Part shown: piece by piece, positions 1-64,000 of the stretch
Layout of the letters: each line of letters begins with the position of its first letter
Position numbering within the stretch: position 1 is the stretch's first letter
Assembly (NCBI GenBank): GCA_963662625.1
Contig: OY759726.1
Span: forward strand, 896,001-960,000
DNA length: 64,000 nucleotides
Direction: 5' to 3'
From: Nitrosopumilus sp.
Lineage (GTDB): Archaea > Thermoproteota > Nitrososphaeria > Nitrososphaerales > Nitrosopumilaceae
Position numbers and translations under genes: made by a program
Notes under the pieces: model-generated
Told to the model about the DNA's origin: nothing
The model's database searches: none
What the model saw: the letters and a program-made list of their open reading frames with translations, nothing else

Positions 1-2
1 TG

Positions 3-380
3 GACTGCCACTCCATGGCCGCGGCCGCGCCCCCGGTATCGCCGGATGGCGGCGGGGAGGCGCGGCCCGCGTTCTGCATCTCCAACCTGCGCGGCGCGAC
101 AAGCTCGCGGGAGATGATGGATCTTCTCGCGGACTGCATCTCGGAATCGTTTTCCATAGGCCGGGACGAAATCAGCCGCAACCGCCCCTTCGAGGGAGGG
201 CACATTATCAGGACCTATGGAAGCCGGGCGCCCCCCTGGATCCAGGTGGAGATCAGCCGCGACCTGTACCTGTCGGAACGGTGGTTCGACAGGGGTTCCA
301 TGTCGTTCAAGGACTCCAGGCTGCGTCATCTGAATTCCATGTTTGGGAAGGCGCTGGAGTCGTTTTTCGGGCGGATCTGA
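3..380 (+). CDS. N-formylglutamate amidohydrolase family protein (5' truncated by window edge)
   Basis: The open frame from base 3 reads DCHSM...NRPFEGGHIIR...WIQVEISRDLYL, matching the FGase family motifs DCHS, PFxGG and QxEIxRxLY. Confidence 0.75.
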   Translation, partial: DCHSMAAAAPPVSPDGGGEARPAFCISNLRGATSSREMMDLLADCISESFSIGRDEISRNRPFEGGHIIRTYGSRAPPWIQVEISRDLYLSERWFDRGSMSFKDSRLRHLNSMFGKALESFFGRI

Positions 381-437
381 GGGGCTTGGCAGGCCGCGTC
401 ACCCACGGGGCACATGGAGCCTGCCGCCGCAAGACGC

Positions 438-2141
438 CTAAAGGTAGTCTTTTTTCTTGAACCACACGACCATCAGCGCCGTGATCACGATCATGCCAGT
501 AAGCACGGCAAAGTAGCCGTCCTTCCACTGCAGCTCCGGCATGTTCACGAAGTTCATCCCGTAGTGCCCGGAGATGAATGTGAGGGGGATGAAGATGCTT
601 GCGATGATTGTCAGGGTTTTCATGACCTCGTTCATCTTGTTGCTGACGTTTGAGAGGTACGTGTCCAGCATGCCGCCGATCACGTCGCGCAGGGACTCGA
701 TGGTGTCCATGACCTGGATCGTGTGGCTGTAAACGTCCTTCAGGTAGATCTTGGTGTCCTCGGACACCAGGCTGGACGTGGTTTTCCCAAACATGTTGAT
801 CTCTTCCCTGAGCGGCCACACTGTCTTCCGCAGGAGAATCATCTGCCGCTTGAGGTTGCGGATGGTGTTGATGAGGTCTGCTTTGGGATTGTCCATCAGC
901 TCGTCCTCGATCACCTCGGTCTCCTCCCCGACCTTTTCCAGCACCACGAAAAAATTGTCGACAAGCGCATCTACAAGCAGGTATGCCAGGTAGTCGCTCG
1001 TATGCTCCTTTGCGTCGCTGTTCCCCATGCGGAGCCTTTCCCTGATCCTGTCAAACACGTCATCCGAAACCTCTTGGAACGACAGGACGTAGTTTTTGCC
1101 CAGAACCAGGCTGATCTGCTCGATCGCCAGCCTGCTAGTGTTGCTTTCAAAATGGGGCAGCTTCAGCGTCAGGAATATGTAGTCGTCCATAACCTCGATC
1201 TTCGGCCTGACATCCGTGTTCATGATGTCGGCTTGGGCCAGCTTGTGAATCCCAAAGTGCTCCCCCAACTTCCTGACTATGTCGGCGTCGTGTATCCCCG
1301 TAATGTTTATCCAGTACTTCTTTCCGTTATCCTTGGACACAAAGCAGTCCTCCACGTCTTCGGTGTCTCTTTCGGTCAAGTCTTTTCCATCGTACTCGAT
1401 TATGTGGTAGGTTATCTTGTCCACCTTCCTTTCCCCTATGTGCATCAGGGTCCCTGGCTGGAGTCCCAGCGTGTCCGCGGAGGTCTTGACGTCGTCCGAC
1501 CTTTTTCTGGAGCGCGTTCCGAGGGTCGCGATGTCCAAAAGCCCCACGTCTTTCGTAATGTCCTTGACCTTTCCAGTCCTGGCTATGACCCCGATTATGA
1601 TGTATCCTGCTATTATCGAAAACAGCATGCTGATCACCAGCGGGCCGAAGTTGCCGTGTACTACCGCCTGCTCGATTAACAGGAGGTCTGTGGCTGCCTG
1701 CTCGAACGTGCTGCCTGCTATGCCCGTGTGCTCTACCTCCTTTATGGTGATGGAGCCATGGGTGATGATCGCGCCCAAGAGTATTTCGAGTATGTAGAAG
1801 AGAAACGAGATTATCGCCCCAACGATTACCGCGGTTATTACGGTAATGCGCGGGGGTATGTCCAGGTCTTTTTCCCTTCTGTATGGCGATATGTATTTTT
1901 TAAGCCGCATGAGCAGCAATGCGACGCCGGTGATGATCACCGTGGAGATCAGCCACCACGCGATGAGCGGGTACCCGTGGGACGAGTCTATCTGCTCGAT
2001 GCCCGTGAGTAGGTCTTGCAGGGTTCCGGTAAGCGGGATCACCATCAGGAAGCTTGCGATGTTTACGATGGTCTGGTAGATGAAGGCAAAGGCAAAGCCG
2101 AGCGTCAGCCTGTTTAATACCACTCCGACTTTCTCATGCAT
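438..2141 (-). CDS. corA: CorA Mg2+/Co2+ transporter with an extra N-terminal multi-TM domain
   Basis: C-terminal NEVMKTLT...PLTFISGHYGMNF..MPEL CorA signature; typical WINITG, RPKIE and EQISLVL motifs; the first ~190 aa are hydrophobic helices. Confidence 0.9.
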   Translation of the reverse strand: MHEKVGVVLNRLTLGFAFAFIYQTIVNIASFLMVIPLTGTLQDLLTGIEQIDSSHGYPLIAWWLISTVIITGVALLLMRLKKYISPYRREKDLDIPPRITVITAVIVGAIISFLFYILEILLGAIITHGSITIKEVEHTGIAGSTFEQAATDLLLIEQAVVHGNFGPLVISMLFSIIAGYIIIGVIARTGKVKDITKDVGLLDIATLGTRSRKRSDDVKTSADTLGLQPGTLMHIGERKVDKITYHIIEYDGKDLTERDTEDVEDCFVSKDNGKKYWINITGIHDADIVRKLGEHFGIHKLAQADIMNTDVRPKIEVMDDYIFLTLKLPHFESNTSRLAIEQISLVLGKNYVLSFQEVSDDVFDRIRERLRMGNSDAKEHTSDYLAYLLVDALVDNFFVVLEKVGEETEVIEDELMDNPKADLINTIRNLKRQMILLRKTVWPLREEINMFGKTTSSLVSEDTKIYLKDVYSHTIQVMDTIESLRDVIGGMLDTYLSNVSNKMNEVMKTLTIIASIFIPLTFISGHYGMNFVNMPELQWKDGYFAVLTGMIVITALMVVWFKKKDYL

Positions 2142-2231
2142 CCGGGCTCCCCATCATGCCTATGGGCCCATCCCCGATTAATAAAAAACTAGTGATAAAA
2201 CTAGTTTGTTGTGCAATTCGGTTTTCAGGCA

Positions 2232-2640
2232 CTAAAAACAGTTCGCGCAGGACTGGTAGCCGTGGTCTGTCATGACGGGCGCGGGCTTTCCGTGATCCCT
2301 GATTGCCCCCTCCAGCACGCCAAGCGCGTTTTCAGTCGTGGCCCCGTCGAATATGCCGTACCCGGTGACGAATCCGGAGGCGTCGTCCCCGTGGCACGGG
2401 AACCGCCGCCCGTCATGCATCCCGCCCCGCATCTGCTTCCAGTCGGTGTGCCACAGCGAGTCGGGGTACGTGCGCCCGTGGCGCACCCACTTGCGCCTCC
2501 TGCCCTTCCCGGGGTGCCTTTCTGCCATGTTTTCGTCCATGAGTATGCTGTGTATGGCGCCGTGGGGGACATTGATGCCGGTGTCGGCCATTATGCGCGC
2601 CTGCAGCGCGGTGGCTCCGGCGCGCCAGACACGCCGTGCT
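2232..2640 (-). mobile_element. Degenerate IS481/integrase-core (rve) transposase fragment
   Basis: Minus-strand translation HSILMDENM...RRRKWVR...SLWHTDWKQ...DDASGFVTGYGIFDGATTENAL...HGKPAPVMTDHGYQ. It keeps the first two catalytic Asp but is truncated before the Glu. Confidence 0.8.
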
Positions 2641-2682
2641 TGGCGCCGTCCGGGCTGGCCACCGGGAACGGCGTGCGGCCCG

Positions 2683-3648
2683 TCCTCCGTGACCGACATG
2701 AGGTCCATGTTCCATGGGGCCCACAAGTTCACCGGGGATCTCTCGTCCTGGGACGTCTCCAAGGTCACCGACATGACCAGCATGTTCCGCAACGCCTTTG
2801 CCTTCAACGGCAGCGTCTCGTCCTGGGACGTCTCCAAGGTCACCGACATGACCAGCATGTTCCACAACGCCGCCTCCTTCAACCAGCCCCTCAACTCCTG
2901 GGACGTCTCCAAGGTCACCGACATGGTGGAGATGTTCCACAACGCCTACCTCTTCAACCAGCCCCTCAACTCCTGGGACGTCTCGGGCGTGACCGACACG
3001 TCATTCATGTTCCAGCGTTCCAACTTCAACGGCAGCGTCTCGTCCTGGGACGTCTCCAAGGTCACCGACATGTCGGGCATGTTCTCCGGGGCCACCTACT
3101 TCAACCAGCCCCTCAACTCCTGGGACGTCTCCAAGGTCACCGACATGTCCGACATGTTCTACAACGCCACCTCCTTCAACCAGCCCCTCAACTCCTGGGA
3201 CGTCTCGGGCGTGATCAGCATGCGCGACATGTTCTCCGGGGCCACCTCCTTCAACCAGCCCCTCAACTCCTGGGACGTCTCCAAGGTCACCGACATGTAC
3301 GACATGTTCTCCGGGGCCACCTCCTTCAACCAGCCCCTCAGCTCCTGGGACGTCTCCAAGGTCACCGACATGTACGGCATGTTCTGGAAGGCGTCGTCCT
3401 TCAACCAGCCCCTCAACTCCTGGGACGTCTCCAAGGTAACAGACATGTCCTGCATGTTCCAGAACGCCGCCTCCTTCAACCAGCCCCTCAACTCCTGGGA
3501 CGTCTCCAAGGTAGAAGACATGTCTTACATGTTCCACAACGCCACCTCCTTCAACCGGCCCATCGGCTCTTGGGACATATTCTCCGTGAACAACATGTCC
3601 GGCATGTTCTGGGACGTCACCATCTTCAACCAGAACCTGGGCAACTGG
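2683..3648 (+). repeat. ~75-bp tandem coding repeat (13 units)
   Basis: Recurrent ttcaaccagcccctcaactcctgggacgtctccaaggtcaccgacatg. Confidence 0.95.
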
Positions 3649-3933
3649 TACGTCGTGCCCGCGAGCGCCACGGTGGCGGCCAACGAGACCGCGGTCGCGA
3701 CCATAAGCGCCAAGGGCCCATACCTCAACGGGCAGCCCCGCGCGTACTCGCTGGCCACGGGCGGGGACAACGCCCAGTTCGAGATAATCGGCTCCAGCCT
3801 CCGATCCACGGACACCAGTTACGCAAAGGACTCTTACGACGTCACCGTAAAGATCAGCTCCCCGGCAGGCGACCTAGGCAAGGTCCTGAACCACACCCGG
3901 GTGGTGAGCATTACCGTCACGCCGGTCTCCTGA
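2683..3933 (+). pseudogene. DUF285/BspA-like (PARCEL) surface repeat protein with a C-terminal cadherin/Ig-like domain; N-terminus missing
   Basis: 13 repeats of FNQPLNSWDVSKVTDMxxMFxxAxS, followed by a beta-rich domain (YSLATGGDNAQFEI...YDVTV). It begins mid-repeat directly after the IS fragment and has no signal peptide. First in-frame ATG within the repeats is at 2698. Confidence 0.8.
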
Positions 3934-4029
3934 TAGCAGCCGCGAATCGCATCCGGCCCTGCAAACACCCCGCGGGCTGGGGGACTGGAGGACAGGCAAG
4001 CACCCCAGGACCACCGGGTTCCCGGGCGG

Positions 4030-4330
4030 GGACATCGCCGACTGCGACGCCAGGATCAAGGCGGCGGACGGGAACGGGAACGCCAGGCTCCCCACCGCGA
4101 TTCCCGGCGTGGGCAACGCCACCGCGCTGGGGCTGGCGTCGGAGATCGGGGACGTCCCGGGTTCGGCGACATGGACCGCATGGCGTCGTACTTCGGGCCG
4201 ATCCCGTCGGTGAGGAACTCCGCCGGCACCATGCACCACGGCCGCATAACCAAGGCGGGAACCCCGCTGGTGCGGCACCTGCTGACGGAGGCGGTGATAG
4301 CGCGCGTGACCGTGGCTACCAAGAAGGGGC
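4030..4330 (+). mobile_element. Frameshifted IS110-family transposase remnant (Transposase_20 region)
   Basis: AIPGVGNATALGLASEIGDV in one frame, then DRMASYFGPIPSVRNSAGTMHHGRITKAGTPLVRHLLTEAV in another frame. Confidence 0.8.
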
Positions 4331-4369
4331 CGCCCGCCCCCGTCTCGCCGCGCCTGCCGGGGATCCCCG

Positions 4370-4586
4370 CCCACATGGCGCGCATGAGCCACCCCCGGAC
4401 CGTCGGGCAGGGCCCGTCCAGAGCCCCGCCCACCTTGCGCATGGGCGCGCCCTCCTCGCGCATGACGTGCGCGGGCAGCCGCGCGCGTGCCTTCGGATCC
4501 GTCTCCGTCCCGTGGATCTTCCCGGGGTACTCCGCCCCGGTCTTGGGAAGGAACCCCCTCCCCGTTGGCATGATGATGTCTTTCAT
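4370..4586 (-). mobile_element. Degenerate IS630-like transposase N-terminal HTH remnant
   Basis: MPTGRGFLP...ETDPKARARLPAHVMREEGAPMRKVGGALDGPCPTVRGWL resembles the N-terminal HTH of IS630-type transposases. Confidence 0.55.
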
Positions 4587-4655
4587 GTGTGGCGTCAGGC
4601 GTGCCCCGATCTGGACCTTTCGGCCTGATATCGTTGGCTGTTTTGTGGGCGATTA

Positions 4656-5564
4656 TTAGTTGGGATTACTACGGCATGCAAGATGTAGCCCGGGGGATTT
4701 TCTGGCGTCCATGATTGCGTTTTTGAGCCAGCCGTCCATCAGGGAAATCTTTTTTGGAATGAACAGGTCTGCCGTCCTGACGCCGTCCATGCAATCCACC
4801 CTCTGCGTAAGGTCGTCCATCTTGAATATGTCCTCGCTGTACATGAACAGGACGATTTGGTTTTTCGCGATGAACGGGGTTTGCAGGAACGAGCCCGACA
4901 ACCCGTTCTCCATCCTTGCAAGCGTGTCTTTCAGGTCGCCGTCGATCCGGGTTAGTATCACGTGCGGGATAAAGCCCTCGATCTTCGTCGGATCATACAC
5001 CAGCGTGAACTGCACCCCGCCGCTCTTCTGGAGTTTTTCAATGCACCTGGCCACGGTCTTTGTTGACAGATCCGTGCCCCTTGACAGCCCCTCGATCTTC
5101 TGCCTGGGATCGGACATCAGCTGCTCCATGACCTCAAGATCGGTCTTTGTCAGGTTTGCGGCAAATCCGGGACTCTCCGCCTCAAAAATTGAAAGAACCC
5201 TGACGCCTGACATGAGCTTCTTTGCCAGCTCGATCTTCCCCGCGAGATCCTCCTTTGCGACGATGCTGCATACCGTGATGCCCCCCACGCACGGAACCAC
5301 GAAGAACGGCTCGCCCACCAGCCTTACCTGCCCCAGGATCTCCTCCACGTTCTGCCCCGAAACCACGATGTACAGCACGCCGCGGCCAAAGATCGGCGGC
5401 TCGACCTTGATGGAAAACCTTTCAATCACCCCCGATTCCTCCATCTTGCGGATTCTTGCCCTTACCGCGCCGCCCGAGATTCCCAGCCCCTTTCCAATCT
5501 GCCTGTCCGGCTCCCTGCAATTGTTGAGCAGCCTGCTTAGGATCTTGATGTCTAAATTGTCCAA
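4656..5564 (-). CDS. Lrp/AsnC-family transcriptional regulator with two HTH modules
   Basis: MDNLDIKIL...GISGGAVRARIRKMEESGVI and a second module LTKTDLEVM...LSTKTVARCIEKL. Confidence 0.85.
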   Translation of the reverse strand: MDNLDIKILSRLLNNCREPDRQIGKGLGISGGAVRARIRKMEESGVIERFSIKVEPPIFGRGVLYIVVSGQNVEEILGQVRLVGEPFFVVPCVGGITVCSIVAKEDLAGKIELAKKLMSGVRVLSIFEAESPGFAANLTKTDLEVMEQLMSDPRQKIEGLSRGTDLSTKTVARCIEKLQKSGGVQFTLVYDPTKIEGFIPHVILTRIDGDLKDTLARMENGLSGSFLQTPFIAKNQIVLFMYSEDIFKMDDLTQRVDCMDGVRTADLFIPKKISLMDGWLKNAIMDARKSPGLHLACRSNPN

Positions 5565-5680
5565 TATGTCACTTGAGTTAGCACTAGATAATATAAAAAT
5601 GCCTAATTTTAACTAAATTTGTCTATAATGATAGCAGAATTCAACAATTACATTATATACAAGACTATTATAGCATTCCC

Positions 5681-6868
5681 ATGGAATACCGGCTGCATCT
5701 GGCAAAACGCATGCTGTTCAACAAGAAGGGCAGCCTGATCGGCGCGGTACTGGCAGTCATGATTGGAATCCTGGTGATCCACGTAAACTTTGTAATCTTT
5801 CAGGGACTGTTTGACGCGATCGTCAGGGACATCAGCAACTACAGGAACGGCGACATCCTTGTAACTGACGACTTTGACTATATCGACAAGTCAGAGATGT
5901 CCGTCATCAACTGGTTTGAGAGGATCCCCTACGTGGAGGCGACCGCGCCGCGGCTGTCCTCTACTGCCGAAATCAACATGACGAAGAACGGGAAGCTGAT
6001 CGAGGAGACAAGGATCCCGATAGTCGGGATAGATCCCTTCCATGACATCCGGGCGTCGACCGTGCACGAAACCATCACCGACGGCACTTACGTCTTTTCC
6101 AGGAACTCGATCGTGCTGGGCTCAAACGTCGCAGAGGATCTGGGGGACGCCCAGGTCGGGGACAACCTGAAGGTCCTGGTGGTTGACAGGTGGGGCCAAG
6201 ACCAGATAAGAAGGTTCACGGTATCCGGCATCGCGAAATCCCCGGGCGGCCAGGGCTTTGACTACACCACCGTGATCCACATCGATACCCTGCGCGACAT
6301 GATGAGCCGCCAGGGGGACACCGGATCCTTCATGGTTAGGCTCAACGACCCGTCAAAGGCATTCGAGGTCAAGGAGCTGTTCCTGAGGTCGTTCCCCAAC
6401 GACGATTTCATAGCCGAAACGATCGAGGAGTCCGCCGAAGAGCAGCTTGCCGGATTCAGATCGGGCATAGCGATGATCAACATGATCGGGTACTTCGGCA
6501 TGATGTCGTCGGCGTTTGCCATAGTCACGATCCAAATGATGCTGGTCAACGGAAAGTCCAGGGACATAGGAATCCTGCGTTCTATTGGCGCCAGAAGGAA
6601 GGACATACTGGTGATCTTCATCTTCCAAGGGATGATCATAGGCGCCATAGGCGCGGGCGCAGGCACGGCCGCGGGCCTGGGCTACACCTTTTACGCAAAG
6701 GAGACAAAGATGTCGTTTAACAACAGCCTGCCGCTAGAGGTAAGCTACGAGTGGGGGAAGATCGCCCAGACCGCCCTCACCGCGTTCATTCTGGCGATAA
6801 TCGCGTCCCTGTACCCCTCGTACCGCGCCACAAAGCTGATGCCCGTGGAAGTAATGCGCAATGCCTAG
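5681..6868 (+). CDS. ABC transporter permease, MacB/LolE/FtsX type
   Basis: N-terminal TM, large extracellular domain, RDIGILRSIGA motif, 3 C-terminal TMs and YPSYRATKLMPVEVMR. Confidence 0.9.
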   Translation: MEYRLHLAKRMLFNKKGSLIGAVLAVMIGILVIHVNFVIFQGLFDAIVRDISNYRNGDILVTDDFDYIDKSEMSVINWFERIPYVEATAPRLSSTAEINMTKNGKLIEETRIPIVGIDPFHDIRASTVHETITDGTYVFSRNSIVLGSNVAEDLGDAQVGDNLKVLVVDRWGQDQIRRFTVSGIAKSPGGQGFDYTTVIHIDTLRDMMSRQGDTGSFMVRLNDPSKAFEVKELFLRSFPNDDFIAETIEESAEEQLAGFRSGIAMINMIGYFGMMSSAFAIVTIQMMLVNGKSRDIGILRSIGARRKDILVIFIFQGMIIGAIGAGAGTAAGLGYTFYAKETKMSFNNSLPLEVSYEWGKIAQTALTAFILAIIASLYPSYRATKLMPVEVMRNA

Positions 6869-7556
6869 GGTCCTGGAAATAGAAAACCTGAGCAAGGTCT
6901 ACAACGAGGGCGACAGCAGGGTAAAGGCCCTGGACAACGTCTCGTTTTCCATAGAGAGGGGCGAGACCGCCCTGATAATCGGGAGTTCCGGCTCGGGAAA
7001 GTCAACCCTGCTCAACATGATCGGGCTGCTGGACAGTCCGACGTCGGGCCGGGTGCTCGTTGACGGGACCGACACCACCAAGCTTGACGACAACCAAGTA
7101 TCCTCGTTCCGAAACAGGAAGCTGGGATTCGTCTTCCAGTTCTCCAACCTGCTAAACGACCTGACGGTCTTGGAGAACGTCATGCTCCCGAGGCAGATAG
7201 CGGGCAACGGCGAAACCGCGCAAAAAGAGGCAGTCGACCTGCTCAGGGCAGTCGGCCTGGAGGACCAGATGCACAAGCGCGCAAACAAGATCTCGGGCGG
7301 GCAGGCGCAACGGGCGGCGATCGCCAGGGGGCTGGTCGCACACCCCTCCCTGGTCCTGGCCGACGAGCCCACGGGCAACCTGGACAGCGTCACTTCGGAG
7401 ACGATCGTGCACGTGATGAAGTCCCTGGCAAAAAAACTGGGCCAGACGTTCATAATAGTGACGCATGACAGGCAGCATTTCGGAGACACGGACAGGGTAA
7501 TCACGATCAAGGACGGCAAGGCGTTCGAGGGTGACGCCGCCGGGGCACGGGCATGA
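6861..7556 (+). CDS. ABC transporter ATP-binding protein (LolD/MacB type)
   Basis: GSSGSGKST, ISGGQAQR, LADEPTGNLD, VTHD. Confidence 0.95.
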   Translation: MPRVLEIENLSKVYNEGDSRVKALDNVSFSIERGETALIIGSSGSGKSTLLNMIGLLDSPTSGRVLVDGTDTTKLDDNQVSSFRNRKLGFVFQFSNLLNDLTVLENVMLPRQIAGNGETAQKEAVDLLRAVGLEDQMHKRANKISGGQAQRAAIARGLVAHPSLVLADEPTGNLDSVTSETIVHVMKSLAKKLGQTFIIVTHDRQHFGDTDRVITIKDGKAFEGDAAGARA

Positions 7557-8854
7557 TCGGCGCCGCAACCGCGTCCCTGCTTGCGGCGCTGGCGCTGCTC
7601 CCGCTGGTGCCAGCCGGCTCGTCTGCACAAACCATGTCGGGGGGCTTCGGGGACTCCCCGTTTGAGAGGGACTTTGGGGACGTAAAGTTCCTTGACGCGT
7701 ATTTTGGCACGCTTGACTCCAAGATAGAGGTCGAGCCGGGCGACTCGAACGTTCCCCTCACCGCGGTGTTTGCAAACGTCGGGACCCAGGACATCACCGG
7801 AATCAGGGGCCAGCTGTCGCTGCCGTTTTCCTTCTCGCCGTCGGACGGATCGGGCCCGGTCATCCTGGCAGTCAGCGAATCTAACTCCGCGGCAGGGGAC
7901 AACTTCCACCTCACGTTCTTCGTCAACATCGACAAAAACGCGAAAATCCAGCAGTATCCGGGAACCGTCAAGGTGGACTATTCGAGGCTCCGGGAGTCGG
8001 GGGTCAGGACCGCATTCTCCGACTTTACCTTCAAGGTTACGGGGGACAGCATAGTCAACGTCAAGGCACTCGAGCCGTTTCTCACCTCGTTGCAGTCAAA
8101 CAAGGTGGTGATCGAGATATCAAACGACGGCACCGCCCCCCTGTCGAGCGTCGACGTGGTGGCCACCACCTTGGCCGAGTCCGCGCCCGGCACGCCCTCG
8201 GCGACCAACGTCGCGAGCGTCGTCATCCTGGAAACGAACTGGGACGTGGGAAACATCGAGCCCAAATCCGCGGGGTACCTCACTGCGACCGTGTACGTGC
8301 CGGAGAACCTCAAGCGTGACACGCTGCACCTGCCCCTGGAGATCACGTACTACAACGCACACGGCGATCAGCGCACCATCAGCAAGATAGTCGACTTTTA
8401 CGTCAAGGGGATGATCGATCTTTCCGTATACGGGGTCAGGGCAATAGACCTGTCGGGCTCGAAGATGGTGATCGGCGAGATAATCAACGAGGGCAACGAG
8501 GACGCGCTGTTCGGGTTTGTGACCCTGGAGGCCCTGGAGGGCTCCAACATAGCGACCCAGACGCAGTTCATCGACGAGATTGAAACTGACGCGCCGGTCC
8601 CGTTTAACATCCCGCTGGAATTCGACGGCGAGCCAGAGTACGGCCAGCACGACGTCAAAATCACCGTCAGGTACAAGGACAGCACGCGCGACGAGATATT
8701 CCTCGCCCACGAGGCGTCAGTCCTTGTCCAGGAGCCCCCGGCGGCAGACGAATACCCGGTCCCCTACCAGCTGGTGGTAATTCCCGCGGTGGCCGCAGCG
8801 GGGGCGGCGGCAATCGTGCTGCGCAGGAGGAACAAGGCAAAGGCCGGCGCCTGA
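7553..8854 (+). CDS. COG1361/CARDB-like S-layer-associated secreted protein with C-terminal TM anchor
   Basis: Signal peptide; repeated NxG Ig-like domains (ANVG, SNDG, INEG); C-terminal TM followed by RRRNK. Confidence 0.65.
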   Translation: MIGAATASLLAALALLPLVPAGSSAQTMSGGFGDSPFERDFGDVKFLDAYFGTLDSKIEVEPGDSNVPLTAVFANVGTQDITGIRGQLSLPFSFSPSDGSGPVILAVSESNSAAGDNFHLTFFVNIDKNAKIQQYPGTVKVDYSRLRESGVRTAFSDFTFKVTGDSIVNVKALEPFLTSLQSNKVVIEISNDGTAPLSSVDVVATTLAESAPGTPSATNVASVVILETNWDVGNIEPKSAGYLTATVYVPENLKRDTLHLPLEITYYNAHGDQRTISKIVDFYVKGMIDLSVYGVRAIDLSGSKMVIGEIINEGNEDALFGFVTLEALEGSNIATQTQFIDEIETDAPVPFNIPLEFDGEPEYGQHDVKITVRYKDSTRDEIFLAHEASVLVQEPPAADEYPVPYQLVVIPAVAAAGAAAIVLRRRNKAKAGA

Positions 8855-8960
8855 CCGGCCAGCGTGCGGCAGGATCCACAGGCCGTCCGAAACCTTGCCG
8901 CGGCCAAGCCCCGGGGGCCTGCATTTCTAAATTCATATACGCCGAAGGGAACCAAACCCT

Positions 8961-9161
8961 GTGCAGACGCATAGACAGCTCACAGTCCTGGCCGTAATCC
9001 TGCTAGCGGCCACGTTCTTGATAAACTACTACCACCAGCGGGATCCCGCGGGGGACGGGTTCAACTACGCGTACATCCCGGGCATCGCGATGCTGTTCGC
9101 ATTCATGCTCAGCTTCTTCCTGTTCAGCAGGGACAGGAGAAGGTCCGACCCGAAAAAATAA
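8961..9161 (+). CDS. Small two-TM membrane protein
   Basis: Two hydrophobic segments, with an AT-rich box (ttcatata) upstream. Confidence 0.65.
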   Translation: MQTHRQLTVLAVILLAATFLINYYHQRDPAGDGFNYAYIPGIAMLFAFMLSFFLFSRDRRRSDPKK

Positions 9162-9214
9162 CTCGCGCGCGGCCCGCGCCTGGTTAACCGCCCAGGCGTA
9201 GTCGCCGCAATGCA

Positions 9215-9475
9215 TCCCGCGGCTTTTCCGATCCGTGCCTGGGCTGCATGGCGGCGTCCGCGGCCTCGCACATGGCCCAGCCGCCCCGGCTGCCTGGGTC
9301 GATCTTCTTGATCCTCCCCACGTACGGCCTGCCCCCGACTGGCATGCGGCCGGGCACATACCCGCCCGCGATGCCGTCTGCTTTGGCCCCCGGGCCGGGA
9401 GACGTCCCCTGTCCCGGGGGCCATCAGCACCGCGGCGACCGTCCCGTCGCCGGCCATGCCCGCGGATCCTAACGC
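9215..9475 (-). mobile_element. Highly eroded IS110 transposase remnant
   Basis: Minus-strand pieces in three frames: GDGTVAAVLMAPGTGDVSR / GMCPAACQSG / PYVGRIKKIDPGSRGGWAMCEAADAA. Their order matches the Transposase_20 consensus (GxG..AAxLxAEIGDISR; GLxPxxxQSG; GRITK; RWALxEAA). Confidence 0.6.
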
Positions 9476-9525
9476 GGGCGCATGCCCCAAGCTAAGGTTA
9501 TAAGCAATTGCCCGATCTTGCGATC

Positions 9526-9903
9526 ATGCCCGGGGATGAGATAGAAGTCCCAAAGGAACTGCGCGAATTCATGCCCAGCAATGCAGAAGAGACCGTCCTT
9601 GGACACAAGAACGGCGCAAGGAGGCAGTACAGGTACGGGAAACTGCACATCAGGGAATATGACGACAAGTTCCTCGTGCATTCAGACAACGTGGATCCCA
9701 AGAAGGACGTCCTCGGCCACCTGGTTCACGACGCGCCGGAAGTGCTGGTGGGGCTGGCGTGCGCCGTATTCGGCGGGATCCTGGTGGCAAACAAACTGCA
9801 AAACGCAAAGCCGCCGGCGCCCCCGGGCGCCCTGCTGCCGGCCGTCGTCGGCTACCTCGGGTATGCCGCAGCCAGGAAGGCAAAAAACTGCCTGGGGAAG
9901 TGA
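9526..9903 (+). CDS. Conserved archaeal hypothetical protein with C-terminal TM segments
   Basis: QYRYGKLHIREYDDKFLVH.D.VDP....LGHL.HDAPE; TATA (ttataa) ~23 bp upstream of the ATG at 9526. Confidence 0.75.
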   Translation: MPGDEIEVPKELREFMPSNAEETVLGHKNGARRQYRYGKLHIREYDDKFLVHSDNVDPKKDVLGHLVHDAPEVLVGLACAVFGGILVANKLQNAKPPAPPGALLPAVVGYLGYAAARKAKNCLGK

Positions 9904-9904
9904 C

Positions 9905-11449
9905 ATGTCGCAGCTCAGGACGATCCGGGTTTTGATAACGCTGTTCCCCCCCATCCTGGCCCTTAGGAGGGACAGGAGGAGGTGGGTCAGGACCGAGGGC
10001 AAGGAGACGGACCTGGAGGTCTATCGGAAGAACGCCAGGAAGATCCTGCGCACCTTCATAAAGCTGGGACCCGTCTTCATAAAGCTGGGGCAGTGGCTGT
10101 CCTCGCGGGCCGACATCCTCCCGCAGCCGTACCTGGAGGAGCTTGCCCAACTGCAGGACGACGTCCCAGCGGCCCCGTTCGACCAGGTAAAGCCAATCAT
10201 CGAAAACGACCTCGGACTCCTCGAAGAGAGGTTTGACAGCATAGACACGACCCCCGTCTCGGGCGCGTCGCTGGGCCAGGTCTACCGCGGCAACGTCTCC
10301 GGCAGGCACATCATAGTCAAGGTCAAGAGGCCCGGGATAGAGAGGGTGGTCGAGGACGACCTCAAAGTCCTGAAGAGGCTCCTGCCGCTGGCGCTGAGGT
10401 TCGTGGACCCGAACCTGCGCTTTTCCGCGAAGGTCATGCTGGCGCAGTTCATCGAGACGATCCACGAAGAGATGGACTACACCCGCGAGTCCGAAAACCT
10501 CAAGCAGATAAAGCATGACATGAAAAGCAACCCCAACGTGATCATTCCCTCGGTGTATGACGAGCACTCCTCCAAGAACGTCCTGACCATGGAGTACCTG
10601 CCGGGAATCAAGATCACCAACGTGGAGGCACTCGACGCCAAGGGGATTGACAGGCAGAGGCTGGTAATCAACATCCACAAGGTCTTTTTCACCATGCTGC
10701 TGCGGCACTCCCTCTTCCACGCCGACCCCCACCCGGGGAACATCTCGGTAACCGACGACGGCCGGCTCATCCTGTACGACTACGGGATGGTGGGCAGGCT
10801 GGACAACGAGACCAGGCTCCGCCTCGTCCGCCTGTACCTCGCACTGCTGGAAAAGGATCCCCCGCGCACGGTCAACGCGATGGAGGAGCTGGGCATGCTT
10901 ACCCCTGACTTCAACCGCTCCGTCATAGAAAAGGGCATAGAGCTGACCGTGCGCGCAATGCACGGCACAAAGCCCGACGAAATGGAGATCCAGAGCCTGA
11001 TGGAGCTTGCCAACAAGACGATGAGCAAGTTCCCCTTCATCCTCCCGAAGAACCTGGCCCTGTACATGAGGATGGCCTCCATCATAGAGGGAATCTACAA
11101 GCAGCACAAGGTGGACTTCAAGTTCGTAAAGGTCCTCCGCGAAATACTGGAGGAGGAGCACCTGATCAAGGACGCCTACGTCGAGGAACTAAAGCATTCC
11201 TTTCAAGCGTTTGCAAAATCGATCAACGCCGCCTTTTCGCTGGCCCCGGAACTCAAAAAGTTCATTGACGACAACAGGTCGCTCCAGCGGGACGCGAGGC
11301 CGCAAGTCCTGCTATCTGGAAGCATACTGTCTTCCGCGGTTTTCGTGGGCTCTGCAGTGCTGTTCATGTCCAACGAGGCCCTCGGGCTAGCTGGAATGGC
11401 AGGCGCCATGGCAATCATGGGCGCCTTTGTGATTCTCAGAAAACGCTGA
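9905..11449 (+). CDS. AarF/ABC1/UbiB-family atypical kinase
   Basis: LGPVFIKLGQ, ASLGQVY, VKVKRP, FHADPHPGN, DYGMVG. ATG at 9905 immediately follows the upstream stop. Confidence 0.92.
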   Translation: MSQLRTIRVLITLFPPILALRRDRRRWVRTEGKETDLEVYRKNARKILRTFIKLGPVFIKLGQWLSSRADILPQPYLEELAQLQDDVPAAPFDQVKPIIENDLGLLEERFDSIDTTPVSGASLGQVYRGNVSGRHIIVKVKRPGIERVVEDDLKVLKRLLPLALRFVDPNLRFSAKVMLAQFIETIHEEMDYTRESENLKQIKHDMKSNPNVIIPSVYDEHSSKNVLTMEYLPGIKITNVEALDAKGIDRQRLVINIHKVFFTMLLRHSLFHADPHPGNISVTDDGRLILYDYGMVGRLDNETRLRLVRLYLALLEKDPPRTVNAMEELGMLTPDFNRSVIEKGIELTVRAMHGTKPDEMEIQSLMELANKTMSKFPFILPKNLALYMRMASIIEGIYKQHKVDFKFVKVLREILEEEHLIKDAYVEELKHSFQAFAKSINAAFSLAPELKKFIDDNRSLQRDARPQVLLSGSILSSAVFVGSAVLFMSNEALGLAGMAGAMAIMGAFVILRKR

Positions 11450-11839
11450 CTAGTCTATCTTGATGTCCCGGCCGTTTTTTTTGACGGGGATCACCACGGT
11501 CAGGACTCCGTTCTCGAACTTGGCCGAACTCGTGTAGTCCTTGCCGTCCACGGGGTCGATCGGCAGCCGCAGCCTCTTGTCTATCACGTTTGGCCTCTGG
11601 TTGCAGATCATCTTGGCGTCCTTCTCGTGGCCTTCCTTGCACGCCTGGATTGAGAGGACGTTCTCCTCCAGCGACAGCCTGATGTCCCCCTTGTCAAACC
11701 CGGGAACGTCGACTACCACGGACAGCTTGTCGCCGTCAAGGCGCATATCCACGGGCGGCAGGACAAACTCGTAAAACTCCCTGGTCTTGTTCCCGATCTC
11801 CCTCATCATGTCGTTTGCCATGGCCTTCGCAAGTTCCAT
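11450..11839 (-). CDS. Small heat shock protein (Hsp20 family)
   Basis: PPVDM..VVDVPGF.K.DI...AKFENGVLTVVIP. Confidence 0.9.
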   Translation of the reverse strand: MELAKAMANDMMREIGNKTREFYEFVLPPVDMRLDGDKLSVVVDVPGFDKGDIRLSLEENVLSIQACKEGHEKDAKMICNQRPNVIDKRLRLPIDPVDGKDYTSSAKFENGVLTVVIPVKKNGRDIKID

Positions 11840-11914
11840 TTCGTGTTATATGATTGATTTTTGGTTATAAACCTTGATAGACTTTTAATCGGCAGGCTTC
11901 CAGTTCAGGTGCCC

Positions 11915-12505
11915 ATGATTATCGCCATAGAGGGGGGGGATCAGGCGGGGAAAAAAACCCAGACCCGGCTGCTTGCAAGGGCCCTGAAGAAGCGGAAGGT
12001 CAGGGCCGCCACGTTCAGCTTTCCCGACTACCGGACCCCCATAGGCAAGGAGATCCTCCTGTACCTAGGGGGGAAAAGGAGGTTCCCGCCCCAGGTGATC
12101 CACTGCCTGTTTTCCGCAAACAGGTGGGAGAGGCTCGACGACATACTGGACGCCGCCTCAAAAAACCACGTTGTAATCATGAACCGCTACTACCATTCCA
12201 ACCTGGTCTACGGCCTGGCGAACGGGATGGGGCAGCGCTGGCTGGAGGGCTTGGACAGGGGACTGCCCAAACCCGACATGGTGGTCCTGCTTGACGTGCC
12301 CCGTGAGGAACCGTTCCGCAGAAAGCGGGCCAACCGGGACAGGTTTGAAAAGGAGGACGGGTTCCTGCAAAAGATTCTTGAAACGTACAGGATCGTTGCC
12401 AAAAGGCGCCGCTGGAAGGTCGTCGACGCGGCCAGGCCGGAACAGCAGGTCCACCAAGACATCCTGAAAGCATTCGAGAGGCACCATGAAGAAAAACTAC
12501 CTTGA
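11915..12505 (+). CDS. tmk: Thymidylate (dTMP) kinase
   Basis: MIIAIEGGDQAGKKTQ, FPDY.T.IG, LFSANRWE, NRYYHSN, LPKPD. Confidence 0.92.
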   Translation: MIIAIEGGDQAGKKTQTRLLARALKKRKVRAATFSFPDYRTPIGKEILLYLGGKRRFPPQVIHCLFSANRWERLDDILDAASKNHVVIMNRYYHSNLVYGLANGMGQRWLEGLDRGLPKPDMVVLLDVPREEPFRRKRANRDRFEKEDGFLQKILETYRIVAKRRRWKVVDAARPEQQVHQDILKAFERHHEEKLP

Positions 12506-13721
12506 CATAATAGATCCCATCCATGACTTTATACGCGTGTATGATCACGAGCTGGAGATCATCGACAGCCCGATCTTTCAGAGGCTGCGGAGAATCAAGC
12601 AGCTCTCGGGCGCGCACCTGACCTACCCCGCCGCGCAGCATACGCGGTTTGAGCACTCCTTGGGGGTGATGCACATAGCGGGCCAGGCAGGCAGCGCGCT
12701 TTCGGAGAAGGGGATACTGGACTCTGGCGAGGCCAGGATCCTGAGGCTCGCCGGCCTCCTGCACGACGTCGGCCACGGGCCCTTCTCGCACCTTTTCGAG
12801 GAGATCATCAACAGGAAAAAATCCTCCCACGAGGACTTTGGCAGGGAGATCGTCCTGAACTCCGAGATAGGCGACACGCTGTCAAAGCACGGATTCGGCA
12901 AGGAACTCGTGGCCGCCGTCGCATTCGGGGAGTCCGGGCGCCAGTACATGAACGAGATCATCTCCGGCGCCCTGAGCGCGGACATGATGGACTACCTGAA
13001 GAGGGACGGGTATTTCACGGGCGCAGAGCACGCCAAGGTGGATCACAAGAGAATGACGCAGTCGCTGGAGGTGCACCGTGGGAAACTGGCGCTGGAAAGG
13101 TCCGCGCTGTACTCGTTCGAGTCCATGACGCACTCGCGGTACGAGATGTTCAAGGCGGTATATTTCCACAAGACCGTAAGGGCGGCCGAGGTGATGCTCC
13201 TGGAGGCGCTGAGGCTGTCCGACGACGAGTTCGGGTTTACCTCGCTTGACATCGAGGAATACGTGCAGCTTACGGACGAACACGTGCTGTCCCAGATGAT
13301 CTCCTCAAAGTCTCCCAAGTTGGGGCGGGCGAGGAAGCTTGCCAAGGACTACCAGGACAGGAGGCTGCTAAAGTGCGTCTACGAGAGGATCCTGACCGGC
13401 AGGACGGGCCTGGGAAACATCAAGACGGCCGAGCTCCGCGAGTCCATATCGCGCAAATCCGGCGTCGACGGGCAGGAGATCTTCGTAGACAGTTCCGTCA
13501 CCCCGTCCATACCGCTCGCGCCGTCAAAAAGCGAGTCCAAGTCCATAATACTGGTCACAAACGACGACGGCGGCCAATCTGCCGAAGAGATGCCGATCTC
13601 CGAGATCCCAGTGGTCTCCGCAATCTCCGGGTTCATGAACATACTCCGGATCTACGCGCACCGGGAGCATCGAAAAAAGGTTGAAATTGCGGCCAGATCA
13701 ATCATCGGCGGGTTAGAATGA
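12486..13721 (+). CDS. HD-superfamily phosphohydrolase (YdhJ/SAMHD1-like dNTPase family)
   Basis: [45 protein letters not shown]. Confidence 0.9.
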
Positions 13722-14404
13722 CTAAAAAACGGATCGTCATCAAGCTGTCCGGCAGGGCGTTTGGCATGGAAGACGCAAAGCTCCTGAAGGGATACGCGTC
13801 GTTCCTGGCCAAGATCAGCAAGATCTGCCAGCCCATAGTCGTCGCAGGCGGGGGCAGGATCGCCCGCCACTACATCAACCACGCGCGCACCTCGGGCGCC
13901 GACGAGTCCACGCTCGACGAGCTTGGAATAGAGATCTCGAGGCTAAACGCAAAACTCCTGATCTACGCGCTGGACGGCAGGGCCTACTCCCGCCCGCCCA
14001 CCAGCCTGCAGGAGGTAAGGGACGCGGCGGACGGCGGGCTGATCGTGGTCGCCGGCGGGCTGCACCCGGGACAGAGCACCAACGGGACGGCCGCGCTCAT
14101 CGCCGAAAAGACGGGCGCCGCCCAGTTTCTGAACGCCACCGACGTCGACGGAGTATACGACATGGATCCCAACAAGTCCAAGAACGCGAAAAAATTCAAG
14201 AAGATCGAATTGAAGCACCTGAAGAACATCCTCGTCCACGAGGATTCGGTCGCCGGCGGCCACGACCTGATGGACATAGTGGCCCTGAAGATCATCGAGC
14301 GCTCAAGAATCAGGACCAAGATCATAAAGGCCGACACGAAGGTCATCGAAAAGGCCATCCGCGGCGACAGCGTGGGCACCGAGATAACCCTCCCGCCAAG
14401 GTAG
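13718..14404 (+). CDS. pyrH: UMP kinase
   Basis: [35 protein letters not shown]. Confidence 0.93.
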
Positions 14405-14761
14405 CTACTTGGAGGCCTCTCTTTGCACGGCCCGGCGGGTCTCGGACCAGATCTGGATCTCGCTGCCCGGGTACTCCGGAACGCCGGAATCCCGGAGCCT
14501 CTTGAATATCCCGAGCGCCTCCTCTTTTGGCACAGCCTTGGACTGCGCCTTCGTAAACCCGTCGCCGTCCACCAGGATGGCCACGTGCCCGTCGGGGGAA
14601 GTGACGACCGCGGCCAGGTCCTCCTCTCCCACCGGCTCGAAACTCCCGGCCACCTTCTTGGTGGTCAGCGTGAGCATCCCGAACCCCGCGGCCTCGAACA
14701 TCCTGAGCTGCGACTTGCCCGCCCTCTGCTTTCCCTGCTGGACAGCCTGAAAATACCGCAT
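14405..14761 (-). CDS. Hypothetical protein (thaumarchaeal type)
   Basis: Coding-like ORF MRYFQAVQQGKQRA...; convergent with pyrH. Confidence 0.65.
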   Translation of the reverse strand: MRYFQAVQQGKQRAGKSQLRMFEAAGFGMLTLTTKKVAGSFEPVGEEDLAAVVTSPDGHVAILVDGDGFTKAQSKAVPKEEALGIFKRLRDSGVPEYPGSEIQIWSETRRAVQREASK

Positions 14762-14831
14762 GGTGAGTCTCCGTTGCAAATGGTATAATAACTATCTTGA
14801 CGTTAAGATACCCGGAGAGTGCGTCGTACAA

Positions 14832-15392
14832 GTGAACCCGAAGATCTTCGTATTTGCGGCAGTCGCGGTGCTGGCAGTGGCGCTGGGATCCGTCCTTTTC
14901 ACCAGTTCCACGATATTCGAGCCCCCCGCCGGGCCCTCGCAGGGGGCCGCGCCGGACCAGCCGGCGCGGCTGGAACCAATCTCCGTCGAACTCGACGGGG
15001 TCTCCGTCTCCGAAGTCAACGACAGGTCCGCAAGCATTGAGATCAGGTTCGTCGTAAGCAACCCGAACCCGGTCTCCGTCCTGGTGCAGGTCATGGACTA
15101 CCAGCTGTACGAGGCAGGGTTCTCCGAGACCGTCCAGGTCTCGGGCGGCCAGATAGGCAGCAGGGCCGCAGGCATGATAGAGTTCGGGAACAACTACTAC
15201 ACCCTGCTTGGGGAAAACTCCCTGGTGCTAAAAGACGAGATCGTGCTGAAGAACACGGGAAACGCGCCCGAGTTGTGGTCTGCACTCCGGGGCAACACCG
15301 CGCAGTGGAAGGTCACGGGGGACGTCTTCTACAACCTGAGCTCCATGACCAGCGGCCAGGAGAACGAGGTCCACTTTGAGTTCACCACGTAG
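14832..15392 (+). CDS. Membrane-anchored LEA_2/WHy-like protein
   Basis: N-terminal TM, then a V.NPNP motif and a beta-rich domain; GTG start at 14832. Confidence 0.6.
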   Translation: MNPKIFVFAAVAVLAVALGSVLFTSSTIFEPPAGPSQGAAPDQPARLEPISVELDGVSVSEVNDRSASIEIRFVVSNPNPVSVLVQVMDYQLYEAGFSETVQVSGGQIGSRAAGMIEFGNNYYTLLGENSLVLKDEIVLKNTGNAPELWSALRGNTAQWKVTGDVFYNLSSMTSGQENEVHFEFTT

Positions 15393-15494
15393 GGCGCAGT
15401 CCATGTATCACAAAACTCGAATATTGTGCTAATTTGTTTTCGTGATGGAAATATTGGCAAAGTTATAAAAGCCCCCAAGGCGGGTCTTTATCAA

Positions 15495-15605
15495 ATGGCA
15501 GAAGCAGGAATGGCCGCCTTTGGCTCAGCAGTAGGAGTAGCAATTGCACTAGCAGTAGTATGTTTCGCTCTCCGTGGTAAGGGGCATCCCGAATCACTAG
15601 AATAG
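15495..15605 (+). CDS. Unannotated 36-aa single-TM small protein
   Basis: MAEAGMAAFGSAVGVAIALAVVCFALRGKGHPESLE; TATA box ttataaaa at 15463-15470; A/T-ending codons like amt. Confidence 0.7.
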   Translation: MAEAGMAAFGSAVGVAIALAVVCFALRGKGHPESLE

Positions 15606-15632
15606 GGAAACCCCACAATATTTTTCATCTTC

Positions 15633-16280
15633 CTAGTCTTTCTTAGACAGCCCCAGCATTTCTGCCAGCGTAAGCTGCTTCGCGTTCTTCTTCGAGATAA
15701 AGCACCTCTGGTAGTACTGGCACCCGGCACACTCCGCCGACGGTTCAAGGATGGGCGTCTTGCTCTCCTTGAGGAGATCGTTTAGGACCCTGACGCGCCT
15801 GATCACCTCCTCGAACATCTTCTTGTCCCTGGTCACCGAAAACGCCGACTCGTCCTTGCTCCCCGTGACGTAGATCAACACCCCGTCGACCTTGCCATAG
15901 ACCCACATGCACGCATTAAGGAAGAGCAGGTCGCTTGACTTTGGCGTTTCGGGTTCGGCGTCCGCGGGCCTGAACAAGACTACAAAGTCGTCTACGATCA
16001 TGTCTGCGTGGCCCCTCAGCCTGATGTCGTCAACGGCAAAATCCTTCGGCTCGCTGCCGTACTTCAGGTTACGGAGCAGCCCCGCCAGCAGGTCGTTGAA
16101 CCCCGTGCGCTCCACCTCCAGGGGATCCACCCTGTCGTAGTAGGAGCGCCTGAGGCACTGGACCACCTCGCCCAGGTGGACAGTCTGCGCGTCCCCGGCG
16201 TCTATCTTGGTCTCCACCTCCCTCCCGATCGAGTCGACTGCGTTTTTTATGACGCTTCGAAAGTCCTTGTCTCCCATCAT
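15633..16280 (-). CDS. Solo Cas4-like PD-(D/E)XK protein with Fe-S cysteines
   Basis: QCLRRSYY near the N-terminus, LRGHADMIVD and C-terminal CAGCQYYQRC; no CRISPR array or other cas genes nearby. Confidence 0.75.
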   Translation of the reverse strand: MMGDKDFRSVIKNAVDSIGREVETKIDAGDAQTVHLGEVVQCLRRSYYDRVDPLEVERTGFNDLLAGLLRNLKYGSEPKDFAVDDIRLRGHADMIVDDFVVLFRPADAEPETPKSSDLLFLNACMWVYGKVDGVLIYVTGSKDESAFSVTRDKKMFEEVIRRVRVLNDLLKESKTPILEPSAECAGCQYYQRCFISKKNAKQLTLAEMLGLSKKD

Positions 16281-16305
16281 GGTAGTTCGCCGACAACCCG
16301 CCCCG

Positions 16306-16542
16306 CTAGTTTATAACCCGCGTCAAGAACCGTGAAATCCGGAACGACAGCGCCAGCGTGACAAAATGGACCGCGAATCCCGCCACCGCCCCCGCGACGA
16401 GGTTTCCCGTGGCGTAGTAGATCCCAAGAAGCAGCCCCAGGGCCGGCAGCGCGAATATTGCGGCCAGAAACGTGCTGACCCAGACGGTCTTGATTATGAG
16501 GTCGGTAGAGATTCCTTTGTTCTTCCTTGGGAATTTAATCAT
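16306..16542 (-). CDS. Small two-TM hypothetical protein
   Basis: Hydrophobic 78-aa ORF co-oriented between atpC and the Cas4-like gene. Confidence 0.7.
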   Translation of the reverse strand: MIKFPRKNKGISTDLIIKTVWVSTFLAAIFALPALGLLLGIYYATGNLVAGAVAGFAVHFVTLALSFRISRFLTRVIN

Positions 16543-16551
16543 TTTCAGGAC

Positions 16552-17586
16552 TCATTCTTCATCCAGGATCAGCTTTGCCATGATGGTCTCAGTCGGTATG
16601 CCCTGCTCTATCGCGTACGCGATTGCGGACAGGTTCCTTACCTCGAACTCCGTCAGCTTGATGATCCCTATGGTCGTTGCAAGGCTAAACATCTTCGTGA
16701 AGGAGTTCTTTGCCGCGTTGTAGATGGCCATCTCGAAGGCCCTTTCGAACTCGGCCAGCGCGTCAAGCTCGTTCTCCACCTGGGGGATCATTCCCTTGTA
16801 CCTGCTGGCGGACAGTTCGTTGAACGCGTCCCTGACCGAGGTTGCCGAGGCCATCTTTCCCAGCATCTCCCTCGGCGCGGCCGAAGTCTCCGCAACGATC
16901 AGGTCTTGGATGTTCTGCTCGTCCAGCCCCCAGAACTTTCCCCTGATCACGCTCAGGACGTTGTAAAAATCGATCTCCAGCCCGATCAGCTTGCCGGCAT
17001 CCAGGTCCCTGCTGTTCTTCCTTGCGTTTCCCAGCTGCCGGTACAGGATTTTGTCGAAATACGTGTCGAAGATCTGTATGTTCTTCTTGTCGTTGTATAT
17101 CGCCGCCGCCTTCGCGATGTCCTCGCCGAACCCCGCGGAATTCAGGCTTGCGACCGCCTCTTCCAGGTCCTTGGCCGCAAGCGCCTTTACCGTTATGTCC
17201 CTCTGCTTTACCAGTTCTTCTGCGTGAAGGTTGATGTGGGACTCGATGTCCTCCTGTGGCTTGCCAAGGACCTTGCCCTTGAGGATCAGCTTCAGGTTTG
17301 AAACGATAAACTTCATGTAATAGGCGTTGAAGATGTTTGCGTTGCCCGCCGTCCTCGCGATGGAATAGTGCGCATCTGCCAGGTGCGACCTCAGGGCGGA
17401 CTCGATGCCCTGTGACGTGAACGGCTTTTGGATTTCAGAAACCGCCTCGGCATAACTCGTGTTTTTTATCCTGGTCATCAACTCGTCGAGATCCCTCGAC
17501 TCTGCCAGCGTCTGAAAGTCGCCCTTCTGTAACAGCCTGCCCCTCCTGCTGTATGACTTTACGGAGGCATACACTATGCTACTCAA
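16552..17586 (-). CDS. atpC: A/V-type ATP synthase subunit C
   Basis: VYASVKSYSRRGRLL...ESRDLDEL, NLKLILKGK, IDFYNV, EVRNLSAIAY. TTG start chosen at 17586. Confidence 0.88.
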   Translation of the reverse strand: MSSIVYASVKSYSRRGRLLQKGDFQTLAESRDLDELMTRIKNTSYAEAVSEIQKPFTSQGIESALRSHLADAHYSIARTAGNANIFNAYYMKFIVSNLKLILKGKVLGKPQEDIESHINLHAEELVKQRDITVKALAAKDLEEAVASLNSAGFGEDIAKAAAIYNDKKNIQIFDTYFDKILYRQLGNARKNSRDLDAGKLIGLEIDFYNVLSVIRGKFWGLDEQNIQDLIVAETSAAPREMLGKMASATSVRDAFNELSASRYKGMIPQVENELDALAEFERAFEMAIYNAAKNSFTKMFSLATTIGIIKLTEFEVRNLSAIAYAIEQGIPTETIMAKLILDEE

Positions 17587-18037
17587 CGCCTGATCTGAAG
17601 AACGCAACGGATTTTAATGTTTGGCGCTGCCCGGCCAAGCGAAAAGCGCGCCAACCGGCCAAATTTTGCAATTCCAAACGGATCTGCGGGGGATGGACCG
17701 CGCCCCGCACCGTAGCCGCGGGGCCTCCCAAGGCGGGCGGGGCGCCCCAGGACTCCAGCATTCCCCCCCGGGGGGGGGGGCGTGGGGCGGCCGCCTCACC
17801 GTACGTGCAGGCGGCCGGGGGCAGGAAGCGGCTCGCCCGCGGCCCGCGCATCGTGAGGCCGCTCGACGGGAAGCCGCCAACGCACGCAATGCGGACGGAT
17901 CCACGCTTGCCACCATGCGCACAAAATACTAGTTCGGGCCAAGGGAGGGCGCACATGGCGCGGCGCGGGCGGCAGCCCCCCGCGTATCCCAGCCGGCACG
18001 CCGCCGGCACGCTTCGGAGCCGCCGTCCGGCATGACG

Positions 18038-18709
18038 TCATTGGGGTGTTATCCTGCTGAGAAACCTCACCGTCTCTTCCCTGTCCCGGCTTGGCAGCTG
18101 CATGAACGCGCTGAGGATCTCTTTTTGGATGACCAGCGACTCGTCGTGGACCTCGCTGAGCCTGGACAGGTCAAAAGGCAGCAGATCGGCGAACTTCCCG
18201 TCACAGAATGCCCTTACGTACTTTTGAAATATGGAATACATAAAGCTGGGGCTTGATTTCTGCAGATTCATGACGATCCCCTCGAACTCTTTTTCCGCGG
18301 GCTCGGAGCTTGCAAAAAACTCGCCGAGCAGCCTCTCCCTGTCCGCCATTCCGTTTATCGACAGGGCCACCAGCGTGCCCTTCTTCGTGAGGTGGTAGTA
18401 CGGGATTCCCTTCTCCTGCAGCGCCTTTGGCCCCCTCTTGAGGGGCAGCCTCCCGTGTTCCTCCACCACCCCCATGGGGATCAGCACCTCGTCCAGGTCA
18501 CGAAAGACCCCCGAATAGATGTTCTTCCAGGCAATCCCGTGCTCTTTTGCGATCAGTTGGGATATGCCCGTCCTGGTCTTCTCGGTGGGGTTGCCCCTGC
18601 CGGCAAGAATTGAGATGATCGAGCGCTGCCTGTTTGCCTCCCCCGTGAGGCTGTCCTTGGTCTTGAACGTGTCAAACACGGCCAGCCTCTCCTTGGGCTT
18701 GTTACTCAT
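18038..18709 (-). CDS. Hypothetical winged-helix-like protein divergent from amt
   Basis: RTGISQLIAK...VFRDLDEVLIPMGVVE...YYHLTKKG has wHTH character. Confidence 0.7.
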   Translation of the reverse strand: MSNKPKERLAVFDTFKTKDSLTGEANRQRSIISILAGRGNPTEKTRTGISQLIAKEHGIAWKNIYSGVFRDLDEVLIPMGVVEEHGRLPLKRGPKALQEKGIPYYHLTKKGTLVALSINGMADRERLLGEFFASSEPAEKEFEGIVMNLQKSSPSFMYSIFQKYVRAFCDGKFADLLPFDLSRLSEVHDESLVIQKEILSAFMQLPSRDREETVRFLSRITPQ

Positions 18710-18740
18710 GCCTCACCCGTAATTTAATTTTCAATTTTTA

Positions 18741-18813
18741 TGATAATATCAGAATATACCCAAATATATGAATTTACATTTCTATCGAATTTGATACCTT
18801 CAACTCTTAAATA
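18741..18813. promoter_or_regulatory. Divergent AT-rich promoter with palindromes
   Basis: TGATA-A-TATCA (18741-18751), TATCGAATTTGATA (18783-18796) and TATA ttaaata (18807-18813). Confidence 0.5.
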
Positions 18814-18835
18814 ATTTCCGCTTTTGAACAGTTTA

Positions 18836-20401
18836 ATGAATTCTAGGAATCACAAGTATGCTCTATTAGTACTTGTGACCGCAGTAGCCATTACAGCAAC
18901 CGGTGCTATGTCACAGGCATATGCACAAAGCGTTGATGATGGCATGGACGGATACGTAAAGGGAACCAGTGGTATCTACACCGGCAATGCCAACGAATGT
19001 TGGTATGATGACGGCGACGGTGGCATGCTGCCCTGTATGATCGACACAGGTGATACAGCGTGGATGCTTACCGCCACGACACTAGTACTCTTCATGACTC
19101 CAGGAGTGGCATTCTTCTATGGCGGCCTAGCCAGATCGAAGAATGTCGTCAACGTGCTTGGCATGACCCTCATCGTGATGGGTCTGATGTCGGTACAGTG
19201 GATTCTATGGGGATACTCGCTAGCATTCGGCCCTATCGACAACGACGCAAACATGTTCATGGGAAGCCTTGCCTATGTTGGATTCAACCAGGTGTCCCAC
19301 TATGCACCGCTAGGTGAAGTGGGCCCGTGTGGAGACACATGGTCGGCGGCATACCAGATGAACGCGTTTGTTGATGCAGATGTCTGTAGTCAAGGATGGC
19401 CAGGTACGGTGCCTCACCAACTATTCGCAATGTTCCAAGCGACATTCGCAATCATCACACCCGCATTGATTGTCGGTGGGTTGATTGACAGGATCAAGTT
19501 TAGTGCATTGATGATATTCGTGCTCCTATGGGGAACCTTCGTCTATGATCCAATCGCACACTGGGTCTGGGGTGGCGGCTACATCGGGGGAGGGTCGTTA
19601 GACCTTGATCCAGATCTGTCGCCGACATTTGCTCTGGACTTTGCTGGTGGTACTGTAGTACACATTTCTTCGGGATTCTCTGCATTGGCAGGAGCCTTGA
19701 TCCTTGGCAGAAGACTAGGATACGGCAAGGTGCCGATGGAACCACACAACGTTCCGATGGTTGTACTTGGTGCATCCATTCTCTGGTTTGGTTGGTTTGG
19801 TTTCAACGCAGGGAGCGAAGTAATGGTAGACGGCATTACCGTCAGCGCATGGACTGTCACGAATACCGCAACAGGTATGGCTGTACTTACTTGGGTCCTT
19901 ATGTCGTGGGCCCATACAGGCAAACCAAGCATTGTTGGAGCCGCGACAGGCGCAGTAGCAGGATTGGTAGCAATCACCCCGGCCTCAGGCTGGGTGGGTC
20001 CAATGGCTGCAATTATAATCGGTATTGCTGCTGGTACAATCTGCTATGCAAGCGTATCGCTCAAGAATGCAAGAAAGTGGGACGACGCATTGGATGTATG
20101 GGGAGTACATGGAATGGGTGGTCTTACAGGCGCAATCTTGACTGGCACGCTAGCTAGTCCGCACATATGGGATACCGGCGACGGTATTGGCGCGTGGACT
20201 GGCACTGCAGAAGGAATGGAACAGCAAGCAATCAGCATCATAGGCGCTGCGATATCTATCGGATACGCCTTTGGTGTCACGATTGTAATCCTCAAGGTAA
20301 TGGATGCCGTTTGGCCTGGCGGAATCAGGGTCACTCCTAAGGAAGAGGAGATTGGCCTCGATTTGGCCCAGCACGGAGAAAGAGCATACGTCAACGAATA
20401 G
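18836..20401 (+). CDS. amt: Ammonium transporter (Amt)
   Basis: DTGDTAW, MTPG.AFFYGG, FQATFAIIT, DFAGGTVVH, WFGWFGFNAGS, GLVAITP, DDALDVWGVHG. Confidence 0.97.
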   Translation: MNSRNHKYALLVLVTAVAITATGAMSQAYAQSVDDGMDGYVKGTSGIYTGNANECWYDDGDGGMLPCMIDTGDTAWMLTATTLVLFMTPGVAFFYGGLARSKNVVNVLGMTLIVMGLMSVQWILWGYSLAFGPIDNDANMFMGSLAYVGFNQVSHYAPLGEVGPCGDTWSAAYQMNAFVDADVCSQGWPGTVPHQLFAMFQATFAIITPALIVGGLIDRIKFSALMIFVLLWGTFVYDPIAHWVWGGGYIGGGSLDLDPDLSPTFALDFAGGTVVHISSGFSALAGALILGRRLGYGKVPMEPHNVPMVVLGASILWFGWFGFNAGSEVMVDGITVSAWTVTNTATGMAVLTWVLMSWAHTGKPSIVGAATGAVAGLVAITPASGWVGPMAAIIIGIAAGTICYASVSLKNARKWDDALDVWGVHGMGGLTGAILTGTLASPHIWDTGDGIGAWTGTAEGMEQQAISIIGAAISIGYAFGVTIVILKVMDAVWPGGIRVTPKEEEIGLDLAQHGERAYVNE

Positions 20402-20410
20402 AAAAACCTA

Positions 20411-20436
20411 CTTTTCTTTCCTTATTTTTATTCTTC
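20411..20436 (+). terminator. Archaeal T-rich terminator after amt
   Basis: cttttctttcccttatttttattctt. Confidence 0.5.
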
Positions 20437-20475
20437 AACCCAAATCAATTTAGATTTGATCGTTTTACCAGCGTC

Positions 20476-21252
20476 ATGCTGATCTCGACCGCGGGGCTGG
20501 ACTCCATCCTAAACGATCCCGGCATCGTTCTCGTGGACGTCCGTTCCTTCAAGGAATATTCCGAGGGCCACGTCCCCGGAGCGGTGCACCTTGACCTGTT
20601 CGCGTTTCATTGGATCGACACGACGAGGCGGGGCATTGAAAACTTCAACGACCAGTCAAGGTCATTGCTGTCTTTTGTCGGGGCGGCCCCAGAAAAGACG
20701 GTCGTCTTTTACGACTCTGTATCCGGGATGCTCGCGGCGCGCGGGGTCTGGATGACTGCGTACCTCTCGCACCAGAAGGCCCTGATGCTGGACGGGGGGA
20801 TCTCAAAATGGCGGAGGGAGGGCCTCCCGCTGGAGACGAAGCCCAACGGGTTCCGGCCGTCCGAGTTTTCAGGCACGGCCAATCCCGGACTCGTCTCGGG
20901 GTTTGCTCATGTTAGGGAAAGCCTGGAGGGCGCCGTAATAATCGACGCCCGATCCCCCGGCGAGTATGACGGAAGCGTGGTCCGTGCGGCACGGGGAGGG
21001 CACATCCCCAACGCAGTCAACATCGACTGGCGCCTGAACCTCGCCGAGGACGGTACCCTCAAGAGCGATGAGGATCTGTCAGAGATTTACGGCATGCCCA
21101 AGCACGCCCAAATCATCACGTACTGCCAGGGGGCATACAGGGCGGCCAACACGTTTCTGGCCTTGAAGAAGCTGGGGTTCGACAACGTCCGGGTGTACCT
21201 GGGCTCGTGGGGTGAGTGGGGGAACCGCTTGGATCTCCCGATCTCAAAATAA
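20476..21252 (+). CDS. Tandem rhodanese sulfurtransferase
   Basis: GHVPGA, GHIPNA, active-site YCQGAYRA and YLGSWGEW. Confidence 0.92.
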   Translation: MLISTAGLDSILNDPGIVLVDVRSFKEYSEGHVPGAVHLDLFAFHWIDTTRRGIENFNDQSRSLLSFVGAAPEKTVVFYDSVSGMLAARGVWMTAYLSHQKALMLDGGISKWRREGLPLETKPNGFRPSEFSGTANPGLVSGFAHVRESLEGAVIIDARSPGEYDGSVVRAARGGHIPNAVNIDWRLNLAEDGTLKSDEDLSEIYGMPKHAQIITYCQGAYRAANTFLALKKLGFDNVRVYLGSWGEWGNRLDLPISK

Positions 21253-21383
21253 CGCGGAGGCCGCCGGCCAGGCACCTTGGGCCGCCATAAACGGCAAACC
21301 CACGGGCTTGGAATGGATCGCCGGCGCGTACCGGCACCCCCGGAACAGCGGTTGGGCGGCCCGGCAGTTTTTTGCAATAGGTG

Positions 21384-21470
21384 CTAGGAACTGATGTGCA
21401 TTGCACCGAAAATGGCAAATCCGAGCATAACTACCGCGGGAACCAGCGTAATGGCAAATTCTTTTGACAT
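21384..21470 (-). CDS. Unannotated 28-aa single-TM peptide
   Basis: MSKEFAITLVPAVVMLGFAIFGAMHISS in an AT-richer patch, with a ttaata box ~25 bp upstream. Confidence 0.55.
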   Translation of the reverse strand: MSKEFAITLVPAVVMLGFAIFGAMHISS

Positions 21471-21927
21471 AAACTATCGAGTTCCTACTCGGTATTAACC
21501 GTTAACATCAGGGCCGTGCTGCCCCCTTTGGCCTACAGACAAAACCCCCAGAATCCCCGCGGCGGGCGGCCCGCGCCCCGTCACGCCTGCGGAACGCGGC
21601 GTTCCCCCGATCCCGTTCCATGTCGGCACCGTGGAGATGGCGCATGGCAGGCGAGAAAGCACTGGCGGCGCGGCACTAGGAGGCCGGGAAGCCGGGCCGC
21701 GGGCCCCGCGGGGTTCTGCGGGTGCATGCCACGAGTACACGGGGCGGCCCCCAAAGACGCGCCTGGCCCGTGTGGACAGGCGCCTGGATTCCTGCGGGAC
21801 GGCCGGGCTGGCTTTGGCGCCATCCTTCAAACCCCCCGCCGCATCCGGCGGCACCCGCCCGGCGCTTTACGGGGCAGCTCGTACGGGAATGGAAGATGGA
21901 ACCCGAACGGTAGGGGGCCAGAGCGCC

Positions 21928-24024
21928 TTATTTCTTGTTTTTCCAGGAAAAAGAGTTGTAAACCATCTCGGGGACCAGCTGCCTGAACGGCTGGGATCCG
22001 CCCGCATACCACTTTGTAAAGAACTCATACAGGTGGAGCCTGAGCGACTGGATGTAGACTATCAGGCCCTCGATCATCATGATTCCTATCTGCCCTCCCA
22101 CGATCAGGACCAGTGCCGTGGGGGAGTCGAGCCCCCCCATCGATTCGTAGGCCCTGTTGACCGTGAGCAAGAGCGCCGCATGCACCAGCAACATTATCCC
22201 TATTCGGGCATAACTGATGGTGTGCGCCAGGCACTCGATGGTCTTTCCAAGCAGGACCTCCATGATCACGCTTACCATGTCTCCCCCCGCCTCCGGGTGT
22301 TTTTTGTTGTGTTTTATGCCGCCTATGATCATCATCACCATTGATGCGATCACAACTATCACGGAAATCCTGACTACTATCCATACCACTGCCCACTCCC
22401 CGAGAATCACCGTAACCCAGGGAACCACCTCGGTGTGGACCCTGGAATACATGTTCATCACGTCATACCCGGAGCCGATTGCCCCCATCATGACCCCGAA
22501 CACCCCCAGCCACATGGTCAGGTTGGGAATGGCCTCAAAGACCATCATGTCCTTGTCGCCGGTCCTCCAAAAGTTGTAGATGCGCAAGAGGAACGCCCAC
22601 CCCAAATGGATGACCCCCAGGAAGATCGACACCTTGAGAATCATTATCACCTGGTCAAACGTCAGCTCGGCCACCGTTATGGCCCCGACCAGCCACGAGA
22701 TCGAGTACAGTGGTCCTCCCTCGTGCAGCAGGGCCTCGAACCCTGCAAAGTGGTCTATGTGGAAGCCGAACAGCTCGCCCTGAAAGACGCCTGCTACAGC
22801 TCCCGCGGCGCCGGATATGGCAAGCAGCATGCCCCATCTGGAAAGCTTTCCCTGTCCCTTGAACTTGAACAAGAGGCCCAGCCCCATCAACAGCAGGCCG
22901 TGGCCCAGGTCCGCGAACATCACCCCGTAAAAGATGGGCCACATGAGGGCGATCATCCAGGTCGGGTCAAACTCGCCCTTTTTGGGAATCCCCTGGCTGT
23001 CCGTGATCACCTCAAACGTCCTGACCCACCTGGGGTTGTCCAAATGGACCGGGAGGGTGCCGTCCTTGCCCTCTCCCGCTTCTTCTGTAATCGACGTCCA
23101 CTGGCCGGTCACCTGCTTGAATTTCTGTTCCATCTTCTTGGGAATGTAGCCCTGGATGACCGCAAAGTTCTTCGTGCCGCCGGGCTTGCGTAGGGTCTCG
23201 AGGACCTCCTTTGCCACAAAGGCGTTTTCATGAATCGACAGCACCTGCCCGCGGATCTTCTTTGTGACCGATACAAGTTCCTTCGAAAGCTCCCCCTGCT
23301 TCTCCCCCAGCTCCTTCACCTTGGATTCGGCAAGGGCGTATGCCTCGCTTGGGACCTGCGGAAACTCCTTTGGAATGCTGAAGGGGCTTGAATTCAAGGC
23401 GCGCATGACCTTGAGGATCCTCTCGGACTCGTCCGCGCTGGATATTATGATTACGGCCGACTTTTCCTTGGATTCTAGCTCATACTTGAAGACCGGCGTG
23501 CCTTCCAACGATCTCACGATCTCGTCGTAATCTGCCGTGTTTATGACAAACATGTTCGAATAAAAATAACTCGTCAGCCCGAAATTGCCCAAGTCTATGT
23601 TCAGCTTGTTTGCAACCTGCAGGGCGTCCTTTAGCGCCCTAAACTCTTCCAAGGAGTGGCTGGTGCTGGAACTCTCTTCAAGCATCCTGGCCGCCTTTGC
23701 CACCTGCTCGGGGACGTTCTCCAGGTCCGCGACCATCTCCTCAATTTCGTCCAGCTCGTATTTTTTCTTCTTAAATACGGTGCCTTTGAAGAGTATCTCC
23801 ATGATTCCAACCCGCGGGGGAATGTTCAGCCCCTTGACAATCTCTTCGATGAACTGGTGTGATTTCTGGGCCCGGAGCAGCAGATCGTCGATCTCGGGAG
23901 TCAGGGTCTCGTTTTCCACCTCCACCTTGTGGAACCACTCAAACTCGGCAAGTCGGGAAATCGCCTTCGGGGACTCTGTTCTGGGCAATATCACACTTCC
24001 CATCAAAAGTTCGGCAACAGCCAC
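21928..24024 (-). CDS. atpI: A/V-type ATP synthase subunit I
   Basis: DPT, FYGVMFADLGHG, HTISYARI, YIQSLRLHLYEFFTKWY. Likely GTG start at 24024; the upstream part of the ORF is non-coding-like. Confidence 0.93.
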   Translation of the reverse strand: MAVAELLMGSVILPRTESPKAISRLAEFEWFHKVEVENETLTPEIDDLLLRAQKSHQFIEEIVKGLNIPPRVGIMEILFKGTVFKKKKYELDEIEEMVADLENVPEQVAKAARMLEESSSTSHSLEEFRALKDALQVANKLNIDLGNFGLTSYFYSNMFVINTADYDEIVRSLEGTPVFKYELESKEKSAVIIISSADESERILKVMRALNSSPFSIPKEFPQVPSEAYALAESKVKELGEKQGELSKELVSVTKKIRGQVLSIHENAFVAKEVLETLRKPGGTKNFAVIQGYIPKKMEQKFKQVTGQWTSITEEAGEGKDGTLPVHLDNPRWVRTFEVITDSQGIPKKGEFDPTWMIALMWPIFYGVMFADLGHGLLLMGLGLLFKFKGQGKLSRWGMLLAISGAAGAVAGVFQGELFGFHIDHFAGFEALLHEGGPLYSISWLVGAITVAELTFDQVIMILKVSIFLGVIHLGWAFLLRIYNFWRTGDKDMMVFEAIPNLTMWLGVFGVMMGAIGSGYDVMNMYSRVHTEVVPWVTVILGEWAVVWIVVRISVIVVIASMVMMIIGGIKHNKKHPEAGGDMVSVIMEVLLGKTIECLAHTISYARIGIMLLVHAALLLTVNRAYESMGGLDSPTALVLIVGGQIGIMMIEGLIVYIQSLRLHLYEFFTKWYAGGSQPFRQLVPEMVYNSFSWKNKK

Positions 24025-24505
24025 ACCACAACCACAGATTTTACATTTTAATACCTTTCTGAGCCGGAAAACTCTGGCCCGCGTCCCCCGTGTCCGAGGA
24101 TCCGAAGATGCGCGCACGGCCGCACCCTGATCGGGAACGCGGTGGACTTTATGCGTGAATCTCTCCGGCCGCGTGTCGGATAGCGGGAACAACCTGCAAC
24201 GGCACCCTGAGGCCGTGGCGGTGGCCCCAGCCCCCACATGACGTGTTCCGCCTGCCTGGGCGCTGCCATGCTGAAGAGCTCGATCCCTCCCCATTGGGGG
24301 GGGGGGCGCGGGGTCTCGGTTCCCGGGACGGGCTTGGTCGGACCGTCCTCCTCCCGGATCTTCTTCCTCCCGGCGGTGGGCGTCATAACGCCCCCTGCAA
24401 AGATCTTCCGGTGCGCCGCCGCCCTAACTGATCTGTTACGGTTTGGACCGTTTTTTGCTACTGGGAAGACTGGATCTGGTAAAAAGAAAATAAAGGAGAG
24501 AATCC

Positions 24506-25357
24506 CTAAAGCCGAGGAATTACTCTGGATTTTGCCGTGACTGCTATGGTGCTGACAATCGCGACGGCAAGCACTATCATCGCAATCGTTCCGAATTCCG
24601 GCACGACATTAGTGAACGCCAACTCCTCGCCGATTGGTCCGGCCAAGTCATTCACTCCATAACCCTGGAACACTATGCTGATGTCCACGGGATCACTGGT
24701 GCTGAGCGGCGCAGTGCTCATCGTCGCCACCCCCTCGTGCTCGTGTCCGCCTTCGTCGCGCAGGACGTCTTCGCCGTTCTGCGTTACCACTACGTCGTAG
24801 TTGACATGGTCCGAATCGGCGAACTTGATGGTGACCTGCAGCTGTTCGCCCGCCGTGGGCTCGCTAGTCCATACCGAGACCACATTGCCGTCAGACAGCA
24901 TTCCTTGTACGGCGGGATCGGTGGATTGCATGTCTAATTTCATTCCGTCATCCATCATGTCGTCGTCTGCCTGCACCACGATCAGCCCCTCCATCCACGG
25001 GTGGACTATGCAAAAGTACTGGACCTCGCCCACTTCCTCCGTCTTGAACTCGTAGGAAGCGCCAGCCATGACCAGGGAGCTGTCAAACACGCCGCTTGGG
25101 CCGTCCCTCGCGGTGCCGCCGGTGAACGTGTGCGCGACAGTGTCCGTGTTCGAGAATATCACGACCCCTCCGACGTCAACCGTCACCGTGGAAGGGATGA
25201 AGCACCCCTCGGGGGTGGTCTCGCATCCTGCCACGCCGGATCCCTGCGCCGGCACGACGGTGACTTCGGAATGATCCGCGAGTGCCGCGGGGGACGCCGC
25301 AAGCCCTGCCATGGCCGCAAACAGCACGAAAAAAGCGCCTATCGTTATTTTCTTCAT
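24506..25357 (-). CDS. Blue-copper (cupredoxin) PEFG-CTERM surface protein, copy 1
   Basis: Signal peptide; type-1 Cu ligands HTFT and YFCIVHPWM; C-terminal VPEFG + TM. Confidence 0.9.
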   Translation of the reverse strand: MKKITIGAFFVLFAAMAGLAASPAALADHSEVTVVPAQGSGVAGCETTPEGCFIPSTVTVDVGGVVIFSNTDTVAHTFTGGTARDGPSGVFDSSLVMAGASYEFKTEEVGEVQYFCIVHPWMEGLIVVQADDDMMDDGMKLDMQSTDPAVQGMLSDGNVVSVWTSEPTAGEQLQVTIKFADSDHVNYDVVVTQNGEDVLRDEGGHEHEGVATMSTAPLSTSDPVDISIVFQGYGVNDLAGPIGEELAFTNVVPEFGTIAMIVLAVAIVSTIAVTAKSRVIPRL

Positions 25358-25394
25358 TGGTTAAGTGCCATGCTTGGAGCATAAAAACCTCACT
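24959..25394. repeat. 436-bp direct repeat, copy 1 (partner 38162-38597)
   Basis: Identical by eye, including the promoter and cupredoxin domain; offset 13203. Confidence 0.9.
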
Positions 25395-25542
25395 AATCCC
25401 TAGTGGCACCTGCCCGGGGCCGCGTCGAGCTCCTCGTAGATGAAGAACACCGGCACTGATCGATCCACCGCGTCCGGAATCCTTATGACGCACCCGTCAA
25501 TAGGGCTATGATTTAAATATGGATTTGTCAGGCAATAAGCAA

Positions 25543-25854
25543 ATGAGATCTACAGTCTTGGTACTCTCAATAACAGCAGTTGCATTTCTTGTTGCCGGCG
25601 TGGTAGAAGTCGCGCATGCCCAAGAAGCCGCATCCGGCGGCATGAGTGATGGCTCCAAGCTGATCGGCGCAGGAATCGCGTTCGGCGTTGCGGCCGGCGG
25701 GGCCGGAGTAGGGTTGGGATATGTAGGTTCTGCGGGATTGGCGGTAATCAGCGAAAACCCCGCTCTGCAGTCCAAGGTATTCATCTTCATCGGAATGGTA
25801 GAATCAATTGCCATCTACGGCATAGTCATGATGTTTATCATCTTGGGGCAGTAG
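25543..25854 (+). CDS. atpK: A/V-type ATP synthase proteolipid subunit K (c)
   Basis: GAGIAFGVAAGGAGVGLG...FIGMVESIAIYG with the conserved Glu; N-terminal signal-like extension. Confidence 0.93.
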   Translation: MRSTVLVLSITAVAFLVAGVVEVAHAQEAASGGMSDGSKLIGAGIAFGVAAGGAGVGLGYVGSAGLAVISENPALQSKVFIFIGMVESIAIYGIVMMFIILGQ

Positions 25855-25866
25855 CACGCAAGATTT

Positions 25867-26328
25867 TCAATTATATTTTAGCCGGTTTACGTCCAAGATT
25901 CTGGAGCAGTACCTGCATTTGAGCACCCTGCCTTCTCTGTCAACCACGTCCATCACCGACTCTATGTGTTCGGTGCTGTTTGTTATGCAGTCGGGGTTTG
26001 AGCACCTGAATATCCTTTCTATCTCGTTGGGCAGCGCCACCCTCCGCTTCTCTACCAGCTTGTAGTCCCTGATGATGTTTATCGTGGCCTTGGGCGCGAT
26101 GACAGCCAGCTTGTTCGTGTCATCGCCCTTTAGGAACCTGTTTTCCACCTTGATGATGTCTTTTTTCCTGAATTTTCCGCTGGGCACATTCAGCGCAATG
26201 GTGATGAGGCCCCCGTCCCCGCCGTCTATCTGCAGTGCGCTTAGGACCTGGAGGCCCTTCCCCTCGTCAATGTGGTCTATTACGGTACCGCCCCGGATGC
26301 GCCGGACCATGAGCTCTGACTGTTCCAT
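25867..26328 (-). CDS. pyrI: Aspartate carbamoyltransferase regulatory chain
   Basis: GTVIDHI, KKDIIKVE, CSNPDCIT, CRYC. Confidence 0.95.
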   Translation of the reverse strand: MEQSELMVRRIRGGTVIDHIDEGKGLQVLSALQIDGGDGGLITIALNVPSGKFRKKDIIKVENRFLKGDDTNKLAVIAPKATINIIRDYKLVEKRRVALPNEIERIFRCSNPDCITNSTEHIESVMDVVDREGRVLKCRYCSRILDVNRLKYN

Positions 26329-26369
26329 TAGAATACTATGTATAAGCACCCGTATATATTACTGAAAGA

Positions 26370-27299
26370 ATGAATGAGTTCTACCAGAAGGACATCATAT
26401 CAATCAAGGACTTTGACAGGGACAAGCTTGAAAAAATATTTGCCTACACCGACAAGATCATGAAGATGGATCCTGCTGGCAGGCGCGAAATCTGCAAGGG
26501 GAAGACCCTCGGGTACCTGTTTTACGAGCCCAGCACGAGGACCAAGCTGAGCTTCGACTCCGCAATGGCGTCGGTAGGTGGCAATTCGCTAGGGATCTCT
26601 GACACCTCCTCGTCCTCCATACAGAAGGGCGAGAGCCTCGCAGACACGGTCAGGATGGTGTCTATCAACTCTGACGTGCTGGTACTGCGCCATCCGCTGG
26701 ACGGCTCCAGCCGGTTTGCCGCAGAGATTTCGCCAAAGCCCGTGATCAACGGGGCAAGCGGGACTGAGGAGCACCCGACACAAGCAATCCAGGACCTCTT
26801 TACCATCCGAAACGAGAAGAAAAAGATTGACGGGCTGAAGATCGGCATAGTCGGCGACCTGAAGTACGGCCGGACAGTCTACTCGCTTTTGTACGGCCTT
26901 GGAAACTACGACGTCGACATCCACCTGATCTCCCCCGAGTCGTTGCGGATCCGCTCGGACTCTGTCTACGAGATAAAGCAACGGCTTTCCTTCGACGAGT
27001 CGACAAACGTCGAGGACAACATCGACGACCTTGACGTGCTTTACGTGACCAGGATTCAAAAGGAGCGGTTTCCAGACGAGGAGGAGTACCTCAAGGTAAA
27101 GGGAAGCTACGTCGTGGGGATGGACCTGCTTCGTAAAATGAAGGAGGACTCGATCATACTGCACCCGCTGCCGAGGGTGGACGAGGTGTCTGCAGACGTG
27201 GATGCCACAAAGAATGCGAGGTACTTCGAGCAGGCCGAGTACGGAAAATTCACCCGCGCCGCGCTGCTTGGACTGACGCTCAACGAGGATGGGTTTTGA
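26370..27299 (+). CDS. pyrB: Aspartate carbamoyltransferase catalytic chain
   Basis: FYEPSTRT, HPTQ, GDLKYGRT, RIQKER, HPLPR. Confidence 0.97.
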   Translation: MNEFYQKDIISIKDFDRDKLEKIFAYTDKIMKMDPAGRREICKGKTLGYLFYEPSTRTKLSFDSAMASVGGNSLGISDTSSSSIQKGESLADTVRMVSINSDVLVLRHPLDGSSRFAAEISPKPVINGASGTEEHPTQAIQDLFTIRNEKKKIDGLKIGIVGDLKYGRTVYSLLYGLGNYDVDIHLISPESLRIRSDSVYEIKQRLSFDESTNVEDNIDDLDVLYVTRIQKERFPDEEEYLKVKGSYVVGMDLLRKMKEDSIILHPLPRVDEVSADVDATKNARYFEQAEYGKFTRAALLGLTLNEDGF

Positions 27300-27347
27300 C
27301 CGGGATCTCGCATTCCATATATCCGGAGGCCCCGCGGTACCGGTAGA

Positions 27348-28058
27348 TTGAGCAAAAAGAGCACCCTCCCCATATTCCCGCTGGATCTGGTCCTGTTTCC
27401 GCGCCAGGAACTGCCGCTTCGAATATTCGAGCCGAGGTACAAGCAGCTTGTCGACGACTGCATGGTGGATGACGGGCAGTTTGGCGTGTGCCTAATCGAT
27501 CCCCACGACTTCATCAGGGGCTGGAACGCGCCAAAACCAGTAGGCACAGTCACAAAGATCACCCGGTGCAAGGACGTCGGGCTGGACGGGATGCAGCAGC
27601 ACATAGAGACGGTCGGGCGGAACAAGTTCAGGATAAGCAAGATCATCCCGCCATCCTTTGAGCAGCCGCGTGACTATGATCCATACACGATGGAGGGGCA
27701 CCAGGCCATCTCGGACCTGCATGAGAGCGCGGGCACCGGCGAAAAGATGTACATACGGGCAGAAGTCGAGATGGTTCCGGAGATTGACGAGAACGTCCCC
27801 GCATCCGGGTGGGAAGAGCTGGTGCGGCTGTGGAAGCGCAAGGTGGCCCGGCAGGCGCTCCCGCGGGTGGTGGAGCCCCGCGCGCTGGACCGCGTACTTG
27901 AGCAGTATTACCTTTCGACCGACACGCCGACGATCGACTACGTCTACTCGTTGTCCGCCCTCGGGGCGGCGGGGCCCGGCGATCTGCAGCCTATACTGGA
28001 GGCAGGTACGATGGACACGCTGCTCCAAAAAGTCAGGGAATTGATGACAGTAAAATAA
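27348..28058 (+). CDS. LON peptidase N-terminal (substrate-binding) domain protein
   Basis: LPIFPL.LVLFP...LPLRIFEPRY. Confidence 0.85.
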   Translation: MSKKSTLPIFPLDLVLFPRQELPLRIFEPRYKQLVDDCMVDDGQFGVCLIDPHDFIRGWNAPKPVGTVTKITRCKDVGLDGMQQHIETVGRNKFRISKIIPPSFEQPRDYDPYTMEGHQAISDLHESAGTGEKMYIRAEVEMVPEIDENVPASGWEELVRLWKRKVARQALPRVVEPRALDRVLEQYYLSTDTPTIDYVYSLSALGAAGPGDLQPILEAGTMDTLLQKVRELMTVK

Positions 28059-28079
28059 CCCGTAAATCCATAGGAAGCG

Positions 28080-29453
28080 TTGGATGTCACAAAACTCGGG
28101 GCGGCCGCGATCGCTGCAGCGGTGTTGTTCCCCCTGGGAATGGCGTACGGCCACGGGTATGGGGTTGACACCATCCCGTCGGTCAGCCTGCAGGGAAAGG
28201 AGGCCACGATCACGGTAGAGCTCCCGATGTACTTTGACGAGCCGGGCGACAAGCAGATCACGATTACTGCCACGGATGACGATACCGGCGAGACGGTAAA
28301 AAACACCACGTACCTAGTGGGCCTCTTCCATGACGGCGAACTGGTATTCAGGGATTACTTCTCCGCAGCAGACGGGGTCCTGGCCGTCGACGCGAAGCAC
28401 TCCGAGGGAGGGGACGTCATGATCCGCGGCCAGCGAGACGAGTCGTCGGGGGCATGGTATGGGAGTGAGTCCGCGCCGCTTGAGATAACCGGCCCGATAT
28501 TCAGTTCCGGCGGCCTTTACACCTTCGAGATAGGGGTGGGGGGCGTCGACGACACTGCGGACACGGTAGGGGATCGGGGCACCCATTACGCGGACCTGAC
28601 GCTTGTGGGCACCACGGAATTCTTCCAGGAAGACTCCGGCGGGCAGGACGTGAAATTCAGGATGAAATCCTACTTTGACGAGACATCAAACTTTGAGTAC
28701 GATCCGGCGGCAAGCCAGGTCTCGTTTGGGATGCCGTTTGACTGGAGCGAAAAGAGGATGTCCCACGTCCCGGTCGTCCACGTGGAAGTGCACTTTCCAA
28801 AGGACTTTGCCGAGTTCCTCCACCCGGGATACGTCGGCCAGGTAAACGGGATAGACCTCTTCAAGGCGTCAGTGGTGATCGATGACTATACGGAGAGCGA
28901 CGAACGAATAGTCCACTTTGTGCTGCTGCAGGACCACCTCCAATTCTTGAAAAACCAGCAAAAGGCATCTGGGGAGCCGCTTCCCGGAACCATGGAATTC
29001 ACCCTGTCGGCAAGCGAGAAAATCTCGTTCCCGCTCACCGCGTTTACCAGAAGCGAGGACTTTCAGGTGGATCTCTCGTGGGATCCAGTGGAGATCGAGC
29101 CCGGCCAGAAGACCAACTTCATCTTCACAATCCGGGACGGTTCCACCGGGGATCCCATGCGGAACTCCGACTATACGTTCGTAATTTTGCAGAACGGGAA
29201 GGAAATACACAGGGCCTCCGGACAGGCCCAAGTGGGCGGCGACTTTGAGGCATACGAGTTTGCCGAAGGCCAGACGGGGCCCACGGTAATACGCTTTGAA
29301 AACATCAGAAACTCTGGCCAGGAGACCGAGTTTGGCCTGGTGGTCGTGCCCGAGTTTGGAAGCCTCGTGGCAGTCATGCTCGCAGCAGGCGTGGCAGGCA
29401 CAATCCTTCTTGGCAGGAGGCACGGGCTCCTCCCCCGTAGGAACTGCCTGTAG
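28080..29453 (+). CDS. Secreted PEFG-CTERM protein
   Basis: Signal peptide ending AYG-H; MPFDWS...VVHVE core; VPEFG + TM + RR. Confidence 0.85.
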   Translation: MDVTKLGAAAIAAAVLFPLGMAYGHGYGVDTIPSVSLQGKEATITVELPMYFDEPGDKQITITATDDDTGETVKNTTYLVGLFHDGELVFRDYFSAADGVLAVDAKHSEGGDVMIRGQRDESSGAWYGSESAPLEITGPIFSSGGLYTFEIGVGGVDDTADTVGDRGTHYADLTLVGTTEFFQEDSGGQDVKFRMKSYFDETSNFEYDPAASQVSFGMPFDWSEKRMSHVPVVHVEVHFPKDFAEFLHPGYVGQVNGIDLFKASVVIDDYTESDERIVHFVLLQDHLQFLKNQQKASGEPLPGTMEFTLSASEKISFPLTAFTRSEDFQVDLSWDPVEIEPGQKTNFIFTIRDGSTGDPMRNSDYTFVILQNGKEIHRASGQAQVGGDFEAYEFAEGQTGPTVIRFENIRNSGQETEFGLVVVPEFGSLVAVMLAAGVAGTILLGRRHGLLPRRNCL

Positions 29454-29639
29454 CGCGGCCGGCTTCCGTCCCCGGCCGGCGTATGGCACCCTTCGAGTTT
29501 TTCCGACACAGGCAAGCTTGCCTTCCCCGCACGTTTTTTGGGATCTTCCGGCCTTGGGGGATCGCCTTACGTGACCAAAACCTGCCTCGGCCAGCAACCC
29601 CGGCCTTAGGACTCATGCTCCCCGCCGCAACCACATCGC

Positions 29640-29777
29640 CTAATGCCGGTGCTGCTGGATTTCCTGGATGTCCTGACAGCACTTGCATATGGTGGAGACT
29701 ACTAGCCTGCAACCTGAACACTGCTCGTATTTTTGTATGCGGCACCCGCAGATCCTGCAGAACTCATTCTTTAACAT
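29640..29777 (-). CDS. 45-aa Cys-rich zinc-finger microprotein
   Basis: MLKNEFCRICG...CSGC...ICKCC...HRH, directly downstream of 29782-30099. Confidence 0.6.
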   Translation of the reverse strand: MLKNEFCRICGCRIQKYEQCSGCRLVVSTICKCCQDIQEIQQHRH

Positions 29778-29781
29778 GCCG

Positions 29782-30099
29782 CTATTCGCGGGAGGGGCCG
29801 CCCAAGACCGAGAGTATTGGCATCGCGTCCCACTGATACATGGAGTATTGCAGTATCCCGGAACATATCTTGTCGTACTCGTCGTAAAACTCTGCCGCTT
29901 CCCGCTCCGTTCCCTCAAACACCGCCATGCCCGTCGCATTGTCATTGAAGGCGCCGGACCACATAATCCTCCCACTGCCTTGCCACCCGTCCACCAGGCT
30001 CTGAATCTGGGGTGCTATCCTACCTAATTCCTCACGACTGGTGTCCTCCCTGAATACTGTAATTATGACCCACGGTGTAGCCTCCACTGCTTGGCTCAT
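29782..30099 (-). CDS. YciI/ferredoxin-like-fold hypothetical protein
   Basis: GRIMWSGAF...GMAVFE. Confidence 0.65.
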   Translation of the reverse strand: MSQAVEATPWVIITVFREDTSREELGRIAPQIQSLVDGWQGSGRIMWSGAFNDNATGMAVFEGTEREAAEFYDEYDKICSGILQYSMYQWDAMPILSVLGGPSRE

Positions 30100-30322
30100 G
30101 CTGAAAAGCCGCGCTGTCTGCTATTAAAAATACCGAACAGTCCAAGACCATGCTCTATTCTTTCAAAACACATCCGGGTAACATGCCGAACCCGCTGCGG
30201 CATTTTGAAACAATTTTAGGGAACCATCGATGGATATAATAGATCTCAGCACACATTTTTCTCTGGTTGTTGCATGAGCCCCTTGCTGTATTACTTTCCA
30301 AGCATGCGACTGCCGACCAACA

Positions 30323-30414
30323 CTGGCAAAACCATGGCCCGATACAGAACCGCGTGCTCTGACCCACCAAAGTTTCGCCGCTGGCATGATCCTCTGCCGC
30401 CATGGTTTTGCCAG
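30323..30414. repeat. 92-bp element bounded by a perfect 16-bp inverted repeat (MITE-like or RNA hairpin)
   Basis: ctggcaaaaccatggc (30323-30338) and gccatggttttgccag (30399-30414). Confidence 0.75.
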
Positions 30415-30484
30415 ATTTACTGTAACCGGCGCCGTGAAATACGGTTGTAATCCGTGACGCACATTTCGGCATGCGACTCACGCC

Positions 30485-30868
30485 CTAGAGCGCTACCAGT
30501 TTCACCGTATCCATGTTCTTGTTTGTTTGAAAATCCTTTGTTATTGTGGCGACCTTCTTTGCATCCCCGCTGATCACAAAGAGTTCCATGCATTTTTCCT
30601 GATCAAGCTTGCTGTGGAGATGGGTGGTGATCAGGTCCTCGAAGTTATGCGCAATCCCTGTGACTACGTGGTCAAACTCGTCTCCGTGCACCACCAGTAA
30701 TATCGCATGGATGTTTCCCGCTAGGTCTGATTTCTGTTTTTCCTCTGAGACAAAGGCCCTGATTCCGGCACGGATTGCTTCGGATCTTCCCGAGAACCCC
30801 AACGATGCCTGCAACCTGTCCAGCTCTGCAAGTATCTCATTGTTCAACGAAATCGAGACTATCGGCAT
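30485..30868 (-). CDS. NikR-family (RHH + ACT) metalloregulator
   Basis: IVSISL...LD.L...GFSGRSEAIR, THLHSKL...CMELF. Confidence 0.88.
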   Translation of the reverse strand: MPIVSISLNNEILAELDRLQASLGFSGRSEAIRAGIRAFVSEEKQKSDLAGNIHAILLVVHGDEFDHVVTGIAHNFEDLITTHLHSKLDQEKCMELFVISGDAKKVATITKDFQTNKNMDTVKLVAL

Positions 30869-30876
30869 GGTGTTGT

Positions 30877-30942
30877 TGTTATTAATTCCCTTAAAAGTTT
30901 AGCAGGTAATATTATTAAACATAAACATATTTATTAATAACA
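30877..30942. promoter_or_regulatory. Candidate operator(s) in the nikR-like/znuA divergent promoter
   Basis: tgttattaat (30877-30886) and attaataaca (30933-30942) form a perfect inverted repeat; internal palindromes taatatta and ttattaataa. Confidence 0.55.
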
Positions 30943-30958
30943 TTCCGTAATCTGGAGC

Positions 30959-32104
30959 GTGAATCGGCAGACAAAGATCGGAATAGCTGCAATAGCCGCG
31001 GTGGTTCTAGCGCTCTCAGTTATGCTGTGGACCTCCGACACGGAGCCAATTCCCCAAGACGCTTCGCCGAAGCTGCAGGCGCTGTCGTCGTTTTACCCGA
31101 TCAACGAGTTTGCGCAAGCGGTGGGGAAGGATCGTGCCGATATCGACCTCCTGACTCCGGGAGGCGCAGACCCACATGACTGGGAGCCGACCATCCAAGA
31201 CGCACAGCGCATGCAAAGCGCCGACCTGATAATAATTAACGGGCTGGATTTTGAGGCATGGGTAGACAACTTGGAGCAGACCGGCTACCCGGGAGCCATA
31301 GTAGACACCAGCGCCGGCATTGTAGCCAAGGATTTTGCCGAGCACGGCGACGATGAGCACGGCGACGATGAGCACGGCGACGATGAGCACGGCGACGATG
31401 AGCACGGCGACGATGAGCACGGCGACGATGAGCACGGCGACGATGAGCACGGCGACGATGAGCACGGCGACGATGAGCACGGCGACGATGAGCACGGCGA
31501 CGATGAGCACGGCGACGATGAGCACGGCGACGATGAGCACGGCGACGATGAGCACGGCGACGATGAGCACGGCGACGATGAGCACGGCCATGGGCACGGC
31601 TCCGGCGACCCGCACATCTGGCTGAATCCAACCCTTGCAAAGATCCAAGTTCAGAACATAGCCGACGCGTTCTCCACGTCCGATCCGCAGAACCGGGATT
31701 TTTACCAGGATAACGCCGCGGCATACATCTTGCAACTGGACTCGCTTGATTCAAAAATACGCGGAGAACTTTCAGGCTGCAACCGTGACTTTATTGCGTA
31801 CCATAATGCCTTCGCATACCTCGCAGACGAATACAACTTGGTTCAGCATACCGTAGTCCCCTCATCCGACCCACACGCCGAACCCACGGCCCAGAGGCTA
31901 GAGATGGTAATTGACAAAGCAAGAGAACTGGGTCTTTCTGTTGTCTTTACAGAGGAGGGGGTAGACCCACGGGTACCCCAAGTGGTCGCAGACGAGATAG
32001 GCGGCAGGATCCTCTTGTTGTCCCCGCTGGAGATCGCAGATGACGCGGACTATATAACCCGAATGACCCAAAACCTTGACAGTCTCAAGGAGGCACTGTG
32101 TTAA
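30959..32104 (+). CDS. znuA: Zn/Mn ABC transporter solute-binding protein with His/Asp-rich loop
   Basis: DPHDWEP, DPHIWLNP, YHNAFAYL. Confidence 0.9.
   Translation: MNRQTKIGIAAIAAVVLALSVMLWTSDTEPIPQDASPKLQALSSFYPINEFAQAVGKDRADIDLLTPGGADPHDWEPTIQDAQRMQSADLIIINGLDFEAWVDNLEQTGYPGAIVDTSAGIVAKDFAEHGDDEHGDDEHGDDEHGDDEHGDDEHGDDEHGDDEHGDDEHGDDEHGDDEHGDDEHGDDEHGDDEHGDDEHGDDEHGDDEHGHGHGSGDPHIWLNPTLAKIQVQNIADAFSTSDPQNRDFYQDNAAAYILQLDSLDSKIRGELSGCNRDFIAYHNAFAYLADEYNLVQHTVVPSSDPHAEPTAQRLEMVIDKARELGLSVVFTEEGVDPRVPQVVADEIGGRILLLSPLEIADDADYITRMTQNLDSLKEALC
31340..31588 (+). repeat. Perfect 15-bp VNTR (gagcacggcgacgat x16 plus a partial unit) encoding EHGDD
   Basis: Directly visible in the sequence. Confidence 0.97.
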
Positions 32105-32820
32105 AGGCTGTAGAAGTCGAGGGGCTGACAGTAGAGTACCCGGGAGTAAAGGCGCTTGACGGCATCACATTCTCCGTTAACCGTGGAGACTTTCTGGGCA
32201 TCATCGGCCACAACGGCGCGGGCAAGTCTACCCTCTTTGCATCCATGTTGGGCCTTAACACAAAATACCGCGGCATGATCAAGTTCTTCGGGCGGGACAT
32301 CAGAAAGTCATCCGACTACCTCCGTAACGTTGGCTACGTGCCACAACGGCTTGTATTTGAGAAGAATTTCCCGGTCACCGTGACCGATGTCGTGAACATG
32401 GGCGTGCGTGACGAGTCAACCAGGAAAAACGTCGATAAAGTATTACAGCAGCTGTGGATCCATGAGTTGGGAAACAGGCGCATAGGCGCCCTGTCCGGCG
32501 GGCAACTGCAGCGCGTATTTATCGCAAAAGCCCTTGTTAACAACCCCTCACTGCTGATCCTCGACGAGCCGGTCGTCGGGATTGACCGGCAGAGTGTAGA
32601 GATATTTTACAGCATCCTACGCGAGTTGAACACCAAGGAAAAGATCACGATCATCTGGTCGTCACATGACCTTGACGCAGTAAACCGGCTTGCAAACCGT
32701 GTGGCGTGCCTTAACAGGACGCTATTCTTCCACGGGGAATCAGACATCTTCTTTGAGAACAGCAAGCTGGTAAGGCAATACTCTGAGTCACCAATGCAAC
32801 AGCACACGCGCCACAACTGA
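32098..32820 (+). CDS. znuC: Metal ABC transporter ATPase
   Basis: GHNGAGKST, GYVPQ, LSGGQLQR, LDEP. Confidence 0.9.
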   Translation: MLKAVEVEGLTVEYPGVKALDGITFSVNRGDFLGIIGHNGAGKSTLFASMLGLNTKYRGMIKFFGRDIRKSSDYLRNVGYVPQRLVFEKNFPVTVTDVVNMGVRDESTRKNVDKVLQQLWIHELGNRRIGALSGGQLQRVFIAKALVNNPSLLILDEPVVGIDRQSVEIFYSILRELNTKEKITIIWSSHDLDAVNRLANRVACLNRTLFFHGESDIFFENSKLVRQYSESPMQQHTRHN

Positions 32821-32821
32821 C

Positions 32822-33640
32822 ATGTCACTTGAAATACTGTCATACGGTTTCATGCAGAGGGCGCTGATCTCGGGCGTTGTCATCGCAGTCCTGTGTTCCA
32901 TCGTGGGCCTGTTCCTAGTCCTGCGCCGACACTCCCTGTTTGGTGACGCGATGGCCCACTCGTCTTTTGGCGGCATCGCGTTGGGACTGATGGCAGGCGT
33001 CTACCCGATGTGGGCTGCCTACGGGGTCTCGCTGCTCAGCGCGCTGGTCATAACCCGCATCAAATACAAATTCGACATATCTGGCGAGGCGGCCGTGGCG
33101 GTGCTGCTGTCCTCGGGCATTGCCATAGGGCTAGTAATCATTAGCATAACGGGAGGGTTCACGGTAGACATCTTTAGCTTTCTATTTGGCAGCATCATGC
33201 TTGTAAGCCTGAATGACACGATCCTGATCCTGGCGCTTGTGGGAGCGATCCTCACCGTGATCCTCCTGACGTACAGGCATCTGATTTATTCCACATTCAA
33301 TGAGGATCAGGCAAAGGCAAGCGGCATCCCTGTGGAGAAGATCAACTACATGATCATCTTTATGGCAGGAGTGACAGCAGTCACGGCAATACAGCTGATC
33401 GGCGTGTTGCTGATATCGGCGCTGTTTGTGATTCCGAACGTGAATGCGATCATGTACGGCCGGGGGTTCAAGCAGACGGTAGCCATATCCATCTCCTTTT
33501 CCGTCTTTGCAGTCGTCGTGGGAATCATGGTCTCATACGTGCTTGACATCACTCCTTCCGGGGCCATAGTATTGTTGTCGATCGGGCTGCTTGCCGGGAC
33601 TCTGGGAATAAAGTCGGCGGGCCTGATGCCTACCCGTTAA
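32822..33640 (+). CDS. znuB: Metal ABC transporter permease
   Basis: FMQRAL, GDAMAHS, FLFGSI. Confidence 0.9.
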   Translation: MSLEILSYGFMQRALISGVVIAVLCSIVGLFLVLRRHSLFGDAMAHSSFGGIALGLMAGVYPMWAAYGVSLLSALVITRIKYKFDISGEAAVAVLLSSGIAIGLVIISITGGFTVDIFSFLFGSIMLVSLNDTILILALVGAILTVILLTYRHLIYSTFNEDQAKASGIPVEKINYMIIFMAGVTAVTAIQLIGVLLISALFVIPNVNAIMYGRGFKQTVAISISFSVFAVVVGIMVSYVLDITPSGAIVLLSIGLLAGTLGIKSAGLMPTR

Positions 33641-36407
33641 TGAGTTCGTTCAGCCTTCTCTTGTCGCCGACGGCCTTCACGTAGAACAGCGACATCGTGA
33701 TGACCCCCAACGCAATCAACGGCGATGCGATCTCCGTGTATTTCAGGCCAAGTAACTGCGGCGGCCCCTCTGCCTGCGCGGGGGGCGGGAGCTCTGTCTT
33801 CTTGACCATCCCAAGCTTGTTCCCCCGCTGCTCTACGAACCATACGTCTTTCTTGCCGTCCGTGGTGGTGAACTGTACCCATGAGGTGGTGGTGGGGATG
33901 GGTACCTCCAGCACGGCGTCGTTGTCGGGGTCATGCACTGCCAGGCTGTCCACCGCATGCTGCGCAATCCAGACGTTCCCGTACCTGTCAAGCGACATCC
34001 CGAACGGAAGCGCCCCGTCGTTGGGCACGGCAACCCTCTCAAAGGTCTCCAGCACGGTGTCAAACCTTGCTATTCCAGCCCCAGTGTGCTCCCCGATCCA
34101 GACGTTCCCGTCATCGTCAAACAGTAGTGATTCTGGTGACTTGAGGGGGATCTCGGGGGCAAACTCCGTGACCTCGTTGCCCTCCGGGTCGATGTACCCG
34201 ATGCGCCCGCTCTGGGATCCTGTAAACCAGATCTTTCCCTCGTCGTCCACCGCCAGCGCAAACGGCATCGATCCCTCCCCCGGCAACCTGACCTCCTGGA
34301 ACGTACTACGTGCCTGGTCGTACTTGAGGATCAGATCCTTGGATCCAATCGCCGTCCAGACGTTTCCCCTGCCATCTGACTGGATGAAGGTGGAGGTATT
34401 GTTAATCCCTGCGGGTTCCAGCTCCGGCAGGCCTATCCTGGTTATCTCCCCCGTCGCAGGATCTATGAAACCGATCTGGTTTCCTGGCGGATCGTTGAAC
34501 CAGATCTTCCCCTCGTTGTCTTTTGTGAGCACTACCGAGGTCATTCCCTCAAACGAAAATGACTCAAACTCCTTGGAGTCTAGATCAAACTTCCAGAGCC
34601 TTGGAGCGGAGGCATCGCTTATCCATACTGATCCCCTCCCGTCATACAGCGGATAAAGTGGCGCGGCCTCTGCGGGAAGCTCGTACTCGACCAGCTCTAT
34701 TTTGAGATCCGTCAGCCTTGGCTTGACCGTCAGCGGGAGCAGCACCGACTCGTTTGCATTCTCCGTCCTCTGGATCTCGATCTCCACGTGCCACGTCCCA
34801 GAAAACCCGAAGGCCGCCTCGCCCCTGAACTCCACCACGCCGTCCTCGCCATTGATCTTCTCCAGGGCGACCTTTACGGGGGCGATGCCCTTCTCCGGGT
34901 TTGATACCTTGACTTTCAGCTCGCCTTGATCGTAAATCGGCCCGCCGCCAGGATCGGTCACCTTCACTGCTATGGAGTTTTCTCCCACGTAGAACGGCAC
35001 TACCTCGACGTCAAACCTTGCATTCTCGGAAAACTCCGTGGTTTTAAAGTCGTACAGGATTTCCTGCGCCTCCGCCTTCTGGATCTCGCCCGCAGGCAGG
35101 GTCCCGTTCGAAAGCAGGGCCACGACCCCGAGGAGGATCACGCCTAGCGCGGCCTCCCCGGCCAACGATCGCCGCAACTTCCTGTGCACCGAGAGGGCCT
35201 TTGTCCTGATTGCCTCTTCCCCCGCCTTCTGAATCATGAATTGGGAGAACCCGCCCATGCCTACCATGGCCCCGGCTATCGCTATCTTGGCCATGATCAG
35301 CTTGCCGTACGTGGACTCTACAATCACGCCCACGTCGCTCTCCAGGTGCCACATCAGTGTCGGGCCGGTTATTATGACTATCCCCACAGCTATCACAAAC
35401 GCGATGGAAAACCTCGGGATCACGACCAGGGACATCCTCTCCTTCTTGTCACCGTCCAGTCTTGAAAACGTGGGAAGCAGCGTCGACACGAAGAAGATGA
35501 TCCCGCCTATCCATACCGCCGCTACCAGGTTGTGCACGTAGTCGAGGGCCGCCGCTGACAGCTGCTCGCTTGCGGCGCCGTGACCCATCATCGTGGTCGT
35601 GGCGATCAGGACTAGCGACAGGGCCAGCATGGGAGCCTGGTTGATCTTCGTGACGTGTTTCTTCCTGTTCATCCAGAACCACACTCCGAGAAGGACCACG
35701 GTGATCGCCATCCTGAGCATCCACGTGGATCCGAACGACGTCTGGACTGTCTCCAGCACCGACGCCTCCAGCCGCCAGGCATGTACTCCCAGCACCATAA
35801 GGTTGGATGCCATGACCAGCACCAGCCCGATTCCGGTAACCGACATGAACCTTCCGTGGTAGAACGTCTTTAGCTTGCCAAGATCGGCCCTTATCAGCCG
35901 CGTGTTCTGCGTTCCCCAGATCAGCAGCGAGGCGATTGCCGCGCCCAGTACTATCGTCTGGCCTACAAGTCCGGGAAACCTGGCGCCGGCCTCGTGCAGG
36001 AACACCACGTCCTTGGCGGGATCCTCCAGGCCTGACCGTTCCAGCTTTGCGTTGCCCACAGCAAACACAAACGCGTCAGGCACAAGATGCCCGTCAACCC
36101 TTGACAAGACCTTGCTTGCGACTGTATACACCCCGTCCTCCAATGGCGGGGTGCTCACAACGAGGGACTCGTCACTCCCGCGGTGCTGCGTGTCTCTGTT
36201 GTCGATCTGGTCGCCGTTGCTGTCAAAGACCTTGAGAGAGCTGAAGCCCAGTTCGATGGATTCCGAATATACGACGTACACTTCGGTGATCCCGACCTGC
36301 GCGTTGCCCGTCGAGCCCGGGCTTGTCTCCACCATATACGGGTGTGCGGCGGCAGAAGGGACAGAAACGCAAATCAAGAGTACCAGGATCACGGGCAGCT
36401 TTTTCAT
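33630..36407 (-). CDS. CopC-CopD(YcnJ-like)-YtkA-Vgb/NHL beta-propeller fusion; copper uptake/resistance
   Basis: Signal peptide + HPY...VLSRVDGH (CopC); GHG...YVH...WIGG...YGKLIMAKI (CopD); G.W.VEI (YtkA-like); DxxGxVW repeats; C-terminal TM. ATG at 36407. Confidence 0.85.
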   Translation of the reverse strand: MKKLPVILVLLICVSVPSAAAHPYMVETSPGSTGNAQVGITEVYVVYSESIELGFSSLKVFDSNGDQIDNRDTQHRGSDESLVVSTPPLEDGVYTVASKVLSRVDGHLVPDAFVFAVGNAKLERSGLEDPAKDVVFLHEAGARFPGLVGQTIVLGAAIASLLIWGTQNTRLIRADLGKLKTFYHGRFMSVTGIGLVLVMASNLMVLGVHAWRLEASVLETVQTSFGSTWMLRMAITVVLLGVWFWMNRKKHVTKINQAPMLALSLVLIATTTMMGHGAASEQLSAAALDYVHNLVAAVWIGGIIFFVSTLLPTFSRLDGDKKERMSLVVIPRFSIAFVIAVGIVIITGPTLMWHLESDVGVIVESTYGKLIMAKIAIAGAMVGMGGFSQFMIQKAGEEAIRTKALSVHRKLRRSLAGEAALGVILLGVVALLSNGTLPAGEIQKAEAQEILYDFKTTEFSENARFDVEVVPFYVGENSIAVKVTDPGGGPIYDQGELKVKVSNPEKGIAPVKVALEKINGEDGVVEFRGEAAFGFSGTWHVEIEIQRTENANESVLLPLTVKPRLTDLKIELVEYELPAEAAPLYPLYDGRGSVWISDASAPRLWKFDLDSKEFESFSFEGMTSVVLTKDNEGKIWFNDPPGNQIGFIDPATGEITRIGLPELEPAGINNTSTFIQSDGRGNVWTAIGSKDLILKYDQARSTFQEVRLPGEGSMPFALAVDDEGKIWFTGSQSGRIGYIDPEGNEVTEFAPEIPLKSPESLLFDDDGNVWIGEHTGAGIARFDTVLETFERVAVPNDGALPFGMSLDRYGNVWIAQHAVDSLAVHDPDNDAVLEVPIPTTTSWVQFTTTDGKKDVWFVEQRGNKLGMVKKTELPPPAQAEGPPQLLGLKYTEIASPLIALGVITMSLFYVKAVGDKRRLNELING

Positions 36408-36656
36408 TTGTCTTATAACCCGCCAATGATAATATAAAGAGTTTTTATACCGCGGCGCCACTGCAGTCAACGCGCCATGAGCTCTCACAAGGAGGCCACC
36501 AACACGCACTGTGGATGATCCTGTGGCCGCCACCGCACGGAAAACGAAATCAATTCCGTCCCAATGAGTGGATGACCAGCGCGCCGGGGTGGCTACCTGC
36601 ACAAGACGGCACCTGCACGGGTTGATTCACTTAAATAAGCTATCGCCCGAAATGGA

Positions 36657-37301
36657 ATGGTATTCGTGAATATCCTCGCCCTGACCGTGACCATGTTGCT
36701 GTTTTCTGCAACCTTCGTATCCGTCGCGTCAGCACACGTGACTGTCGAGGTGGAGCCGTATGAGATCGAGATTGGGTGGGGTACCGAGCCCCCCATCGTA
36801 GGAATAAGAAACGACATTGTCTTCCGGATAGCCGAGACCGGCGAGACCCAGGGATCTTTCGTAGGGGTCCTGAACGCGTTCCACGAACTTGACGCGACTG
36901 CGATGTTTGGAGGCGCATCGAAGGGTATCCACGTCAATTCTGACCCACGGCCAGGATACTATTATTCCCCGATAATTCCTACAAAGACGGGCTCGTACAT
37001 GATCTCCCTGCAAGGACAGATCAACGGCATACCAATAGACGTCCAAACCCCGATTGAGAGTGTAGAAGGCACCGCCGTACTGGACTTTCCCCCGACCGGG
37101 GGCTCTTCGTCTGGTCAGGACGTTGCAGCACTAAAGAACGCGATATCCGACATCCGGCAGGACGTCTCGTCGATCAAGTCGGGCTCGGGCATCGCGGCTG
37201 CCCCCGACGGCGGTCTTGCATACGACTTTGCAGTGTTCGGGCTGTCAATCGCATCTGCCGCAATAGTCTTGGCAATAGTGGCCCTGGTAAAAAGAAGATA
37301 G
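36657..37301 (+). CDS. Secreted, C-terminally anchored protein with N-terminal His (YcnI-like)
   Basis: Signal peptide ending ASA-HVTV...IGWG.EPP; C-terminal TM + KRR. Confidence 0.7.
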   Translation: MVFVNILALTVTMLLFSATFVSVASAHVTVEVEPYEIEIGWGTEPPIVGIRNDIVFRIAETGETQGSFVGVLNAFHELDATAMFGGASKGIHVNSDPRPGYYYSPIIPTKTGSYMISLQGQINGIPIDVQTPIESVEGTAVLDFPPTGGSSSGQDVAALKNAISDIRQDVSSIKSGSGIAAAPDGGLAYDFAVFGLSIASAAIVLAIVALVKRR

Positions 37302-37309
37302 GGGAATCC

Positions 37310-38560
37310 CTAAAGCCGCGGAATTACTCTGGATTTTGCCGTGATGGCAATGATGCTGACAATCGCGACGGCAAGCACCACCATCGCAATCGCTCCGAAT
37401 TCCGGGACGACATTCGTGAATATCAGCTCCTCGTCTACCGGCCCGGTGATGTCAATCGGGTCATGAGGATGGGACTCAATACCGGTCGCGTCCGGGTCGT
37501 ATCCATGGCCACGGAACACTATGCTGATGTCCACGGGATCACCGGTGCTGAGCGGCGCTGTCTTGAACGTCTCCAATCCGTGGCTGTGTGCGGTTTCTCG
37601 CAGGACTTCCATGCCGTTCTGCGACACTGTGACACCGTAGTTTGGATGGCCTTCGTCCACATGCAGGATGATGATCTGCAGCTGCTCGCCCGCCGCGGGC
37701 TCGCCAGTCCATACCGAGACCACCGTGCCGTCAGACAGCATTCCCTGTACCGTAGGATCGGAATTCGTAACCACTGCGACATCATCTCCTGGCATAACAC
37801 TAGTGAACGCCAACTCCTCGCCGATTGGTCCGGCCAAGTCATTCACTCCATAACCCTGGAACACTATGCTGATGTCCACGGGATCACTGGTGCTGAGCGG
37901 CGCAGTGCTCATCGTCGCCACCCCCTCGTGCTCGTGTCCGCCTTCGTCGCGCAGGACGTCTTCGCCGTTCTGCGTTACCACTACGTCGTAGTTGACATGG
38001 TCCGAATCGGCGAACTTGATGGTGACCTGCAGCTGCTCGCCCGCCGCGGGCTCGCCAGTCCATACCGAGACCACCGTGCCGTCAGACAGCATTCCCTGTA
38101 CGGCGGGATCTCCCGGATCAGCCCCTGACTTCCCGCCGTGATCGTCCATGCCATCCGCTCCGTCGTCGTCTGCCTGCACCACGATCAGCCCCTCCATCCA
38201 CGGGTGGACTATGCAAAAGTACTGGACCTCGCCCACTTCCTCCGTCTTGAACTCGTAGGAAGCGCCAGCCATGACCAGGGAGCTGTCAAACACGCCGCTT
38301 GGGCCGTCCCTCGCGGTGCCGCCGGTGAACGTGTGCGCGACAGTGTCCGTGTTCGAGAATATCACGACCCCTCCGACGTCAACCGTCACCGTGGAAGGGA
38401 TGAAGCACCCCTCGGGGGTGGTCTCGCATCCTGCCACGCCGGATCCCTGCGCCGGCACGACGGTGACTTCGGAATGATCCGCGAGTGCCGCGGGGGACGC
38501 CGCAAGCCCTGCCATGGCCGCAAACAGCACGAAAAAAGCGCCTATCGTTATTTTCTTCAT
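37310..38560 (-). CDS. Blue-copper PEFG-CTERM surface protein, copy 2, with an internally duplicated His-containing Ig-like domain
   Basis: Same N-terminal ~132 aa as 24506-25357; two QGMLSDGTVVSVWTGEP domains; VPEFG. Confidence 0.9.
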   Translation of the reverse strand: MKKITIGAFFVLFAAMAGLAASPAALADHSEVTVVPAQGSGVAGCETTPEGCFIPSTVTVDVGGVVIFSNTDTVAHTFTGGTARDGPSGVFDSSLVMAGASYEFKTEEVGEVQYFCIVHPWMEGLIVVQADDDGADGMDDHGGKSGADPGDPAVQGMLSDGTVVSVWTGEPAAGEQLQVTIKFADSDHVNYDVVVTQNGEDVLRDEGGHEHEGVATMSTAPLSTSDPVDISIVFQGYGVNDLAGPIGEELAFTSVMPGDDVAVVTNSDPTVQGMLSDGTVVSVWTGEPAAGEQLQIIILHVDEGHPNYGVTVSQNGMEVLRETAHSHGLETFKTAPLSTGDPVDISIVFRGHGYDPDATGIESHPHDPIDITGPVDEELIFTNVVPEFGAIAMVVLAVAIVSIIAITAKSRVIPRL

Positions 38561-38597
38561 TGGTTAAGTGCCATGCTTGGAGCATAAAAACCTCACT
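38162..38597. repeat. 436-bp direct repeat, copy 2
   Basis: Matches 24959-25394. Confidence 0.9.
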
Positions 38598-39203
38598 GAT
38601 CTCGTGGTGCCCGGACCGCTTCCGCACCTAGTCGCCCCTGCCCCCGGCGGCGGATCCTGCCCGGAACAGGACGGGCGGGATGGTGCCCCCGTTCTGGCAT
38701 GCCCGCATGCTGGCCCGGGGCGTGTACGCCCCGTGGGAACGGGGCGGCGGGCCGCACTGCCGCGCGGGTGGCGGCACGCCTTCCGCAAGTCGGGCGGGGG
38801 AGGCCCGCGCACGGCAGGGGATCCCTTGCCGCGTCCGCCTTCCAGCGGATCAGGGATCGTCGGCCTCCACCGGCCCGAGTCGCGGGGCGCCACCATGCCC
38901 CTCCAGCGCCTGACGCATTTCGCGTTGTAGGTTGCCGCCAGCAGGCACGGCGGGGGCCGCGATCCAAGGCTTTTCCGGCCAGGCATGTTGGATCAGTTGA
39001 TCATATGTTTTCACCCGGCAGTTCTGGGGGTTACGCAACATGCTATGATCCCAGCCTGTTGCACAAACGCGTCTAACCGAAAAACGCCATGAATCTTGCG
39101 CCTGAAATCTGAGCCATGCAGCAGGCCGCGATCCAGGCGACTCACGTTTGTTCCCTGCGGATCCAGGCATCGCCCCAGTGACGCGGGGACCCGGCCAACG
39201 CGC

Positions 39204-40016
39204 CTACCGCCTTCTCGACCGGCACAACTTCACCACGCCAACCGCGGGAATTCCCACATACATCCCCACGTTCAACATAACCACCGCCATGCCGTAGACA
39301 AGCATCTCGTGCTCGGAGTCAATCCCTGCATAATCCAGTATTGATAATGACGACAGCAGCGGCACCAGCGCTATCTTAGTGGCTTCCTTGAATGCAGGAT
39401 GCTCCCTCTCAAAGTCTGCGATTGACGGCGAGAATGAGTAATAGATTTCGTTGAACGCCGTCATGAACGCCGTCCCGGACTCCGTCATGAGTATCGTGCC
39501 GTCCCTGAGCTCCCTTAGTCGCTGCACCTGTGGCGCAAGTTCAGACCCGTACGCCGCAGTAGCAATCAGGCAGCCTCCCCCTCCGTCGTCCCCATTTACG
39601 CCAAGATCCGGAATCTCCGTCTGGCCCACCATGATGCCAAACGTCACAGCTTCTTCTGGGATTGGCAGAAACAGGATGCCCTCTACTTGGACATATACGT
39701 CGTGTGCCCCCTCTTCGACAAATTCCACCGGGATCCTTACCGAGCCCTCCGAAGTATGCGTCAACGGAATCGGCCCAAAAATGGCCTGGTTTCCCTTTGA
39801 AACCGTCACCGTGTAATCGATGTGTTCCTGCACCATTTGTGTCTGTGGGTTGATAAAATCTATGCCCAGCCTGGTCTGCTGGCCGGGAACCATTTCCCCG
39901 TATGACAACTTAACATCTAGCGTCCCCCCGTCCGTGGGGCGGGTCACCTCCGATTCCTGGGCAAACGCGGGCGTTGCCAGCAGGGGAACCAAAGCCAGCA
40001 GCAGCAGGAATCTCAC
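39204..40016 (-). CDS. CFI-box-CTERM secreted protein
   Basis: GGGCLIATAAYGSELAPQVQRLRELRD...YYSFSP. GTG at 40016 gives a clean signal peptide 25 bp below the TATA box. Confidence 0.85.
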   Translation of the reverse strand: MRFLLLLALVPLLATPAFAQESEVTRPTDGGTLDVKLSYGEMVPGQQTRLGIDFINPQTQMVQEHIDYTVTVSKGNQAIFGPIPLTHTSEGSVRIPVEFVEEGAHDVYVQVEGILFLPIPEEAVTFGIMVGQTEIPDLGVNGDDGGGGCLIATAAYGSELAPQVQRLRELRDGTILMTESGTAFMTAFNEIYYSFSPSIADFEREHPAFKEATKIALVPLLSSLSILDYAGIDSEHEMLVYGMAVVMLNVGMYVGIPAVGVVKLCRSRRR

Positions 40017-40379
40017 AACGCTGGTTTTTCCAACCCGCAAATAAAAACATCACTAATCCGCCAGTTGAGCCGGACGCACCAGGGGCGTGGCTGGAATCCG
40101 TGCCGACAAGCTTCGCCCGGTACCTGATCCGAGCCGCACTCCATTGGCCGCCAGCTGGCATTTTCCTGCATCCCATCCCGCGGCCTGCGGACAAGCCCGC
40201 GCCGCATGGCGGCCCCCCCCTTTCTGCGGCGACCCCGCGCCCGCATCCTGCAAACGCAAGGACGGGCAGGTGCCACTGACCGAGCCACCTTGGGCTGCAG
40301 GCAAGCCGCTAAAGGCAGGCGCGAAATTTGACCCCACGTTCCTGTATTCTTTAAATATGGAAATACGCGAATAGATCCT

Positions 40380-42059
40380 GTGTCTGGCCAGTCCGCAATG
40401 CTTTTCGTCATAGCCGGCATCTTCGCAGCTACTGCCTTGGCTCCCCAGGCGTACGGCCACGGGCTGGGCGGCGACCAGGCCCCCGCACTGACATTTGGCG
40501 ACATGGAGGTGACCGTCAGGACAGAGGTCACGCCGTCTGATATCACGGTAGGAGACATTGACAACATCAACATGAGCGTGCGCTTCTTTGACACCCTCAC
40601 CGACACGACGCTGGAAAAGGTGACCTACAGGATTGAGGTCTGGCAGAAAGGCGAACTCTTGGCCAGGAACCTGTTTTACGACTTGGACGGAACTCTAAAC
40701 GTCGAAATCCGGCCGCAGGCTGGGTGCCAGGACGTGGATCTGTGGCGGTGCACCGTCTACGGGGGCTCTGAACACGTAACCGCGCCGGGCGCATTGTTCG
40801 TTCAGGGAGACGGAAAGCCGACGATAACCGGCCCTCTGTTCGTCCAAGGTGGGCTGTACAACGTCAGGGTGGACATAGAGGGCGCCACCAGTCCGAAAAC
40901 CATGGTTGCGGATCTGCTGAGCTACGACACGTTTATCAGCGTTGCGCAGGAACAGGACTTCCTCATCCAGACGGCAAGCGCCGAAGAAGTACCCGTAGTC
41001 GTGAAAACGTACTACGACGAAGTGGATAACTTCCAGTTCGACCAGCATGACAATTCCATCTCGTTTGAGATGCCGTTTGACTGGACCCCGAGCTATGTGG
41101 ATCTGGTCCAGGTAGTGCACGAGGAGATCAGGGTGCCTAAATCGTTTACGCCGTATGCGGAGGGAAAACAGTTCACGGGGTATGTCAACGGGGTCGAAAT
41201 CGAGCAGCGGGCGCTGTTAAACGATCCATACTCGTACGACGACACCAACATCATGCATTTTCTCATCTCAAAAAACGACCTGCAGAGGATCAACGAGACG
41301 TTGGGTCCTGAGAACCACTCGAACCCCACGATGAAACTAAAACTCGTCCCGCAGAGCGGGATCTCAAAGAACTCGACCCAGTTTTACCTGGTGGACTCGG
41401 AAAACAACCGGGTACCGGCCAACGTGAGCCTGTCTTGGGACGGCAACTATGGAGCAGGCGACCAGGTTCCGTTCGAGATAACCTTCTTGGACGACGATGG
41501 CAACCTGATTCGCGACATCCGCTATGCGGTGTTCCTGATTGACGGGAACGGGCAGGAGCTTGCAGTGCTCGCAGGAGACGATCCTGCCAACCCCGGAATC
41601 CCAGCCCCCGAGGGAATCGACGTCCAAAAGATGCTCGTTCCGTCCCAAGGGCAGTACAGGATCGACATTCTGGTCTACGGCACCGGCCTGGACTATGACG
41701 CGACATACTCCGGAATAGGCTCCGGGCTGATCGAACTGGGGCCGAGCCTCGTCCAGGGCACCGCGCCCGCGTCCTCACAGCCCGCAGAGATCCCCGGCTG
41801 GATAAGGAACAACGCCGGGTGGTGGGCCGCGGGCCAGATAGACGACGCCTCGTTCGTCCAGGGTCTCCAGTACCTGATCAAGGAAGGAATCCTCAACATC
41901 CCCCAGACCGCGCAGGACCCGGAGGCGGGCTCCGGCGAGATCCCCGGCTGGATAAGGAACAACGCCGGGTGGTGGGCCGCGGGCCAGATAGACGACGCCT
42001 CGTTCGTCCAGGGTCTCCAGTACCTGATCAAGGAAGGAATCCTGAAAGTGGGCTCGTAG
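40380..42059 (+). CDS. Secreted protein, paralog of 28080, with two C-terminal Trp-rich (IPxWIxxxAGWW) repeats
   Basis: AYG-HGLGG; YYDE...MPFDW...VVHEE; two copies of [35 protein letters not shown]. Confidence 0.85.
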
Positions 42060-42091
42060 ATTTTTAAATAGATTCTGCTGAGGTAAGGCTG

Positions 42092-42298
42092 TTGAAGGAC
42101 ATCAATGACATCATGCCGAGGATCCCTAACATGAGGTGGGGCGCCCTGATGAACAAGGCGCCCACCAACCAGCGAATCCATGAAATGAACAGCATCTTCC
42201 CGTCAAATGGGAGGTGGCACACCGTCTTTGAGGAAAAAGACAACATTACCATCGACGGAAAACAAGTCTGGAAAAAAGATCCCAAAAAATGGACCTAA
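42092..42298 (+). CDS. Small conserved hypothetical protein
   Basis: MKDINDIMPRIPNMRWGALMN...GRWHT; coupled to the next gene. Confidence 0.7.
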   Translation: MKDINDIMPRIPNMRWGALMNKAPTNQRIHEMNSIFPSNGRWHTVFEEKDNITIDGKQVWKKDPKKWT

Positions 42299-43839
42299 AA
42301 AATTTTACAAAGCACCCCGCCATGCCCCTGGCGCTCTCCCTGGTTCTTCTCGCCCCCCCCGGCAGCGCCCTCGGCCACGGGGTCGGCAGCGAGACGTTCC
42401 CCCCGGTGGAACTAAACGGCAGGCAGGTCGCGCTGGAGGCCTCCTCCTCCCAGGGCGATCCCGCCGCCGGCCAGCAGATCTCGATCTCGCTTCTTGACTT
42501 TGACTCCAAGATCACGCTGCGGGACGTGGCCTTCCACATAAGGTCCGAACGCGGTACGCAGTTCCTCTTTGAGGAGGAGTTCAAGGCAGACAACGGGGTA
42601 CTCGTCTTCAACTTCGTGTCAGAAGACGCCGGCCCCGTCGTGGTTGAGGAGGCAGGCGGCGACCTGTTCGGTTCGCTGCTGGGACTGGAAAGCAGGGAGA
42701 TCCACGTCAAGGGCCCGAAACTAGCTGACGGCGGGCTCTACAAGTTCGACGTATCGGTGCTGGCAGCCGACGGGTATTCCAAGACGCTTGACGAGCCACT
42801 GGTGTACAACGTCGGAATCTCCGTCCCGCAGACGGTGGAGCACGAGATACACCACCCCGACTACGGCAGCCAGACCATACAAACCATCACGTACTACGAC
42901 GAGCTTTCAGACTTCAACTACGACATACCGTCCAAGGAGGTCTCGTTCTCAATGCCGTTTGACTGGACCGAAAGCAACATAGAGCAGACATCAGTGGTCC
43001 ACGAGGAGCTGGTGATCCCCAAGACGTTCGGCGACCTGCTGGCGTCGGGATTCGTCATGTACATCAACGGCGTCCGACTATCCGACGGCATAGTCTCCAT
43101 AGACGACTTTGCCGACGTGCGCACCGTCCACTTCATCGTGAACCAGCAGGAGCTGGGGAGGGTGTTCGAGAACAGCGACCGCCCGGGAATGGACTTTGTC
43201 GTAAAGCCCGCATCGGACAAGACTCAGCTCAGCTCCGTCACCCAGAACGGGCAGTTCCGGGTACTCGTGTCGTGGGAACCGGGCAGGCTGGAGTCAAACT
43301 CCGGGGCGGCCATATCGTTTGACATCATGGACGTGTTTCTCAAGGACCTGCCCGTTGCAGTAAGCTACGACTTTTCCGTGACCCATGGCGAGGAAACCAT
43401 ATTCTCCCAGAGCGGGATCGCCGCCGGCTCGAAAGACAGCCGCAACACCGCGGAATTCACGATCCCGGATGGCGTAAGCGGGATAATCCGCCTCAATTTT
43501 GACAACCTGTCCGGCAATCCCTTCGCGGCCACCTCTGTCCCCGTCATAGTGGACAGCACGGTACCGCGCGCAGCCCCGGTCCCGTCCTGGATCAAGGCCA
43601 GCGCCGGCTGGTGGGCCGAAGGCTCCATCGGGGACGACACCTTCCTGCGGGGAATCGGGTTCCTGATCTCAAACGACGTGATACGCATCCCCTACTCGCA
43701 GGGGCCTTCCCCGTCCCCGGGGGAAATCCCGTCCTGGATCAAGGCCAGCGCCGGCTGGTGGGCCGAAGGCTCCATCGGGGACGGGGAGTTTGTCCGAGGC
43801 ATCCAGTTCCTGATCGAACAGGGGATACTCGTGGTCTGA
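42289..43839 (+). CDS. Secreted protein, paralog of 28080/40380, with two Trp-rich C-terminal repeats
   Basis: ALG-HGVG; YYDE...MPFDW...VVHEE; two copies of PSWIKASAGWWAEGSIGD. Confidence 0.85.
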   Translation: MDLKNFTKHPAMPLALSLVLLAPPGSALGHGVGSETFPPVELNGRQVALEASSSQGDPAAGQQISISLLDFDSKITLRDVAFHIRSERGTQFLFEEEFKADNGVLVFNFVSEDAGPVVVEEAGGDLFGSLLGLESREIHVKGPKLADGGLYKFDVSVLAADGYSKTLDEPLVYNVGISVPQTVEHEIHHPDYGSQTIQTITYYDELSDFNYDIPSKEVSFSMPFDWTESNIEQTSVVHEELVIPKTFGDLLASGFVMYINGVRLSDGIVSIDDFADVRTVHFIVNQQELGRVFENSDRPGMDFVVKPASDKTQLSSVTQNGQFRVLVSWEPGRLESNSGAAISFDIMDVFLKDLPVAVSYDFSVTHGEETIFSQSGIAAGSKDSRNTAEFTIPDGVSGIIRLNFDNLSGNPFAATSVPVIVDSTVPRAAPVPSWIKASAGWWAEGSIGDDTFLRGIGFLISNDVIRIPYSQGPSPSPGEIPSWIKASAGWWAEGSIGDGEFVRGIQFLIEQGILVV

Positions 43840-44012
43840 GGCGCCCTTGCCCCGCGCGCGCCGCGCGGGCGGGCGGCGGACGCGCATTATATTAAACCGT
43901 GACGCCCTGATAAGCTGGTTGAATGCAACGCACAGGACTTGCATGAGCGCCCGGTGCGGGGACGCCAGCCCGGTTCGGCCGTGCGCTGCCGGCCGCCCTG
44001 GCACTGCTGCTT

Positions 44013-45173
44013 GTGCCGCTGCTCTCCCCCGCATCGGCGGAGGTATACGTTCCCGAGCACGAGTATCTGGGATACTTTGACGGACACGGCGTGTACACGG
44101 TGGTCGGAAACGTAAAAAACGCGAACGCCTTTGCCGTGATCCCCACCGTCACGGTTCACGTCGCCGATGGCTCGCAAACCCTGTCAAAGGCGATCAGGTA
44201 CGTGCCGGCTGCGGCCGGAAGCGAGGCCCCATTCAAGGTCAAGTTCCCAGGAGTCGGGCTCGAATCGCCCGTGCTACGGGGCGCCGGCCTGGAGTTCGTC
44301 CGCACGGAGCACGCACCTTCCACGCTGCGGGTCCTCTACGACGACACCCTGGTAATGCACGCAGGCGGCCACCTTACCGGAAGGCTCCAAAATACCGGCG
44401 ACAGGACGGTGCACTTTCCAACGGTGCACGCGGTGGTTCACGGCCGTGATGCCCCGCTTGACGTAGCGCAAAACATCGGGCTGATTGAAAAGATAGGGCC
44501 CGGGGAGACGGTGGCCTTCTCGATGCACCCCGATCCCGCCATAACGGCCAAGGTCTCCCACTACAGCTGCTTTGCCCCGGCAGACACCACGGTGATCCCC
44601 GTGACTGCCATTAAGAACGGCGGCAAGTTTGACTTCAGGTACGACTCGGGGGCCTGGTTCTATGCAGCAAAGTTTGACGGGGAGGGGACCGCGATGACGA
44701 TGCGTGGATACAACAGCTTCCCCTTGGAGACCCATGCAAACTTTGAGTTTGCCCCGATCTCCGGCAACGAGGTCTTCTCAGTCACGGTCAACGGAGAGCC
44801 CGTGGAGTTCATCCAGAGCATGGACGAGATGGGGTTCTGGCACGTCGCGTTTTCGGTGGGGCCCACCTCTCAGGGCGTGCTGGAGATCTCGGGCTTTGAG
44901 AAGGGGCTGCCCCCGGTGCCGCAGTGGGTCAAGGAAAACGCCGGGTGGTGGAGCGAGGGAAAGATCCCAGACTCGGAGTTCCTCGAGGCGGTGGGGTTCC
45001 TGGTGGAAAGGGGGGCAATCACCCTGCAGGGAGATGCCGCCCCCGGCGCGGCCGCGGCCGTCCCGTCATGGGTGAAGGATCTCTCCGGCTGGTGGTCAGA
45101 GGGCAGCATCTCCGACGAATCTTTTGTCAACGCGGTATCCTACCTGCTTGACCGGGGGATCATGCGGGTCTAG
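44013..45173 (+). CDS. Secreted FxLYD-like protein with two Trp-rich C-terminal repeats (true start uncertain)
   Basis: VVGNVKN and LTGRLQNTG Ig-like domains; VPQWVKENAGWW and VPSWVKDLSGWW. Confidence 0.75.
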   Translation: MPLLSPASAEVYVPEHEYLGYFDGHGVYTVVGNVKNANAFAVIPTVTVHVADGSQTLSKAIRYVPAAAGSEAPFKVKFPGVGLESPVLRGAGLEFVRTEHAPSTLRVLYDDTLVMHAGGHLTGRLQNTGDRTVHFPTVHAVVHGRDAPLDVAQNIGLIEKIGPGETVAFSMHPDPAITAKVSHYSCFAPADTTVIPVTAIKNGGKFDFRYDSGAWFYAAKFDGEGTAMTMRGYNSFPLETHANFEFAPISGNEVFSVTVNGEPVEFIQSMDEMGFWHVAFSVGPTSQGVLEISGFEKGLPPVPQWVKENAGWWSEGKIPDSEFLEAVGFLVERGAITLQGDAAPGAAAAVPSWVKDLSGWWSEGSISDESFVNAVSYLLDRGIMRV

Positions 45174-45234
45174 CTTCGGCACGTACCGCCTGAAACAATC
45201 TTATTATACAAACCTCCTATAAAGCCACCATACC

Positions 45235-46011
45235 ATGTTTCCCTTACGGGATGAAAACCCACACCCGCCAGGATTCAAGCCCAAAGTAACCTATGCTCTG
45301 ATTGTGATAAACGTGGCGGTGTTTTTCATCGAGGTCGCGTACACCGGGCAGTTTTTCGAGTTCACAAACAACAGGGCGTTTGACTTGTTCTACAACTGGG
45401 GCGCGGTGCCCCACTGCGTCATGGGCGGAACCGTCATGAACATAGACTTTGGCGCGGGGCCCGTCCGCATCCCGTGCACCGACATGCCGTACGTCTCCCT
45501 GATCACCTCCACCTTCCTGCACGGCGGCCTGATGCACCTGGGGGGCAACATGCTGTTCCTGTGGATATTCGGCGACAACATCGAGCAGAAGTTCGGCAAG
45601 CTAAAGTACATAGGGATCTACCTGGCGTGGGGCGTGGCAGCGGGCATGATCCACATACTCGGCGACGTCAACAGCGCCATTCCGGCAGTCGGGGCGTCGG
45701 GGGCAATCTCGGGGATCCTGGGAGCCTACCTCGTAATCTTCCCGAGGGCGCGCGTCCAGACGTTCCTGATCCTGGGGTTCTTTTGGAGGATGATGCACAT
45801 CCAGGCAAAGTGGTTCCTGCCATTCTGGCTGATCTTCCAGAACCTGCTGCCGTTCTTCATAGGGGGATTCGGCGTGGTCGCATCCGACAGCGTGGCGTAC
45901 CTTGCGCATATCGGCGGCTTCGCGGTGGGGCTGGGAACGGGCTACCTGTACAAAAAGATGCACGGCTCGGAGTTCACGTACGGCACGCGGTACGGGTACA
46001 GGCCCGACTAG
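45235..46011 (+). CDS. Rhomboid intramembrane serine protease
   Basis: FLHGG..HL.GNM, GASG, AHIGG. Confidence 0.95.
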   Translation: MFPLRDENPHPPGFKPKVTYALIVINVAVFFIEVAYTGQFFEFTNNRAFDLFYNWGAVPHCVMGGTVMNIDFGAGPVRIPCTDMPYVSLITSTFLHGGLMHLGGNMLFLWIFGDNIEQKFGKLKYIGIYLAWGVAAGMIHILGDVNSAIPAVGASGAISGILGAYLVIFPRARVQTFLILGFFWRMMHIQAKWFLPFWLIFQNLLPFFIGGFGVVASDSVAYLAHIGGFAVGLGTGYLYKKMHGSEFTYGTRYGYRPD

Positions 46012-46046
46012 CCAAGGAATAAATCAACGGGGCCCCACCACACCAC

Positions 46047-46223
46047 ATGCCACTGATCACGGTGTCCATGTACCCTGGCAGGACCCAGGAACAGAAGGAC
46101 GAATTTGCAAAGGCGGTGACGAGGTCCGCGGCGGAGATCCTCAAGACTAAGGAGGACCACGTCATCGTGGTCTTTGAGGACAACCCCCGGGAGAACTGGT
46201 TCCTGGCAGGGCGCCGGCTCTGA
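46047..46223 (+). CDS. 4-oxalocrotonate tautomerase family protein (missing from ORF track)
   Basis: M-PLITVSMYPGRTQEQKDEFAKAVT...ENWFLAG with the catalytic Pro1. Confidence 0.9.
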   Translation: MPLITVSMYPGRTQEQKDEFAKAVTRSAAEILKTKEDHVIVVFEDNPRENWFLAGRRL

Positions 46224-46308
46224 CGGCCGGTTCGTCCAGGCCTCGCCGGCGCGGGTCCTGCCAAGCCGTCCCCCCGCGCGCCTTACCCTTTTATCCCCGA
46301 TGGGACGC

Positions 46309-47118
46309 ATGAGACCCGTGAAAGTGGGGGTTGTGCAGCTAAGGGCGTCTACGGACAAGGGGGCCAACCTGGAAAAAGCGCTGGGCCACATATCCCGGGC
46401 GGCCGGGCGGGGGGCGGGCCTCGTGGCGTTTCCAGAATTCATGATGCTCTACACGGATTCGTCGCAGACCCCCGGGCAGCTTGCGGGCCTCGCCGAGACG
46501 CTCGACGGCCCGTTTGTCTCCGGGATCGCAGATTCCGCGAGGCGGAACCGGATACAGGTGGTCGGATCGTTTTACGAAAGGAGCGGCAGGCGGGACCGCG
46601 TCTACGACACCTCGTTCCTGATCGGCAGGTCGGGAAAGGTAATCTCCGCATACAGGAAGATCCACCTGTATGACGCGCTGGGGTTCCGGGAGTCCGACAA
46701 GATGGCCCCCGGCTCCGGCATTGCCAGGCCGGCAAGGACGTCGGTCGGAATGGTCGGCATGCTGATCTGCTACGACCTGAGGTTTCCGGAGATGTCGCGC
46801 CTGCTTGCGACCGCGGGATCCGAGGTCCTGGTCGCGCCGTCTGCCTGGGTGGCAGGCGACATGAAGGAGGATCACTGGCTCGCGATAAACAAGACGCGCG
46901 CCATTGAAAACGGCTGCTATGTGGTCGCGCCCGACCAGGTGGGAAACATCTACTGCGGGAGGAGCCTGGTGGTGGACCCGTTCGGCAGGGTGATCCTAGA
47001 CATGAAAAAGAGGCAGGGCATCGGCTATGCCGACATAGACCCGGACAGGGTAAGACAGGTCAGGAAGGCGCTGCCGCTGCTGAAGAACAGGAGGCCTGAC
47101 GTGTATTCAGCGTTTTAG
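46309..47118 (+). CDS. Carbon-nitrogen hydrolase (Nit/YafV-like)
   Basis: FPE, YRKIHL, ICYDLRFPE, RAIEN. Confidence 0.92.
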   Translation: MRPVKVGVVQLRASTDKGANLEKALGHISRAAGRGAGLVAFPEFMMLYTDSSQTPGQLAGLAETLDGPFVSGIADSARRNRIQVVGSFYERSGRRDRVYDTSFLIGRSGKVISAYRKIHLYDALGFRESDKMAPGSGIARPARTSVGMVGMLICYDLRFPEMSRLLATAGSEVLVAPSAWVAGDMKEDHWLAINKTRAIENGCYVVAPDQVGNIYCGRSLVVDPFGRVILDMKKRQGIGYADIDPDRVRQVRKALPLLKNRRPDVYSAF

Positions 47119-47558
47119 CCCTTCCTGCTCTTGCAGTTAAAGTTGGAACACTGCCTGGTCCATTTCTGGTTTCTTGAGTAGCGGAAGATCACCATCGGCC
47201 ACTTGCACTCGGCGCACGCGGACTTTGTAGCCCGGAGCCTTGCCTTCTGCAGCAGCGGCGACGATGCCTTGCAGCCGCCGTAAAAGTTAGAGCACCCCAT
47301 AAACCTCTTCCTCGTGGTCCTGGACCTGATCACCATCAGCTGCCCCAACCCGCACACCGGACACCTCACAAGGCCGTTTTTTGGGGAATTGGTGCCGAGA
47401 ATCGTATATTTTTTGTCCTTTGCGGACCAGGACAGGTACCCGTTCCCGTCCAGGTACTGCATGATCTCTTTCTTAAACGCGCTCGTCCCCGACTTTGTGG
47501 CCCTTACCGTGTGCCTTGACCCGGCCACATGGACCGCCTTGAGACCAGCCTTCTTCAA
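47115..47558 (-). CDS. Topoisomerase I C4 zinc-finger domain protein
   Basis: CPVCG...RFMGCSNF..C...CAEC...CSNFNC; TTG start near 47558. Confidence 0.8.
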   Translation of the reverse strand: MKKAGLKAVHVAGSRHTVRATKSGTSAFKKEIMQYLDGNGYLSWSAKDKKYTILGTNSPKNGLVRCPVCGLGQLMVIRSRTTRKRFMGCSNFYGGCKASSPLLQKARLRATKSACAECKWPMVIFRYSRNQKWTRQCSNFNCKSRKG

Positions 47559-47601
47559 AGGTTCACCGCCTATCTTACTGCCACGATTTTTATAGGGATT
47601 T

Positions 47602-48771
47602 TTGTCAGCTACGTTTGTGGAAAAGGTCTGCGTTCTTGGCGCCGGAAGCACCAAATACGGGAAGCTGGAGGACAGTCTTGCAGATATCACCACCCAGGCG
47701 TCGGTAGCGGCCATAGAGAGCGCGGGCATAGAGCCGGGGGAGATCAAGGCGTCCTACATATCAAACGTATTTGGCGTTGCGGACAAGCAGGTGCACATCG
47801 GCCCCGTACTGATGAGCCGGCTGGGGATCCCGGACAGGCCGTCCCTGACAATCGAGTCTGCATGCGGCAGCGGCTCCGTATCGTTCAGGGAGGCCTATGC
47901 AAACATCGCCGCGGGCTTCTATGACTGCCTTGTGGCCACCGGCGTTGAAAAGGTGACGCACACGGGAACCGAGTGGACCACGACCTACTTTGCGTACTGT
48001 TCTGACTTTTTCTACGAGGGGCAGGCGGGGGCCTCGTTTCCGGGGCTGTTCGCATCGATGGCGAGGGCATACCTGACCGAGTTTGGCGCAACCGAAGAAG
48101 ATTTTGCCAAGGTTGCTGTAAAAAACCACGATAACGGGGTATTAAACCCCAAGGCGCACATGCAGAAGAGGATCACGGTAGACGACGTAATGAACTCCGC
48201 GGTGGTCGCAAGCCCGCTCAAGCTTTTTGATTGCTGCCCGTTCTCTGACGGGGCAAGCTCCGTCATACTCTGCTCCGAAAAGTTCGCAAAGGAGCACGGC
48301 GGCGACTACATAGAGGTGATCGGCTCGGGGAGGGGTGGCTCGCCCGCCGCACTGCAGGGGCGCAACCACATGACGACCATCCCGAGCACCAAGATCGCCG
48401 CAGAGGCGGCATACAAGATGGCCGGCGTCGCCGCAAAGGACATAGACTTTGCAGAAGTCCACGACTGCTTTACGATTGCCGAGGTGGTAGACACCGAGGA
48501 CCTGGGATTCTTCGAGAAGGGCAAGGGCGTCGAGGCCGTCCGGGAGGGCAGGACGAGTCTAAACTCCGATATATCAGTCAACCCGTCCGGAGGCCTCAAG
48601 TCGAAGGGGCACCCAATAGGGGCCACCGGCATCGGCCAGGTGGTCGAAATGTACGACCAACTGACCGGGAATGCTGGCGCGAGGGCCGTCAAAGACGCAA
48701 AAGTAGGCCTGGCCCATAACTTTGGCGCAACCGGGGCAAGCTGCGCAGTCCACATCTTCCAGAGTATTTAA
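47602..48771 (+). CDS. Archaeal acetyl-CoA acetyltransferase (thiolase)
   Basis: ESACGSG, DCCPFSDGA, EVHDCF, GHPIGATG. Confidence 0.92.
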   Translation: MSATFVEKVCVLGAGSTKYGKLEDSLADITTQASVAAIESAGIEPGEIKASYISNVFGVADKQVHIGPVLMSRLGIPDRPSLTIESACGSGSVSFREAYANIAAGFYDCLVATGVEKVTHTGTEWTTTYFAYCSDFFYEGQAGASFPGLFASMARAYLTEFGATEEDFAKVAVKNHDNGVLNPKAHMQKRITVDDVMNSAVVASPLKLFDCCPFSDGASSVILCSEKFAKEHGGDYIEVIGSGRGGSPAALQGRNHMTTIPSTKIAAEAAYKMAGVAAKDIDFAEVHDCFTIAEVVDTEDLGFFEKGKGVEAVREGRTSLNSDISVNPSGGLKSKGHPIGATGIGQVVEMYDQLTGNAGARAVKDAKVGLAHNFGATGASCAVHIFQSI

Positions 48772-48772
48772 A

Positions 48773-49138
48773 ATGTCAATCGAACAGCAAGTGATAGAGG
48801 CGGCAAAACAGGGCAAATTCCTGGTTCACAGGTGCGAAAAGTGCGGCCACACGCGCCTGCCTACCGCGTATTTCTGTACGAAATGCGGCGGCAAGGGGCA
48901 CGAAGACGTCATTTTGGGGGGCGCGGGCAGCATCGCCACCTACACCATAATCACGGTGGCGCCTGCGGGCTTTGAAAAGTACACCCCGTACGCGTTTGTA
49001 GTCCTCAAACTGGACGACGCGGATCTGAGGATCTCCGGGTTCATGGCGGGAATCGCAACCCCCGGCGATCTTCCCGTCGGCACTAGGGCCAAGATCGCAG
49101 GCTTCGACGAGCGCGGGATAATAATCGAAAAGCAGTAG
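48773..49138 (+). CDS. DUF35 Zn-ribbon/OB-fold thiolase partner
   Basis: CEKCG..P...CTKCG, TYTII..AP.GF...PY. Confidence 0.9.
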   Translation: MSIEQQVIEAAKQGKFLVHRCEKCGHTRLPTAYFCTKCGGKGHEDVILGGAGSIATYTIITVAPAGFEKYTPYAFVVLKLDDADLRISGFMAGIATPGDLPVGTRAKIAGFDERGIIIEKQ

Positions 49139-49208
49139 TTTTTTTTGTTACAATTATTAAAAAAAATCAAAGCCGATTCTTAATAATTCTGCAGGGCCGA
49201 TCACTCCC

Positions 49209-49370
49209 ATGTCAGTTGAGGTAGTGTGCGGAAAGTGCGGAGAAAAGATCGCGAGCATGAAGATGCTAAAGTCGCTCAAGGACGCAATGCACCCGTCCGG
49301 CGGCAAGTGCCCCTCGTGCGGGCAGAGGCTGTCCACGTCGGAGTTTTCTCTCGACGTGCATGAGAATTGA
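49209..49370 (+). CDS. 53-aa zinc-ribbon microprotein (missing from ORF track)
   Basis: MSVEVVCGKCG...KCPSCGQRL; AT-rich promoter upstream. Confidence 0.8.
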   Translation: MSVEVVCGKCGEKIASMKMLKSLKDAMHPSGGKCPSCGQRLSTSEFSLDVHEN

Positions 49371-49610
49371 CCGGGTCCGCCGCCCGGGCCGGGGGCGCCG
49401 GAAGTGCCTTGCCCTGCGGTGCCGGACCGGCCTACGCCCCGCCACCAAGCCGCGCGGATGTCGGGAAGCTCCATGCTACACCGCGCATAACCGCCACGGG
49501 ACAGCGCCGCCCCTGATCGGCATGCATGCAAAACCGGATCAAACCCCCGGTCCGGTGACGCCTGCCTGCACGTCACAAGTCTTATTTACCGTTTAATAGA
49601 GCATGAACGT

Positions 49611-51704
49611 GTGGAACTAAAGGGGAGTGTGGAAGAACCCAAGAGGAGCGGGATACTGCAGTCCACGTCAAAGCGCGTGAAGATGATCTTTTCCGTCATG
49701 GCAAGCCCCAACAGGATCGACATCCTCCGAATCCTGAATTCAAAGGGGCCGCTGACGTACTCCGAACTGAAATCACTCGCGGGGTTCAAGTCCAAAAAGG
49801 AGAGCGGGAAGTTTGCCTACCACCTGAGAAAGCTGCTGAGGCAGTCCCTCGTGGGGCTAAACAAGTCCGAGAGGCGCTACACCATAACAAACCTCGGGAA
49901 GCTCGTCCTGAGCCTGGCAAAGCAGATCGAGGACCGCTCGATCATCGAGAGCGGAAACATGTACGTCAGGACCTCGCACGAGTCCATCGACGAGTTCAGC
50001 CAGCATAAAATCATCCAGTCACTGGTTCGCGAGGGCAACCTCCCGCTGGAATTGGCACAAAAAATCGCCGAGGAGGTCGGGAACAGGATCAACAAGTATC
50101 AAACCACCTACCTCACAGGCTCGCTAATCAGGGAAATGACTAATTCCGTCCTACTGGAACACGGGTACGAGGAATACCGCAACAAGCTTACGCGCCTGGG
50201 CCTGCCGGTATACGACGTCCAGAGCATGCTCGCAAACCCGGACGCCGTTGAAAACGGGGCCGAGGGGGTGCTGTTCAATACGGGCCAGAGGGTCTTCGCC
50301 GAGCACCTGCTGACCAACACCCTGCAAAAAGACGTCGCGGACTCCCACCTGTCAGGCGATCTTCACATCACAAACCCCGGAACCTGGTCGATGATACCGG
50401 ACACCCTCTTCGTAAATATAAGGGAACTCCTCTCGGACGGGATCTCGCTTGGCGGGAAGTACACCGACGTGTCGCGCGTCCCCCCCTCAAAGCGCCTCGG
50501 CGAGACTGCCTCGGCGCTTTCCATAGCCATTTCGCTGCTGTCAAAGGAGGCCTCGCACGAGGTCGTGCTGGACGACTTTACGCAGCTCTTTGCCAAGCAC
50601 TTCAAGTCAATCTCGGAGCTGGAGCAGGAACTGACCGACGCGTTCACGTCCGTGTCGGCGTCGTCAAAGTACGACAGGGCAAGCACCAGCGTGTCAATAA
50701 GGCTACAGCTAGGCACCGACGCCAAAATCGTCACCGCCACAATCAACGCGTACAAGAACTACGTCGGGATCACCCCGGTGCCCAGGATCGGCCTGGTGAT
50801 AGACCACGAGAAGGGCAAGATCTCGGACGTGTCACAGGCGCTTTCCGAAATAATCTCACTCGGCGGAAAGGTGATGTTTGCGAAGGGCCAGGTGTCGGGG
50901 AGCGGGATCATGAATGGCAAGGCAAGGAACTCCGGCCTGCTCTCGATCATGCTGCAGTCAACATCGATCAACCTGCCGAGGCTCGCGTTTGAGTCAAACA
51001 AGGACGAGACCTACTTCCGGGCAAGGCTTACGTTGCTGATGAAACCGGCGCTGTCATCCATGGTGCAAAGAAAGCGGGACATCTCCGACCTTACCCGGCG
51101 GGGGTTCAACCCGATCCTTGCCAAGAACACCCAGTACATGCAGAGGAGCTCCATATCCCTCGTGATCAACCTGGTCGGCCTGAAAGAGGCCGTCTTCAAC
51201 ATACTCGGGTACCAGAACAACAAGGAGGGCAGGGACGTCCTTCGCAAGGTCGTCGAGACCGCAGTCGACGTGGCGGCCAAGAAAGGCAAGGAATTCGGCG
51301 ACCCGGTGACCATTTCCATGGTAGAAACCGAGAGTTCTGCCCGGTTTGCGAGCCTGGACGGGGAAAAATACGGCAAGAATTCGGCCCTGAACGCCATGGA
51401 TGGCGACTCTTACTCCCAAGGCGTGGTGTTTGACGCGGCGGAGATCGTCAATTATGCTGCTAAAGACGAACCTATCTCGGAGTGCAACAAGCTCTCAAAG
51501 ATCCTCAACGGGGGCCTGCTGGTGGCGCTCAACATCGACAGGGACGCGGCGGCAGGCGAAATCAAAAAATCCATCGAGGCGGCGGCGGAACTGGTGCCGT
51601 CCTTCAAGCCAGTAAAAAACGCGTCTATCTGCGGCGAGTGCGGGTTCAAGGAAGCCTCGTTTGCAGACAAGTGCCCCAGGTGCAAGTCCTCGCACGTCAT
51701 CTGA
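49611..51704 (+). CDS. ArsR-type wHTH + ATP-cone + class III RNR (NrdD)-like protein, apparently catalytically inactive
   Basis: SPNRIDILRIL...AYHLRKL...YTIT.LG; VRTS...EFSQHKI..SL; HLSGDLHI, SINLPRLA, ARFA.LD, NGG; terminal CxxC..CPxC with no following RxxGY. Confidence 0.8.
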   Translation: MELKGSVEEPKRSGILQSTSKRVKMIFSVMASPNRIDILRILNSKGPLTYSELKSLAGFKSKKESGKFAYHLRKLLRQSLVGLNKSERRYTITNLGKLVLSLAKQIEDRSIIESGNMYVRTSHESIDEFSQHKIIQSLVREGNLPLELAQKIAEEVGNRINKYQTTYLTGSLIREMTNSVLLEHGYEEYRNKLTRLGLPVYDVQSMLANPDAVENGAEGVLFNTGQRVFAEHLLTNTLQKDVADSHLSGDLHITNPGTWSMIPDTLFVNIRELLSDGISLGGKYTDVSRVPPSKRLGETASALSIAISLLSKEASHEVVLDDFTQLFAKHFKSISELEQELTDAFTSVSASSKYDRASTSVSIRLQLGTDAKIVTATINAYKNYVGITPVPRIGLVIDHEKGKISDVSQALSEIISLGGKVMFAKGQVSGSGIMNGKARNSGLLSIMLQSTSINLPRLAFESNKDETYFRARLTLLMKPALSSMVQRKRDISDLTRRGFNPILAKNTQYMQRSSISLVINLVGLKEAVFNILGYQNNKEGRDVLRKVVETAVDVAAKKGKEFGDPVTISMVETESSARFASLDGEKYGKNSALNAMDGDSYSQGVVFDAAEIVNYAAKDEPISECNKLSKILNGGLLVALNIDRDAAAGEIKKSIEAAAELVPSFKPVKNASICGECGFKEASFADKCPRCKSSHVI

Positions 51705-51828
51705 GTCCGGCCGGCGCAGGCAGCCCCCGGCCGTCCCGTGAGGGCCCTGCACGCGATCACCTGTTACCGTACAAGTCGTGCCAGCATGAAATCCATAGTA
51801 CTGCCCTATCGATCTTTTTTTACAACAA

Positions 51829-51848
51829 AGTTAATATCTGTATTAACT
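51829..51848. promoter_or_regulatory. Perfect inverted repeat AGTTAATA-tctg-TATTAACT at the nrdJ promoter (candidate operator)
   Basis: 8-4-8 palindrome ending 25 bp upstream of the nrdJ start, at the TATA position. Confidence 0.65.
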
Positions 51849-51873
51849 CATCTTCTCTGCTAGGAGATTATAA

Positions 51874-54525
51874 TTGGATAATTCGCAAGTAGAAAACACC
51901 ATCAACGAGATCCGAAAGAGGAACGGGAACGTCGCCGATTTCAACCAGGACAAGATCTCAAACGCCATATTCAAGGCACTGGCAGCCACCTCTAAAGCCG
52001 ACCGTGGGCTGGCCGATCAACTCGCCGAAAAAGTAGTTGACAGACTAGTGGAGCAGGGCTTCACGCGCAGCAGGGCGCCCAGCGTGGAACACATCCAGGA
52101 CATCGTCGAGTACACGCTGATCGACAGCGGCAACAGCGACATCGCAAAGGCGTACATCGTCTACCGCCACGAACGGCGCAAGCTCAGGGACGAAAAGATG
52201 AAGGTCCTAAACGCAAAGACCCTGGACGAGACCTCCAAGAAGTTCGATCTCAACTGCCTGAGGGTCCTGGCGTCTAGGTACCTCATGAGAAACGGCAAAA
52301 ACGAGATCGTCGAGACCCCCACCCAGATGTTTGAGAGGGTGGCGATCCTGGTGGGGATAGGCGACATGCTGTATGACTCCCAGGTATTTAACCGGTTGGG
52401 AAACACGCCGCAGGACGTAACGGAGGCCCGGACATACCTCGAGAAACTGGACAATTTCGACTACAAGTTCAAGATCGGGGGGTACTTCCTCAACAAGTGG
52501 CACTTTAGGAGCCTTATAAACCACTATGCCACCCTCGCGTCCCAGGGGCAGATGAGGGTAAGCTTCAAGCAGGTGCTGGTGATGCTTGCGGCCAAGAAAT
52601 TCGACAGCTATGCAGACAAGATAGCGGAATACTTTGACCTGATGACCTCCCAGGACTTCCTGCCAAACTCACCCACGATGATGAACGCCGGCGGAAGGCT
52701 CGGGCAGCTGTCCGCGTGCTTCGTCCTCGGGATGCCCGACGACATGGAGCAAATCATGAAGTCCACCACTGACGCCGCGCTTATATTCAAGTCGGGGGGA
52801 GGCGTCGGGATAAACTACTCGGACCTCCGCCAGGAGGGGGACATAGTGGCGTCCACCTCCGGGGTGGCGTCCGGCCCGGTCTCCTTCATGAACATCATAA
52901 ACACCGTCACCGAGGTGGTCAAGCAGGGCGGGAAGAGGCGCGGCGCCAACATGGGAATCATCGAGGTGTGGCACCCCGACGTCGAAAAGTTCATCACGAA
53001 CAAGACGGAGCCGGGAATACTCGAAAACTTCAACGTGAGCGTCGGCATCTGGGAGGACTTTTGGGACGCGCTTGTCAACACGGCCGACGGCAAGTACATG
53101 CTGCGCAGCCCGAACGACAGGAAGCCGGTCAAGGAGATCAACGCGCACCACCTGATCGACCTGATAGCGCTGTCCGCGTGGAAGAGCGCGGAGCCGGGAC
53201 TGATCTTCTTTGATCAGATTAACAAGTACAACGTGTTTGCAAAGGCAAGGCACGCCCCGCTGAGGGCGACGAACCCGTGCGGGGAGCAGAGCCTGTACCC
53301 GTACGAGTCGTGCAACCTCGGCTCGATCAACCTGGCAAACCTCGTCAAGAGGAAGGCCGACGGGGAGTACGAGTTTGACTGGCAGAGGTACGAGGAGACG
53401 ATCCGGAAGACGACCAGGTTCCTCGACAACGTCATCGACGTAAACCACTACCCAGTACACCAGATCAACGTGGCGTCAAAGGACTCCAGGAGGATCGGAC
53501 TGGGGGTGATGGGGGTGGCCGACCTGCTTTACAAGCTCCGGATCCCGTACAACTCCAAGGAGGGCTACGACCTGCAGTCCAAGCTGTCCGAGGCGCTCAC
53601 CTACTACTCCATGGAGGAAAGCGTGGCCCTTGCAAAGTCAAGGGGGGAGTTCCCGCTGTGCCCTGACACGGAATACCCGGAGGGAAAGATCCCGGTGGCC
53701 GGCTACTACGAGAAGCCAAAGGAGATGCATTCCTACGAGTGGGACGCGCTAATAGAAAAGATCAGGAAGCACGGGATACGCAACGTGCTGACCACGACCG
53801 TCGCGCCCACCGGCACGCTCTCGATGATCGCCGACTGCTCCAACGGGATGGAGCCCGCGTTCGCGCTCGTCTTTGAAAAGCGGGTGAACGTGGGCCGGTT
53901 CTTTTACACCAACAAGATCATCGAGGAGGTCCTCAAGGAGAACGGCCTCTACAACGACGAGATCCTCGCAAAGATCGCCGACAACTACGGCTCCCTGAGG
54001 GGGATCCCGGAAATCCCGGAATGGATGCAAAGGGTCTTCGTGACCGCGATGGACATCCACTGGTCTGACCACCTGATGGCCCAGGCGGTGTGGCAGGACT
54101 GGATCGGCAACGCGATCGCCAAGACGATCAACATGCCGTATGACGTGGCGACCGAGGACGTAAAGTCGGCGTACCTGCTCGCGCACGAGCTGGGCCTGAA
54201 GGGGATAACCGTGTACCGCGACGGCTCGCGGCAGACGCAGGTGCTCCACATGACCAGCGACAACGCAGAAAAGACGTTTGACGTGTTCCCCAGCCCCTAC
54301 CTCACGAGCTACGTGGCCACCGCGATACAGAACCCGTACATAAAGTCCCAGGTCACCAGCGCGCTGGAGCTCAAGCCACGCGACGAGGCGATCGCGCCAG
54401 AGCCGCCGAGGCACGACGCGGTGGCGGAGGACCGGCTGTGCCCCACCTGCAAAAACAACCTCATCTTCGTGGAGGGGTGCAGCATCTGCATCGAATGCGG
54501 CTACAGCGGGTGCGCGTCCGGGTAG
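51874..54525 (+). CDS. nrdJ: Class II (AdoCbl-dependent) ribonucleotide reductase with ATP cone
   Basis: PNSPT.MNAG, SACFV, RRGA, TNPCGEQ, SCNLGSIN, APTGT, KGITVYRDGSR. Confidence 0.95.
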   Translation: MDNSQVENTINEIRKRNGNVADFNQDKISNAIFKALAATSKADRGLADQLAEKVVDRLVEQGFTRSRAPSVEHIQDIVEYTLIDSGNSDIAKAYIVYRHERRKLRDEKMKVLNAKTLDETSKKFDLNCLRVLASRYLMRNGKNEIVETPTQMFERVAILVGIGDMLYDSQVFNRLGNTPQDVTEARTYLEKLDNFDYKFKIGGYFLNKWHFRSLINHYATLASQGQMRVSFKQVLVMLAAKKFDSYADKIAEYFDLMTSQDFLPNSPTMMNAGGRLGQLSACFVLGMPDDMEQIMKSTTDAALIFKSGGGVGINYSDLRQEGDIVASTSGVASGPVSFMNIINTVTEVVKQGGKRRGANMGIIEVWHPDVEKFITNKTEPGILENFNVSVGIWEDFWDALVNTADGKYMLRSPNDRKPVKEINAHHLIDLIALSAWKSAEPGLIFFDQINKYNVFAKARHAPLRATNPCGEQSLYPYESCNLGSINLANLVKRKADGEYEFDWQRYEETIRKTTRFLDNVIDVNHYPVHQINVASKDSRRIGLGVMGVADLLYKLRIPYNSKEGYDLQSKLSEALTYYSMEESVALAKSRGEFPLCPDTEYPEGKIPVAGYYEKPKEMHSYEWDALIEKIRKHGIRNVLTTTVAPTGTLSMIADCSNGMEPAFALVFEKRVNVGRFFYTNKIIEEVLKENGLYNDEILAKIADNYGSLRGIPEIPEWMQRVFVTAMDIHWSDHLMAQAVWQDWIGNAIAKTINMPYDVATEDVKSAYLLAHELGLKGITVYRDGSRQTQVLHMTSDNAEKTFDVFPSPYLTSYVATAIQNPYIKSQVTSALELKPRDEAIAPEPPRHDAVAEDRLCPTCKNNLIFVEGCSICIECGYSGCASG

Positions 54526-54562
54526 CCGGAACTTTTTTACCTTCTTTTCCTTTTGAACCCGT

Positions 54563-55657
54563 GTGAACGGGAGAACCCTCCTCGTCGCGCTTGCCGGAAT
54601 CGCGGTCGTAGTCGGGAGCGCGCTGGCGCTGCTCCAGGAGCCCGCTACGCGGGAGCCTGCCGAGAAGATCGGCCTGGTGATAAACACCCCGGGCCAGTCC
54701 GCGTCGATGCAGGAGCTGGATCGGATATACTCGGCCGCCGCCGCCACCGGGATCGGGAGAAACAACGTCTACCTATTCTGGGACGCGCTGGAGCCTGCGA
54801 GGGGCCAGTTCGACTGGGAACAGCCGGACGTCCTGATGGGCCTTGGCAAGAGTAACGGCCTCAAGGCCACGCTCTACTTTTCCGTAATCAACGGCGAGAC
54901 GCTGGGCCCGTTCCCCGACTGGATCGGCAGGCCGTCGCTCAACGCAATCGACGGGACGCACCTCTTCAACGCGCTTGACGCGGTACTGTCACGGTACGAC
55001 ACAATCGACACCGTCATAATCGCCGGGGAGGCAGAGTCGCACTTCCGCTACTCCGAGCAGAGCATCCCCGTCTACAAGGAACTGTTCGCCGGCCTGTACG
55101 ACCGGCTGAAGGAGAGGCACCCCGACGTGAGGATCGGCAACGCGTTTGGCCTCCACCACGTCCTGAACAAGAACCTGGGCCACATAGTAACGGAGCTTGC
55201 AGTGGGGGACTTTGTCGGGTTTACGTACTTTCCAGTCGACTCCCTGAACGACATCGCAAGGACCCCCTCCGAGGCAAAGGATGATCTGGCGGCCTCGCTG
55301 GAGCTGGTGCCCGGCAAGAGGGCCGGGTTCCTCGAGGTGGGCTGGAGCACGTCGGACTTTGTAGGGGGGAGCGAGCCGGCACAGGCGGCGTTCGTCCAAA
55401 AGTCGATGGAGTTTTACTCGGAGAATGAGCCCGGAATTGAGTTCCTCACGTGGTACAGGCAGTATGACCGGCACGCGGGCACCTGCGCGGCAGGGCAGGT
55501 GCCGCAGGACAGCCCCGGCGGCGTGGGGCTTGCAGGCAGCGAGCATGTGATCGAGAGGCTGGGCCACTACGTGTGCAGCTCTGGGCTGATATCCTCCGAC
55601 GGCACGCCAAAGCCGGGATGGGGCGAGTTCCGTGCCCGGATCGGGGATGTAGGCTGA
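54563..55657 (+). CDS. Secreted glycoside-hydrolase-like (TIM-barrel) hypothetical protein
   Basis: N-terminal TM, W..LEP..G.FDW, FLEVGWS, GL...DG.PKP.W. Confidence 0.6.
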   Translation: MNGRTLLVALAGIAVVVGSALALLQEPATREPAEKIGLVINTPGQSASMQELDRIYSAAAATGIGRNNVYLFWDALEPARGQFDWEQPDVLMGLGKSNGLKATLYFSVINGETLGPFPDWIGRPSLNAIDGTHLFNALDAVLSRYDTIDTVIIAGEAESHFRYSEQSIPVYKELFAGLYDRLKERHPDVRIGNAFGLHHVLNKNLGHIVTELAVGDFVGFTYFPVDSLNDIARTPSEAKDDLAASLELVPGKRAGFLEVGWSTSDFVGGSEPAQAAFVQKSMEFYSENEPGIEFLTWYRQYDRHAGTCAAGQVPQDSPGGVGLAGSEHVIERLGHYVCSSGLISSDGTPKPGWGEFRARIGDVG

Positions 55658-55737
55658 ACCTGGGGCGGGGATCGACGCGCCGGCCGTGCTAATATGAAAA
55701 CCATTTTTATGTAGGAAACAAAGCCTGCTTTTTTAAT

Positions 55738-55811
55738 GCAGTCATCGTATAGCCTGGTGAGTATTCGGGGTTTCCAACCCTGCGACGCGGGTTCGAATCC
55801 CGCTGACTGCA
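55738..55811 (+). tRNA. tRNA-Gly(TCC)
   Basis: Acceptor stem GCAGTCA/TGACTGC, anticodon loop TTTCCAA, T-arm GGTTCGAATCC; CCA follows at 55812-55814. Confidence 0.95.
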
Positions 55812-55861
55812 CCATCCAACCAAGCGCAAACTAATTTTTAGGCCCCTCCCGTACAGGCGTC

Positions 55862-56164
55862 GTGAAGCCGTCCGTTAGAAAGATAGCGCTGGAGAGGATG
55901 CAGATTCTGATCGACAGCGCGATAGCAAACGCCAGGGCCGACCCGCAGATCGCGCAGCGCCATGCCATGCTTGCCAGAAGGATCAGCACCAGGCACAAGG
56001 TCCGCATGCCGTACCACATGCGGATGGCGTTCTGCAAGGGGTGCAAATCGTTCATCGCCCCCGGGATCGGCTCCAGGATCCGGGTAGGCGGGGCCTCCGT
56101 AAAGTCGATCAGGATCTCCTGCAACCTGTGCGGGCACGTTTACCGGAAAATAATACCTACATGA
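55862..56164 (+). CDS. rnp4: RNase P protein subunit Rpp21/Rpr2
   Basis: IALERM..L, FCKGC...PG, CNLCG..YR. Confidence 0.88.
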   Translation: MKPSVRKIALERMQILIDSAIANARADPQIAQRHAMLARRISTRHKVRMPYHMRMAFCKGCKSFIAPGIGSRIRVGGASVKSIRISCNLCGHVYRKIIPT

Positions 56165-56195
56165 TTTATAAGGCGATTCCGGACTTTCCCACTTC

Positions 56196-56648
56196 ATGGC
56201 AAAGGTGTACGACGTGCCGTCAGACCTGTTGATAAGCAGGCTGGCCGAGAGCCTAAAAAACGAGGACATCCCGGCCCCGCCGTGGATCCCGTTCGTAAAG
56301 ACCGGCGCGCACGCCGACAAGCCGCCGCAGGACCGGGACTGGTGGCATACCAGGTGCGCCTCCATACTGCGAAAAATATACCTGCACGGCCCGGTAGGGA
56401 TCAACGGCCTGAGGAAGATCTACGGCGGCGGCAGGCCCTCCGGGTACGGCGCCGCGCACCACAGGAGCGCCGGCGGCGCGATCATCCGCAACGCAATCCA
56501 GGGGCTGGAGAAGCTCGGCTACGTCGAAAAGGCGGAGCGGAAGGGCCGGGCCATCTCGCGGCAGGGCATGCAGAAACTTGACAGGCTTTCCACCGAAATC
56601 CTAAACGAGATGATCTCAGCCACCCCGCAGCTCAAAATCTACTCCTGA
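56196..56648 (+). CDS. rps19e: 30S ribosomal protein S19e
   Basis: VYDVP, PW..FVKTG, DWW..RCASILRKIY. Confidence 0.97.
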   Translation: MAKVYDVPSDLLISRLAESLKNEDIPAPPWIPFVKTGAHADKPPQDRDWWHTRCASILRKIYLHGPVGINGLRKIYGGGRPSGYGAAHHRSAGGAIIRNAIQGLEKLGYVEKAERKGRAISRQGMQKLDRLSTEILNEMISATPQLKIYS

Positions 56649-56654
56649 TTCAAA

Positions 56655-56936
56655 ATGAGTTTTCCTGATTCCTCCGAATCGCAGGGCAGCCCGAACGACA
56701 AGGATCTCGCGGCGCAAAAAGAGCAGGTCCTGAAGCAGATCCTCAGTTCCGAGGCCAGGCTGCGGCTCAACAACATCAAGATGGTAAAGCCGGAACTGGC
56801 AGACCTTGTGGAGCAGTACCTCATCGGGATGGCGACCCAGGGGAAGCTCCCGGGCAAGCTGTCCGACGACCAGCTAAAGCAGGTACTGCTGTCCCTCCAG
56901 CAGCCCAGGCGGGACTTTAAGATAAGCCGCCGCTGA
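56655..56936 (+). CDS. PDCD5-like DNA-binding protein
   Basis: LKQIL..EAR.RL.NIKMVKPELA..VE..L. Confidence 0.92.
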   Translation: MSFPDSSESQGSPNDKDLAAQKEQVLKQILSSEARLRLNNIKMVKPELADLVEQYLIGMATQGKLPGKLSDDQLKQVLLSLQQPRRDFKISRR

Positions 56937-57086
56937 GGCGCCCGCTGGTGCCCTGGACGGGGGCCAACGCACGCCTGCCCGCCCTCTGGCGCAGAGGCTG
57001 CAGGCGCCGCCCGCCGCGCGCCCCACAGCTGGCCTGGGAGGATCCGCCTGATAAAATATAATTATGGGAAAAACGCCGGACTAGAC

Positions 57087-58166
57087 ATGAAAGCTGTAAT
57101 CTACGACGAGTACGCTCCAGATGACAATTACGCCAGAATCCTCAAAGTCCGGGATATGGATGATCCGAAACCCAAGGCGGACGAGGTGGTCTTCACGGTA
57201 AAGGCCGCCGCCCTCAACTACAACGATATTTGGGGGATGAGGGGGGAGCCAGTGGCAGTCCCCCTGCCGCACGTGTCCGGATCGGACGCCGCCGGCGACG
57301 TGGTCGCGGTTGGGGAGGACGTGAAAAACATCAAGGTCGGCGACAGGGTCGTCTCACACTCCAACATGTCGTGCAGGGTATGCATGGCGTGCACCGCCGG
57401 GCGCGAGTTTGACTGCGTCAAGAGGACCATCTGGGGCTTCCAGACTGGCCCCGCGTGGGGCGCATACCAGGAGGTAACACACCTGCCGGAAGTCAACGTG
57501 TCCAAGATCCCGGAGGGGGTGTCCTATGACGAGGCCGCGGCCGCGTCGATGACAATACTCACTTCTTGGCACATGCTGGTAGGCAGGGCGAGAATCACGC
57601 CCGGGCAGACGGTGCTGATCATGGGAGGCGGCTCGGGCGTCGGCAGCTTCGGCATCCAGATCGCCAAGCTGTACAACTGCGACGTGATCGCGACCGCCAG
57701 CCCGGACAAGCTGGACAAGTGCCTGGAACTCGGGGCAGACTATGCCGTGGATCACAGAAAGGACGACTGGCACAAGGAGGTAAGGACGATCTCAAAGGAG
57801 ATCGCTAAAAGAAAGGGCGAGGCGCCCGGGATAGACATCTCGTTTGACCACATAGGCCAGACCCACTGGAACAAGCAACTCACGCTGCTCAAGTACGGCG
57901 CCACCCTTGTCTCTTGCGGCGCGACCACCGGCTATGACGCAAAGACCGACCTGAGGCACATCTTCTTCAAGGGGACCAACATCCTCGGCTCGACGCAGGG
58001 AACCAAGGCCGAGCTTGACCAGGCGCTGTACTGGATGGGCCAGGGGAAGATAAAGTCCGCAATAGACTCCGTGTACTCGTTTGAGCAGGCGGCAGAGGCC
58101 CATACCAAGATGCTGACCGGCAAGGGCCTCTTTGGCAAAATCTTAATGAAGCCAGAGGGCGCATAG
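57087..58166 (+). CDS. Zinc-binding MDR-family oxidoreductase
   Basis: LNYNDIW, GSDAAG, structural Zn site CRVCMAC..C, GGGSGVG. Confidence 0.9.
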   Translation: MKAVIYDEYAPDDNYARILKVRDMDDPKPKADEVVFTVKAAALNYNDIWGMRGEPVAVPLPHVSGSDAAGDVVAVGEDVKNIKVGDRVVSHSNMSCRVCMACTAGREFDCVKRTIWGFQTGPAWGAYQEVTHLPEVNVSKIPEGVSYDEAAAASMTILTSWHMLVGRARITPGQTVLIMGGGSGVGSFGIQIAKLYNCDVIATASPDKLDKCLELGADYAVDHRKDDWHKEVRTISKEIAKRKGEAPGIDISFDHIGQTHWNKQLTLLKYGATLVSCGATTGYDAKTDLRHIFFKGTNILGSTQGTKAELDQALYWMGQGKIKSAIDSVYSFEQAAEAHTKMLTGKGLFGKILMKPEGA

Positions 58167-58173
58167 TCACTGC

Positions 58174-59031
58174 ATGGCGCAACCCTTCCGGAGCCTCATT
58201 TTCGTCCCCGGGAACAACCCCCGCTTCATAGAGAGGGCAAAGCGGATCGTGGCAGACGTCGTCTGCTTCGACCTGGAGGACTCGGTGCCGGACGGGGAAA
58301 AGCCCGCGGCTAGGAAGCTGGTAAAGGAGGCCCTAAAGTCGCGTTCCTCCTACGCCTCGCCGGTATACGTCAGGACAAACTCCGCGGCGTCCGGCAAGAT
58401 CCCAGACGACCTCGGCCAGGTGGTGCAGGAGGGAATCGACGGCATAGTGGTCCCCAAGGTGGGGGGCGCCGAGGAACTCAAGAAGGTGATAGGCGACCTT
58501 TCCGCCCTGGAGCAGATGCGCGGGATGGGGCCGGTCTCGGTAATCCCGTCGATAGAGTCCGCCGCCGGCGTGGTCAACGCGTACCGGATAGCCTCCTCGA
58601 GCGAGCGGGTCGTCGCGGTCGTCTTCGGGGTATTTGACCTGCTCAACGACATGGGGATCGAGTATTCCAAGAACCCCGAGGGCGGGAGGTACCCCCGGGC
58701 GAAGATACCCGTAGACGCGGCCGCCGCAGGGGTCGCGTCGATCGACGCCATATGGCAGGACCTGAAGGACTCCAAGGGGCTGGAAGAGGACTGCGAGATT
58801 GGAAAGGGGCTGGGCTATTCGGGAAAGAGCATAATACACCCCGACCAGATACCCGCCGCGCACAGGATCTTCCGCCCCACCAAGACGGAGATCCTGTGGG
58901 CAGAAAAGGTCTGCGGGCGGTACCTCGAGTCCGTCCGGGCCGGCAAGGGCGCTACCACGGTGGACGGGAAGATGATCGACGAGGTCCACTACAAGCAGGC
59001 GAGGGCGCTGCTCGACGCCGCCAAACCCTGA
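58174..59031 (+). CDS. CitE/malyl-CoA lyase-like CoA-ester lyase
   Basis: RSLIFVPG, DLEDSV, IESA.G, GK..IHP.Q, GKMID. Confidence 0.9.
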   Translation: MAQPFRSLIFVPGNNPRFIERAKRIVADVVCFDLEDSVPDGEKPAARKLVKEALKSRSSYASPVYVRTNSAASGKIPDDLGQVVQEGIDGIVVPKVGGAEELKKVIGDLSALEQMRGMGPVSVIPSIESAAGVVNAYRIASSSERVVAVVFGVFDLLNDMGIEYSKNPEGGRYPRAKIPVDAAAAGVASIDAIWQDLKDSKGLEEDCEIGKGLGYSGKSIIHPDQIPAAHRIFRPTKTEILWAEKVCGRYLESVRAGKGATTVDGKMIDEVHYKQARALLDAAKP

Positions 59032-59079
59032 CCCGACGTTCCCGCCTGAGCCCCGCGGAACCCTGCTGAAACAATATAG

Positions 59080-59808
59080 GTGGCGGGGTGCCAACAGACG
59101 GCATTGGTAGACCTACTCGATCCCAACGCCGTACTCAACAGGATGTTTGACGCGGGAAAGTTTGACGACATGTTCAGCTACTGCCAGACGCTGCTCAAAA
59201 AGGATCCGGGCGACATGCTCGCGCTGCAGAACTCCGCCCTGGCCCTGTTCCGCCTAGAGCAGTATGCCGACGCGGTGGTTTTCTGCGACAGGGTGCTCAA
59301 CACCGCCGACTCTGACTCCTACGCGCTAAAGATCAAGATCTACTGCCTCGAGCGCATGAAAAGGCACGGGCAGGCCTTGGAATGTTGCGCCAGGCTTCTG
59401 GAGGACGACCCGCGCGACGCTTGGGCGCTAAACAGCACGGGCCTGTCGCTGAACGAACTGGACAGGCACGAGGAGGCGATCACGTACTATGACAGGGCGC
59501 TTGCCATCGACGGGGGAGACATCACCGCGCTTATGAACAAGGCGATGTCCCTCTACCACATGGGCGACTACGACGGGTGCATAGCGTGCTATGACAGGGT
59601 GCAGACGCTGGATCCTGCCCAGGCAGACGCGGCGGCGGCAAAGTCCAGGGCCTTCTCCAAGCTGGGGCTCGAGGACGAGGCGTTTCTCGCAGCCCAGGGC
59701 GTCTTGGTAAAGGACATGGAGAAGATAAAGCGGGACGCAAAAAATAACAAGTACACCGTATTTCACCAGTTCTGCACTGACGAGTTCGAGGCCATGAACA
59801 AGAGGTGA
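59080..59808 (+). CDS. TPR-repeat protein
   Basis: Repeated A..N.G..L..L....EA...YD.AL pattern; start could be TTG at 59104. Confidence 0.85.
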   Translation: MAGCQQTALVDLLDPNAVLNRMFDAGKFDDMFSYCQTLLKKDPGDMLALQNSALALFRLEQYADAVVFCDRVLNTADSDSYALKIKIYCLERMKRHGQALECCARLLEDDPRDAWALNSTGLSLNELDRHEEAITYYDRALAIDGGDITALMNKAMSLYHMGDYDGCIACYDRVQTLDPAQADAAAAKSRAFSKLGLEDEAFLAAQGVLVKDMEKIKRDAKNNKYTVFHQFCTDEFEAMNKR

Positions 59809-59851
59809 TCCCTCCTTTCCATTTATAAAAAGAACCGGCCCGCACTAGACA

Positions 59852-60436
59852 ATGTTCACCGGAATAGTGGAGGGCACCGGAAGGGTGGAGAGGATCTCGA
59901 GGGACACGAAAAACAGGAGCGCGGTCAGGATGGCCGTGAACCTAGGAAGGCACGCGCGGGGGCTGAAGGCGGGCCAGTCCGTCGCGCTAAACGGGGTCTG
60001 CCTCACCGTCACGAAGATCTCCAAGTCAACCTGCACATTCGAGATGATCGACGAGACCGTCCGGAAGACGGATCTCGGCAGCCTCGAGCCCGGCGTGACG
60101 GTCAACCTGGAGCGCAGCCTCAGGGCCGGGGAGAGGCTCGAGGGGCATTTCGTGCTTGGCCACGTGGACGGGGTCGGCACGATAACGAAGATCAGCAGCG
60201 CGCCGGGGGAGGTGCGGGTAAGCTTCGAGATTCCCAGGGCGCTGTCAAAGTACGTGGTCAAGAAGGGCTCGATCGCCGTGGACGGGATAAGCCTGACGGT
60301 CACCGGCATAAGGGGCACGCTGGTGTCAGTTAGCCTCATCCCCCACACGATCGACGTCACGAACTTCAAAACAAAACAGCCAGGCGACAAGGTTAATATT
60401 GAAACCGACATCCTTGGGAAATACGTCCTGAAATAA
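59852..60436 (+). CDS. ribE: Riboflavin synthase (bacterial-type alpha chain)
   Basis: MFTGIVE, NGVCLTV, VNLER, GH.V.GHVD, SIAVDGISLT. Confidence 0.95.
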   Translation: MFTGIVEGTGRVERISRDTKNRSAVRMAVNLGRHARGLKAGQSVALNGVCLTVTKISKSTCTFEMIDETVRKTDLGSLEPGVTVNLERSLRAGERLEGHFVLGHVDGVGTITKISSAPGEVRVSFEIPRALSKYVVKKGSIAVDGISLTVTGIRGTLVSVSLIPHTIDVTNFKTKQPGDKVNIETDILGKYVLK

Positions 60437-60515
60437 GCTGCCACACCTACAATTTTATTGGTAGTTACCCATTTTTTAGTAAGCTTTATAATCGCGGCGG
60501 CGGGATTTCAGAATA

Positions 60516-61181
60516 ATGTCCCTTGAAACGGGCCTGGAGACGCTCAGGCAGGGCGAATTCGTCCTGCTGCACGACTCGGAAGGCAGGGAGAACGAGATCG
60601 ACATGGTGGTCGCAGCCGAGTTCGTCACCCCGGAACACGTGGCGCGGATGCGGCGGCACGCTGGCGGCCTCCTGTGCATGGCAGTGGACAACGGCTTTGC
60701 CAGCTCGCTTGGCCTGAGGTACATGCACGAGCTGCTCGCAGAGCACCCCGATTCGGACAGGGAGATGATCATGGGGCTCGCCCCGTACGGCGACCACCCC
60801 ACGTTCTCGATTTCGGTAAATCACTACCAGACATACACCGGCATCACCGACAACGACAGGTCGCTGACCATACGCGAGCTTGCCAACATCCACGGGGTTG
60901 AAAACAAGAGGAAGAGGTTCATCTCGTCATTCAAGACGCCTGGCCACGTCCCCATCCTGATCGCGTCGCGGGGACTGCTGCATGAAAGGCAGGGGCACAC
61001 GGAAATGTCGGTATACCTGGCACGCGTGGCAGGCCTGACGCCGGTCACCGCGATATGCGAGATGATGGACGCGGAGACATACAAGGCCCTGTCCCTTGAG
61101 AAGGCGCATAGGTATGCGAGGCAGAACGGGATCCAGCTGGTCGACAGCAGGGAGCTCCTGGAATACGCCAAGGTGCATTAA
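60516..61181 (+). CDS. ribB: 3,4-dihydroxy-2-butanone 4-phosphate synthase
   Basis: D...RENE.D, TGITD.DR, PGHV, R.GHTE, CEM. Confidence 0.95.
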   Translation: MSLETGLETLRQGEFVLLHDSEGRENEIDMVVAAEFVTPEHVARMRRHAGGLLCMAVDNGFASSLGLRYMHELLAEHPDSDREMIMGLAPYGDHPTFSISVNHYQTYTGITDNDRSLTIRELANIHGVENKRKRFISSFKTPGHVPILIASRGLLHERQGHTEMSVYLARVAGLTPVTAICEMMDAETYKALSLEKAHRYARQNGIQLVDSRELLEYAKVH

Positions 61182-61183
61182 CA

Positions 61184-61600
61184 TTGAACATCGCCGTAGT
61201 GGTCTCGGACTTTCACGAAGAGGTGACCTCCAGGATGCTTCTGGTAGCAGAGGAAAAAGCAGCGGAACTCAAACTGGATGTGACGCACGTCTGCAGGGTC
61301 CCGGGCGCCTACGACATGCCGGTCCTGGTGGACTCGCTGCTGCGTAGGGCCGACGTCGACGCGGTAGTGACGCTGGGGGCCGTCATAAGGGGGCAGACGA
61401 GGCATGACGAGGTGATCGCCCACGCCGCCGCCCTGGCGCTGACCGACCTTTCCATAAAACACGGGAAACCCGTGTCCCTGGGGGTGTCGGGGCCGGGCAT
61501 GCACGCGAGGCACGCCCATGCGAGAATACGGCCCGTGGCAGAACGCGCAGTGCTGGCAGCGGTAAAGATTTACGACGAGCTCGGCAAGGTTAGGAAATGA
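61184..61600 (+). CDS. ribH: 6,7-dimethyl-8-ribityllumazine synthase
   Basis: VPGAYDMP, LGAVIRGQTRHD, PVSLGV. Confidence 0.95.
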   Translation: MNIAVVVSDFHEEVTSRMLLVAEEKAAELKLDVTHVCRVPGAYDMPVLVDSLLRRADVDAVVTLGAVIRGQTRHDEVIAHAAALALTDLSIKHGKPVSLGVSGPGMHARHAHARIRPVAERAVLAAVKIYDELGKVRK

Positions 61601-62349
61601 TCCAGCTGAGCATTCTCAAGATCATGGGGTACGGCCCATGGACCCTGACGCTGGGAAGCGACAGGGAACACGAACTGCAGATGCTCCAGGCGTCGCTGTA
61701 CAGGGAAGTGCAGAGGCTGTTTTCAGAGAAGGGCTGCATAGTGTTCCTGAACCGGTTCGACGAGTTCTTCGCGGTATCCAACGGCCTGACGCTTGACGAG
61801 CACGTGGCCATCCAGGAGAGCCTCGAAAAGTCGTTTGACGTCCGGCTCTCGGTCTCGATCGGCAGCGCCGAATCCCCCTTCGAGGCCAACCTCGCGGCGC
61901 ACGAGGGGATGAAGAGAGAGGCGGTCCTAAACGAGGAGCACAGCATCTTCGGTTCCGTGAACGGCGAGTCGCCGCACGCCGTGTCGATAATGCACCTCGA
62001 CGTCGACAACCTCGCCTCGAGGAAGCGGACGGACTCCCCCTACGAGATCTCGTCGAAGATCTTCGAGCTGTACGCCATGATGTCGAAATACTTTCTTGCA
62101 AGAAACTCGCTGGCCTTCTTCATGGGCGGGGACAACTTCATGGTGGTGGCAGACGGCGGCGCAAAAAAATCCGCCAGCGAGTTCATCAGCATAGCCAGGA
62201 AGGAACTCGGCATCGCCCTCAACTGCGGCATCGGCAACGCGGCGACCGCAAGGGAGGCCATAAGGCTTGCCACAAAGTCGCTTGACACAATCAGGGAGAT
62301 ACGGGATTCGGGCAGGGAAAAGCCCGACGTCTACGAGATGTCATGCTAG
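61597..62349 (+). CDS. gch3: GTP cyclohydrolase III
   Basis: GYGPWT.TLG.DRE..LQ.LQ, RFD, H.DV, F.GGDNF. Confidence 0.9.
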   Translation: MIQLSILKIMGYGPWTLTLGSDREHELQMLQASLYREVQRLFSEKGCIVFLNRFDEFFAVSNGLTLDEHVAIQESLEKSFDVRLSVSIGSAESPFEANLAAHEGMKREAVLNEEHSIFGSVNGESPHAVSIMHLDVDNLASRKRTDSPYEISSKIFELYAMMSKYFLARNSLAFFMGGDNFMVVADGGAKKSASEFISIARKELGIALNCGIGNAATAREAIRLATKSLDTIREIRDSGREKPDVYEMSC

Positions 62350-63533
62350 TCAGGAACGTCGGCGCCCTCCTGGGCAAGGAACTCGAGTACGCCCGAAGGA
62401 CCAGCATCAGGATATCCGGCGGCAGGTTCTCGCAGATCCGGCCCGCCCTCAGCCGGAGGGCGGGCGAGGAGGCAGTAGACTGCGAGGGGCTGCTGGCACT
62501 CCCGGGATTCGTCAACTGCCATACCCACCTGGGAGACTCGATAGCAAAGGACGTCTTTCTTAACAGCTCCGTCGACAAGAGGATCCACCCGGTATTCGGG
62601 ATCAAGCCGAGGATCCTGAGGAACACCGGGGAGGGACACCTTGCCAGTTTCATGAGGAACTCGTGCATCTCAATGATGAGGAAGGGAATAACCACCTTTG
62701 CGGATTTTCGGGAGGGCGGGGTCCCGGGGGTGCTGCTGTTGAGGAAGGCCCTGTCGGGGCTTCCCATCCGGCCCGTCATACTGGGACGGCTGGAACTGTA
62801 CCACGCCCCCCGCGAGATCAGGCGGGACGCCGGGTTCCCAAGGGACAGGGCATGCGAGCTTGCCGATCTAGCCGGCTCGTGCGACGGGCTTGGCATCAGC
62901 GGAGCCAATGAGAACAGCGCCTCCGTGCTACGCCATTACTCCGGGACGCCGAAACTGAGGGCGATCCACGCGGCCGAGACCGAACAAAGCGCCTCCGCCT
63001 CGAAGAAGCTCACGGGCAGGTCAGAGACCTCAAGGGCGCTGGGCCTCAAGCCGCACTTCTTGGTGCACATGACCCACGCGTCAAGGGCGGATCTGCGCTC
63101 CGCGGCCAGGCGTTCCGTGGGGATCGTGGCGTGCCCGAGGGCCAACGCCGCCCTTGCGGAAGGGATCCCGGACATAGGACTGATGCAAGGGTCAGGCTGC
63201 ACCGTGGGGCTGGGTACCGACAACGTTATGGTAAACTCGCCTGACATGTTCAGGGAGATGGACTACGCCTGGAAGGCGACCATGGGCCTTGGCAAGAAGC
63301 GGGTGGATCCGGGGGGGATCCTGAAGATGGCCACCGTCAACGGGGGGAGGATCCTGCGCATGGACGTCGGCGCCATCGAGGGGGGCATGCTTGCCGACTG
63401 CATATTCCTGGACAAGCACGCCCTGGATCTGGAGCCGATGCACAGCCCGCACGCGTCAATAGTGCACAGGGCCAGCGAGGCGTCAATCCGGGCGGTGATG
63501 ATCGGGGGAAGGGTAGTGCATGGAAAGCTGTAG
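62343..63533 (+). CDS. Amidohydrolase-superfamily metallo-hydrolase
   Basis: PGFVNCHTHLGD, IHAAE, VHMT, LGTD. Confidence 0.9.
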   Translation: MLVRNVGALLGKELEYARRTSIRISGGRFSQIRPALSRRAGEEAVDCEGLLALPGFVNCHTHLGDSIAKDVFLNSSVDKRIHPVFGIKPRILRNTGEGHLASFMRNSCISMMRKGITTFADFREGGVPGVLLLRKALSGLPIRPVILGRLELYHAPREIRRDAGFPRDRACELADLAGSCDGLGISGANENSASVLRHYSGTPKLRAIHAAETEQSASASKKLTGRSETSRALGLKPHFLVHMTHASRADLRSAARRSVGIVACPRANAALAEGIPDIGLMQGSGCTVGLGTDNVMVNSPDMFREMDYAWKATMGLGKKRVDPGGILKMATVNGGRILRMDVGAIEGGMLADCIFLDKHALDLEPMHSPHASIVHRASEASIRAVMIGGRVVHGKL

Positions 63534-64000
63534 GCCCCGCATCATCCTGAGCGCGGCGATGTCCGCAGACGGAAAGATCGCCACCGTCTCTGGCGATTCC
63601 AAGCTGTCGTCGCGCAGGGACAGCGTCAGGGTCCACAAGCTCCGCTCCAGGGTCGACGCAATCCTGATTGGCAAGAACACGGCAGTCCGCGACGACCCGC
63701 TCCTGACGGTGCGCCTTGCCAGGGGGAAAAACCCGATCCGCGTAATCCTGGACTCGTCGGGGGGCCTCCCACCCACCTCAAAAATCCTGAAGACGTGCCA
63801 CGACGTCCCCACGATCATCGCAGTATCCAAGAAAATCCCCCAGAGGAGGCTGTCCCGGCTGCGCAGTCTCCCAGTCGAGGTGGTCGTCGCCGGGCAAAAC
63901 ACGGTCAGCCTGAGGCTGCTGATGGGCACGCTGGCCAAAAAAGGCATCAAGTCGGTCCTCGTGGAGGGCGGCGGCACCGTGAACTGGGCCCTATTCAAGG
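63520..64000 (+). CDS. 2,5-diamino-6-ribosylamino-pyrimidinone 5'-phosphate reductase (RibD C-terminal/ArfC type), 3' truncated
   Basis: RPRIILSAAMSADGKIAT...VHKLR...DAILIG..T...DDP.LTVR...LVEGGGTVNW; not in the ORF track. Confidence 0.9.
   Translation, partial: MESCRPRIILSAAMSADGKIATVSGDSKLSSRRDSVRVHKLRSRVDAILIGKNTAVRDDPLLTVRLARGKNPIRVILDSSGGLPPTSKILKTCHDVPTIIAVSKKIPQRRLSRLRSLPVEVVVAGQNTVSLRLLMGTLAKKGIKSVLVEGGGTVNWALFK

Follow-up and report, generated by a model that had tools for sequence, protein, structure and literature searches.

A candidate regulator of nrdJ derived from a class III ribonucleotide reductase in Nitrosopumilus and related archaea

The protein considered here, which we call REG, is encoded upstream of nrdJ in a Nitrosopumilus sp. 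genome, within a 64,000-nt stretch of DNA that was analysed as a whole (the window). Its body is homologous to NrdD, the catalytic subunit of the class III (anaerobic, glycyl-radical) ribonucleotide reductase (RNR) described from E. coli, T4 (1H78/1H7A), T. maritima (4COI), P. copri (8P23) and in entry 9D3X. Its N-terminal 100 residues match DUF7347 and ArsR/SmtB-type regulators (HlyU, NolR, ArsR). ArsR/SmtB-type proteins are about 100-120 aa long, usually act as metal or small-molecule sensors, and bind palindromic DNA as dimers. The bacterial RNR-specific repressor NrdR consists of a Zn ribbon and an ATP-cone, as described with S. coelicolor structures in PMC9110341, which also gives NrdR as rare in archaea. 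The roles of the catalytic residues in NrdD are described in PMC11226230, according to which the HxHD motif binds the substrate triphosphate. The K-R dyad of the ATP-cone (P. copri K7/R8) binds nucleotide phosphates.

We propose, at a rough probability of 0.55, that REG is an RNR-derived pseudo-enzyme that acts as a DNA-binding transcription regulator of nrdJ and senses its ligand via an ATP-cone-like domain, perhaps also via its dead barrel. In this view a class III RNR catalytic subunit would have been stripped of its radical chemistry altogether and have acquired an ArsR-type winged helix at its N-terminus. The resulting protein would bind DNA and control nrdJ, the cell's only RNR gene, while ligand sensing and dimerisation would fall to the ATP-cone-like domain, perhaps together with the dead barrel. 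REG would thus do the work of bacterial NrdR without being its homologue.

REG shares with NrdD the motifs LPR-V-DAH-G-IH and NLPR-A-ES, a four-Cys Zn ribbon and an ATP-cone placed N-terminal to the body, and differs from it by an extra N-terminal winged helix (Table 1). This helix was matched in Pfam by DUF7347 (residues 26-100, 40.7 bits against a cut-off of 27.6) and by HTH_20 (residues 30-81, 31.5 bits against 27), and the REG family profile weakly matched the structures of HlyU, NolR and ArsR. Unlike in the small ArsR/SmtB-type proteins, the winged helix of REG heads a protein of 697 aa, in which the module for sensing and dimerisation would have come from an RNR. The Pfam NRDD domain matched residues 441-694 with 92 bits and halted at position 530 of 562 in the profile; the glycyl-radical end is therefore absent from REG. 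When the REG family profile was compared with the PDB, NrdD chains, among them 8p23, 4coi and 1h78, were matched with E-values from 3.5e-40 (9d3x) to 8.5e-32, the matches spanning roughly positions 190-725 of the profile. A phmmer search of the PDB with the single REG protein did not find NrdD, so that the family profile was needed. The body is accordingly predicted from profile matches to be a ten-stranded barrel of the NrdD type. The exact REG sequence was absent from the ESM Atlas, where one stored homologue gave feature-based neighbours only.

Table 1. Positions in the window of the features of the REG-nrdJ locus
Feature	Position	Strand	Basis and remarks
REG TATA-like box CTTATTTA	49581..49588	+	About 25 nt 5' of GTG; putative promoter function
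REG gene, 697 aa	49611..51704	+	GTG start; winged helix, ATP-cone-like domain, dead NrdD-like body, Zn ribbon
Winged helix-turn-helix, ArsR/DUF7347 type, residues 23-108	49677..49934	+	Pfam and family profile
ATP-cone-like domain, residues 109-200	49935..50210	+	Pfam; hhalign against the NrdJ cone
NrdD-homologous barrel body without radical residues, residues 201-660	50211..51590	+	Family-profile matches; E. coli NrdD alignment
C-terminal Zn ribbon C674/C677/C688/C691, then 6 residues and stop	51591..51704	+	No glycyl-radical loop
Box1 remnant CATGAAATCCATA, two mismatches to TATGAAnTTCATA	51785..51797		Aligned position in relatives
nrdJ core promoter: T-rich/CA stretch and AAGTTAATAT	51820..51838	+	Alignment of 29 intergenic regions; putative function
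Perfect 8-4-8 palindrome AGTTAATA-tctg-TATTAACT	51829..51848		Lineage-specific; overlaps the TATA box
GGAG, Shine-Dalgarno-like	51863..51866	+	Before nrdJ; GGAGATTAT conserved in relatives
nrdJ, adenosylcobalamin-dependent class II RNR, canonical ATP-cone	51874..54525	+	Only RNR barrel of the genome

The REG gene starts with GTG here and with ATG at the same codon in relatives. A GTCAC-AAGTCTTATTTAC block at its TATA-like box is kept across an alignment of 30 upstream regions, and the spacing of this box from the start codon makes a leaderless mRNA likely. The surrounding genes encode a rhomboid protein, a CN-hydrolase, a thiolase, a DUF35-type OB/Zn-ribbon protein, NrdJ, an unknown ORF, Rpr2 and S19e, and include no radical-SAM gene. 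The nrdJ product scored 723.9 bits with TIGR02504 (cut-off 400) and has its ATP-cone, all-alpha and barrel domains. An Rfam scan of 49100-52000 gave nothing near a gathering score, the best match being snoU13-like, in a coding region, at 20 against 46 bits, which indicates that no riboswitch is present in this interval. Scans of the locus with sigma-70 and terminator models, which are not applicable to archaea, gave nothing useful. The sequencing runs found to contain the locus were three DNA-contig sets from one study, with no RNA run among them.

The residues on which NrdD chemistry depends are missing from REG. The loop thiyl (radical-initiator) Cys of NrdD (C384 in the MGCRSF motif of E. 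coli, C416 in P. copri) aligns with I433, and the first-strand Cys (E. coli C175, P. copri C171) aligns with T265; none of 75 REG family members has Cys at either of these E. coli columns. The only Cys residues of REG are 625, 674, 677, 688 and 691, and therefore none precedes SINLPRLA. The glycyl-radical column (RxxGY; E. coli G681, P. copri G711) is empty in REG, which ends in KCPRCKSSHVI six residues past the last Zn-ribbon Cys, and holds Gly in 2 of the 75 family members. The HxHD motif has degenerated to H252-I-T-N (HxTN), with H252 retained in 53/75 family members and the next positions lacking a majority residue in the family consensus. What has been kept is the Zn ribbon: its four Cys, which align with C644, C647, C662 and C665 of E. 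coli, persist in 70-72 of the 75 proteins of the family. The specificity-site and loop-2 region of P. copri NrdD is an insertion relative to the REG family profile, a further difference from NrdD, and dNTP sensing by the barrel is therefore without sequence support.

The genome searched for partner proteins is a single contig of 1.86 Mb and 99.5% complete. Genome-wide, the best NrdG match reached 32.6 bits (TIGR02491, cut-off 126) and the best NrdG2 match 34.9 bits (TIGR02495, cut-off 131), both being generic radical-SAM ORFs far from the REG locus. No Gly_radical domain scored above cut-off in the genome, and the NrdR model TIGR00244 had no match there. The genome contains one RNR barrel, that of nrdJ. 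It also encodes AmoA, and the organism is therefore an O2-dependent ammonia oxidiser.

Public databases label REG an anaerobic ribonucleoside-triphosphate reductase. Should the label be right, REG would still be an enzyme, a reductase or another catalyst whose radical or cofactor is encoded separately, and the retention of barrel and Zn ribbon under purifying selection fits that reading. Against it stand the loss of both radical Cys and of the Gly loop, the degenerate HxHD, an aerobic host, and a nearly complete genome with neither an activase nor a glycyl-radical domain above cut-off. NrdD equivalog models also score far below their cut-offs on REG: TIGR02487 gave 88.1 bits against 326.35, and six other models gave 28-46 bits against 545-764. 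An enzymatic role is close to refuted, and the evidence supports REG as a derivative of NrdD that is catalytically dead.

Most of what an earlier note had read from the DNA stood up in these comparisons. It had described a 697-aa fusion of an ArsR-like winged helix, an ATP cone and a class III RNR-like body, which the ORF and Pfam confirmed, ending right after the Zn ribbon without an RxxGY loop and lacking Cys before SINLPRLA, as was found. Its expectation that catalytic Gly and Cys would be lost across homologs agreed with the NrdD alignment, as did its view of REG as a dead RNR scaffold. It had placed an intact class II RNR directly downstream and no nrdG beside REG, both of which hold, and the nrdG search of the genome that it suggested found nothing above cut-off. 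The aerobic host and the naming in databases as an anaerobic RNR were likewise as it had supposed.

With NrdR, REG shares a proposed logic: a DNA-binding domain is fused to an ATP-cone and encoded beside an RNR gene, as in the nrdRJ arrangement of Streptomyces, and REG would be the sole RNR-dedicated regulator of its genome. Homology between the two is confined to the cone. The DNA-binding part of REG is a winged helix, not a Zn ribbon; the Zn ribbon of REG is C-terminal and NrdD-derived, whereas that of NrdR is N-terminal; and REG carries a dead enzyme body of 500 aa and a cone without the K-R dyad.

The cone is a borderline match by Pfam (residues 117-189, 25.6 bits in the scan of the protein, where 25.8 is required) that rose above cut-off, at 29.0 bits, in a six-frame scan of the genome. 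Its fold is recognisable, as hhalign aligned it with the NrdJ cone at a probability of 96% (E 4e-9). In this alignment the column of the K-R dyad falls on T121-S122, where the family has T in 60/75 and S in 70/75 members, and nucleotide binding is therefore perhaps altered or lost. R120, just before the dyad, is retained in 74 of 75 members, and a one-residue shift of the alignment may place it at the Lys position. The family signature of the cone reads V119-R120-T121-S122 ... F129 ... K133-I134 ... Y189-R190 ... R195, with the C-terminal residues Y189, R190 and R195 retained. Sensing of (d)ATP by REG is thus uncertain.

Across the class, the REG gene belongs to the core set, being nearly universal and present in a single copy, and it is linked to nrdJ. 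It was found in 60 of 61 genomes of the family Nitrosopumilaceae (52/52 of high quality) and in 100 of 121 genomes of the class (80/81 of high quality). The start of nrdJ lies within the locus in 63 of 66 close REG loci. Of 20 more distant REG loci, 10 have nrdJ as the neighbouring gene, the pair being tandem, convergent or divergent, and the other 10 are not beside an RNR gene; the neighbours in some lineages are genes for a tRNA intron endonuclease, an RFC-like AAA protein, an SSB-like OB protein, PyrB/PyrI or a NUDIX protein. Linkage to nrdJ in three orientations across families suggests selection for proximity. The best-conserved part of REG is the winged helix, with 95% mean identity and 76 of 86 columns invariant among 29 Nitrosopumilaceae proteins, against 59-70% identity in the barrel.

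Two other roles bear on this pattern. REG might be a general DNA-binding protein or global regulator, for example of replication or the cell cycle, whose position at nrdJ is historical. A near-universal core gene with unrelated neighbours in some lineages would suit such a role, as would the lack of an operator common to all nrdJ promoters; the linkage that persists in three orientations, and the RNR origin of a protein that keeps its ATP-cone, speak against it and make it quite improbable. Alternatively, REG could act on the NrdJ protein as a hetero-oligomer partner that tunes its activity, the winged helix having another role. ATP-cones drive the nucleotide-dependent oligomerisation of RNRs and NrdR (PMC11226230 and PMC9110341), and REG and NrdJ, encoded side by side, are the only ATP-cone proteins of the genome. 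The winged helix, and not the cone or barrel, is however the most conserved part of REG, and the two genes are apart in half of the distant loci, so that a partnership with NrdJ is quite improbable.

For REG as a transcription regulator, we infer sequence-specific DNA binding indirectly, from the extreme conservation of the winged helix and from palindromes that relatives conserve between REG and nrdJ; its target, its ligand and the sign of its regulation are predictions of the same kind. The nrdJ upstream regions of relatives carry a conserved palindrome, TATGAAnTTCATA (box1), and further upstream a TGTCAA-type element. Both are found 60-80 bp 5' of the TATA box, in the region where archaeal activators usually sit. 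In the present genome only the box1 remnant survives of them (Table 1). A perfect copy of box1 is present in 27 of the 56 distinct regions compared upstream of nrdJ. Across 61 genomes there are 34 perfect box1 sites, of which 13 fall in the REG-nrdJ spacer of about 200 bp, the remaining ones matching background (30 control sites). For TGTCAA/TTGACA, 15 of the 35 representative regions upstream of nrdJ were positive, where shuffling gave a mean of 4.4 and a maximum of 10. In distant lineages TGTCAA was found upstream of the RNR gene in 4/14 REG-positive and 0/6 REG-negative genomes, a trend too weak to be used. This comparison left out seven loci in which the start of the gene could not be located (L112 and L119-L124), and also L099, a locus without the site, on account of its unclear REG status. 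Box1 and TGTCAA are candidate regulatory elements, and binding of REG to them is putative.

None of these motifs defines a wider regulon in the present genome. Box1 with at most two mismatches had 21 sites there, as did the control, so that the remnant taken alone does not stand out, and the pattern TGTCAA-N5-TTGACA had 59 sites against 30 for the control, none of them at nrdJ. In a 7-mer enrichment over the 35 representative upstream regions, A/T-rich words prevailed along with the RBS and the TATA box, and no single operator common to all nrdJ promoters was found.

The earlier note had placed a palindromic operator in the nrdJ promoter, in the form of a perfect repeat with a tctg spacer. The repeat is indeed there (51829-51848). 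It is the sole match in the window even with three mismatches allowed (0.02 expected) and the single perfect match in the genome, and a regulon scan of the own genome showed no enrichment over controls beyond this site. About 13 distinct perfect palindromes with arms of at least 8 nt and spacers of 0-10 nt occur across the window; the chance of one in a 60-bp promoter is therefore about 1 in 80, and an origin by chance is unlikely but not extraordinary. The role as operator was not borne out. In the comparison with relatives that the note had called for, the palindrome was absent from all 28 aligned relatives, two of the same genus included, and the recognition helix of the winged helix is unchanged relative to these relatives. 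The core promoter matches TTTTT-G-CACA-AAGTTATAT of the relatives, lying 35 nt from GGAG here and 33 nt in relatives, and the left arm of the palindrome is simply the conserved TATA box within it (AAGTTATAT in relatives). The right arm is a few changes away from the A[T/G]TAATCAT stretch of relatives.

A REG dimer might nevertheless bind this palindrome and repress nrdJ by blocking TBP/TFB. The site is perfect, unique in the genome and set on the TATA box between promoter elements and start, and a promoter site over the TATA box is typical for archaeal repressors; if used, it would act by promoter occlusion, though in this lineage only. It also has the half-site GTTAATAT in common with GTGTTAATATTATTGAAC, a variant of the upstream element in the relatives' loci L014 and L018, and the site could therefore have been re-created on the promoter after loss of the upstream element. 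Besides its absence from relatives and the comparable palindromes elsewhere in the window, the 95% identity of the winged helix with that of relatives argues for a conserved site and against a new one, and we consider use of this palindrome rather unlikely.

Wider still would be an archaea-wide family of transcription factors, made from a dead class III RNR and filling the role of NrdR, in which the vestigial RNR body and the remodelled VRTS cone would monitor the nucleotide pool and adjust nrdJ transcription to it. In the present high-GC lineage the ancestral upstream sites would have decayed and a new operator have arisen on the TATA box. With a perfect new operator formed there, control may have shifted from upstream binding to promoter occlusion. 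We offer this scenario as speculative and unlikely as a whole. No description of the REG family was found in the literature searched, subscription journals and supplements lying outside its scope, nor by term look-ups in PMC9669993, PMC9531940 and PMC4390871.

Judged from its sequence and genomic setting, the most likely role of REG is that of a gene regulator, so far undescribed, acting on the supply of DNA precursors. Little is known of how archaea control this supply through transcription. In ocean and soil, ammonia-oxidising archaea rank among the most abundant microbes, and they depend on a single B12-dependent RNR. The label "anaerobic ribonucleoside-triphosphate reductase" can mislead metabolic reconstructions by suggesting that these aerobes synthesise DNA anaerobically. 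Universal, strongly constrained and encoded beside nrdJ, REG is a concrete candidate for the missing RNR regulator and, if the proposal is true, would clearly exemplify the reuse of an enzyme scaffold for sensing.

REG, the candidate regulator gene that precedes the class II ribonucleotide reductase (RNR) gene nrdJ, starts with GTG where relatives have ATG at the same position. The fusion of winged helix (wHTH), ATP-cone and NrdD claimed in the earlier note is borne out by the ORF and its Pfam domains, and the next gene is the intact class II RNR described there. The ATP-cone, marginal in the Pfam scan, lies above the cut-off in a six-frame genome scan (29.0 bits), and all seven NCBIfam NrdD equivalog models score far under their cut-offs for REG (e.g., 88 vs 326 bits). 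The other neighbours are a rhomboid, a CN-hydrolase, a thiolase, a DUF35-type protein, a family-less ORF, Rpr2, and S19e; a Pfam scan of them found no radical-SAM gene, in agreement with the claimed absence of an adjacent nrdG. Close homologues carry Nitrosopumilus and Nitrosarchaeum names and are labelled “anaerobic ribonucleoside-triphosphate reductase” or “helix-turn-helix domain-containing protein”, so that the anticipated mislabelling does occur. Every item observed in the earlier note was confirmed.

Features of the REG-nrdJ region (window positions unless stated) and related copies in sampled genomes
Feature	Position	Strand	Description
Between DUF35-type gene and REG	49139-49610		~470 bp, GC-rich, without convincing ORF
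GATC-containing words	49500-49560		CTGATCGG and CGGATCAAA
REG ORF	49611-51704	+	GTG start, 697 aa
Winged helix, ArsR type	REG residues 26-100		Pfam DUF7347 + HTH_20
ATP-cone	REG residues 117-189		Pfam, 25.6 bits vs cut-off 25.8
NRDD	REG residues 441-694		Pfam, 92 bits; match stops at profile position 530/562
Box1 remnant	51785-51797		CATGAAATCCATA, two mismatches to box1
Perfect repeat	51829-51848		AGTTAATA-tctg-TATTAACT
nrdJ	51874-54525		Intact adenosylcobalamin-dependent class II RNR, canonical ATP-cone (Pfam + NCBIfam)
ORF immediately 3' of nrdJ	54563-55657	+	364 aa, no Pfam family at E<=1e-4
Short wHTH copy	G013:C1:1091142-1091393		89% identical to REG
Short wHTH copy	G052:C1:3105845-3106150		60% identical to REG
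Short wHTH copy	G001:C1:915720-915980		41% identical to REG
Class II RNR gene	G079:C6:28778-31381		In an open frame of 1270 aa
Class II RNR gene	G081:C1:305658-308318		In an open frame of 1272 aa
Class II RNR gene	G067:C10:90298-94353		In an open frame of 1646 aa, barrel match in three pieces

The NrdD structures in the PDB were not reached by a search with the single REG sequence. A family profile built from 75 diverse members (alignment A1) matches five NrdD structure sets across nearly the whole body (9d3x, 3.5e-40; 8p23, 2.5e-39; 4coi and 4u3e, ~2e-34; 1h78, 8.5e-32). NrdD of E. coli K-12 was added to A1 and residues were read off the alignment; its motifs PNCML, MGCRSF, and RRVCGYLG contain C175, C384, and G681, which we take to be the radical residues. 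The claimed loss of the catalytic Gly and Cys was upheld: C175 and C384 fall on T265 and I433 of the window protein and are Cys in none of the 75 members, and at G681 the window protein has already ended, with 30 gaps and 2 Gly in the family. Because REG in the window has no cysteine upstream of residue 625, the loss of the radical Cys is independent of alignment detail. An excerpt of PMC11226230 states the roles of the homologous P. copri residues C171, C416, and G711 and has the NrdD motif HxHD binding the substrate triphosphate; this position reads H252-I-T-N in the window. The Zn site (C644, C647, C662, and C665; C674, C677, C688, and C691 in the window) is retained in 70-72 of 75. Beyond the Zn ribbon, longer relatives have a vestigial tail (…GR-x-x-x-Y-x-P-L…W…) in which the Tyr beside the radical Gly is retained and the Gly is replaced by N, T, I, A, etc.; the Nitrosopumilaceae form has wholly lost this tail, and some clades also lack the Zn ribbon. 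The catalytic apparatus seems to have decayed step by step in a family still under selection, and judged from the aligned residues the body of REG is a dead NrdD.

The column of the barrel Asn N405 of E. coli (M447 in the window) holds Cys in 6/75 members and still Asn in 16/75. The same Asn is N435 in P. copri, and Cys occurs there in NrdDs not using formate (PMC11226230, excerpt), a hint of descent of the family from more than one NrdD chemistry, or of drift through them.

The genome, a single contig of 1.86 Mb and 99.5% complete, was searched for nrdG, and the NrdG models gave only generic radical-SAM matches far under cut-offs. It has no Gly_radical domain, and NRDD matches are confined to REG. 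NrdJ is the sole RNR barrel, NrdR was not found in the genome, and REG and NrdJ are its only ATP-cone proteins. Archaeal AmoA is present and the host is therefore an O2-dependent ammonia oxidiser, consistent with the claim of an aerobic lineage. Judging from these searches, nothing in the genome could restore REG activity, and the view of REG as a residual enzyme is nearly excluded.

Family residues 110-190 align with the NrdJ ATP-cone (hhalign, 96% probability, E 4e-9), with the K-R dyad of canonical cones falling on T121-S122, an assignment for which a one-residue register shift is possible. In P. copri NrdD, K7 and R8 are among the residues neutralising triphosphates (PMC11226230, excerpt). 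A family signature is nearly invariant among the 75 members, comprising V119 (75), R120 (74), T121 (60), S122 (70), F129 (74), I134 (75), Y189 (67), R190 (71), and R195 (73), and the C-terminal helix still has some of its basic residues. Conservation of this kind marks the ATP-cone-like domain as clearly functional; it may not bind (d)ATP in the canonical way. Against the family profile, the part of P. copri NrdD that holds the specificity site and loop 2 can be placed only as an insertion, so the sequence offers no support for the barrel as a dNTP sensor.

REG occurs in 60 of 61 sampled family genomes (52/52 of high quality) and, by family profile search, in 100 of 121 class genomes (80/81 of high quality). 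A search of 1.84 billion cluster representatives returned 1117 relatives at E<=1e-3; among 12 scanned, wHTH was found in 12, ATP-cone in 11, and NRDD in 10. The Atlas gives, as a lead only, neighbours in archaeal clusters that bear the labels Nitrososphaerota, Bathyarchaeota, Promethearchaeota, Thermoproteota, and Nanobdellota. Constraint on REG across 29 Nitrosopumilaceae proteins is by far strongest in the winged helix (mean identity to the window 95%, 76/86 columns invariant), followed by the ATP-cone (86%, 59/92) and the barrel segments (59-70%, 19-63 invariant columns per segment). Such a ranking of wHTH over barrel is, on these alignments, the reverse of expectation for an enzyme.

Three sampled genomes contain short second copies of the winged-helix part only, matching REG residues ~10-111; two contain stops, and the copies may be either remnants of pseudogenes or wHTH paralogues that stand alone. 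Class II RNR genes in long open frames in three genomes of the same class suggest inteins inside nrdJ.

The start of nrdJ lies just 3' of REG in 63 of 66 close loci, and of the other three at least one (L019) is cut off by a contig end. Farther afield, in other families and divergent genera, 20 loci were compared: nrdJ adjoins REG in 10 (tandem, convergent or divergent), and the remaining 10 have unrelated or loosely related neighbours, e.g., pyrB/pyrI, NUDIX, an SSB-like protein or an RFC-like protein. We give lesser weight to REG being a protein-level partner of NrdJ or having a more global DNA-binding role.

The perfect repeat at the nrdJ promoter, proposed beforehand as a palindromic operator, is real and unique in both window and genome. 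In an alignment of the REG-nrdJ spacers of 29 loci, the window alone has it and none of the 28 relatives does, although two of them belong to the same genus, so the proposal fails on conservation. Its left arm aligns with a conserved block, TTTTT-G-CACA-AAGTTATAT, whose spacing to the GGAG and to the start codon is constant across relatives and which is read here as the BRE/TATA promoter; a similar CAC-AAGTCTTATTTA is present in the REG promoter. The right arm lies opposite a stretch of looser conservation, A[T/G]TAATCAT, from which few changes separate it. With ~13 distinct perfect palindromes of comparable size in the window, a chance palindrome on the nrdJ promoter is roughly a 1 in 80 event, unlikely but not extraordinary. 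The REG recognition helix is identical in window and relatives, and a conserved site is therefore expected, which counts against a lineage-specific palindrome. One variant of box2 (an upstream element of relatives' nrdJ, GGTGT[C/A/T]AA-N5-TTGA[C/A]), GTGTTAATATTATTGAAC in L014 and L018, has GTTAATAT in common with the palindrome, so a re-created promoter site is possible; that the TATA-overlapping palindrome is REG's site in this genome nevertheless seems doubtful.

A perfect copy of a second upstream element, box1 (TATGAAnTTCATA), is present in 27 of 56 distinct nrdJ upstream regions, and 4 further regions have it with one mismatch. It lies mostly at -106 to -135 from the nrdJ start. Its 34 sites across 61 genomes do not stand out from the 30 of a control pattern, but by our count 13 of the 34 are in the REG-nrdJ spacer. 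Kinship among the sampled genomes makes all these counts overstate independence. The box1 remnant in the window is not distinctive genome-wide (21 sites vs 21 for the control). The box2 core TGTCAA/TTGACA is present in 15 of 35 representative nrdJ upstream regions, where shuffles average 4.4 and reach at most 10, and it reappears as TTTGTCAAA 5' of nrdJ in other families, even with REG convergent; box2 is absent from the window's nrdJ upstream region. In distant families, TGTCAA upstream of the RNR gene shows a trend too weak to carry weight (4/14 REG-positive vs 0/6 REG-negative genomes, 8 loci dropped). A ACGATCATCGT palindrome directly follows the REG stop in many relatives, and CGATCAT occurs in 14 of 35 representative spacers. 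Box1, box2, and ACGATCATCGT are candidate sites, none assigned to REG by any test.

In many relatives (L016, L017, L003-L008), GATC-containing words (TGATC, GGATCC, TTGATC) recur every 10-15 bp 5' of REG, e.g., in L017. DNA just 5' of REG in many relatives resembles the end of a small Zn-ribbon ORF (...CPSCGQ-LS-SEF..., E-N-stop; read from the DNA alignment).

Searches of openly available full text and of RNR-evolution papers turned up no description of the family. New here are the negative palindrome result, the upstream elements that relatives conserve, the exchange of the cone's K-R dyad for T-S, and the conservation by domain. The closest functional analogue of REG is most likely NrdR, which, according to an excerpt of PMC9110341, is seldom found in archaea and, with dATP plus ATP bound, binds to boxes that overlap the transcription start. 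With a probability of about 0.55 for the whole reading, REG would be a winged-helix transcription regulator that works as a dimer and acts solely or chiefly on nrdJ, with dimerisation and ligand control supplied by the RNR-derived part.
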